Source: Chiloscyllium plagiosum
Taxonomy: Eukaryota
Assembly (NCBI RefSeq): GCF_004010195.1
Contig: NC_057718.1
Coordinates: 7,073,579 to 7,122,467 of the forward strand
DNA length: 48,889 nt
Direction: 5' to 3'
Each line of letters begins with the position of its first letter. Position 1 is the stretch's first letter. Positions 1 through 48,889 of this stretch are shown here, piece after piece. Made by a program: the position numbers and the translations under genes. A model generated the notes under the pieces. That model was not told where the DNA came from and made no database searches. It saw nothing but the letters and a program-made list of their open reading frames with translations.

Positions 1-69
1 AACTAATCAGGAGTCAAATTGTAATAAATAAATCAGGAGTTCTGATGTTTATGGAGCTACAAATTTTAT

Positions 70-450
70 CAAAGCTAGGAATCCTGCAGCGAGTGTAACT
101 CACCTCCCCAAAACTTGCCCACAAACTACAAGTCAGGAGTATGATGGATTTACTCCCCATTGGCCTGGATGGGTGCAGTATCGACAACATTCAAGAAGTT
201 TGATGCCTTCCAGGACAGACCGGCCCTCTAGATTGACACCACATCCATAAACATTCATTCCCTGTGGTGGAGGCTGGTACATTTACAGTATTTAAAAAGC
301 ATCTGGATGGGTATATGAATAGGAAGGATTTAGAGGGATATTGGCCATATGCTGGCAAATGGGACTAGGTTAATTTAAGATATCTGGACAGCACAGGGGA
401 ATTGGACCGAAGGGTCTGTTTCTGTGCTGTATAAATCTGTGACTCTATGC
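70..450 (+). mobile_element. Degenerate non-LTR RT fragment (about 70-262) followed by a CR1/HER1 3' end (about 263-450)
   Basis: Decayed 'VRSMMDYSPLAWMG..TFKKFD..QD'-type coding remnant, then the same 3' tail as the other CR1 copies. Confidence 0.6.
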
Positions 451-852
451 TCAAATCTGTTTTCAAATTCCTATTTGACAGTTTGAATCCACCTTAATCA
501 CACTTTCAATTAACACAAACCAGATCACAACAAGTTACTGTGTAAAATTATTAATGTCAGACCATTTCTGGCTCTTTCACCAACCAGCCTTAAATCTGTG
601 CTCCTTCGATTAGCAACCCACCGGAAACAAAAATTATTCTATCAAAGATACTCATGACTTTGAACACAGAAGTTAAATCTCAATCAGATCGAGGTTGGCT
701 AAGGTACACTGCATTGTTTTCATGCTCTGGTACATTCTTTTAGATATCATTCTGGCAAGAAAGATAAATTCTAGCAAGAGGTAACTGTGATTAAACCAGG
801 GATGTTAAGGATTGCATCACTATGTGAGAAAAAATATTTAATATGGTCAATA

Positions 853-1052
853 AAAACCCAAAGAACTGAGGATGCTGTAAATCAGAAACAAAAACAGAAA
901 TTGCTGGAAAAACTTAACAGGTCTGGCAGTATCTGTGGAAAGAAATCAGAGTCAACATTTCAAGTCCGGTGACCCTTCCTCAGAACTGGGGATCCTTCTT
1001 CAGAAACAGTGGACCCAAAATGTTAATTCTGATTTATCTTCACAGATGCTGT
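853..1052. mobile_element. PLE-derived short element, family C, partly inverted, with a decayed hammerhead motif on the minus strand
   Basis: Minus strand about 950-987 reads gttCTGAGGAagggtc-accg-gacttGAAAtgtt. Related to the copies at 7693, 28198 and 42675. Confidence 0.6.
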
Positions 1053-1235
1053 CATATAGTATGCTCAAGATTAGTGGTAAGCCAGAGGAATGAAAACATT
1101 TTAAAAAGCAACAAAAGACAAATAAAAAATGAACAATGCTGAGTGAGAAAATAAACTTTGAAGTTAAACATGCAAGTAATATCAAGATGGACAGCAAGAT
1201 CTTCTTTAAATATATAAAAAGGAAGAGATACATCA

Positions 1236-1580
1236 GGATGACACAGTGGCTCTGTGCTTAACACTGCAGCCTCACAGCACCAGGGCCCTAGTTTTGATTT
1301 CAGATTTGTGTGACTGTCTGTGGGGAGTTTGCACATTCTCCCCGTGTCTGCGTGGGTTTCCTCTGCGTACTTTGGTTTCTTCCAAAAATCCCAAGTTGTG
1401 CAAATTAGGTGGATTGACCATGGGAAGTGGCCTACAGTGGCCAGGGATATGCAGGCTGGGTAGATTAGTCATGCGAAATGTAGGAATAGGGTAGGAGTAT
1501 GGGTCTGGGTGGGATGCTCTTTGGAGGGTTGGTGCGAGCTCGATGGGCTGAATGGCCTGCTTCCACACTGGAAGGTTTCT
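1236..1580 (+). mobile_element. HE1-type V-SINE
   Basis: tRNA-like head, V-domain core (gtttgcacattctccccgtgtctgcgtgggtttcc) and LINE-like tail. Confidence 0.85.
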
Positions 1581-2348
1581 GTAATGAAATGGGGAGCCAG
1601 GAAATTGCAGAGAAGTTAAGTTAATGCTTTGCGTCAGTTTTCACAGCAGGAAACTCTGGTAATCTTTCAGAAATTACTGAGGAATCAAGGGGTAGTAGGA
1701 GGAGAGGAAAGAATTGTAATTATATCTTGAGGAAAAAGTGACAGGAGAACTAATGGGGCTAAAGAGAGATACTTCTGCTGGACGTGATGGGATACATTCT
1801 GGGAAAACAGAGATAATTAATGCACTGATAGTAAGTTCCAAAAATCCTTATGTTCTGGAAAAGACCCAGAGAATTGGAAAATTACTAATGTAGCACCTTC
1901 AGTTAAAAAGGGAAGGGGTCAAGGAAAAGGTATTGATAAGCTAGTTTGCTTAATGTCCATTATGCTATGGAAAAAGTTAAAAGTATATTGTAAAAGATGT
2001 AATAACAGAGCATTTAGAAATTCACAGCATGATCAAACAGAGTCAGCATGAAGGGGAAATCATGCCTGAACAATTTACTGACATTTCTTCGAGGAGTTAA
2101 CGAGCTGGATAGAAAAAGAGCAGGCTAGCTAATAGAAAGTGTTTTCAGGATGGATGCCTGTAACAGAGTGATCAGTGCTGGGACCACAATTATTCACAAT
2201 ATCCATTAATGACTGTGATGAGGAAAGTGTATGTACTATTCTCCAAATTTGCAGATGACACAAGGATAGACGGAAAGCTAAGAGGTGAGAATGATTAAAA
2301 CAGTCTGCAGATGGATGTAGGCAATTTAAACAATTGTGCAAAAACACA

Positions 2349-2883
2349 TGCGATGATGCTGTCACTTTAACAAGATTATTTAGTCCTTGGTTTTTCTCAA
2401 GAGAGGTTGTAAAGGCAGAGATGCAGAAGTGTCTAGTTTAACAATGGCAGGGGAGTGGCCAGTTCTCCCAGTTCAGGGTTTTTTCTAGTTTGGTTTAGCT
2501 GTGGCAATCACAAGATGCTCAGTGTTTAGAGAAAGGCTCCAAGCTTCAGCAGATGACTCCTGACTGACTTTTTCTCTGAAATCTCTCCTGTTTGTCAGAC
2601 CCTGTGTTTGAATTTATCTTTTTGCCAAGGGGTGTGTTTACAAGATGTTACTGGGTTGGAACAACTCCTTAGTTAAGTTGCTGTATTGGGTCAGTTAAGT
2701 TTTCTTTTGTTTGTGATTCAACTATAGTGTTAAATAAATTCTGATTTGCTTAAAGCCAAATGGTTTGACCAGCTGCATCACACCTGGAACATCCACTCGA
2801 CATCTACCTCTAAAATAAGAAAACATTAGGGTCTGGCCTACCTTCTTAAAATATTTTGAGAGGCTCCGACCCGGTCCATAACT
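2349..2883. mobile_element. Solo LTR (Gypsy-like), 535 bp
   Basis: Starts TG and ends ccataact (CA decayed). 4-bp TSD caca at 2345-2348 and 2884-2887, internal AATAAA. The host CR1 resumes afterwards. Confidence 0.6.
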
Positions 2884-3440
2884 CACAACAGATAGAATAT
2901 AAAGGGGGAAAATGTGAGGTTATGTACTTTGGCAAGAAGAATATTATTCAGAGACGTAGAGAGCTACAGCACAGAAAAAGGCCATTCGGCCCTTCGTGTT
3001 AGTGCCAGTCAAACACAGGCACCGAGCTATTCTAATCTTAATTTCCAGCACTTGACCCATAGGTGTACATGCCTTGGCATCACAAGTTCCCCCTCATCCT
3101 TCAATGTTACCGAAATTTTCATTGGTGACAAACTGTAGAAAGCTATGAAATGGAAGGATTTGGGAGTCCCCATTCTTAAATTACAAACAGGAAGGAGGAA
3201 CTCGGGAAGGTGAGGGTAATGCTGCCCTTTATTTGAAAGGGTTTGAAGTACGAGAGTAAGGAAGTTTTGCCAAGTCTATTCAAGGCACTGGTCAGACCAC
3301 AGTTCTAAACAGTTTTGGTCCCCTTACCCATGGAAAGATATGTTGGCATTGGAGGCAGTTCAGTAAAGGTTCACAGGCTGATACCAGATAGGGAGAGACT
3401 TTCAAATGAGGAGGGGCTGACTAGGTTAGGCCTTTTCTCA

Positions 3441-3810
3441 GATTCTGGATCAGTGGTGCTGGAAGAGCACAGCAATTCAGGCAGCATCCGAGGACAGGCA
3501 AAATCGACGTTTCGGGCAAAAGCCCTTCATCAGGAATAAAGGCAGAGAGCCTGAAGCGTGGAGAGATAAGCTTGAGGAGGGTGGGGGTGGGATAGATGCT
3601 ATGCTACTCTATGCTACTCTATCCCCACCCCCACCCTCCTCGAGCTTATCTCTCCACGCTTCAGGCTCTCTGCCTTTATTCCTGATGAAGGGCTTTTGCC
3701 CGAAACGTCGATTTTGCCTGTCCTCGGATGCTGCCTGAATTGCTGTGCTCTTCCAGCACCACTGATCCAGAATCTGGTTTCCAGCATCTGCAGTCATTGT
3801 TTTTACCTTT
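3441..3810. mobile_element. Penelope-like inverted-repeat insertion, family A, with a hammerhead motif on each strand
   Basis: Arms about 3439-3595 and 3618-3776 are near-perfectly complementary. 34-nt unpaired tail. 15-bp TSD ttaggccttYtctca (3426-3440 / 3811-3825). Confidence 0.8.
3682..3709 (+). ncRNA. Minimal type-I hammerhead ribozyme motif (PLE type)
   Basis: CUGAUGA-a-gggc-uuuu-gccc-GAAA-cg-UC. An identical copy lies on the minus strand at 3506-3533. Stem I is weak. Confidence 0.6.
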
Positions 3811-4920
3811 TTAGGCCTTCTCTCATTCCAGTGTGGAAGAATCAGAGGCGACTTATTGAAACATACTGAGAGAATTTGACAGGGCAGACTCAAAAATGTT
3901 GTTTCCCCTTGTAGAGAGTCTGGAACCAGAGGGCATCATTTCAGAATAAGGGGTCGCACATATAAAACAGAGATGAGGAGGAATTTCATCCACCAGAGAG
4001 TTGGTGAAGCTGTGGAACTCTTTTCCACAGAGCGTTATTGAAGCTGAATAGTTTACAATGTTCAAAGCTGAGAATAGATACATTTTTAATCACAAATGAA
4101 TCAAAAGTTATAGAGGAGTGGCAGGAAAATGCAGCTGAGGATTATCAACTCACTCACGAGCTCAGTGAATAGCAGAGCAAACCCAATGGGTTGAACGGCC
4201 TGCTTTGCTTCTGGGTTTTATGTTCTTATGCAAGACATCAAAAGCATGGAACTTCTTCCCACCATTGGCTTCCCTTTCAAACCTCAAGTCGTTTGCCATT
4301 CGATGTAACTCCTGATTTCTCCCTATCTTTGTCTCTTGCCATCTTCCATCATATCTCCAGCAAATAAAGATACTGTTGCCTCCAGAGTTTAACCCTTTGC
4401 ATCCTTCCTCATCTCTCCCAGTCAACACACTTTTCTGCTTCTTTCTTTCTGTGATATATCCCCTTCAAACTCTTCCTGCACTCCAGGTTTTGGCTCCTAC
4501 GCTTGAGTTTCACAGCAGTAATAAAAGGTTGGCTTTGAAAGAGTCTGAGTTAAGGGATTAGTCCTGATCTCTAAACTCACTTGAGGCTACTTATCGGCTT
4601 AAACCTAGGCCAAAGCTCATGCTTCAAGTTAAACAACAGGTTTATGTCTCCATTATCTGTAACTCGGCCGACGTAGTGGAGATTAGTGCCACGCAACATC
4701 TGCAATGCATTTGTAAAATTTTGGTTCAATTCAATCTCCCCATTGTTGTCCCTTTTTTAGGTGAACACTGAAGCAGGGATCTGAAATGGATTTGACACGG
4801 TCCAAATAATCCAAGTACATAGCCAAGGAGAGTCAAATCCAAAAGCATTAATGGCAGGAACTGTGAAATCCGAGTCGGAATTTTATATTCAGCTTCTTCC
4901 AACGAGCTGAAGATTGCCTG

Positions 4921-5935
4921 GTGTTAGTCATGGTTCAGTTGGTAGCTCTCAGGTCCCTGACTCAGAAGGTGAGGGGGTTCATGTAGCCTGAAAGAGATTT
5001 GAGTTAATGCCCCAGTGACGTACTGAGGGCAGGTTACACTGGGAGATGGTGGTATAGTGGCAATGTCACTAGACCAGCAAGCTGATAGATAGGGGTGATG
5101 TATTGAAATCCCACCACAGAAGCTGGTGGAATCTTACATTCACTTTTAAAGTTTGGAATTAAAGGTCTCACAAAACCTAAAGGCCTATCCAGTTCAGGAA
5201 TGTTCTTTAGGGAGAGAGATGGGCCATCCTTACTTGGTCTGCTGACTCCAGGCGCATTGCAGTATTAACAGCTCTCTAAAATAACCTAATTCAGGGGCAT
5301 ACGGGTATAGGCAATAATGCTGACCTTTGTCAAAAAGTGCTCACTTCCTCTGGAAGAGTAAAGGGAAAAAAATGACAGAGGTATTATTTTTCAGTTAAAA
5401 ATCCTTCAGGTAGCTGTGGAGCAATATCATAAGAAGGAGCAGTGCTCTGAAAGCTACAAATCACACAACGCCAGGTTATAGTCCAACAGGTTTAATTGGT
5501 TATCATCACCTGATGAAGGAGCAGCGTTCCGAAAGCTAGTGCTTCCAATTAAACCTGTTGGACTATAACTTGGTGTTGTGTGATTTGTAACTTTGCCCAC
5601 CCCAGTCCAACACTGGCCCCTCCACATCATGGTTACCATCGACACCACTAACTGCTGGCTCAAAGTAGACAGGATCTCGAAAAAGGTCATGCTTGCCAAC
5701 ACAGCAAGGTGTCTTATGATCCTGCTCCACAGCTCCTGACAATGGAGCAGTGCTCCGAAAGCTAGTACTTCGATATGGACCTGTTGGGCTATAACCTGGT
5801 GTTGTGTGATTTTCAACTTTGTCCATCCCAGTCCAACACCTGCACCTCCACATCATTATTTTTCAGGTAACATCAAGCAGAGGTATTGTCCAACCTCTTA
5901 GAGGCATAATAGATCCCGTTATTTCAAAGAAGAGA
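4921..5935 (+). mobile_element. Nested cluster: old Deu/SacSINE1-like SINE containing a second tRNA-SINE (about 5043-5340) and family B PLE elements (about 5410-5853)
   Basis: tRNA-like heads. The host SINE text resumes after 5855. PLE 3' termini end at about 5629 and 5853. Confidence 0.55.
5507..5541 (+). ncRNA. Minimal type-I hammerhead ribozyme motif, family B
   Basis: cac-CUGAUGA-a-ggagc-agc-guucc-GAAA-gc-UA-gug: stem I cac/gug, 5-bp stem II, palindromic AGCU in place of stem III. Confidence 0.7.
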
Positions 5936-6562
5936 ACACAAAGTCAAAATGAGTTGTATTTCTGCAATTGGACAAAACTTACTGAACAACCCTAGGTGAC
6001 CAAATAATTCCATTAACAAGCAATCTAGGATGACCAACGTGGCTCACTTACACTTATTGGAAGCTTCATACAGTCATGTGCAGGACCCTGCCCTTTACAG
6101 GAATAAAGAAATACATTTGGGTATTGTGATCCTTTTTGAGTTAAAACAAAGCATTCAGATCAATAGTTCCCGAGAGCTTTCTCCATAACAACACACCAAC
6201 CAATCAGTGTTGACTAGCCAACCAATCAGCGCTATTTTCATAGGCAAAATAAATTATCGCTTATTTTTAAAGTTTGGCATTCTTGCGTAAGTCCTGATGT
6301 GTAGAAGAGAAATGTTATTTTTAAGCAGGATTAGTTTAATTTAGAACTGCAGTGTAGATTCCAGGTCACAACTTACTGCATTCTAAATAACATTTTTATC
6401 TCTCCTCAGCTGTGTTCTCAGATTACCCCATTCACACCTCCCGACTATCGGAAATTGTTTCACCTTAATGTCCGGGAAGACAAATTGATGATTGTACCAT
6501 GTAAGGTTAAAGGCTATATTTTTAACCTTCATTTTATTTAGTCTACCTCACAATTGGCAGCA

Positions 6563-6641
6563 ATGGGCGGCACGGTGGCACAGTGGTTAGCACTGCTGCC
6601 TCACAGCGCCAGAGACCCGGGTTCAATTCCCGCCTCAGGCT
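6563..6641 (+). mobile_element. Tailless HE1 SINE head between 48-bp direct repeats
   Basis: Consensus-like A and B boxes (tggcacagtgg, ggttcaattcc). 6515-6562 is identical to 6642-6689. Confidence 0.8.
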
Positions 6642-6764
6642 TATATTTTTAACCTTCATTTTATTTAGTCTACCTCACAATTGGCAGCATCTATATTTCA
6701 TAAACTCGTAAATGTCTCTGCTCTCAGAAGCACTTGGCTTCAATGCTTCAAGTCCATCATCATC

Positions 6765-7045
6765 AAATCCCTACAGTATGGAAAGGGACTATTTGACTCA
6801 TTGAATCGACACCAACCCTCTGAAAAGCATCTCACCCAAAGCCGCTCTATACTCATAATCCTGCATTTCCCATGGTCAATCCACCTAACCTGCACACCTT
6901 TGGACTGTGGGAGGAAACTGGAGTACCCTGAGGAAACCCACGCAGACACAGGGATAATGTGCATACTCCACACAGACAGTCAGCCAAGGATGGATATTGA
7001 AACAGGCTCCGGGAGACAGCAGTGCTAACCAGTGAGCTACCATAT
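6765..7045 (-). mobile_element. HE1-type V-SINE
   Basis: Reverse complement of the V-core (ggaaacccacgcagacacaggg) plus tRNA head. Confidence 0.8.
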
Positions 7046-7049
7046 ACCC

Positions 7050-9150
7050 ATCATACAGCCACACAGCACAGAAACAGTCCTTTCGGTCCAATCAGTCAAT
7101 GCCGACCATAATCCCAAACTAAACTAGTCCCACCTGCCTGCACATGGCCCATATCCCTCCAAACCCTTTCCTATTCATGTACTTATCCAAATGACTTTTA
7201 AAGGTTGTAATTGTATCTGCATCAATCACTTTTGCTGAAATTTTGTTCCACACACCAGCCCCTCTGTGTAAAAACGTTGCCCCTCACGTCCTTTGTAAAT
7301 CTTTCTTCTCTCACTTTAAAAATATGGCCCTTTGTCTTTAAATCCTCCACCTTAAGGAGAATACCCTTGTCATTCACCTTCTCTCTGCTCCTTATGATTT
7401 TATAAACCTCTATAAGGTCACCCCTGAACCTCAAATGCTCCAGTGAAAAAAGTCCCAGCCTATCCAGTCCATTTTTATATTTCAAACACTCCATTCCAAG
7501 CAACATCCTGGCAAATCTTTTCTGAGCCCTCTCCAGTTTAAAAATATCCTTCCTATAATTGGCAGCCAGAACTGCACACAGAACTCTGGAAGAGGCCTCA
7601 TTGATGTCCTGTACAACCTCAACATGACGCCCCAACTCCTGTACTCAAAGCTCTCAGCAATGAAGGCAAGCATGCTCAACGTCTTCTTAACCGCTGAGAG
7701 AACTGTGAATGCTGTTAGTCAGAACCAAAAACAGAAGTTGATGGAAAGTCTCAGCTGGTCTGGCAGCATCTGTGAAGGATCACGGACCCAAAACGTTAAC
7801 TTTAATTTGTCTTCACAGATGCTGCCAGACCTGCTGAGCTTTTCTAGCAACTTCTGGTTTTGTATCTTCTTAACCATCCTGCCTACCTGTGATGTAAATT
7901 TCAAAAATTGTGCACCTGAACTCCTAGTACTTTCTGTTCTACAACATTACCCAGGGCCCTACCATTAGTTAAAGTCATAGAGTTATTCTGCACAGAAAAA
8001 GACCCTTCAATCTAATTTGTCCATGTCCTAAATTAATCTCTTCCCATTTGCCAGCATTTAGCCCATACCCCTCAAAACAATTCCTATTCATATACCCATC
8101 CAGATGCCTTTAAAATGTTGCAATTGTACCAACCTCCACCACTTCCTCTAGCAGCTCATTCCACACACGCACCACCCTCTGTGTGAAAACGTTGCCCCTC
8201 AGGTCCCTTTTATATATTTCCTCCTCTCACCCTAAACCTATGCCCTTTAGTTTCGGACACCTCTAGCCTGGAAATACATTTTTGGCTATTCACCCTATCT
8301 ATGCCCCTCATGATTTTATAAACCTCTATATGGTCACCCCTCAGCCTCCGATGCTCCAGGGACACCAGCCCCAGTCTATTCAGCCTCTCCCTGTAGCACA
8401 AAACCCTCCTACCCTGGCAGCATCCTTGTAAATCTTTTCTGAACCCTTACAAGTTTCACAACATCTTTCCTGCAGCAGGGAGATGAGAATTGAACGCGAT
8501 GTTCCAAACGTGGTCTCGCCAATGTTCTGTACAGCCACAACATGACCTCCCAGCTCCTCTACTCAATTCACTGATCAGTAAAGACAAATGTACCAAACAT
8601 CCTCTTCACTATCCTGTCTACCTATAACTCCACTTTCAAGGATCTATAAACCTGCACCTCAAGGTCTCTTTGTTCGGCAACCCTCCCTAGGACCTTACCA
8701 TTAAGTGTTTAAGTGCTGCCCTGATTTGCCTTACCAAAAGCAACACCTTATATTTATCTAAATTAAACTCCATCTGCCACTCCTCAGCCCATTGGCCCAG
8801 CTGATCAAGATCCCATTGTAATCTGAGGTAACCTTCTGCGCTGTCTAGTACACCTCCAATTTTGGTGTCATCTGTAAACTTACTCACCATTCCTCCTATA
8901 TTCACATCCAAATCATTTATTGAAATGATGAAAAGCAGTGGACCCAGCACCGATCCTTGTGGTACACCATTGGTCACAGGCCTCCAATCTGAAAAACAGC
9001 CCTCACCACCACCCTCTGTCTTCTGCCTTCAAGCCAATTTTGTATCCAAGTGGCGAGATCTCCCTGTGTTCTATGTAATCCAACCTTGCTAACCATTCTA
9101 CCATGTGGAACCTTGTTGAACATCTTGCTGAAGTCCATGTCGACAACATC
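7050..9150 (-). mobile_element. Two adjacent 5'-truncated CR1/HER1 LINE fragments (about 7050-7970 and 7972-9150)
   Basis: GVPQGSVLGPLLF, SKFTDDTK, WQMEFN and LFSLE..RGDLIEVYKI remnants. Confidence 0.9.
7693..7864. mobile_element. PLE-derived hairpin insertion, family C
   Basis: Inverted arms. 11-bp TSD tcttcttaacc (7682-7692 / 7865-7875) inside a CR1. Confidence 0.7.
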
Positions 9151-9375
9151 ATTGTATCAATTCTGTTCTTTATGTCACCTGGCATATTTTTGGTAAATCT
9201 CTCTTGCAACCTCTCCAAGGTCTTGACATCCTTCCCAAAATGTGGTGCCCCCTACTGGGCATAACCCTCTGGTGGAGACTAATCAATTATTTCATAATAG
9301 TTCAGCACAACTGCTTTGCTATGGCAAAACATTCCTCTCCATATCAAATCCCTAATCAGTGCCTTTTAATAACTT

Positions 9376-9925
9376 TCTTGCTGTGTCCAGTTCTGGTTAC
9401 CCAGTTATAGAAAGGATATTATTAAGCTGCAGAGGGAGCAGAAGAGATTTACCAGGATGTTGCCAGGTATGGAAGGTTTGAGTCATAAAGAGAGATGGAT
9501 AGGCTGGGACTTTTTTCATTGGACGGTAGGAAGTTGAGACGTGACCCGATAGAAGTTTATAAAATAATTAAAGCTATAGATCGACTTTATGGTCGTTGTC
9601 TTTTGCCCAAAAGGGGGCATTTTAAGACTGGGGCGGGGGGCACATTTTTAAGGTGGGAGGAGAAAGATATAAAAAAGAAAAGAAGAGGCAATATTTTTAC
9701 TTGGAGGGTGGTTCGCGTGTGGATTGAACTTCCTGAGGAAGTGATGAATGTGGGTACAATTACAACATTTAAAGAGACATTTGGATAGATACACAAATAG
9801 GAAAGGTTTGGAGGGATATGGGCCTGGAACAGGCAAGTGGGACTAGTTCAGTTTGAGATTACATTTGGTATGGACTGTTGAAGAGAAGGGTCTGATTCTG
9901 TGCTGTATGACTCTATGATTCTATT
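9376..9925 (+). mobile_element. CR1/HER1 3' fragment
   Basis: LGLFSLDGRKLRRDPIEVYKII remnant and ctatga tail. Confidence 0.85.
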
Positions 9926-10821
9926 TGTATCTGTGCAAGGGTTATGACATAGTAAAAATGATATCTTCAAACCAGACCATTAAGGGATAATTGCTAAGGG
10001 TTAATTGGACATGACAGTGAGTAGTTAGAGACAAGTGAAAGATTACTTGCCTGATGCAAAAACATCTTATTTTGGCTTTTGGGTTACTGTATAACCTTGC
10101 TTGTCAGTGGGAATCATATTTTAATGCAGTTGACACGTGGCCACCTGGATGATATTTTCAGCTTATTGTCTGCACAAAATCTGGAAAAGCACTGAAAGTA
10201 CTGAGAGTAGTAAGCAATGGTGATACATCACGGAACCAGAACAGTATTAATATCAGGGACTCTGCAGCTCTCGTTGGACACCACCTTGGAGTGAGATCAT
10301 GACTGGTGTCAGGAAGCTTGAGTTCTGCAGGCATGCCAACGTAAAATGGGGTCCGCGATGGGCAGAACGCAGTGACACTCGCTGTTAGACATGTCAAACG
10401 TGTCAAAAATCATTTAAGCTATAATTCCACTCATTAGTGTGTAGATATATTCTACTATGTCTAAAGTAGATTACAGATTTTATATATATATATCATAATA
10501 TTTATATTTACTGGTATATATATTGCTTAATATAGATTGACTACCATACATATATAAATATATTTACTGATTAATACTAATTAATATACTAATATAACTG
10601 CTAATAATCTCATTAATTTGGATCACTTAACCCATAGAGTTATTTTTGTAACATTCCATCAAATCCACTATAACATATAGGCATGTGTGAAGGTGTATAA
10701 TGATTGCATCTTGCGGGGATGTCCAGCCTACTCCTGTTACTTTTTCTACTCTTTCTGAATCTGCCGCATTTACTTCACAGAAAGAAACAAGGAATTGGAA
10801 TCTGCCAAACCAAAACGCTAC

Positions 10822-11040
10822 CTTTACTAAAACGTATTTGGTGACAGCGTCGAATGCAACTCCAGATGTGGCTTTAACGGTGATGGGAATCTTGCCAAGG
10901 CCCTTCATCTTGATGGGGAAATAAAATACATGGGAATCTTGACTCAACACAGAGCCTTTCAGCTTGTTGGGGTCAAGATCCTTCTTATCTGGTACGATGA
11001 TGAAATCAAACAAATCACTTGGTTCAACTGTCACCCAAAC
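10822..11040 (-). CDS. CD109: CD109-like exon (219 bp, phase 0-0): VWVTVEPSDLFDF...FPIKMKGLGKIPITVKATSGVAFDAVTKYVLVK
   Basis: tgcag acceptor and gtagcg donor. 'FPI....LG.IPITV.A.S..A.DAVT...LVK' resembles CD109. The gene continues beyond position 1. Confidence 0.92.
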
Positions 11041-11204
11041 CTGCACGTTAAAAAATATAAACAAGTTAGTATCTAGCCATCTGCAACATGAGTTAACCAG
11101 CCCTGTTAGTTCTCTCTCTCTCTCTCTCTCTCTGTCCATGACAAGCCTTTAGAACAACACTTACAATGAATGGCTCAACAAACCTATTAAAATGCTTATG
11201 GCTT

Positions 11205-11510
11205 TTTTAAAATTATTCTTTCATGGGACATGGGCATCACTAGCTGGGCCAGCATTTAAGTCCCATCCCTAACATTCCAGACAGTTAAGAGCCAACCACA
11301 TTGCTGTGGGTCTGGAATTCCTAAAGAACATTGGTGAATCAGGTGGGCTTTTCCGCAGCAATGGTTTCATGGTCATTGTTAAACTCTGACTTCCAGATTA
11401 TTATTCCACCATCTGCCATGGGGGGATTTAAACCCTAGTCCCGAGAACACTTCTGGGATCTCAGGATTAATGGTCTCGCTATAATGTGACTGGGTCATCG
11501 CCTTCCCCTG
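11205..11510 (-). mobile_element. tRNA-derived SINE, second family (also about 17405-17715, 23810-23990, 34035-34540, 43640-43770)
   Basis: Shared caaccacattgctgtgggtctggagtc motif and a reverse B-box-like end in several copies. Confidence 0.65.
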
Positions 11511-11794
11511 TTCTAAGGGACAACTGAATTAATCACATTTAGAATGAGACAGTATTTCTATAAGCATTATTAAATTCATCCCCTCCCAAAAACAATACTC
11601 ATGTTATTCTCAAAGGGAACTGGGTTCCGGAAAGTGGCAGCTGTGGGCTGGGAGCTGGGGGTGGTTGAGGTCAACATTGGATTTGAGAGTTGAGGTCCAA
11701 GAGCCAGGCGGCAAGAGAGAGGGTAAGGGGCAGAGCACGGGTCTGGAGCTGATAGGGATGACGTCTAGGAACAGGCAGCCTGGACCAGGGATCC

Positions 11795-12110
11795 AGGGAT
11801 GGTACAGTGGTTCAGTGGTTAGCACTGCTGCTTCATGGCACCAGAGACTTGTGTTCAATTCCACCCTCAAGTGACTGTTTGTGTGGAGTTTGCACATTCT
11901 CTCCGTGTCTGTGTGGGTTTCCTCCTGGTGCTCCAGTTTCCCCCCACAATCCAAAGATGTGCAGGTTAGAGTGGGGTAGCCATGGGAAATGCAGGGTGAC
12001 AGGGATAGGGATGGGTGGGAGGGGAATGGGTCTGAGTGGGATGCTCTTCGAGGGCCTGTGTGGACTCAATGGGCCGAATGGTCTGATTCCACACTGTAGG
12101 GATTCTATGT
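11795..12110 (+). mobile_element. HE1-type V-SINE, near full length
   Basis: Head, V-core and tail ending ccacactgtagggattctatg. Confidence 0.85.
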
Positions 12111-13033
12111 GCTGGTAATGGAAGCCCGAGGTCATTTGGCAGAGGTCAAAGTGGGGAGCCAGAGCCAGGAGCAGCGTGCCTGCTGATACCAGGAGGTAGA
12201 GAGGACATGTTTAGGTGCTATATGAGTGAAAATCTGACAGATGCTGTTAAAATGAAGATTGTGTTGATTGCTAAATTTAAATTTGAGACAGAGAGATCTG
12301 AGAAGCAGTAAATAGCAGCTGTCTGGTTAAAATGTTCCAGGTTTGGTCTTTGTATGATGGAAACCCATTGACTATGACCCCATCAATCTATGGAAGGTGT
12401 TATTAGAGTGATGGCAGAGGTATAAGTTAATTATTTTGAAAAACATTTATTGCTTACTTATACCTGTCACTGTATGCCAATTTACATACTCTGATATTGA
12501 GGAACATTGAGCAGCCCTTTTGTGTGATGGCTTCAATTTTAATGAGTTTCATAATTATTGAACATATTGACGAAATCTTCTATCTCTACCTCTGTGTGAG
12601 TTTATGTCAACACAAATAGAGGCAGCAGTGTTACTCTGTGACCACCTCACCTAACAAATAAATGAGAATTGCAAATTAGACCCTGCAAGCCATGAAGTAC
12701 ACCCTGAGAATCACAAACAAAACCCTCTAGAGGAGCCATTGGAACAGAAATATAATTATGTCCTGCTGTGATGTTTATCAGGCTAAAATGGTCACCAATT
12801 TCTTCCCTTCAATTTTCTGCTCTCTGTATCCTCATACCAGTGATTACAATATGCTCTTTCTAGTAAATTGAAGCAGTCTTTCGCTCACTAATCTAATGCT
12901 ATGGCAAGATGAAATGATCCCACAGTATTCATAAAATGCCATTACTAATAGGTACGACGTAGGAATGCATTAACGTTTTATCCCAACTACAAAATATTCA
13001 TGTAGGAGATTGAAACTGCAGGAGAGGGATTAC

Positions 13034-13147
13034 CTCCAGGTCCTGCTGAAGGTAGTTGAAAATATTTATTTCCAAAATGAGTTGTTCGCCTTTGGTTACA
13101 GAGTACGGGAGGTTTAGTTCCAGAAAGAAAGATTTGAAGACTTCCAA
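13034..13147 (-). CDS. CD109: CD109-like exon (114 bp, phase 0-0): LEVFKSFFLELNLPYSVTKGEQLILEINIFNYLQQDLE
   Basis: ttaacag acceptor and gtaatc donor. 'FF..LNLPYSV..GE.......IFNYL' motif. Confidence 0.93.
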
Positions 13148-13569
13148 CTGTTAAACAGAACAAACTGGTATTAGCATAGACACAGGAACACAGGTCATAG
13201 ATTTGGTGATGAACCCATCTGATGAAGACTGCTCTCAAGTAATTGACGAAGCCAAAACATGTGTTTAGTTTCAATGTGTTAAAAGTTAATGAATGGAAAT
13301 ACCCCAGATCTCCTTCTGTTGGCAGAGGCAGATACAATGGTACTGACTTAGGACAAGAGAACATTACATATAATCACTTCTATATAGCTTGAATATAATA
13401 CCTTCAGGCTGTTTCAAGGTAATTAAACCAAATAGAATTGAGTTGGTTGAGTCCTAAAAGACATAGCTGCTAGACAGGGTCTGTAACAAGTGGTGGGGGA
13501 ACCAACAAGGGGGAGAAATATACTTGACCTCACCCTCACCTATCTGCCTGCTGCAGATGCATTGATCCA

Positions 13570-14655
13570 TGACAGTAAATTGGGAGAGTGGTTGACAAAG
13601 TAGAGATAATGGGTAGGTACTCAAATCGGCATAATGTGACCAGTGGTGTCCCTTAAGGATTTGTGTCAGGGCCTCAATAAATCACATTTTTTTTAATGAC
13701 TTGGATAATGGCATTGAAAGTCATACAACCAAATTTGCTGATGACACAAAGCTAGGCAGATTGTAGACAGTGTAGATGATAGCATAAAATTACAAAGGGA
13801 CATTGATAGGTTAAGTGAATGAGCAAAACTGTGACAGATGGAGCTCATCGTAAACAAATATCAAGTTATCTATTTTGGACTGAGAAAGAATAGATCAGGG
13901 TGCTTTCAAGATGGTATGAAGTGGACATCCAAAGAGACTTGGGGGTTCAGGTGCGTAGATCTTTAAAGGGTCACAAAGAAAATGCAGAAAATAATCAAGG
14001 AAACTAATGGAATGTTGCCCTTTTTTTCTAAAGGACTGAAGCACAAAGATGCAGATGTTTAAATAGAACAATTGGCCTTAGCAATATTATACAAAACTTT
14101 GGTTAAATCCCATTGTAGCACTTGGAATAGATCAATGCACCATACTTAGGAAAGATATATTGGCCTTGGAGGGAGGACAACATTGGTTGATAAGAATGAT
14201 ACTTGGATTTCAGGGGTTAACTATTGAGAAGAGATCATACAAACTGAGCCTGCTTTCTCTAGAATTTAGAAGATTGAGGGGGTGATCTGATCAAAGTCTT
14301 CAAGATATTAACATGAAAAGACAGGATAGATAAAGATAAACTATTTATACTTGTTGGGGAATTTTAGAACTAGTCTGAGAGTCAGATCACTTAGGAGTGA
14401 TGTTAGGAAGCACTTCTACACACAAAGAGTGATAGAGGTTTGGAACCGTCTTCCATAAATAACAATGGATGCTGGATGAGTTGTTAATTTTAAGTCTGAG
14501 ATACATAAACTTTTGTTAAGTAAAGGTATTAAGGGAAATGGGCCAAAGGCAGATATATGGAGATAGGTCACAGATGATCCAGAATCTCACTGAATGGCAG
14601 AACAGGCTAGAGGGGCTGAATGGCCTACTCCTGTCCCTACATTTCTATGCTCCTA
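13570..14655 (+). mobile_element. Degenerate CR1-type LINE fragment
   Basis: KFADDTK at about 13731, decayed GVP.G, and 3' UTR. Confidence 0.8.
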
Positions 14656-15967
14656 GTATTAGTAAGAGTGACCACCACACAATCCTTGTGCACTTCACAT
14701 TGAGAATCATCTCATCGTGTTGTGTGGCTCTATCATGGTGCTAAATGGGACAGACTTTAAACAGATTGAGCAACTCAATACTGAGCATCTGTGAAGCACT
14801 GTGGGCCATCAACAGCAGCAGAAATATACTCCAACAGCAACCTGTAACCTCATATCCCCCACTCAACCATTACCATCTTGCTCGGGGATGACCCCTGGCT
14901 CAGCAAAGAGTGCAGGAGTCCATGGCATACCAAACCCCAGGCTGTCTAGTATATATTGTGGTTGGGTCCACAAGTACCATCTGGATGCCTTGGGTAGATT
15001 CATGGGCACCAGCTTTGCTTACTGGGATTAACTTAAATCATTGATTGAAGTGGAGAAGGGTATGAAATGAAGTCTTCAGCAATTAAGAGGGTCAATATTG
15101 ATCAGGTATTTCCTTTTATATATTTCTTAATAACTCGTTACATTTACATCTGAAAAACATCATAGATTCTTGTGAAAGATCAGGTTAGATGCAGAGCAAG
15201 TACACAATACTGTTTAACACCACAGAATTTGGCACTCAGAAACTGGTACGGAAAACCTGTTCACTCATCACAACAACCCCCTCCTGGTCAGAGACATTCT
15301 CATAACATCAGTAAACCCTTTCAGATATTAAACGCCTCAGAGCACTCTATCACTCCTCTGCCTTCTCCTCCCATTGTCTTGAACACATTTCCATTCCAAT
15401 ATTTATCCAATTCTCCAGATGTCTGTGGGATTGTTAGTGGGAATGACACATCACCAATGGTGAGAAAGTGTCAGGGATAGAGGATGATCAATATAAGGCA
15501 GTGCAAGATTACAACATATTACGGAATAAATCCAAGGTGCCATTTGAAAGCAAGGAACAAAAATTATGAGAAATAACTCCCTTTCAGGCTCCACTAATCA
15601 AATTTGTGAACAGCCAAGATGCTGTGATTTATTTTGCTTTTTTTTTGTTTGGGAAGGGTATTAAAGTGTGTACGTGGAATAAAAAGAACTGAATGTAACA
15701 ACTTTCATAAGCAACGCTTTAGGAAGTAACAACTTTCTTCAAACCCTTTTCTCTGGAGCCATCTTGTGGCTACGTTTGAATTTCACATCCTGCCCATAAA
15801 TGAGAAATTAAACCGGAACATAACCCTTCTAGATTCTTGTCAGAGCCTTCCTGTTACACTATTCTCCCATGACAAAGTTCCATATTCCAGTCCTTTCTCA
15901 TGCATGGTTTGACAAAAATCTCACAAGGTCAGAATTAAAATTAACAACTGACCTCAAACCATTTGCT

Positions 15968-16563
15968 GAAAATGTGTTGCTGGAAAAGCGCAGCAGGTCA
16001 GGCAGCATCCAGGGAACAGGAGAATCGACGTTTCGGGCATAAGCCCTTCTTCAGGAATGAGGAAAGTTTGTCCAGCAGGCTAAGATAAAAGGTAGGGAGG
16101 AGGGACTGGGGGAGGAACGTCGGAAATGTGATAGGTGGAAAGAGGTCAAGGTGAGGGTGATAGGTCAGACTGAGGTGGGGGCGGAGAGGTCAGGAAGNNN
16201 NNNNNNNNNNNNNNNTCTCTGAAACGCTCCGCAAGTAGCCGGCCTGTCTCAGTCAAATCCATCGAATTCAGCACCGCCTTCCTAACCTGCAATCTTCTTC
16301 CTGACCTCTCCGCCCCCACCTCAGTCTGACCTATCACCCTCACCTTGACCTCTTTCCACCTATCACATTTCCGACACCCCTCCCCCAAGTCCCTCATCCC
16401 TACCTTTTATCTTAGCCTGCCGGACAAACTTTCCTCATTTCTGAAGAAGGGCTTATGCCCGAAACGTCGATTCTCCTGTTCCCTGGATGCCGCCTGACCT
16501 GCTGCGCTTTTCTAGCAACACATTTTCAGCTCTGATCTCCAGCATCTGCAGTCCTCACTTTCT
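15968..16563. mobile_element. Penelope-like inverted insertion, family A, with a GIY-YIG remnant and two hammerhead motifs; spans an N gap
   Basis: About 230-bp inverted arms. 16-bp TSD cctcaaaccatttgct (15952-15967 / 16564-16579). CUGAAGA..GAAAcgUC at 16441-16468 (+) and 16027-16054 (-). ETGRLLAERFR on the minus strand at about 16215-16249. Confidence 0.82.
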
Positions 16564-17824
16564 CCTCAAACCATTTGCTACTAACAGCAAACTCAACCAC
16601 CCTTGAAGTGCTTCCTAACTTCGCTCCAGAAAGATCTGTCATTAAGGAGATAGAGTGACATGGTGTCTTGTGACAGCAATCCCAAGAGTGAGGCGAATGC
16701 TTTGGAGGGAGAGATTCAACTCCCACTGTGGCAAGAAATCTGGAACTATAAAGCCAGTTGTAAAAACTCACCTGGTTCATGAATGGCCGAAGGGAAGGTG
16801 TTGTGATGGAACCAGGATCAGGTGGCTCTCATTGACCTTGAGATTCCTGATTGAGGTTGTTAACCTAAATTAATCAGGGAGCTCTGGCTGACAGACATAA
16901 GCAGGAGCTTCAATCCATAGAAGATGAGGAAGATCACAACCCAGAACAGCCACCAGTCCTGGATCAGCCACTACAAGCAGCAAGGCAGACGCATGAGGAA
17001 GTCATTGCTCAGTTGTTTAATTAAGGGCTAATGCTGTTCTCTGGACAGTTTTATATTTGGACTTGGTCCAATTGTATTTTTGCATTTCGGGGCAGGGAAC
17101 AGTTTTCTTTTGTTGTTGCTTCTGTGCTGTTATCAGTTCTACACAATACAATATGACTTCAACCTACATTTTTAAAAAAGGGGGTTCAGGAGGTCTGTAC
17201 GTGCTGTGTATTGTGCACGGGTAAAGAATGGGTGTCTTGGTGAGGGGATACTGGCCTCTGTGCAGTTATTTCAGAAGGAAATAATTAGGGATGGGTGAGA
17301 AATGCTGGCTTTGCCAATGACACCTATTCCCTATGAAAGAATTAAAACCAAATTATAGAGCTACTCAAGCACAGAAAGATTGTTGATTTTAATATTGTTA
17401 TCTCTTGTGTTTATTGTCTGTCCCTAATTAGCTTGCAGGATCAGAGGGCAATTTGCAGTCAATCTCATTGTAGTCGGTTTGGGTCCTGCACTCGGAGATC
17501 CATTGACAAACTTCCTTCCATAAAAGGCACTGGTGAATCAGAAGGGTTTTTCAACAACGGGTTACATGGCCACCATTGGACTAGCTTTTAAATTTTAGAT
17601 TTTTATTGAATTCCTTTTTAACTAACTGCAAGATGTGATTTGAACCCATATCCCCAGAACATTGGTTTAGGACTCTAGATTGCTAACTCAATGACATCAC
17701 AGTACTCCAAAGCCTCCCCTCAGTTTTATTTCTAAATGCCATTCCTTACAATGAAGATTGACCTCTGGGTTATAGATGCAGAAACAGGACCTATCCACTA
17801 GATTGTGCTGAGTGTGTGTTAGGA

Positions 17825-18330
17825 CCAAGTTACAGCAAAGAACAGTGGGACACAGGAACAGACCCATTGGCCCACCAGTACTGTGCCATTTCATGATGCC
17901 TTTCTAAACGGAATGTCTTTTGCCTCTATGTGGTCCGTATCCCTCTATTTCCCTCCTATTCATGAAATTGTCAACATGCCTCTTAAACACTGACATTGTA
18001 TCTGCTTCCACCACCTCCTCTGGCAGTACATTTCAGGCACTCACCACCCTCTATGTAAAATAACTTGCCTCTCACACCTCCTTTAAATTTGCTTCCTTAT
18101 ACCTTAAACCTACGTCCGCTATTAAGTGACATTTATACCCTGGGGTAAAAAAAGGTCCAAGTGTCCATTCCATCTGTGCCTCTCGTAATTTTGTAAACTT
18201 CTATCAGGTCACCCTTTATCCATCAACGTTCAAGTGTAAACAAGCCAAGTTTGTACAATCTCTCTTCATAGTTAATACCCTCCAAACCAGGCAACGTCTT
18301 GGTAAACCGCTTCTGTACTCTCTCCAAGTT
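17825..18330 (-). mobile_element. CR1-type 3' fragment
   Basis: Decayed ORF2 C-terminus and tail. Confidence 0.75.
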
Positions 18331-18680
18331 TGGAGCTCAGATCTCCCCTGGTCTCTTGAAACAACATAATCTATCTTAAGGCCTTGTAAGGCCTTTCCTA
18401 AAGCACAAACACATAAGAAACAGGAGAAGGAGTAGACCATTCATTCCTGCTGCGCCATTCAATATAATCATTGCTAATCTTGAGCTTCAACCCATGACCA
18501 CTCCCCATACTCCTTAACTCCCTGACAGACAAAATTCTGTCCATCGCAGCCTTGAATCTATCCAACTTCAGAGCACCTGCAACCCTCTGGGCTACAGAAT
18601 TCTAAGAGGAAATTTTGCCTCAGCTAAATTCAGAAATAACAGACCCTTTATTCGGAGACTGAAAGGTGGGGTTGACTTAC

Positions 18681-18798
18681 CTGAGCAGGTCTGGTGGCCA
18701 ACTGAAGTCCTTTGTTCTCGGAAATCACAAAAGCATTGGCAATCCAGGTGGTGAGGGAGTCTGGAACTGTTCTCTGGAAGCTAACATTTGAACTTGAA
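18681..18798 (-). CDS. CD109: CD109-like exon (118 bp, phase 2-0): SSSNVSFQRTVPDSLTTWIANAFVISENKGLQLATRPAQ
   Basis: ttttggttag acceptor and gtaagt donor. 'VPDS.T.W.A..F.IS...GL' motif. Confidence 0.93.
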
Positions 18799-18904
18799 CT
18801 AACCAAAAGAAAAGAACTATGAGAGGAATGGTCATAAAGTGTGGTTAAAACCTTCCTATGGTAGAATACTGACATGTTTAGGCATATAATTCTTTGAAAT
18901 TTAC

Positions 18905-19555
18905 ATCACATACAGACAGGGTGGTTAAGAAGGCATTTAGCACGCTTGCTTTCATTGCTCAGACCTTTAAGTATCGGAGTTGGGAACGCCATGTTAGGGT
19001 TGTACCGGACATTGGTAAGCACTCTTCTGGAATATTGTGTTCAGTTCTGATCTCCCTGCTGTAGGAAGGATTTTATCAAACTGAAGAGGGTTCAGAAGAG
19101 ATTTACCAGGTTGTTGCCAGGACTGGAGGGCTTGAGTTATAAGGGAGTGGCTGGATCTACTGGGACTTTATTCACTCAAGCATAGGAGATTGAGGGGTGA
19201 CCTTGTGGAGATTTATAAAATCATGAAGGGCATAGAATTGCAGGTATTTTTTTCCCTAAGATGGGGGATTTCAAGACTAGCGGACATATTTTAAGGTGAG
19301 AGAAGAAAGATTTAAAAAGGAAATGAGGTTTACAAGAGAGTGATTTGTGTGTGGAATGAACTGCCAGAGGAAGTGGTGGATGTGGGTACATTTACAGTGT
19401 TTACAAGAAGTTTAGATAAGTACATGAATAGGAAATGTTTGGAGGGATATGGGCCAAATGCAGGAAGCTGGGGCTAGTTTAGTTTGGGTTTGTGTTTGGC
19501 ATGGACTAAATGGACCAAAGGTTCCATTTCCGTGCTATATGACTCTACGACTCAA
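18905..19555 (+). mobile_element. CR1/HER1 3' fragment
   Basis: VVKKAF..LAFI and EYCVQF remnants, plus tail. Confidence 0.85.
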
Positions 19556-20384
19556 AGTCATGCACCATCCTCTCCTGGGAATGTACCCGTCTCATCATTC
19601 AATAAAATACCCCCAGCTAACAGCATTACAGAGGCGCTCCGATGTACCTGTTTGCTTAAAGGAAGCTTGTTTCCAACACTCCTGGCATTAGCATATCTCA
19701 CCCTTTTGTAAAGAGGTTTCCCTTGAATTCCCAGTTGGATTTATCAATAGATGTCTTACATCCATGTTCTCTTGGTTTTGAATGCCATTACATGTTTACA
19801 TGCATTTTCCTTATCAAACTTCTTGTTCTTGTGCAGATTTTTGACATTCATGCATTTCATTGTTATTTTAGTATCTGTAACCTTCTGCTGATCTTCCCCT
19901 GACCTTCCCCTTACTGCTCCTCACCTTTCTCAACAAGAGAAAACCCATCACTTTTCCTCCTCACTTTCCAGCTCTGGAGAAAAGTCACATCGGAGTCAAA
20001 ATGTTTACTCTTTCTCCCTCTCCACTGGTGTGCATATACCTCCTGGGTTTCTCCAGCACTCTCAGGTTTTATTTCAGATCGCCAACATCCATTGTATATT
20101 TGTTTGAAAACTTTCCAATCTACCCTGGTATCGTCCATGTCAATCATTCCTGCACCTTCCCCAGTGCTTCTCTATTCTTTCTACAATATAGAGACCAGAA
20201 CTCTGGAGAATAAGTGCAATACTTTGCTTGAAATCATTTCATGACCTTGAATTTGAACACCTAATATTGTATCCGTGAGGTGATTTTCTAGACACAAATG
20301 GTTTCCATGCCTAGGTATTGATGAGGTACGTTTCTACCTGTGCCCCCTCCCCCTCCAGCCAAAGACCAAACATATCAACATTAT

Positions 20385-21295
20385 ACAGTCATAGAGTCAT
20401 ATATTACAGAGACAGGCCCTTCTGGCCCAACTAATCCATTCCGACCAGATTTCCTAAACTGTACTAGTCCCATTTGCCTGCATTTGGTCTATATCCCTCT
20501 AAACTCTTCCTACTCATGAACCCATCCAAATGCCTTTTTAAACGACAGTGAGGACTGCAGATGCTGGAGATTAGAGTCAAGAGTGTGGTGCTGGAAAAGC
20601 ACAACAGGTCAGGCAGCATCCGAGGGGCAGCAAAATCGACGTTTTGGGCAAAAGCCCTTCATCAGCTTCCTCTGGCAGCTCATTCCATACACGCACCACC
20701 CTATGCGTGAGTACGTTGTCCCGCAGGACTCTTTTATATCTTTCCCCTCTCACCCTAAACCTATGCCCTCTAGTTTAGGACTCCCCCACCTGGGGAAAAG
20801 GCCTTGGCTGTTCAAACTATCCATGCCCCTCATGATTTTATAAACCTCTATAAGGTCACTCCTCAGCCTCCGACACTCCAGGGAAAACAGCCCTAGTCTA
20901 TTCAGCATCCCTTTATAAGTCAAACCTTCCAGCCTTGGAAACATCCTTGTAAATCTTTTTTTGCATCCTTTTCAGTTTAATAACATCTTCCCACAGCGGG
21001 GCAACTGGAATTGCATGCAGTACTCCAAATGTGGCCTCACTAATCTCTTGTACAGCTGTGACATGATGTCCCAACTCCTGTACTCAATGATCTGACTAAT
21101 GAAGGCAAGCATGCCAAATGCCTCCTTCACCATCCTGTCCATTTGTGACACACTTTCAAGAAACAACGTACCTGCACCCCTCAGTCTCTCTGTTCAACAA
21201 CACTCCACAAGGCCCTACCATGAACTATATAAGTCCTGCCCTGGTTTGTCTTACAAAAATGCAATATGTCACATTCACCTAATTTAAACTCCATA
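20385..21295 (-). mobile_element. CR1/HER1 3' fragment containing a family A PLE 3' end (about 20544-20665)
   Basis: VRPHLEYCMQF and LGLFSLE ORF remnants. The inserted piece ends exactly at tcatcag (CUGAUGA on the minus strand). Confidence 0.85.
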
Positions 21296-22499
21296 TTAAA
21301 AGTAAAGCAGCCTAGATACAGTGATAGTGGTCATTACACTAATGGTGTAGTGATACTGTCCCGAAATCTGAACCCCAATAATCATTCATCCCCTTGGTCA
21401 TCAAGAATCTATCTCCCTCTGCCTTAAAAAATATTTAATTCTGCATCCACTGTGTTCTGAGGAAGGGAATTTCAAAAACTTTCAATCCTCTGAAAAAAAA
21501 ACCTTCATATGCCATTCCTTAGCCCACTGGCCCAGCTGATCAAGATCTAAGAGTCTTAGATATCCTTCTTCACTGTCCACTGTGCCGCCAATTTTGGTGA
21601 AATTCCTGGAACGCTCTAACAGGACTGTCTTTCTGGATGGACTGTAATGGTTCACACAGAAGATTCAACATCATCTGCTCAAGGGTAATTAGACAGGCGA
21701 CATTTCAGCAATGACCTCGTTCCCAGAATAATCTGCCCAGCCTGGGACAGACAGCTCTGCACACCCATCCTCGGAGCTGCTTTCAACTGTTTTAATCAAT
21801 CTGCTCAGAGATATTGTTACAGACTTCTCGCCAATGTGGCACTCGAACCCAGGCCTGCTGATTCAGGGGTAGGGACATTATCACTACACCATTAGAACAA
21901 TGACAACTGCCACTGTACCTACGTCTGCGTTGTCTGTAACATTTTTGAATCAACTTGAGAATGAGTTTGTTTTTAATCAAGCCAAACCACGTGCACCTAT
22001 AACAAATGATTCATACAAACATATGAAAAAAAAACAAGACCTGGCCACTCAGCCCTTTGAGCCTGCTCTGTCATTCAATAAGATCGTGGTTGACCTGATC
22101 TTAACTGAACTCTATATTCCTGCACCTCTCTGATAAACTTTCATCCCCGTCGTCATCAAGAATCTATCTCTCTCTGCCTTAAAAATATTTAAAGTTTCTA
22201 CTCCTACTGCCTTTTGAGGAAGGGAATTCCATAGACTCTCAATCCTCTGAAAGAGCCAAGTGGCACAGTGTCTCAGTGGTTAGCACTGCTGCCTCACAGT
22301 ACCATATGGCTAAGTCCACATTCCTGAAGGGGTGAAATATCCGTGGTGATTCATTAGTGCCCTGGCCTGGGAAGGTGTGGAGTACAGTGAGAGACGTCAG
22401 CAGGAAGGAGTAGAGGCCAAGCCAACATTCCAGAGGGAGCAGACAAACGTAAAGTGAGTGTGCTACTATTGAGGCTGTGGATAACCCAAGTGTAGATAG

Positions 22500-23815
22500 A
22501 AAGGCAAGTGATGAGAGTGACACAAAGAGTGCAGAGGGAAATAAACAGGTTAAGTGAATGGGCAAACACTTGGCAAACAGTATATAATGTGGGGAAATGT
22601 GAGGTGCTGCACCCTGGTAGGACGAATAGGGGAGCTGAAAATTATTTGAATGGAGAAAGACTGCAGAAATCTATGGAACCCAGGAATTTGGGAGTCCTCT
22701 TGCATAAGAACATAACATAAGAACATGGGAACTAGGAGCAGGAGTTGGCCATCTGGCCCTGCGAGTCTGCTCCACCATTCAGTAAGATCATGGCTGATCT
22801 TTTCATGAACTCAGCTCCACTCACCTGCGCTCTCACTGTATCCCTTAATTCCTTTATTGTTCAAAACATATGAATCACTGAAAGCTAGCGTCCGAGTTCA
22901 ATGGTTAAAGAGAAAGGCAAATGAAATGTTTTTTATTTTGAAGGGAATGGAGTTTAAAAGTAAGGAAGTATACAAGACACTAGTAATGCTACAGTTGGAA
23001 TAATGTGCACAGTTTTAGTCTTTTATCCACGGAAAGAGATACACAGAAAAGAGGCAGCTCAGAGAAGCGTCACTCAGCTGGTACCAGGTATAGAAGGTCT
23101 TTCTTATGAGGAGAGGTGGAGTAGATTAGAATTGTACTTGGTAGAATGTAGAAGACTGAGAGGTGACCTCATTAAAACATATAAAAGTCTTAGGGGACTT
23201 AACAGGTTAAATGAAGAATGGTTCCTTCCTCTTGTGGGAGAGTCTGAGAAGAGAGGACATAATCTCAGAATAAGGGGTCGCATATTTACAGCAGGAATTT
23301 CTTTTCTCAGAGGGTAATGAATGATCATAGACTCCCTACAGTGTGGAAGCAGGCCATTCAGTCCATCGAGTCCACACTGACCCTCTGAAGAGCATCCCAC
23401 CCAGACCCATCACTGTAACCCCACATTTGTTATGGCCAATCCACCTTTAGACTGTGGGAGGAAACCGGAGCACCGAGAGGGATTCCACACAGACACGGGG
23501 AGAATGTACAAACTCCACACAGACAATCACCCGAGGGTTGAAGCAAACTTGGGTCCCTGGCGTTATGAAGCAGCAGTGCCAACCACTGAGCAAACATGCT
23601 GCCCAAATCAGCAGACTTCTTTACCAGAGAGGACTGTCGAGGCTGTCATTAAGCATATTCAAGGCCAAAATTGACAGAATTTAGTCAGTAAGGGAGTGAA
23701 GGATAATGGGGGAAAGGCATGAAAGTGAAGTTGAGCTTTATCAGATCAGTCACAACCTCGTTGAATGGTGGAGTAGATGGTATGGGCTGAATGGCCTGCT
23801 TCTGCATCTTTTTTT
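22500..23815 (+). mobile_element. CR1 fragment interrupted by an antisense CR1 tail (about 22705-22870) and an HE1 SINE (about 23325-23603, minus)
   Basis: LSEWANTWQ..YNVGKCEV and LRGDLIKTYK remnants. Confidence 0.8.
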
Positions 23816-24126
23816 GTTATTCATACATGGGATGAGGATATCGCTGCCAAGGCAGCATTTACTGTCCATTCCTATTTGCCCAGAAGGCAGTTATGAATCA
23901 ACCACATTGCTGTGGGTCTGGAGTCACATGTAGGCCAGACCAGGTAAGGATGGCAGTTTCCTTCCCGAAAGGGCATTAGTGAACCCATGTCTTATAATCA
24001 TCTAAACAAACTGTCAGACATGACCTGGTCCATGTGGGGCAGTGTCTGCAGATCGTGCTCTAACTGTTCGATCATCTCAGAACTCACTAAACCTGACTGA
24101 AAGTCAGTTACCTGCAAATGCCTAAT

Positions 24127-24436
24127 CATAGAATCCCTAAAGTGTGGAAACAGGGTCCACACCGGCCCTCCGAAGAGTAACCCACCCAGACCAATTCCCC
24201 TCCCCTACTATCCTACATTTACCTCTAACTAATGCACCTTACCTACACATTCCCTGAACACTATGGGCAATTTAGCATGGCCGATCCACCCTAACCTGCA
24301 CATCTTTGGATTGTGGGAGGAAACCCACGCAGACATGGGGAGGATGTAAAAACTCCACACAGACAGTCGCCCGGGACTGGAATCGAACCCAGGTTACTGG
24401 CACTGTGAGGTAGCAGTGCTAACCACTGAACCACCA
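24127..24436 (-). mobile_element. HE1-type V-SINE; a plus-strand CR1 tail follows at about 24500-24765
   Basis: Reverse V-core and tRNA head. The CR1 ends in a (ctatgact)n tail. Confidence 0.85.
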
Positions 24437-24830
24437 TACAGCTACAAAGAACAGCGAAGGTTTAATTTCACCTTCTTCACAGTGAGGTATCCAGTGTTGG
24501 AAAGATATAAAAGAGACCTAAGGGGCAACTTTTTCATGCAGAGAGTGGTACGTGGGATGAGCTGCCAGAGGATATGGTGGAGGCTGGTACAATTGCAACA
24601 TTAAGAGGCATTTGGATGGGTATATGAATAGGAAGGGTTTGGAGGGATATGAGCCGGTGCTGGCAGGTGGGACTAGATTGGGTTGGGATATCTGGTTGGC
24701 ATGGACAGGTTGGAATGAAGAGTCTATTTCCGTGCTGTACATCTCTATGACTCTATGACTCTATGACAACATGAGGCATTCAGGCACTCAGCTACTGAGG
24801 ATCTCACGTTCAATGAAATGGAATTCCTAC

Positions 24831-24951
24831 CCAGTTAACATATCCAACCACATCCACGTCTCCGGAAAATATGTTCTGATTCTCTGATCTTCTGGTTCAA
24901 CTGAGTGGCTTGTGATTTCAAACTCAGCAGCATCTTCACGGAAGGCTATGT
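24831..24951 (-). CDS. CD109: CD109-like exon (121 bp, phase 1-2): (Y)IAFREDAAEFEITSHSVEPEDQRIRTYFPETWMWLDMLT(G)
   Basis: ttttctttcgcag acceptor and gtagga donor. Contains the diagnostic A2M/TEP 'R.YFPETW.W' motif. Confidence 0.93.
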
Positions 24952-25235
24952 CTGCGAAAGAAAATCCATGAGGTTAGGAAAGATCTCTGTCCACATTGTC
25001 CAGTATTTATAGTAGTGCAAGGTTCTTACCCTATGCATATTGCTGTGAAATCTCAATTTGGATTCCATGTGTAATTACTACATAATTTGAACTGGATGAA
25101 ATTGCTCCATGCAAAATTGCCCAAGATGTAATTATATTGCCTGCCTTTTTAAGTCATTATTTACTTCTTTGCAAGATCTGTTCCAATGCCAATGTAAGGT
25201 GCAGACTGAAGTTTCAAATTTAATTGTATAGTAAT

Positions 25236-25401
25236 TGTAATGAGGTCAGCCAAGTGGACCTCATAGAATGAGTTCCCGGATTGGGGCTGTTAAGCTGATT
25301 TGATCAGGGAGCCCTGTCTGACAGGTATAAACAGAAATGTCTGGGGTTCTGTTCACTCTGAGAGCTGGTTCTGAGGGAGCTGGATCAGTGGAGTTATTTC
25401 A
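25236..25401. mobile_element. LTR-like fragment related to 16802-16910
   Basis: TG...CA ends. Shares the 'gattggggctgttaa...atcagggagc.ct..ctgacag' block with the 16.8-kb copy. No TSD seen. Confidence 0.4.
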
Positions 25402-26208
25402 TCTTGGATTTCTGTGGTATTTCTCCAAAGCATGGTGAGTAGAGTATTGTTGAGGAAACACATTGCATAGACTTACAGAGTACTCAGAGCAAACAGGCCG
25501 TTTGGCCCAGCAGGGTGAGGTCACCATTTGTGCTCCTCGTGCACCTTCCCCTGCCATGTTCCAACGGTGCCTCATTCTCACCTCAGAATAAGCAGATTAT
25601 ATATTCCAATCCACTCCAAATTCTCGGTCCCCTCTCTGGTGAATGAAAATGATCCCTTATCCTTGGACTAATACTAACACAGACCGCAATATTATAACAG
25701 CAGGTCAACTGTTCATAATCATAGTGTGGGAACTTGCAGTGTGCGAATTGGCTGCAGCATTTCCGAATTGCAAAACTGACTGATGTACCGTACTGGCCAT
25801 GAAACGCTTCAGCACGGTGGTGAAAGAGGCTTTATAAATGTGATTCTCACTCTTTCCCACTTCACCTTATCAGCAAATCCTGCCATTCTTTCCTCTTTAT
25901 TGATTTATTTAGACTCCTCTTAAATTCATTGATGCTAAATGCATCCATTTACACCCAGGGGATTTTCTCAACTCGCTCCCAGCAAACTCTCGTCAGGAAC
26001 TGACATCAAGCTAATAAAAGTAAGGATTGTGTGTTACTGCTCCATCACTAAGATTGAATACTAACATTCAGCTACTGACAGGAAGATTAATTGATTTGCA
26101 AACTGCAGTGCCTGATCAAAAAGGTGCTTCATGCAAGCAATTAACCTCCCTGATGTTTGAGTGTTGGCACCTGAAATTGATCTAACACAAAGCTTTAACT
26201 GAGTACAG

Positions 26209-26638
26209 TTAAAAATCATGCAACACCAGGTTAAGGTCCAGTAGATTTATTTGGGAGTACTATCTTTCAGAGTGCTGCTCCTTCATCAGGTAGCGAGTAG
26301 GGCAGGATCATAGGACACAGAATTTATAAGTAAAAGATCTCAGGGCAGTGACTTGAAAGAAATTCTGGGATTTACTCATTAATCAATCAAAACCTGCATC
26401 CCCATTCTAAGTGATTAAAGACATAACAGCAATCTAGATTTGTTCAATACATGGCATCAGTTATATGACACTTTAATCTTTTACCATAAAGTCTGTGTCC
26501 TATGATCCTGCCCTACTACCTATCTGACAAGGTAGCAGCGCTCTGAAAACTCGTATTTTCAAATAAACTTGTTAGACTTTGACTTCGTGTCATGTGATTT
26601 TCAATATTATCCACCCCCAACAACGGTACCTCCACACC
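26209..26638. mobile_element. Older PLE inverted insertion, family B
   Basis: Diverged inverted arms flanked by ttaactgag. The minus strand at about 26259-26293 has tac-CUGAUGA...GAAA-ga-UA-gua. Confidence 0.7.
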
Positions 26639-27199
26639 TTAACTGAGCATCACGAAGGGCTCTTGTGGAGTGATGGTATCTCCCTCCCTCTGAGCTAGGT
26701 GGCCTGGGTTCCAGTCCCAGTGTTATGTAATACCATAGAGTCATAGAGCTGTACAGCACAGTAACAGACCCTTCGGTCCAACCCGTCCATGCCAACCAGA
26801 TATACTGAATTAATCAAGTCTCATTTGTCAGCACTTGGCCCATATCCCTCTTGAACCCTTCCTATTCATATACCCATCCAGATGCCTTTTAAATGTGGCA
26901 ATTTTACCAACCTCCACCACTTCCTCTGGCAGCTCATTCCACGCATGCATATCTCTGAACAACTGATCAGAGAAAACGTCTGACAGACTATCAGTAGTGG
27001 GAGGTCTCTTGAAACAAGGGCAGCCTCTAGTGGCACAGTGGTAATGTCCCTACTCATGGACTGAAAGATCCAGGTTCAAGTCTCATCTACTCCTGAGGAT
27101 ATAATAACATCTCTGAAAAGGTCAATTAGGAAAAATAAGCGAAATAATACAATAACTGAACATTACTAGTAAAATGTCATGGAAACATGAAAGAAAAGT

Positions 27200-27730
27200 T
27201 TGTATTTATCAAGAATATTTCACAATCTCAGAACAGTCCAAAGCACCCCTCAGCCAATGTGGGCATGAGGTTCTGCAATTTAGGAAATGTGGTAGCCAAT
27301 TTGCAAATGGCAAGCTCTGTCATTGTTAATGATGTTGGTTGAGCAATGAGTATTGGTTTTACCACTAGGGGGAACTCTTCTTTCCCTTTTCAAATGATAT
27401 CTTCAAATAAAAATGATTCGGAGATGCCGATGTTGGACTGGGGTGTACAAAGTTAAAAATCATACAACTCCAGGTTATAGTCCAACAGGTTTAATTGGAA
27501 GCACTAGCCTTCGGAGCAACGCTCCTTCACTACCACCTAGTGAAGGAGCGTCGCTCCGAAAGCTAGTGTGCTTCCAATTAAACCTGTTGGACTATAACCT
27601 GTTGTTGTGTGATTTTTAACTTCAAATAAAAAAGATGTTTTCAAACGATGTCACTTATCTTCAGCCTGAGAGGGCAAGTGGGGAACCAGTTTGGCACCTC
27701 ATTGGAGAGATGGCATTTCTATTAATGTGT
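27200..27730 (-). mobile_element. Old Deu/SacSINE1-like SINE (a plus-strand 3' part lies at about 25700-25845)
   Basis: Recalled similarity to the Deu domain (gggagcttgctgtgcgcaaattggctgccgcgtttcc). Heavily diverged. Confidence 0.5.
27414..27619. mobile_element. PLE hairpin insertion, family B
   Basis: About 80-bp inverted arms and a 35-nt tail. 13-bp TSD cttcaaataaaaa (27401-27413 / 27620-27632). The hammerhead core is mutated. Confidence 0.78.
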
Positions 27731-27899
27731 GACTGCTTGAGTGCTTGTTCTGGCATAAACTTGCTATCTGCCTTCTTACCTTGCCCCATAGTAATAATCA
27801 TGAAAAATAAAATTAAATATTAACAACATGAGATTTGGTGAAGTAGGCCATTCAGCCCATTGAGTGTGCTCCACCATTGCTGTGGGGGCTGGAAAAATA

Positions 27900-28535
27900 T
27901 TGGAATCCCTACAGAGTGGAAACAGGCCATTTGGCCCAATACTCCGAAGAGTATCCCACTCAGACCCATTCCCCTAGCCTATTACTCTACATTTTCCCTG
28001 ACTAATGCACCTAACCTACACATCCCTGAACACTATGGGTAATTTAGCATGGCCAATCCACCCTAATCTGCACATATTTGGATTGTGGGAGGAAAGTGGA
28101 GCACCCAGAGGAAATCCATGCAGACACGGGGAGAACGTGCAAACTCCACACAGACAGTCACCCCAGGCTAACCACTGAGCCACTGTGCCACCCAATATGG
28201 AACAGGAACAGAAATTGCTGGAGAAACTCAGTGGGTCTGGAACCATCTCTGGAGAGAGAAATGGAGTTAATGTTTTGAGTCCAGTGACCGTTCCTCAGAA
28301 CTGATAGCAGCTCGGAAAAGGTGTTTTCTATGTTGATATTGGGAAGAGGGGTGGAAGGAGTGAGTAAATAGGTGGAGATGGAGCCCAGAGAAAGGGAGGT
28401 ATAAGGGTAGGCAGACAAAGGGATTGCTGATATTGAGTCAGGGGAGAAGAGAAACTTAAGATAATGTAAAGAACTGTGGACACTGGACATCTGAAACAAA
28501 ACAGAAATTCCTGGAGAAACTCACTAGGTCTGTCA
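27900..28535 (-). mobile_element. HE1 SINE (about 27900-28192) followed by family C PLE-derived sequence (about 28198-28535)
   Basis: V-core present. The family C part has gttCTGAGGA...gactcAAAAcattaac on the minus strand (decayed hammerhead). Confidence 0.7.
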
Positions 28536-29103
28536 GCAGTGGAGGTAGAGAGAGGGAGAGAGAGAGAGAGAATTGAATTGAATTATTAATTGTCACTTGT
28601 ATTTAACAAATAAATACGGTGAAAAGCGTAATATGTCGCCGTGCTCCAGGTCCACTTCAAGTTACAAAAGATGTGAAGATATAACTAGAATATAATTAAA
28701 AACACAGTCCTTAATGCCTTCTTGTACTCTGCTTGACATGGGAATGGAGGAGGGGGGTCTCCACAATGGGCTCCAGGCCCATCAATGCCCCTGCACCACA
28801 GTCCATTTCAGGAGTGCCACTCCAGGGTCACCATCACTGCGACTGTATTCCAGAAATACCACACTGGGCCTACCACACCTCGCAGGTACTATGGACAGTC
28901 AGCATGTTTTTCCCAGGGTAGAAATGTCAATTACTAAGGGGCATAGGTTTTAATGAAAAAGGGGGAAAGTTTGAAGGGGATGTGAGAGGCAGGTTTGTTC
29001 ACACACAGGTTGTTAAGTGCCTGGAACGTACTGGCCAGAGGAGGTGGAGGAGGGATGTACAATAGCAATGTTTTAGACACACCTTGACAGATACATGAAT
29101 AAG

Positions 29104-29740
29104 GAGGAGAAAGTGAGGACTGCAGATGCTGGAGATCAGAGTCGAGAGTGTGGTGCTGGAAAAGCACAGCAGGTCAGGCAGCATCAGAGGAGCAGGGGAA
29201 TCGACGTTTCAGGCATAAGCCCTTCATCAGGAATGAAGCTTGTGAGTTGGGGCTGAGAGGTGGGTGGGGTTTGGGGAAAGGTAGCTGAGAAAGTGATAGG
29301 TAGATGAAGGTGAGGGAGAAGGTGACAGGTCAGAGGGGGGAGTGATGGACAGGTCCGGAGCGTGGTGCCGAGTTGGAGGTTGGGACTGAGATAATGTGGG
29401 GAAGGGGAAATGAAGAAACTGTTGAAATCCACATTTATGATGTGTGGTTGCAGGGTCCCAAGGTGGAAGATGAGGCGTTCTTCCTACAGGTGTCGGGTGG
29501 TAACGGTTTGGCAGTGGAGGAGGCCCAGGACCTGCATGTCCTTAACGGAGTGGGAGGGAGAGTTGAAGTGTTCAGCAATGGGGCAGTGGGGTTGGTGGGT
29601 GCAGGTGTTCCAGAGATATTCTCTGAAACGACCTGCAAGAAGGCGTCCTGAGTCCTCGATATAGAGGAGACCACATCGGGTGCAATGGATGCAGTAGATG
29701 ACATTGGTAGAGGTCCAGGTAAATTGTTGATGGATATGGA
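29104..29740 (-). mobile_element. 5'-truncated Penelope-like element: GIY-YIG endonuclease C-terminus, 3' UTR with hammerhead motif, and terminus
   Basis: FTWTSTNVIYCIHCTRCGLLYIEDSGRLLAGRFREY...IAEHFN. CUGAUGA..GAAAcgUC at about 29203-29230. 15-bp TSD agatacatgaataag (29089-29103 / 29741-29755) inside a plus-strand CR1 (about 28885-29900). Confidence 0.9.
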
Positions 29741-29914
29741 AGATACATGAATAAGCAGGGCATAGAGGGATACAGTCCACTGCAGATGCTGAAAGCAGAC
29801 TACGTAAAGGCAGAAGATTTTATGTTTAGAAAAGGTGTCATGTGTCAGCACAGTGCTGGTGGGCCAAAGGGCCTGTTCCTGTGTTGTAGTGTTCTTTGTT
29901 CATTGCAGTACTGC

Positions 29915-30128
29915 AGGGGGACCAGTTGGTCAGTGTGCGATGCAGAGTGATCCCAACAGTGTGGGTTCAATTCCCACACCAGCTGAGGTCACCACAAAGG
30001 ACTCACCTTCTGAAACACCCCCCCTTGCCTGAGGTGTGGTGACCCCCAGGTTTGACCACCACCAGTTGACTAGCTCAAATGAAAGAGCCAGCCCTGTAGT
30101 CTGACAAGACCACAGTGACTTTACCTTA
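29915..30128 (+). mobile_element. tRNA-derived SINE, third family
   Basis: B-box ggttcaattcc and a 3' end gactttacctt. Confidence 0.5.
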
Positions 30129-30198
30129 GTGCTCCAATAATACGTAGCCATGTTTGGACACCTTTGGGAATAATTCGAATGGCACCTGCAGTCATTGA

Positions 30199-30495
30199 TA
30201 AAAATCACAAAACACCAGGTTATAGTCCAACAGTCCTGCTCCTCGGATGCTGCCTGACATGCTGTGATTTTCCAGCACCACTATAATCTAAACTCTGGTT
30301 TCCAGCATCTGCAGTCCTCACTTCTGCCTGTATAGTCCAACAGGTTCATTTGGAAGCATTATACTCCACAACCACCTGATGATGGAGCAGCGCTGCGAAA
30401 GCTGGTGCTTCCAAATGCACCTGTTGGACCATAACTTGGTGTTGTGTGATTTTTAACCTTGTACACCCCAGTCCAACACCGGCATCTCCGAATCA
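30199..30495. mobile_element. Family B PLE hairpin with a family A PLE terminus (30234-30330) nested inside
   Basis: Outer TSD tgcaRtcattga (30187-30198 / 30496-30507). Inner TSD tatagtccaacag (30221-30233 / 30331-30343). Hammerhead motif at 30376-30404 with UG at the cleavage site. Confidence 0.78.
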
Positions 30496-30529
30496 TGCAA
30501 TCATTGAGATATAGAGAATTCATACTTAC

Positions 30530-30584
30530 AGAATGGTTCACTGAATGGAATAGTTGCATCTGTTAACACAATTAAGTCATTGTC
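30530..30584 (-). CDS. CD109: CD109-like exon (55 bp, phase 0-1): DNDLIVLTDATIPFSEPF
   Basis: tcacag acceptor and gtaagt donor. 'L.VLTDA' motif precedes the bait region. Confidence 0.82.
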
Positions 30585-30992
30585 CTGTGAATGAAAAGAT
30601 AGACAAAGGTTGCAATTAGTATTTGTGTGGTTTTGAATGTTGTTATTTTCAAGGGCGGGGTTGCTCACGCTGGGGGTGTTGACGAAGTCTTGGGTTTGAA
30701 GACAGTGACCTCGTCCCCGGTGTTGCTTGCATTGTCGGATAACCCTCCATGATCCATACCTTCACCAGGCTGTCTACACCTTCACCACACTCTCACTGGC
30801 CTTGTACAACATCACCCATCCTCCCCACCAACATCAGATCCTCTACGAGACCCCCCCTGCCTAACTTCAGGCTGCACACCCCCACCAACCCCACCTCAAC
30901 CTGTTCACTACTGACTTCCCCCCACCCTCACTGTGTGGAGCCCCCCCCCACCCTCATGCCTTACACCAAGCCCTCCCCACTCCCCTCCTCAC

Positions 30993-31070
30993 CTGAAATG
31001 CGTTAAAGGAATGCAGGCTATGAATCTGCTTGGTATCATCTTTAATCGCACTTTTTAATTCCTGAATAAC
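30993..31070 (-). CDS. CD109: CD109-like exon (78 bp, phase 0-0): VIQELKSAIKDDTKQIHSLHSFNAFQ
   Basis: ccacag acceptor and gtgagg donor. Resembles CD109 'VVHEL...SFAVFQ'. Confidence 0.8.
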
Positions 31071-31169
31071 CTGTGGACAAAAGTAACAATATTATCACAT
31101 CTCAGTCCTCAGGAAAGAATAAATTCACTTTGCACTTTCTGTCCCTACAGCTGCTCTCTGAACCTTTCA

Positions 31170-31775
31170 GTCATTGGGCATTGAGTAAAGAGGTTGGGAA
31201 GTTATGTTACAGTTGTACAGGATGTTGATGAGGCTGCACTTGGAGGATTGTGTTCAGTTTTGGTCACCTTGCTACAGGAAGGATGTTATCAATCTGGAAA
31301 GAGTGTAGAAGAAATTTACAAAAGACTCAATGGGCTGAGGTTTAGGGAGAGGAGGACAAGCTAGGACTTTTTTCTTTAGAGTGTAGGAGACTGAGGTGGG
31401 GTCTTAGAGAAGTGAATAGGATCATGAGAGGCATGGATAGGGTGAATGCACTCAGTCTTTTTCCCAGGGTTAGGGAATCAAGGATTAGAGAGCATCAGTT
31501 TAAGGGTAGAGGGGAAAGAATAAAAGGGAACCTGAGGGGCAACTTTTTTACACAGAGAGTGGTACACATGTAGAATGAGCTGCCACGGAAATGGTTGAGG
31601 CAGGTGCGTTAACAACATTCAAAAATCATTTGGACAAATACATGGATAGGAAAGGGTTAGAAGGGTATAGCTCAAGTGCAGGGAAATGGGATTGATGTGG
31701 ACGGACATTTTGGTTGGCATGAACTGGTTTGGGCTGATGGGCCTGTCTCTGTGCTGGAGGACTCTATGACTCTAT
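31170..31775 (+). mobile_element. CR1/HER1 3' fragment
   Basis: Decayed ORF2 C-terminus and ctctatga tail. Confidence 0.85.
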
Positions 31776-31959
31776 GAAGCTGCAGATGGCCACAGGAAGT
31801 GCAGCCTGGCCTGTGACCATCTCCTTTGGGAATCGAGCCCCTTGTATAAAGGAGAATCACACACTCGAAAGCTCAGAGCCTCAGCTGCGAACAGCCTTCA
31901 GTTTTGCCTCACGTCCCTAACCGTATCAAATCCTGCAGCATTCTGAAGGCAGCTCTCCC

Positions 31960-32360
31960 CTGTGTAACATTCCAGTAACCCCACCAGCACCTTCTCCCTT
32001 CTTTACATCACCTCTCCACCTGCAAGTGCTGGAGACTCACCTCCTCCATACACCCATCTGCCAAATACTCCTTCCAAATGAAACAATGATTCACTTCTAG
32101 TTCTACCTATGAAGTATGTCTTGCATTCCCTATCCACTACCTGATCTCTTCTACACTGGGAAGACCAAATGGAAACTTGTGCACCACCTGTATGAAGTCT
32201 GCAACACGACTCTAGATTTCCTACCCCCTGTCATTTTAGATCCCCACCTTGATTTCAGTCTCGTGTTTCCAGCCTTAATCAGAGGTTCAATACTAACTCA
32301 AGGAGCAGCATCTTTTAACCCAGCTCTCTGCAGCATCCTGGACTCAATATTGCATTCAAT
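31960..32360 (+). mobile_element. Highly degenerate PLE GIY-YIG fragment
   Basis: FQMKQ*FTSSS...LFYTGKTK parallels the FT.TS.NVIYC..LLYI.E segment at 29.7 kb. Confidence 0.5.
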
Positions 32361-32509
32361 ACACTTGCAACATTATGTCTGTTGCTATCTTGTCCTGTAC
32401 CTTTCTTTTTAACTGCTTCCTCTCATTATTTAAGGCTTTGTGTTGCATTCAGATTGTTGTCTTACAGCCATTCATGCTTCATCAAGTCTTAGGGGGAAGG
32501 AGTCCCACC

Positions 32510-34030
32510 CATCTTATAAGACACTTGGTTAGACCTCACCTGGAGCATTGTGTACAGTTCTGGGCACCATATTATAGAAAGGAGGTGAATGGATTGGAGA
32601 GAGTGCAGAAGCAATTTATGAGAGACCTCAGTTATGAGGAAAGATTGGAGAAGTCGAGAATAATCCCCCTGGAAGAGAGAAGACCAAGAGGAGATTTGAT
32701 AGAAGTCTTCAGAGTCATGAGTGGGCTGGACAGAGTGGCGAGGGGATAAGAGGCAAAAAACTGCAGATGCTGGAATCCAAAGTAGACAAATAGGAGGCTA
32801 GAAGAACACAGCAAACCAGGCAGCATCAGGACGTGGCTTGCTGTGTTTTCCCAGCCTCCTATTTGTCTACTTTAGAGAGGGGACAAAGCTATTCCGAGTC
32901 ATAAACGGATTGAAAACTAGAGGATGCAGTTCTAAAGTGTTTTACAAAACATGCAAATACAAGGTGATTATAGTTTTTTTTCACTCAGTGAGTTATTAGG
33001 GTGTGGAACGCACTGCCTGGAAATGTGGTGGAGGCAGGTTCATTTTAGGCATTTTAGGAGGGGCACTGGATGAGTATTTAAATAGAAAGACTGTTCGAGG
33101 CTCCAGGGAAAAGGCAGGAGAGTGGCAGTGAGTTAAAATGATCAGAGAAGGGATGGGCTGAATGACCTCTTTCTGTGATTGGGTGCGAAGCAATGCTGAA
33201 TCCCTGGATAGCCAAGCTCTTGTAATAAAATTCAACATTGGCATCTCTTTGCTTGTATTGACACCACCCCGTGTAACTGCTCAGCATTTTTACAGCATCC
33301 ACTTATCAAGATCTCTGTTAATTTACAAAGAGTCTGGTAAACAGCCTGTTCTTTTCTCACTGAGAACATGGAACATGGAACAGCACAGCATAGGAGGGAG
33401 CCTTGCGGCCCACAGGGTTGTGCCAAACGTGATGACAAATTAAACTAATCCCTGCCACCTACCCTTGGTCGTTATCCCTCCATACCTTTCATATTCATGC
33501 GCTAATCTAAAAGTCCCTTAAATGCCCCAATCGTATCTGCCTCCACCACTACCCTTGGCAGCATGTTCCAGACTCCTATCACTACATATATAATTAAAAA
33601 GACAGTTCTTCCTCCCTTCTTGTAGTCCACTTGACATTGGGATGGGGAAGGGGGTCTCCAGACCCATCAATACCCCTGCGCCACAGTCCATTCCAGGAGT
33701 CTCACTCCAGAGCCGCCATCGCCGCTACTGCATCTAAAAACCTTGCCCCTCGCATCTCCTTTGAACTTTCCCCTCTCACCTTAAATGCATGCCCCCTAGT
33801 TTTAGACATTTCAACTCTGGGAAAGAGATTCTGACCATCAACCCTATCTATGCATCTCATAATTTTATAGACTTCTATCAAGTCTCCCCTCAGCCTCTGC
33901 TGCTCCAGAGAAAACAACCCGAGTTTTTCTAGCCTCTCCTTATAGCTCATACCCTATAATCCAGGCAGCAACCTGGTAAACCTATTCTACATCCTCTGCA
34001 AAGCCTCCATATCCTTCTTGTAATGGCCAG
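32510..34030. mobile_element. Tail-to-tail CR1 fragments (about 32510-33180 plus, 33363-34030 minus), with a PLE hairpin at about 32749-32873 and an unclassified insert at about 33585-33732
   Basis: VRPHLEHCVQFW and RGDLIEV motifs. Arms aaagtagacaaataggaggct / agcctcctatttgtctacttt. Confidence 0.8.
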
Positions 34031-34337
34031 ACCTTTTTTTTCATTCATTCACAGGATTTGGGCATCATTGGCCAGGCCCATTTATTGCCCAGAGAGTAGG
34101 TAAAAGTCAACCACATTGCTGTGGGTCTGGAGTCACACAAAGGCCAGACTAGGTAAGGATAGCAGTTTCTCTCCCAAAAGAACATCAGTGAAACAGATGG
34201 GTTTTTTCCCCAACAATTGGCAATGGATTCATGGTCATCACTTAATTCTAGATTTTTATTGAACTCAAATTCTACCATCTGCCGTGGCAGGATCTGAACC
34301 GAGATCCACAGAGCATTACCTGGTTCTCTGGGTTAAC

Positions 34338-34500
34338 AGAAAGTGAGGACTGCAGATGCTGGAGAGTCAGAGTTGAAAAGTGGGATGCTGGAAAAAACAC
34401 AGCAGGTCAGGCAGCCCATCAAGGGTTTATGCCTCAAACAACGACTGTCCTGCTCTTCGGATGCTGCCTGACATGCTGTGCTTTTCGAGCGCCACACTTT
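34338..34500. mobile_element. Older family A PLE hairpin inserted in a SINE
   Basis: Diverged inverted arms flanked by tctctggRttaRca. Confidence 0.65.
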
Positions 34501-34866
34501 AGTCTCTGGATTAGCAACTCAGTGACAATACCAATACGCCTCCCTCTGAACACAAATACTTGATGCAGAGGTCAGCATATGCATAAACCATGAAGGTATG
34601 TTTCTCTCTAATTCTGAGCCATTGGTTTTTGATTGTTGAACAAAACTGTGAAAAGGTACCTCTCACAACACTCAAGGAAATCCATCTCATAAAGAAGTGA
34701 TGATTGGGCTTTATTCTAAGTTAGTGATCTGTAACCCAGGAGTGAATATTAATCTTCTTGTTCAAATAAGCTGACTGCAAAAAGACTTTGTTCTTGTTCA
34801 GCTGCTGTCCAATGTTTCTAGGCCACAGTGACTGAAGTTCTCAAAATTATTTTAGTCATTGCTTAC

Positions 34867-35019
34867 CATTTCTTCTGTGAGATCATTCCCTCCCTTGAGC
34901 AGTTTGACACTCTTGTCCACCACTAAGATCCCAACAAACGAGTGCTCTTCATTGGTGGACACGCTCAGAGAGACATTATCAGCTGGCTTGACTTGCTCCT
35001 TGCTCCAAGACAATGACAC
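34867..35019 (-). CDS. CD109: CD109-like exon (153 bp, phase 0-0): VSLSWSKEQVKPADNVSLSVSTNEEHSFVGILVVDKSVKLLKGGNDLTEEM
   Basis: tgcag acceptor and gtaagc donor. Conserved 'VDKSV.L....ND' TEP-family motif. Confidence 0.92.
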
Positions 35020-36302
35020 CTGCACCAATTGAAATCAATCATTAAATTGCCAGGAACAACAAGTTGCATTTACACTGCACCTTTTTTGTAGCAAAACAGA
35101 CTCTGTGCATGAGGCTCCAGGTTTCAAGTCCCACCCGAGGATGTGGTATCCACCGAGTGCTCATAACACTGCCAAAGAGATTTGGTTATTAATCTAAAGT
35201 CTGCCAGCACACCCTATGGAGGCCAGTAAGTGCAGTAGGGAGTCCTGGTCAAACATGCTTGATACAGAGTGATACACTTCAAACTACAGGCTCTGGTTCA
35301 GACTAAAGACTTGCTCCAGGAAAAAAAAACAAGCTGCAAAAACTGGCATCGCCCCCGTACATCTCTAAACACAGGAAGCCTCCTCTGTCATAAGAACAAA
35401 GAGCAGGAGTAGGCCATTCAGCCCTTTGAGTCTGCTCCACCATTTAATACAATCATGGCTGACCTCTTAGTCTCAACAACACTTTCTTACCCGCTCTCCA
35501 TAACCCTTCACTCATTACTAATTAAAAAGCTGTCTCCTCTTTTAATATATTCAGTGTCCACCACACTCTGGGATCATGGATTTGATGGATTTACAACCCT
35601 TGGAGAAAAGTAATTTTTCCCCATCTTCATAAAAAAATCTGCTACCTAAATCCTAAAACTATGATCTCTCATTCTACATTGCCCTACATGAGTAGACATC
35701 CTTTCTACACCTACCTTGTCAATTCCCTCTAGCATTTTATATACATCAATAATGTCTCTCAAACTGCTCAATCTCTCTTCATAAGACAAGGTTTTAATCT
35801 CTGTCCAAGAGTTTAATGAAATAGAACCTCCCTTCACAGGTCATTTATTGGATACATGCTGAAGTTCATTAAGGAGATGTGGGGATAGATTTCCCAAAGT
35901 TTGGGTCAGTGAGACTTACTGCCAAACAAAAGCAGCGTCCAAGCTTGGACTCAGTACTGTTGATTAACTGAGAAGGTCACAAATGGGAGTAACCTGGACT
36001 TGAAGAATCATGACTGATTTGTACCAGAAATTAAAAAGTGGACAGAAACAAGTGGATGCTAGAAATCAGAAACCAGAACAGAAATTGCTGGAAGAAACTC
36101 AGCAGGAACTGGCAGCATCTATGAGGAGAAAGCAGAGTTAACATCTTCTTCAGAACTCAACCGAAATAAAGATTGGACGTTTGCTAGGAAGGCAACGGAA
36201 ACATCGAAACACATTTCAATAGCAGAAACAGTTGGACGACCTTATGCATCTTTGATGTGAGAAACGGAAAACAGGAATTGATAAAGTGTTGAAGTGCTCC
36301 AG

Positions 36303-36628
36303 GATGGCAAGGCGGCTCAGTGGTTAGCACTGCCGCCTCATAGACCCAGGTTCGATTCCAGCCTTGTGCAACTGTCTGTGTGGAGTTTGCACATTCTCCT
36401 CGCATCTGTGGGGTTTCCTCTGGCTGATCTGGTTTCCTCCCACAATCCAGAGATATGCATGCTAGGTGAATTGGCCATGCTAAATTGCCCTTAATGTTAG
36501 GGGATGTGTAGGTTAGGTGCATTAATCAGGGGTAAATATAGAGTAGGGGGTCTCGGTAGATTACTCTTTGAAGGGTTGGTGTGGACTTGTTGGGCTGAAG
36601 GGTCTGTTTCCACACTCTAGGGATTCTA
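36303..36628 (+). mobile_element. HE1-type V-SINE
   Basis: Head, V-core and tail. Confidence 0.85.
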
Positions 36629-36767
36629 GTTCTAAGATATCTGAAACAGCCAGGTTTGTTCAGATCTGTCCAGCAATGGAGCCACCATTGAGCTGAGGGA
36701 CAATGGCTGCCTTACTGGTGCTGTCCAGATCCAAACAACAAGTTTAAACATCAACAAAAGCTCTGAC

Positions 36768-36944
36768 CTGATTTCTAAAGATGCCTTCCACTTCCAACTC
36801 CAAATCAGAACTAATGAGCTGACCATCTTCTGCAACGTAGTAGACGATGAGGCTTGCTGACGGAGCCCAGGAAGGTTCCGGCGTTAGCTGGATTGTGCTC
36901 AGATTGCTTTTGCCTGTCAGTATCACCTGACCCCGTGATATCAC
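36768..36944 (-). CDS. CD109: CD109-like exon (177 bp, phase 0-0): VISRGQVILTGKSNLSTIQLTPEPSWAPSASLIVYYVAEDGQLISSDLELEVEGIFRNQ
   Basis: cctcag acceptor and gtcaga donor. A2M-family 'SRGQ...W.P...IVYY...DG' segment. Confidence 0.92.
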
Positions 36945-36950
36945 CTGAGG

Positions 36951-38291
36951 GAACATAGAACATAGAACATAGAATATAGAACATTACAGTGCAGTACAGG
37001 CCCTTCGGCTCTCAATGTTGCGCCGATCTGTCATACCAATCTGAAGCCCATCCCACCTACACTATTCCATGTACATCCATATGCTTGTCCAATGACAACT
37101 TAAATGTACTTAAAGTTGGTGAATCTACTACCGTGGCAGGCAAAGCATTCCATACCCTTACTACTCTCTGAATAAAAAAACTACTTCTGACATCTGTCCT
37201 ATATCTATCACCCCTCAATTTAAAGCTATTCCCCCACGTGCTCGCTATCACCATTCTTGGAAAAAGGCTCTCCCTGTCCACCCTATGTAACCCTCTGATT
37301 ATCCTATATGTCTCTAGTAAGTCACCCCTCAACCTTCTTCTCTCTAATGAAAACAGCCTCAAGTCCCTCAGCCTTTCCTCGTAAGACTTTCTCTCCATAC
37401 CAGGCAACATCCTAATAAATCTCCTCTGCACCCTTTCCAAAGCTTCCACATCCTTCTTATAATGCGGTGACCAGAACTGTACACAATACTCCAAGTGCAG
37501 CCGCACCAGAGTTTTGTACAGCTGTAGCATAACCTCATGGTTCCAGAACTCAATCCCTCTATTAATAAAAGCTAAAACACTGTATGCCTTCTTAACATCC
37601 CTGTCAACCTGGGTGGCAACTTTCAAAGATCTGTGTACCTGGACACCGAGATCTCTCTGCTCATTGACACTACCAAGAATCTTACCATTAGCCCAGCATT
37701 TTGCATTCCGGTTACTCTGACCAAAGTGAATCACCTCACACTTGTCCGCATTAAACTCCATTTGCCACCTCTCAGCCCAGCTCTGCAGTTTATCTATGTC
37801 TCTCAGTAACCTAAAACATCCTTCGTCACTATCCACAACTCCACCGACCTTAGTGTTGTCTGCAAATTTACTAACCCACCCTTCTACGCCCTCATCCAGG
37901 TAGTTTATAAAAATGACGAACAGCAGTGGACCCAACACCGACCCTTGCGGTACACCTTGCGGACTCCAGGATGAACATTTCCCATCAACCACCACCCTCT
38001 GTCTTCTTTCAGCAAGCCAATTACTGATCCAAACTGCTATATCTCCCACAATCCGCATTTTGTACAATAGCCTACTGTGGGGAACCTCATTGAACGCCTT
38101 GCTGAAATCCATATACACCACCTCAACCGGTTTACTCTCATCTACCTGTTTGGTCACCTTCTCAAAGAACTCAATAAGGTTTGTGAGGCACGAACTACCC
38201 TTCACAAAACTGTGCTGACTATCCCTAATCAAATGTTTCTTTTCTAGATGATTAGAAATCCTATCTTTTATAACCTTTTCCAACACTTTAC
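36951..38291 (-). mobile_element. Young 5'-truncated CR1 LINE with an uninterrupted 409-aa RT/C-terminal ORF (37057-38286)
   Basis: SCLTNL, YMDFSKAF, GVPQGSVLGP, FADNTK and RLHLEYCVQFW motifs. The (tatgttc)n tail abuts the exon acceptor. Confidence 0.95.
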
Positions 38292-38325
38292 ACTTCTAAC
38301 AAGGGGGAGAAGCACAGGTTAATTA

Positions 38326-38848
38326 GAGTCATAGAGTCATTGAGATGTACAGCACAGAAACAGACCCTTTGGTCCAACTCATCCATGCCGACCAGATATC
38401 CTAAGTGAATCTCATCCCATTTGCCAGTATTCACCCCAAATCCCTCTAAACCCTTCCTATTCATATTCCCATCCAGATGCCTTTTAAATATTGTACTTGT
38501 ACCAGCTTCCACTACTTCCTCTGGCAGCTTATTCCATACACACACCACCCTCTGTGTGAAAAAGTTGCCTCTTTGGTCCCTTTTATACTTTTCCCCTCTC
38601 ATCTTAAACCAATGGCATCTACTTCTGGACTCCCCCACCATGGGAAAAAGTCTTGTCTATTCATCCCATCCATGCCCCTCATGATTTTATTAACCTCTAT
38701 AAGGTCAACCCTCAGCTCCAGGGAAAACAGCCCCAGCCTATTCAACCTCTCCCTATAGCACAAACCCTCCAACAGTGGCAACATCCTTGTAAATCTTTTC
38801 TGAACCCTTTCAAGTTTCACAGTGTCTTTCCTGTCGCAGGGAGACCAC
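38326..38848 (-). mobile_element. CR1/HER1 3' fragment
   Basis: LERVQKRFTRML remnant and ctatgact tail. Confidence 0.88.
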
Positions 38849-39390
38849 ACTCAGTGCACCTTCGGGCTCAGCATTATAAATAGCAATCGCTCAACTATAA
38901 TTCCATCAATTTAAGACTCATAACTGCTTGGCAGTACACAATTTAAACATTGCTAAAGAGAGACATGCAATTGAAATCTTCCATTTGGCACTGATCACGA
39001 CTGACCCGCACCATAAATGATTTAGAATTCAGCACTAAACTGACCATTACTCTGATAAATAAAACTGTAGATACTGCAAACCTGGAATGTAAACAGACCT
39101 TGCTGTAGAAGCTCAGTAGGTCTAGAATCATGCATGGAAAGATAAGGTTTCAATCTCAGTGACCCTTCTTCAGAACAATCACTGGTGCCTTCCAGCATCT
39201 CGGTCTGCAGGGTGAGGGACGCGACGCATTGTTTCTGGGACTCTCACAAGGAGGGCATTTTAGCTTCAGAATTCCACAGCTCAGAGTGTGTGGAGCCAAG
39301 ATAGGAGTAGTGGATGCTAATTGTAAGGGCGAGGGCATAGTACAAGAACAAGTTGTCACGTGGCCTTGGAAAGGAAAAGACATCTGTACA

Positions 39391-39950
39391 TACAGAGACC
39401 CCAGAATCTGTTACAGAGACCCCAGAGTCTGTTACAGAGACCCAGGAGCCTGTTACAGAGACCCCAGGGCCTGTTACAGAGACCCCAGGGTCTGTTCCAG
39501 AGACCTCGGAGTCTGTTATAGAAACCCCAGAGCCTGTTACAGAAACCCCATGGCCTGTTACAGAGACCCCGGAGTCTGTTACAGANNNNNNNNNNNNNNN
39601 NNNNNTACAGAGACCCCAGAGTCTGTTACAGAGACCCAGGAGCTTGTTACAGAGACCCCAGGGCCTGTTACAGAGACCTCGGAGTCTGTTACAGAAACCC
39701 CAGAGCCTGTTACAGAAACCCCATGGCCTGTTACAGAGACCCAGGAGCCTGTTACAGAGACCCCAGGGCCTGTTACAGAGACCCCAGGGCCTGTTACAGA
39801 GACCCCGGAGTCTGTTACAGAAACCCCAGGGCCTGTTACAGAGACCCCGGAGTCTGTTACAGAGACCCCAGAGCCTGTTACAGAGACCCCGGAGCCTGTT
39901 ACAGAGATCCCGGAGTCTGCTACAGAGACCCCAGGGCCTATTACAGAGAC
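39391..39950. repeat. 21-bp minisatellite, left block (unit tgttacagagaccccRgagYc), with a 20-N gap
   Basis: Direct tandem periodicity, reflected in heptapeptide ORFs in all frames. Confidence 0.95.
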
Positions 39951-41892
39951 AATAGACAATAGACAATAGGTGCGGGAGTAGGCCATTCAGCCCTTCGAGC
40001 CTGCACCGCCATTCAATATAATCATGGCTGATCATTCCTAATCAGTATCCTGTTCCTGCCTTATCTCCATAACCCTTGATTCCACTATCTTTGAGAGCTC
40101 TATCCAATCTTTCTTAAATGAATCCAGAGAGTGGGCCTCCACTGCCCTCTGGGGCAGAGCATTCCACACACCCACCACTCTCTGGGTGAAGACGTTTCTC
40201 CTGAGCTCTGTCCTAAACGGTCTACCCAGTATTTTTAAGCTGTGTCCTCTGGTTCGGCACTCACCCATCAGTGGAAATATGTTTCCTACTGCCAGAGTGT
40301 CCAATCCTTTCATAATCTTATATGTCTCAATCAGATGCCCTCTCAGTCTTCGAAACTCAAGGGGATACAAGCCCAGTCGCTTCAGTCTTTCAGTGTAAGG
40401 TAATCCTGCCATTCCAGGAATTGACCTCGTGAATCTACGCTGCACTCCCTCAATAGCCAGAATGTCTTTTCTCAAATTTGGAGACCAGAACTGCACACAC
40501 TACTCCAGGTGTGGTCTCACCAGGATCCTGTACAGTTGCAGAAGCACCTCTTTGCTTCTATACTCAATTCCTCTGGTTATGAAGGCCAGCATGCTATTAG
40601 CCTTCTTCACTACCTGTTGTACCTACATGCTTGCCTTCATTGACTGGTGTACAAGAACACCCAGATCTCTGTACTGCCCCTTTACATAAATTGATTCCAT
40701 TGAGGTAGTAGTCTGCCTTCCTGTTCTTGCCACCAAAGTGGATAACCATACATTTATCCACATTAAACTGCATCTGCCATGCATCTGACCACTCACAGGT
40801 CACCCTGTAATCTCCTAACATCCTCATCACATTTCACCCAGCTTTGTATCATCAGCAAATTTGCTAATGTTATTGCTAATACCATCTTCTATATCATTAA
40901 CATATATTGTAAAAAGCTGTGCTCCCAGCACGGATCCCTGCGGTACCCCACGGGTCACTGTCTGCCATTCCGAAATGGAGCCCTTTATCACTACCCTTTG
41001 TTTCCNNNNNNNNNNNNNNNNNNNNNNNNNNNNNNNNNNNNNNNNNNNNNNNNNNNNNNNNNNNNNNNNNNNNNNNNNNNNNNNNNNNNNNNNNNNNNNN
41101 NNNNNNNNNNNNNNNNNNNNNNNNNNNNNNNNNNNNNNNNNNNNNNNNNNNNNNNNNNNNNNNNNNNNNNNNNNNNNNNNNNNNNNNNNNNNNNNNNNNN
41201 NNNNNNNNNNNNNNNNNNNNNNNNNNNNNNNNNNNNNNNNNNNNNNNNNNNNNNNNNNNNNNNNNNNNNNNNNNNNNNNNNNNNNNNNNNNNNNNNNNNN
41301 NNNNNNNNNNNNNNNNNNNNNNNNNNNNNNNNNNNNNNNNNNNNNNNNNNNNNNNNNNNNNNNNNNNNNNNNNNNNNNNNNNNNNNCTTTCTTCCTTTTT
41401 GGGATGAACTGATCCTGCAACTTCTGCATTATACACAGAAATATCTGCCATTGTTCCTCCACTGTCATCCCTGCTAAGGTATTGCACCATTGAACTTTGG
41501 CCAGCTCCTCCCTCATAGCTCCATAGTTCCCTTTATTCAACAGAAATATTGTCACTTCCGATTGTACCCTCTCCCTCTCAAATTGCAGATTGTAGCTTAT
41601 TGTATTATGGTCACTACTTCCCAATGGCTCCTTCACTTCGAGGTCTCTGACCAATTCTGGTTCGTTACACAATACCAGATCCAGAATTGCCTTCTCCCTG
41701 GTCGGCTCCAGCACCAGCTGCTCTAAGAATCCATCTCTGAGGCACTCCACAAAGTCTCTTTCTTGAGGCCCCATACCATCCTGATTCTCCCAGTCTACCT
41801 GCTGTTAAAATCCCCCATAACAACTGTAGTGACATCTTTGCAACAGGCCAATTTCAGCTCCTGATTTAACTTACATTCGACATCCAGACTAC
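39949..41892 (-). mobile_element. CR1 LINE (APE endonuclease C-terminus to 3' tail) inserted in the minisatellite; N gap at 41006-41386
   Basis: PTREKAILDLVL..GSSDH, GVPQGSVLG and KFADDTK motifs, (ctattgt)3 tail, frameshifts. Confidence 0.92.
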
Positions 41893-42612
41893 TGTTACAG
41901 AGACCCCGGAGCCCATTACAGAGACCCTTGAACCTGTTACAGAAACCCCAGAGCCTGTTACAGAGACCCCGGAGTCTGTTACAGAGACCCCAGAGCCTGT
42001 TACAGAGACCCCAGAGCCTGTTACAGAGACCCCAGAGTCTGTTACAGAGATCCCGGAGCCTGTTACAGAGACCCTGGAGTCTGTTACAGAGACCCCGGAG
42101 TCTGTTACAGAGACCCCAGAGCCTGTTACAGAGACCCCGGGGCCTGTTACAGAGACCCCGGAGCCCGTTACAGAGACCCTTGAACCTGTTACAGAGACCC
42201 CAGGGCCTGTTACAGAGACCCTGGAGTCTGTTACAGAGACCCCAGAGCCTGTTACAGAGACCCTTGAACCTGTTACAGAGACCCCGGAGTCTGTTACAGA
42301 GACCCTTGAACCTGTTACAGAGACCCCGGAGTCTGTTACAGAGATGCCAGAGCTTATTACAGCTACCCCAGAAATGTAACAGTGACCCTGGGGCCTGTTA
42401 CAGAGATCCCAGAACCTGTTACAGAGACCCTAGAGCCTGTTACAGAGACCCCGGGAATGTACCAGTGACCCTGGGGTCTGTTACAGAGACCCCGGAGTCT
42501 GTTACAGAGACCCTGAAGTCTGTTACAGAGACCCTAGGCCCTGTTACAGAGACCCAATAGCCTGTTACAGAGACCCCGGGAATGTAACAGTGACCCTGAG
42601 GCCTGTTGCACC
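41893..42612. repeat. 21-bp minisatellite, right block
   Basis: Same unit as the left block, decaying toward the right end. Confidence 0.95.
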
Positions 42613-42674
42613 AGTAAAATCCTTTTCCTTGCAGTTTTTTATATCGATGTGACAATAAATCTAAATCTACTATG

Positions 42675-43047
42675 TGGAACAAAAACAGAAGTTGCTGGAG
42701 TAACTGAGCAGGTACGGCAGCATCTGTGGAAAAAGAAACACAAAGAATGTTTTGGATTCTTCAGCCTACCCATTATCGCCAGTTCTTTGCCGTCATTATC
42801 ATTTATTCCTCTGTCCTGTCTTACTATCAATAATGCCATTGTCTGTCTGCCTACCGCTTTCATCTCTCTCTCTCTCTCTTTCTCTCTCTGTCTCCACCTA
42901 TCTGCTTCACTCCCATCCCAACCATAATCCAATCTTCACTATAAACACCACGTTTTCATAGTTGCTCTCAGCTCTGATGAAGAGTCACCGGACCCGAAAC
43001 ATTCACTCTGTTTTTCTCTCTCTCCACAGTTGCAGCCAGACCTGCTG
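42675..43047. mobile_element. Family C PLE-derived inverted element with a hammerhead-like motif
   Basis: CUGAUGA-agaguc-accg-gaccc-GAAA-ca-UU at about 42974-43003, with partial inverted arms. Confidence 0.6.
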
Positions 43048-43222
43048 GTTTGGTTATTGATCTGATTCACCCTGCACCAGTTGGCTGTTAACTGAGTGAC
43101 TGTCACCTATTGCTGTTTGGTGTTGCCAGCCTGTGTTGGTAAATGCAGTGCACTGAAACGTACAACACTGTGCTGCATAAATGAACCTTTCCTTTTAAAT
43201 TATAAGTCACGGAATAAGATAC

Positions 43223-43285
43223 CTGATACGTCGTCTCATTCAATAACTCTGAGCTTTCAATAGAGACTTGGAATGGCAGCCCCAC
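43223..43285 (-). CDS. CD109: CD109-like exon (63 bp, phase 0-0): VGLPFQVSIESSELLNETTYQ
   Basis: ctag acceptor and gtatct donor. Resembles CD109 'VGSPFELVVSGNKRLKELSYM'. Confidence 0.8.
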
Positions 43286-43366
43286 CTAGAGGTAAACACA
43301 GCTCGTTAATGCACTTTAAAATCAAGATGTGGAGAATAATGGGGTGAATTTCTCTCTGATCATTAC

Positions 43367-43468
43367 CTTGAGAACAGGACTCTGAGTTTGAAGTTGGATA
43401 ACTGGTCTCCTGTAAAACCAGTTATTAGTGCTCACTGAAATATGTTCCACAGTTTTCACAAATTGCAT
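43367..43468 (-). CDS. CD109: CD109-like exon (102 bp, phase 0-0): MQFVKTVEHISVSTNNWFYRRPVIQLQTQSPVLK
   Basis: ccaacag acceptor and gtaatg donor, open frame, 'IQL' motif at the expected position. An 81-bp intron separates it from the next exon. Confidence 0.75.
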
Positions 43469-43829
43469 CTGTTGGGAATTTTAGCAACAAAGTGAGTATC
43501 CCCTGCATTTATCCACATGCCCCAGCTGTTTCTACAATCCCCAAATTCATCTAATGCTGCTTTATTCTCAACTGACATAAATTCATGGACTGACATATGT
43601 GAGGAATATTACACTTGACGATAATTAAAATACTGGGTATGGTCAGCATTGTTTACCCATTTGACCCCACGTTGTCAAGTCATTTCAGAGGGCAATTACA
43701 AGCAATTACATTGTTACATGTCTGAAGGCACTGGTCAGCCAGGCCAGATAGGAACAGGTCATTAGTGAACTAGGTTAATTTTGACTGAGAATTTAATTTA
43801 TTAACTGAATTTAAATCCAGTCCCTGTGA

Positions 43830-45290
43830 GGCTGAGTATAAGTGAGTGAGAATGTGTGACCCTATTTAAGAGTGTATGTGAACACGTGAGTGTGTGTGAG
43901 AGTAAGTGTGTGAGTGACAGGGTAAGTTTGTGACAATGTGTATGAGTGAGTGAGAGTATATGAATGAGTGTGTGTGTTTGAGTGTATATAAACATGAGAC
44001 AGTGTGTATGAGTGTGAGTGAAAGAATGAGTGCATGTTAGGGAGAATGTGTATGAGTGAACAATAGTGTATGAATGAGTGTGTGTTTGATAGTGTATGTG
44101 AATATGAGTGTGTGTGTGAGTCTGTATGAGTGTGAGTGAAAGGATGAGTGTGTGTTTATGAGAATTTGAATGAGTGAGCGAGACTGTGAATGTGTGAATG
44201 GGAACTTGTGCATGTAAAAATAAATATCAAATTGAGCAACTGTGGATAAGAAAATATTGAGCATATCATCCTTTATTTGAACTGGTTGGTTTTTGCCCAA
44301 ATTGAGTTGTTCCTTTGACACTGATTGACCTGTAGTGTTATTCAGTCATGTTGATGTGTGTATATATCAACACATGCACACTGCAGTTTATTCCCACTCA
44401 TCCTCATGCTCCCCCCCTCAATGCTGTCATGGATTTACCACCAGATCTCAGCATTCCCAACAGAGCAGAATACCCGCCAGCACGCAACATCACTCCCATC
44501 GGTCCAGCAGCACCAGCCCTCCCAGAGCCCATGTCAAACTGGAATGGGAAAAGAGTGAGAGTGAGTGAGAGAGAAGCGATATGAGTTAGTGAAACTGAGT
44601 ATGAGTGAGAGTGAGGGTGAGTGAAAGATAAAAGTGTAAGCAAATGAGAACGTGTGTGTGTGTAAGTGAGAGTGTGTGTGAGTGTGTGAGTTATATATGC
44701 AAATGAGTTGGAGTATGTGTAAATGAGAGTGTGTGAGTGAATGTGTGTGACAGTGAGTGTGAGCGAGTGTGAATGAGTGAGAGAGAGTAAGAGTGTGAAT
44801 GAATGAGTGAAATTGTGTAAACAAGTTTGATTGTAAGTGATGGCGTGTTTATGTATGAGTGAGTAAGTGTATGCGAGAGGGAGCCACTGTGTGTCAATGA
44901 CTGTGACTTTGATAATGAGTCATAGTGAGAGTTTGTGATTGTGTGCATGTGTATGTGTGCACGTGTGCATGTGCATGCATCTGCATGTTTGTATATGTGG
45001 TTGTGCATGTGTGCTTGTGTGTGTTTTCATGCACGTGTATGTGTGTGTGTATGCTTGTATGTGTGCATTGTGTCCGTGTTGTGTGTCAGTGCATGCATGT
45101 GTGTGTGTCAGTGTGTGTATGTGTGTGTCTTGTGCGTGAGTCTGTGTTGTGTGGTGAGTGTGTGTGTTGTGTGTGTGTTGAATGCGATATGTGTGTGCGA
45201 GCATATATGTTTGCAGTGGGTGTGTATGTTATATGGTAAGTGAGTGTGTGTGTGTGTGTGTTCTGTGGTGAGTGTGTGTGTGTGTGCAGG
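43830..45290. repeat. Long imperfect GT/GA-rich simple repeats (about 43830-44200 and 44550-45290)
   Basis: Seen directly as gagtgt/gtgt runs. Confidence 0.9.
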
Positions 45291-45318
45291 AGATGGCTTA
45301 AGAGGGTCCAAATTCTAC

Positions 45319-45573
45319 CTGTATCCATAAGTTCACAGTGTTTGGCAACAATGGAAACTGAAGCGTAACCAATCCGCTCTCTGGAACAGTGACATTGATG
45401 ATGCGTTTGGATGTCTCCCATAAATCCCTGGCGATATCAACACGTTCCAATGGGTTGCTGGTGAGTGTTGAATTTACAGCTGGGTGTCTTTGGGTCTCTG
45501 ATACTTGGACAATGAGAATGTTTGCTCTATCTTGCAGTGTCAGTTTCCTGTGATCGACACGTGTCACATGCAC
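45319..45573 (-). CDS. CD109: CD109-like exon (255 bp, phase 0-0): VHVTRVDHRKLTLQDRAN...INVTVPESGLVTLQFPLLPNTVNLWIQ
   Basis: ttcaag acceptor and gtagaa donor, inside ORF 45298..45615. Resembles CD109 'KVTRADG..LT...NYTVPQSG...FPIL'. Confidence 0.85.
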
Positions 45574-46064
45574 CTTGAAATTAACAAGAGAAGCGTTCAG
45601 TTGCTCAATGGTCACAAAAATGCAGCAACACCGTTGACATGACCAGAATGCTCAGATTCACTGAAGGGAAATACTTAGTGAAGCTAACAGTCCTGGCAAT
45701 GAATCTTTTTGTGAATTAAATACCAAAAGCGAGTTAAAAGTAAATCTTATGTCCTCAATGAGATAAGGACATAAAACCATGACAAAGAGGAACAGGATGA
45801 GGCCATTCAGCTCCTCGAGTCTGCTCCAAAATTCAATAGGATCATGGCTGATCCAACATTCCTCACATTTATTTTCCTGCATTTTCCCCATATCCCTTGG
45901 TTCCCCTTCGCTCCCACCGATACTCTCATGGGGTCATAGGTTTCTACCAGAACCCAGCACCCATAACCTGGCAGAACCCATTCCCCTCCCCAACCACCAC
46001 ATTTAGCGGTTCAGCAGGAGATGGTTAATCAAGGCTGCTTTCTCAAATGAGGATAAAGATAGAA

Positions 46065-46275
46065 TAATAGAATCCCTAAGGTGTAGAAGCAGGCCATTCA
46101 GCCCATCAAGTCCACACTGCCCCTCCTCAGAGAGCATCCTACCCAGACACACACCCTACCCTCTCCTATTCCTATAACCTTGCGTTTCCCATGGCTAATC
46201 CACCCAGTCTGCAAATCCCTTGGACATTATGGGCAATTTAGCACAGCCATTCCATCTGACCCATACAGCTTTGGA
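46065..46275 (-). mobile_element. HE1 SINE 3' part
   Basis: Tail and part of the core. Confidence 0.7.
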
Positions 46276-46747
46276 CAGCAGGAAGAAACCATTGAGCCAC
46301 TATACAGCCCCCTGGTAAATAGGCATGAATTGTATTTGCTCTTTGTGGGATCTTGCTGTGTACCGAACATCCAAAAAGGATTGCACATCAGCAGTGATGG
46401 GGCAGCAAAGGCGGATAAACTGCTTGAAGTGCATTTGGACACACAATAATGCTTTTGATACAGTCCAACTGCTGCCATCTCAGAGTATGTAGGATTGGAT
46501 TATAATACATGCTGGACTAACGAACAAAGACAAGTTCAGTTCCTTTCTCAAAGGTGATGGTGGCACTGATCCAAAGAGAATTTAAAAGATCCTGGTGGAC
46601 TGGAGACTTGTCATTGTGTGTTAATGTGAATTGACTATCCGCACCCATTGCCTCACCCCAGCCTACCTCCCAACCACCTCCCGGCTCTCACCCAGGCTTG
46701 GTCACAATCGGACCTCTGAGGATAGATCTGTCTCGATGAGTACTTAC

Positions 46748-46857
46748 CCTGGCTGTGAAGTTGAGTGGAGGCTTTAGTATTTTCTGATAGCTGAGAGTCT
46801 GCAGCTGGTATTTCGTGAAAGAAACAGTGACATTTACGTCTGTGGATTGAGTCACTC
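46748..46857 (-). CDS. CD109: CD109-like internal exon 1 of 12 in window (110 bp, phase 1-0): (G)VTQSTDVNVTVSFTKYQLQTLSYQKILKPPLNFTAR
   Basis: ctgcag acceptor and gtaagt donor on the minus strand. The peptide resembles the CD109 'LKPSLNFTA' MG-domain segment and is in phase with the next exon. Confidence 0.85.
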
Positions 46858-47094
46858 CTGCAGTCACAAAACAGGACTTTTAATCACGACCGTGCACTCA
46901 GTCAATCTGGTGAAATTATTCCATTCAGTATATATTTAATAACTAGCCCTATTCCAACATGGACAGGTACAAACCCAGGTTCACAAACTGAGTTGTATGT
47001 GCACTTCAAACAACAAGGGACAATTTCAGAATAAAATCCACCCATTTACGTTGATAATGAGAACATGTTCCACTATATACCTGAGCCTGATTTA

Positions 47095-47550
47095 GCGTCA
47101 TAGAGATGTACAGCACGGAAACAGAGCTTTCGGTCCAACTCATCCATGCCAACCAGATATCCCAACTTAATCTAGTCCCATTTGCTAGCACTTGGCCCAT
47201 ATCCCTCTAAACTCTTCCTAATATCCCCATCCAGACGCCTTTTAAATATTGTCATTGTACCAGCCCCACCCCACCCACCCCACCCCCACTCTCTCTGGTA
47301 GCCCATTCCACACATGCACATTCCCGCCCTCTCCCCCCCATCTCCAGCATCAAAACATTATCCCTTAGGTCCCTTTTACATCTTTCCCCTCTCACCTTAA
47401 ACTTACGCCCTCTAGTATTGCACTCCCCTGCTCTGGAGTAAGGATGCTGGCTATTTACCCGATCCATGCCCCTCATGATTGTACAAACCTCCATAAGGTT
47501 ACAAACCCCTCAGCCTCTGAAACTCCTGGGAAAACAGCCCCAGCCTATTT
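47095..47550 (-). mobile_element. CR1/HER1 3' fragment
   Basis: Tail plus decayed ORF2 end. Confidence 0.85.
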
Positions 47551-48064
47551 GGGCAGTTCTAGACTATAACCCCATATGTGGTCATTTATTTGACGGATAG
47601 TTCTCGGGGATATTCTGTGTCCAAATTGGTTGTCTGATTTTACTATGTTGTAAAAGATAACCAATACAGGGAAGAATTTTTTTTTTTGTCATTGAGTCAT
47701 AGAGCATTACATCATGAAAAGAGAGCCCTTGGCCCATTGTGTCTGAGTTGGTCTTCATGGAATCAAACAGTACTGGCCTTCAACCCATCAAGTCTGACTC
47801 GTTTAAGAACATACTACTATCTACACTCACCTTTATTTTCCAGCACTTGGCCCATAGTCTTGAATGCTAGGACATTTCAAGTACTCATCCAAGTATTCTT
47901 TAATGGTTGTGACGTTTCCCTCCTAGATAGTGCACTCCAGACCCTCAGTATCCTCAGGGTGACAAAACGTTTCCTCTCTACACCTCTTCACTCTCCCCTT
48001 CTTACTGACAAGTATCTATCCACTGTAATTCCATTTCCCAACATGTGGCCCATCATGTTGGCTT

Positions 48065-48889
48065 AGAACATAGAACAATACAGCACAGAACAGGCCCTTC
48101 GGCCCACGATGTTGTGCCGAACATTTGTCCTAGCTTAAGCACCTATCCATGTACCTATCCAATTGCCGCTTAAAGGTCACCAATGATTCTGACTTTGCCA
48201 CTCCCACAGGCAACGCATTCCATGTCCCCACCACTCTCTGTGTAATGAACCTACCCCTGATATCCCCCCTATATCTTCCACCCTTCAGCTTAAATTTATG
48301 TCCCCTTGTAACACACTGTTGTACCCGGGGAAAAAGTCTCTGAATGTCTACTCTATCTATTCCCCTGATCATCTTATAAACCTCTATCAAGTCACCCCTC
48401 ATCCTTCTCCGTTCCAATGAGAAAAGACCTAGCACTCTCAACCTATCCTCGTACGACCCATTCTCCATTCCAGGCAACATCCTGGTAAATCTGCTCTGCA
48501 CCCTCTCCAAAGCTTCCACATCTTTCCTAAAGTGAGGCAACCAGAACTCACACAGTACTCCAAATGTGGCCTTACCAACGTCCTGTACAGCTGCAACATC
48601 ACCTCACGACTCTTGAATTCAATCCCTCTGCTAATGAACGCTAATACACCATAGGCCTCCTTACAAGCTCTATCCAGCTGAGTGGCAACTTTCAAAGATC
48701 TATGAACATAGACCCCAAGATCCCTCTGCTCCTCCACCTTACTAAGAACCCTACCGTTAACCCTGTATTCCGCATTCTTATTTGTCCTTCCAAAATGGAC
48801 AATCTCACACTTGACAGGGTTGAGCTCCATCTGCCACTCCTCAGCCCAGCTCTGCATCATATCTAAGTCTCTTTGCAGCCGACAACAGC
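48065..48889 (-). mobile_element. Young CR1 LINE 3' part running off the window
   Basis: Overlapping ORFs 48438-48860 and 48130-48540 (one frameshift) and a (tatgttc)-type tail. Confidence 0.92.

What the first reader, a model, noticed from the sequence alone, without database searches (positions are those of the whole stretch)
36945..38325. LINE inserted inside a CD109 3' splice site creates an in-frame cryptic acceptor into a 412-codon RT ORF
Seen: on the minus strand the CR1 tail (tatgttc)n ends 6 nt from the exon (…gttc cctcag|GTG), so the tail now serves as the pyrimidine tract. At the LINE's 5' junction the sequence is ctaattaac-ctgtgcttctccccct-tgttag|AAG TGT AAA GTG TTG GAA, that is a branch-point-like motif, a pyrimidine tract and an AG at 38297-38296. 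Position 38295 is in frame with the stop-free RT ORF ending at 37057, and the upstream exon (43223) ends in phase 0. Inference: the ancestral acceptor was about tgtgcttctccccctcag, and its branch point and tract were pushed 1.35 kb away. Splicing to 38295 would give an N-terminal CD109-RT chimera or an NMD-sensitive poison isoform. The RT reads FADN rather than FADD and has small in-frame deletions, so it is probably catalytically dead.
Basis: partly seen in the sequence, partly recalled or inferred. Interest (0 to 1): 0.72.

Follow-up and report, generated by a model that had tools for sequence, protein, structure and literature searches.

The report
Dead LINE inside CD109 splice acceptor
A broken jumping-gene copy sits six bases in front of a bamboo-shark CD109 exon and has pushed the exon's old splicing signals 1.35 kb upstream. 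That leaves a convincing in-frame decoy splice site, but the only transcripts seen use the normal junction, so this is a rare example of a known kind of event.

Summary
On the minus strand a 5'-truncated CR1-like LINE (38291-36951) ends in a (TATGTTC)n tail 6 nt before a CD109 exon (36944-36768). Its 412-codon stop-free RT frame (38295-37057) starts directly after a TAG. The AG of that TAG (38297-38296) follows a 12-nt pyrimidine run and two yUnAy motifs. The upstream exon ends at 43223 in phase 0, so the frame claim is correct.

New here:
- The AG lies in a junction string found once in the 3.56-Gb genome, so it is not LINE family sequence.
- An older high-copy CR1-like fragment (38821-38324) abuts the tract.
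- By crude measures the decoy beats all 11 real acceptors of the gene in the window. The working acceptor has no consensus branch motif.
- The open frame fits neutral decay (10 synonymous, 36 non-synonymous private changes).

Evidence on use: spliced contigs from two related organisms and the Chiloscyllium plagiosum RefSeq CD109 model all show 43223|36944. No product of the decoy was seen, but contigs cannot exclude a minor isoform. The empty site could not be recovered.

Verdict: a real, rare insertion into a 3' splice site of a known kind. Use of the decoy is unproven.

The parts
43223..43285 (-). Upstream CD109 exon (63 nt, VGLPFQVSIESSELLNETTYQ). It ends in phase 0; the donor is CAG|gtatct.
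36945..43222 (-). Intron of 6278 nt, filled with repeats. It holds two N runs (39586-39605 and 41006-41386).
38324..38821 (-). Older, very high-copy CR1-like 3' fragment in sense orientation. Its 8-nt repeat tail is at 38324-38344.
   Evidence: C-terminal CR1-like frames. (depth about 1e6; loose ends at 38324 and 38821 with unlike flanks)..
38299..38323 (-). Unique spacer, read as the displaced ancestral branch point and pyrimidine tract. It has yUnAy motifs with the A at 38323 and 38319, and a 12-nt pyrimidine run (cttctccccctt).
   Evidence: The ancestry is inferred.
38292..38298 (-). Junction letters (tagaagt) holding the decoy AG at 38297-38296. They are neither LINE family sequence nor repeated in the genome. 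The first codon after the AG starts at 38295.
36951..38291 (-). 5'-truncated CR1-like LINE copy. It aligns to residues 528-942 of a 942-aa ORF2 relative and carries 4.2% private substitutions.
37057..38295 (-). Stop-free frame of 412 codons (partial RT plus C-terminal domain, FADN motif) ending at the LINE's own ORF2 stop.
36951..36984 (-). LINE microsatellite tail, (TATGTTC) x 4.9, now in the pyrimidine-tract position of the working acceptor.
36945..36950 (-). cctcag: the remaining 6 nt of the original acceptor.
36768..36944 (-). Downstream CD109 exon (177 nt, phase 0 at both ends). Spliced contigs cover it exactly.
38146..38158 (-). Two donor-like sites inside the LINE: AAG|GTGACC (exon end 38158) and CAG|GTAGAT (exon end 38146). 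With 38295 they would give in-frame 138- or 150-nt cassettes. Hypothetical only.
   Evidence: 7 of 9 consensus matches each; the real donors of the gene score 5-9

Best explanation
A CR1-like LINE copy, 5'-truncated to 1.34 kb and now catalytically degenerate, inserted in sense orientation into the 3' splice-site region of a constitutive CD109 exon. The insertion point lay between the old branch point and pyrimidine tract and the last 6 nt (cctcag).

The exon is still joined normally (43223|36944). This requires the LINE's 3' UTR and its pyrimidine-rich (TATGTTC)n tail to supply the tract, and probably a non-consensus branch point.

The old branch point and tract now lie 1.35 kb upstream. They sit next to an AG born in the 5' junction of the insertion. 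Together these form a complete, in-frame decoy acceptor.

The decoy is most likely silent or used at a low level. Any product would read 412 LINE codons to a stop 289 nt before the next exon junction, so it should be removed by nonsense-mediated decay.

Shown: the anatomy, the frame, the neutral decay of the LINE and the normal junction in transcripts. Inferred: the ancestry of the tract, the role of the tail and the low use of the decoy.
For: Anatomy and frame.

LINE limits:
- Homology to other copies starts at 38291 (40 hits scored of 4089 candidates; junction compared with 8 readable copies).
- The tail is shared by 5 other copies and found by TRF.
- The junction string occurs once in the genome at up to 2 mismatches.

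The insertion is real, not a misassembly:
- A 376-nt DNA contig of run X1 covers 36605-36980 with 0 differences.
- Runs X1, X2 and X3 hold all 36 sampled words of 36640-36990. One of these may be the assembly's own sample.

Normal splicing:
- The X15 contig (5134 nt, depth 63) lies on 36766-36948 with 0 differences. The X18 contig (1285 nt) lies on the same range with 4 differences.
- That range is the exon plus exactly the 4 nt (tcag) shared with the end of exon 43223 and the 2 nt (gt) shared with the start of exon 35019.
- Models P0001, P0003 and P0004 read TTYQ|VISR.

Neutral decay of the LINE:
- 54 private changes in 1283 columns.
- 46 of them lie in the frame: 10 synonymous and 36 non-synonymous, against 11.6 synonymous expected. 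Codon positions are hit 16/14/16 times.
- P(no stop) = 0.14 in simulation. One of 5 other copies keeps a 402-aa open stretch.

Tract ancestry: 3 of 3430 minus-strand AG sites are as acceptor-like, and this one is at the junction.

NMD rule: established knowledge (a stop more than about 50 nt upstream of a downstream exon junction).
Against: By crude measures the decoy is stronger than the working site, so one would expect it to compete:
- Decoy: pyrimidine fraction 0.85, pyrimidine run 12, yUnAy at -24 and -28, 5 of 7 matches to TACTAAC.
- Working site: pyrimidine fraction 0.80, run 7, no yUnAy, and no 7-mer with 4 or more of 7 matches between -15 and -70.

The transcript evidence is weaker than it looks:
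- It comes from coded organisms C and B, whose LINE status is unknown.
- Both runs are only guessed to be RNA.
- I did not see the letters beyond the exon in those contigs.
- RefSeq-type models may rest partly on homology.
- Contigs drop rare isoforms.

No empty site was obtained, so the tract could be unrelated flank of the older CR1-like element.
Confidence: 0.62

Rival explanations
1. The decoy acceptor at 38295 is used appreciably. It would give an N-terminal CD109-RT chimera, or a poison isoform removed by NMD that lowers CD109 output.
For: The decoy has the best crude acceptor measures of the 12 sites compared and a 5 of 7 branch match at -24. It is transcribed before the working site. 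The working site lacks a consensus branch motif. The frame is open for 412 codons.
Against: The only spliced contigs seen, and three gene models, carry the normal junction. Without an internal donor the resulting exon would be 1528 nt long (38295-36768), which is unfavourable for exon definition in vertebrates (established knowledge). The substitution pattern in the frame is neutral, so nothing has kept it as coding sequence. Among the best 120 of 3486 long RT relatives, none carries an alpha-2-macroglobulin-type domain.
Confidence: 0.2
2. The acceptor-like tract is a chance resemblance. On this view it is ordinary flank of the older CR1-like element, never adjacent to the exon, and the original tract was lost or replaced when the LINE inserted.
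For: No empty site was recovered. The tract abuts the older element's tail at 38324. The thresholds were chosen after seeing the site.
Against: Such a motif is rare (3 of 3430 AG sites on the minus strand, 3 of 3368 on the plus strand). It sits within a few nt of the LINE's 5' end. Joining the two flanks gives a normal acceptor with a branch motif about 25-30 nt upstream. The tract is not part of the older repeat: copies of that repeat diverge at 38324.
Confidence: 0.15
3. Assembly artefact. A LINE copy was wrongly placed next to the exon.
For: The LINE family is very abundant (4089 first-look candidates). The intron holds N runs.
Against: An independent-looking DNA contig in X1 bridges the exon and tail with 0 differences. 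All 36 sampled words are held by runs of three samples. The exon region is single copy and the 5' junction string is unique.
Confidence: 0.02

Closest known systems
Transposable-element insertions in the near-exon 'underrepresentation zone', less than 20 bp from a splice acceptor (Zhang, Romanish and Mager 2011, PMC3088655; passages read)
   Same: It is a sense-oriented LINE within 20 bp of a splice acceptor. The paper finds this class strongly depleted among fixed elements and enriched among disease-causing insertions. Only 2 of 7 full-length L1s within 20 bp of exons lay near acceptors, and 4 of 5 mutagenic L1s were sense-oriented and near acceptors.
   Different: Here the insertion is tolerated: the exon is still in the mRNA models, and the copy has about 4% private divergence. 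The element is a shark CR1-like LINE with a microsatellite tail, not an L1 with poly(A). The paper covers human and mouse only.
TE exonization that creates an alternative 3' splice site (Sela et al. 2007, PMC2394776; Sela, Kim and Ast 2010, PMC2911107; passages read)
   Same: A TE insertion yields a new acceptor-like site upstream of an existing exon. CR1 LINEs are the main source of exonizations in chicken.
   Different: In the described cases the tract and AG usually come from the TE itself, and transcripts prove their use. Here the tract and branch motif appear to be the host's own displaced signals, the AG comes from the junction, and no transcript shows use.
Antisense Alu poly-U tracts acting as pyrimidine tracts and kept silent by hnRNP C (Zarnack et al. 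2013, PMC3629564; search listing and abstract only); repression of splicing around LINEs by MATR3/PTBP1 (Attig et al. 2018, PMC6108849; search listing and abstract only)
   Same: A TE-borne pyrimidine-rich run sits at a 3' splice site. Decoy sites near repeats are commonly repressed by RNA-binding proteins. The CU-rich decoy tract could be a PTB-type target (my inference, untested).
   Different: No binding data exist for this locus. The functional tract here is a sense-strand CR1 microsatellite tail, not an Alu poly-U.

Membership tests
CD109 (alpha-2-macroglobulin family) gene | Exons encode a protein collinear with annotated CD109 of related species. | tested here: met
   tblastn gives 11 HSPs collinear with P0001. 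Six HSPs are 100% identical to P0003, the C. plagiosum CD109 model. Precomputed Pfam A2M-family domains are listed on P0001.
CR1-clade LINE (non-LTR retrotransposon) | Reverse-transcriptase domain. | tested here: met
   Pfam RVT_1, E 2.4e-24, 86.6 bits against a cut-off of 29.6.
CR1-clade LINE (non-LTR retrotransposon) | Full-length members carry an APE-type endonuclease N-terminal to the RT. | tested here: met
   The relative P0027 (942 aa, 78% identity) carries PF03372/PF14529 plus PF00078. This copy aligns to its residues 528-942, so it lacks the endonuclease through 5' truncation.
CR1-clade LINE (non-LTR retrotransposon) | 3' end is a short microsatellite repeat rather than poly(A). | tested here: met
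   A 7-nt unit x 4.9 at 36951-36984. The same unit is at the ends of 5 other copies. That this is a CR1 trait is recalled knowledge.
CR1-clade LINE (non-LTR retrotransposon) | Phylogenetic placement of the RT within the CR1 clade. | tested here: inconclusive
   No tree was built. The best named relatives are bird RT proteins at about 50% identity. Chicken LINEs are CR1 (PMC2911107) and CR1 dominates shark repeats (PMC8455134). The C-terminal FFxQRVVxxWNxLP motif as a CR1 mark is recalled.
Vertebrate 3' splice site (branch point, pyrimidine tract, YAG) | yUnAy branch motif 18-40 nt upstream, a pyrimidine tract, YAG, and no intervening AG. | tested here: met
   Decoy site 38295: CTAAT at -28, TTAAC at -24, pyrimidine fraction 0.85, pyrimidine run 12, TAG, 69 AG-free nt. 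These are crude measures; no MaxEnt-type model was available.
TE-created alternative 3' splice site / exonization | Transcripts that use the new site. | tested here: inconclusive
   Only the normal junction was visible, in contigs of runs X15 and X18 and in protein models. The output listed 15 joints and left 685 unshown. Contigs cannot show absence.
NMD-coupled poison isoform | A premature stop more than about 50 nt upstream of a downstream exon-exon junction in the alternative isoform. | tested here: met
   The stop at 37059-37057 lies 289 nt upstream of the exon end at 36768. This holds only if the isoform exists.
NMD-coupled poison isoform | Regulated or conserved use. | not testable with these tools
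   It needs RNA data with NMD inhibition and orthologous introns.

The most novel reading that the evidence does not exclude
The fixed LINE has turned a constitutive acceptor into a competing pair. In some tissues the strong displaced acceptor at 38295 would be chosen. One outcome is a poison 3' splice site that tunes CD109 output through NMD. The other, using the LINE-internal donors at 38158 or 38146, is an in-frame cassette of 46 or 50 LINE-derived residues inserted between two macroglobulin-type domains of CD109.
Probability: 0.12. Interest if true: 0.55.

Novelty: new member of a known kind. Interest (0 to 1): 0.3.

Why it matters
Fixed sense-oriented LINEs within a few bases of a splice acceptor are rare, because they usually break the gene (PMC3088655).

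This locus is a natural experiment. A conserved exon has lost its own branch point and pyrimidine tract to a point 1.35 kb away, yet it still appears in the mRNA with a LINE microsatellite tail in their place. A textbook-quality decoy acceptor stands upstream.

It could show how much of a vertebrate 3' splice site can be replaced by repeat sequence, and how decoys next to LINEs are kept silent in CR1-rich shark genomes. If the decoy is never used and the tail simply works, it is a tidy but ordinary example.

Tried and rejected
- **Whole-genome file.** It was not available. I used searches of the window's own genome instead.
- **RNA runs of the window's own organism.** No RNA holder was listed. 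Organism A had only two single-cell poly(A) raw-read runs and one contig run holding next to none of the words. I did not lay them. This says nothing about expression.
- **Decoy junction in contigs.** No 43223|38295 product or loose end at 38295 was listed. The upstream exon was outside the laid stretch. 685 joints, 3306 loose ends and over 256,000 pieces were not shown, because contigs from other LINE copies swamped the tables. So this is not evidence of absence.
- **Choice of laid stretch.** I laid only 36400-39250, not the whole intron. I wanted to avoid the 21-nt tandem arrays, since the tool turns away long repeats.
- **Empty site in related organism B (run X12).** It was not resolved. 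Only a short piece covers part of the exon. One 506-nt contig covers 38794-39250 with 28 differences. No contig across either LINE junction was listed.
- **A haplotig with the empty allele.** None was found; the exon region is single copy.
- **Earlier notes of this scan.** Nothing came up by place, by relatives or by words.
- **Selection on the RT frame.** Rejected, because the substitution pattern is neutral.
- **Recursive splicing through the decoy.** Rejected. Joining CAG to AAGTGT does not regenerate a GT donor (sequence).
- **Use of the distant old branch point for the working site.** Rejected, because the LINE between them contains many AGs (sequence).
- **Exact pre-insertion sequence.** I could not choose between them.
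- **X1 joint 36610 to 36951.** Its depth of 150 against about 11 for unique sequence marks it as another repeat locus, not this one.
- **Pfam hits on the translated minisatellite.** The Acb2_Tad1_hairpin and DUF7162 hits are below cut-off and spurious.

Full report
**Gene and exons**

The window carries part of CD109 on the minus strand. The 60-residue peptide of the exon next to the finding is 95% identical to Hemiscyllium ocellatum CD109 (P0001) and 80% identical to Stegostoma tigrinum CD109. tblastn places 11 collinear HSPs in the window.

The 90% cluster of P0001 also holds the Chiloscyllium plagiosum and C. punctatum models. The window's exons are 100% identical to the C. plagiosum model P0003 in 6 of 11 HSPs. 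The remaining HSPs run past exon ends.

A small splice-aware search of GT/AG pairs against P0001 gave these limits:
- Upstream exon 43285-43223 (63 nt), ending TATCAG|gtatct in phase 0.
- Downstream exon 36944-36768 (177 nt), with acceptor cctcag|GTGATA.
- An intron of 6278 nt between them.

**The observation**

- A 7-nt repeat, (TATGTTC) x 4.9 at 36951-36984, ends 6 nt before the exon.
- At 38325-38290 the minus strand reads ctaattaacctgtgcttctcccccttgttag|AAGTGT.
- The stop-to-stop frame 38295-37057 is 412 codons long and matches Pfam RVT_1 (E 2.4e-24).
- The frame begins right after a TAG, and the AG of that TAG is the proposed acceptor. Any phase-0 exon therefore joins it in frame, so the coincidence amounts to about one in three.

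**What the LINE is**

The frame aligns at 78% identity to residues 528-942 of a 942-aa endonuclease-plus-RT protein (P0027) and ends at that protein's natural stop. The best named relatives are bird RT proteins at about 50% identity. This fits the CR1 clade, but I built no tree.

Other copies in the 3.56-Gb genome match from 38291 onward at 94-96% over the first 142 nt. Over the whole 1.33 kb they match at 89-93%.

Compared with five other copies, this copy shows:
- 54 private substitutions in 1283 comparable columns (4.2%).
- Two deletions, of 9 and 6 nt.
- FADN where 4 of 5 copies read FADD and 1 of 5 also reads FADN.

The 46 private changes inside the frame split into 10 synonymous and 36 non-synonymous. 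Random changes would give 11.6 synonymous. The three codon positions are hit 16, 14 and 16 times. In simulation, 14% of runs with the same number of random changes produced no stop. One of the five other copies keeps a 402-aa open stretch. The open frame therefore needs no selection to explain it.

**The two junctions**

The family tail is the same 7-nt repeat in all five compared copies, and they break off at different points of the unit. The 3' end of this copy is therefore 36951, give or take 1-2 nt.

At the 5' end, full-length copies read ...cttacttcaGTTGTTGGTAAAGTGTTGG, whereas this copy reads ...cccccttGTTAGAAGTGTAAAGTGTTGG. The 29-nt junction string occurs once in the genome at up to 2 mismatches. 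The AG at 38297-38296 is thus neither family sequence nor a subfamily variant. It arose at, or belongs to, this one junction.

An older, very abundant CR1-like 3' fragment lies directly upstream of the tract, in the same orientation.
- Its frames carry the CR1-type C-terminal region.
- Its 8-nt repeat tail is at 38324-38344.
- In DNA runs, contigs of many other copies diverge from the window at 38324 and 38821.

The unique spacer 38323-38292 is therefore not part of either repeat.

**Is the spacer the old splice signal?**

I had no splice-site model, so I used crude measures on the 11 real acceptors of the gene in the window plus the decoy.

| Measure | Decoy (38295) | Working site (36944) |
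|---|---|---|
| Pyrimidine fraction | 0.85 (highest of 12) | 0.80 |
| Longest pyrimidine run | 12 (joint highest) | 7 |
| yUnAy motifs | at -28 and -24 | none |
| Match to TACTAAC | 5 of 7 | no 7-mer with 4 or more of 7 between -15 and -70 |
| AG-free nt upstream | 69 | 56 |

The working site is the only one of the 11 acceptors checked that lacks such a TACTAAC match.

Across the window, only 3 of 3430 AG sites on the minus strand and 3 of 3368 on the plus strand reach the decoy's level. Those thresholds were chosen after seeing the site. One such site lying within a few bases of the LINE's 5' end is best explained as the exon's own branch point and tract, separated from cctcag by the insertion. 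This remains an inference.

Two reconstructions of the pre-insertion sequence fit: a ccct duplication, or tgtt microhomology with the tail. I could not decide between them.

**Is the insertion real?**

Yes.
- A 376-nt DNA contig of run X1 covers 36605-36980 without a difference.
- Runs of three samples hold all 36 sampled words of 36640-36990. One of these may be the assembly's own sample.
- The exon region is single copy.

**Which junction is used?**

In run X15 (organism C, guessed RNA) a 5134-nt contig at depth 63 lies on 36766-36948 with no difference. In run X18 (organism B, guessed RNA) a 1285-nt contig lies on the same range with 4 differences.

That range is the exon (36768-36944) plus exactly the 4 nt (tcag) that the intron end shares with the end of exon 43223, and the 2 nt (gt) that the intron start shares with the next exon at 35019. 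This is what normal joins on both sides predict. It is not what LINE inclusion predicts, nor skipping of the 63-nt exon, whose predecessor ends CAAG.

Models P0001, P0003 and P0004 read TTYQ|VISR. An older C. punctatum model, P0005, starts 18 nt later at an internal AG (36927-36926).

Limits on this evidence:
- I did not see the contig letters beyond the exon.
- I do not know whether organisms B and C carry the LINE.
- Contigs drop rare isoforms.
- The tables were swamped by other LINE copies.

**Consequences if the decoy were used**

Without an internal donor, the exon would run from 38295 to 36768 (1528 nt). It would stop at 37059-37057, which is 289 nt before the next junction, so the isoform would be an NMD target by the usual rule.

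Two donor-like sites inside the LINE, ending at 38158 and 38146, each match 7 of 9 consensus positions. The real donors of the gene match 5-9. Either would give an in-frame cassette of 138 or 150 nt. No transcript supports any of these.

**Comparison with what is known**

- TEs within 20 bp of splice acceptors, especially sense LINEs, are strongly depleted among fixed elements and enriched among disease insertions in human and mouse (PMC3088655, passages read).
- TE-created alternative 3' splice sites are a recognised class, and CR1 is the main exonizing element in chicken (PMC2911107, passages read; PMC2394776, methods passage read).
- CR1 LINEs make up about a fifth of a shark genome and are concentrated in introns (PMC8455134, passages read).
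- My four literature searches that ran were not aimed at proving absence. I make no claim that this architecture is unpublished.

**Verdict**

The structural reading is well supported: a LINE inside the 3' splice site, with its tail in the tract position and a displaced in-frame decoy. Functional use of the decoy is unproven, and the transcripts available do not show it.

It is a new member of a known kind. It is notable for how close to the exon the insertion was tolerated, and for the contrast between a weak-looking working site and a strong-looking decoy.

Noticed in passing
window 36926-36944 (minus): An internal AG (36927-36926, ggggtcag|GTGATACTG) lies 18 nt into the exon. An older C. 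punctatum CD109 model (P0005) uses it as the acceptor and so lacks VISRSQ. It could be an in-frame alternative acceptor, which would matter if the LINE weakened the main one.
   Followed up: partly
window 38324-38821 (minus): An older CR1-like 3' fragment with an 8-nt repeat tail. Its summed contig depth is higher than that of the younger LINE in all four runs. So the last 50 nt or so before this exon were hit twice by sense CR1-type insertions.
   Followed up: partly
window 36574-36610 and 38357-38393: A 37-nt inverted repeat, 76% complementary, formed by CR1-like 3' UTR pieces in opposite orientation on either side of the exon. The downstream block 36400-36616 is itself a high-copy repeat. 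Pairing in the pre-mRNA is conceivable but was not tested.
   Followed up: no
window 39265-40073 and 41770-42400: Two arrays of a 21-nt tandem repeat flank a LINE piece that has a weak endonuclease match (Exo_endo_phos_2, E 0.0014) and a 381-N run (41006-41386). Translating the arrays gives long open frames and spurious sub-threshold Pfam hits.
   Followed up: no
window 38146-38158 (minus): Two donor-like sites in the LINE (AAG|GTGACC and CAG|GTAGAT). With the decoy acceptor they would give in-frame 138- or 150-nt exons.
   Followed up: partly
window 30531-30965 (minus): The exon or exons for residues of about 659-677 of P0001 were not cleanly placed. My splice search gave a poor join at 30965 to 24951. 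tblastn puts a short exon near 30599-30531.
   Followed up: no
P0003 versus P0001 and P0004: The C. plagiosum CD109 model is 1429 aa, against 1471-1474 aa in H. ocellatum and C. punctatum. At this exon its residue numbering is 42 and 45 lower than theirs, so the missing residues lie upstream of it, before the part of the gene held in this window.
   Followed up: no
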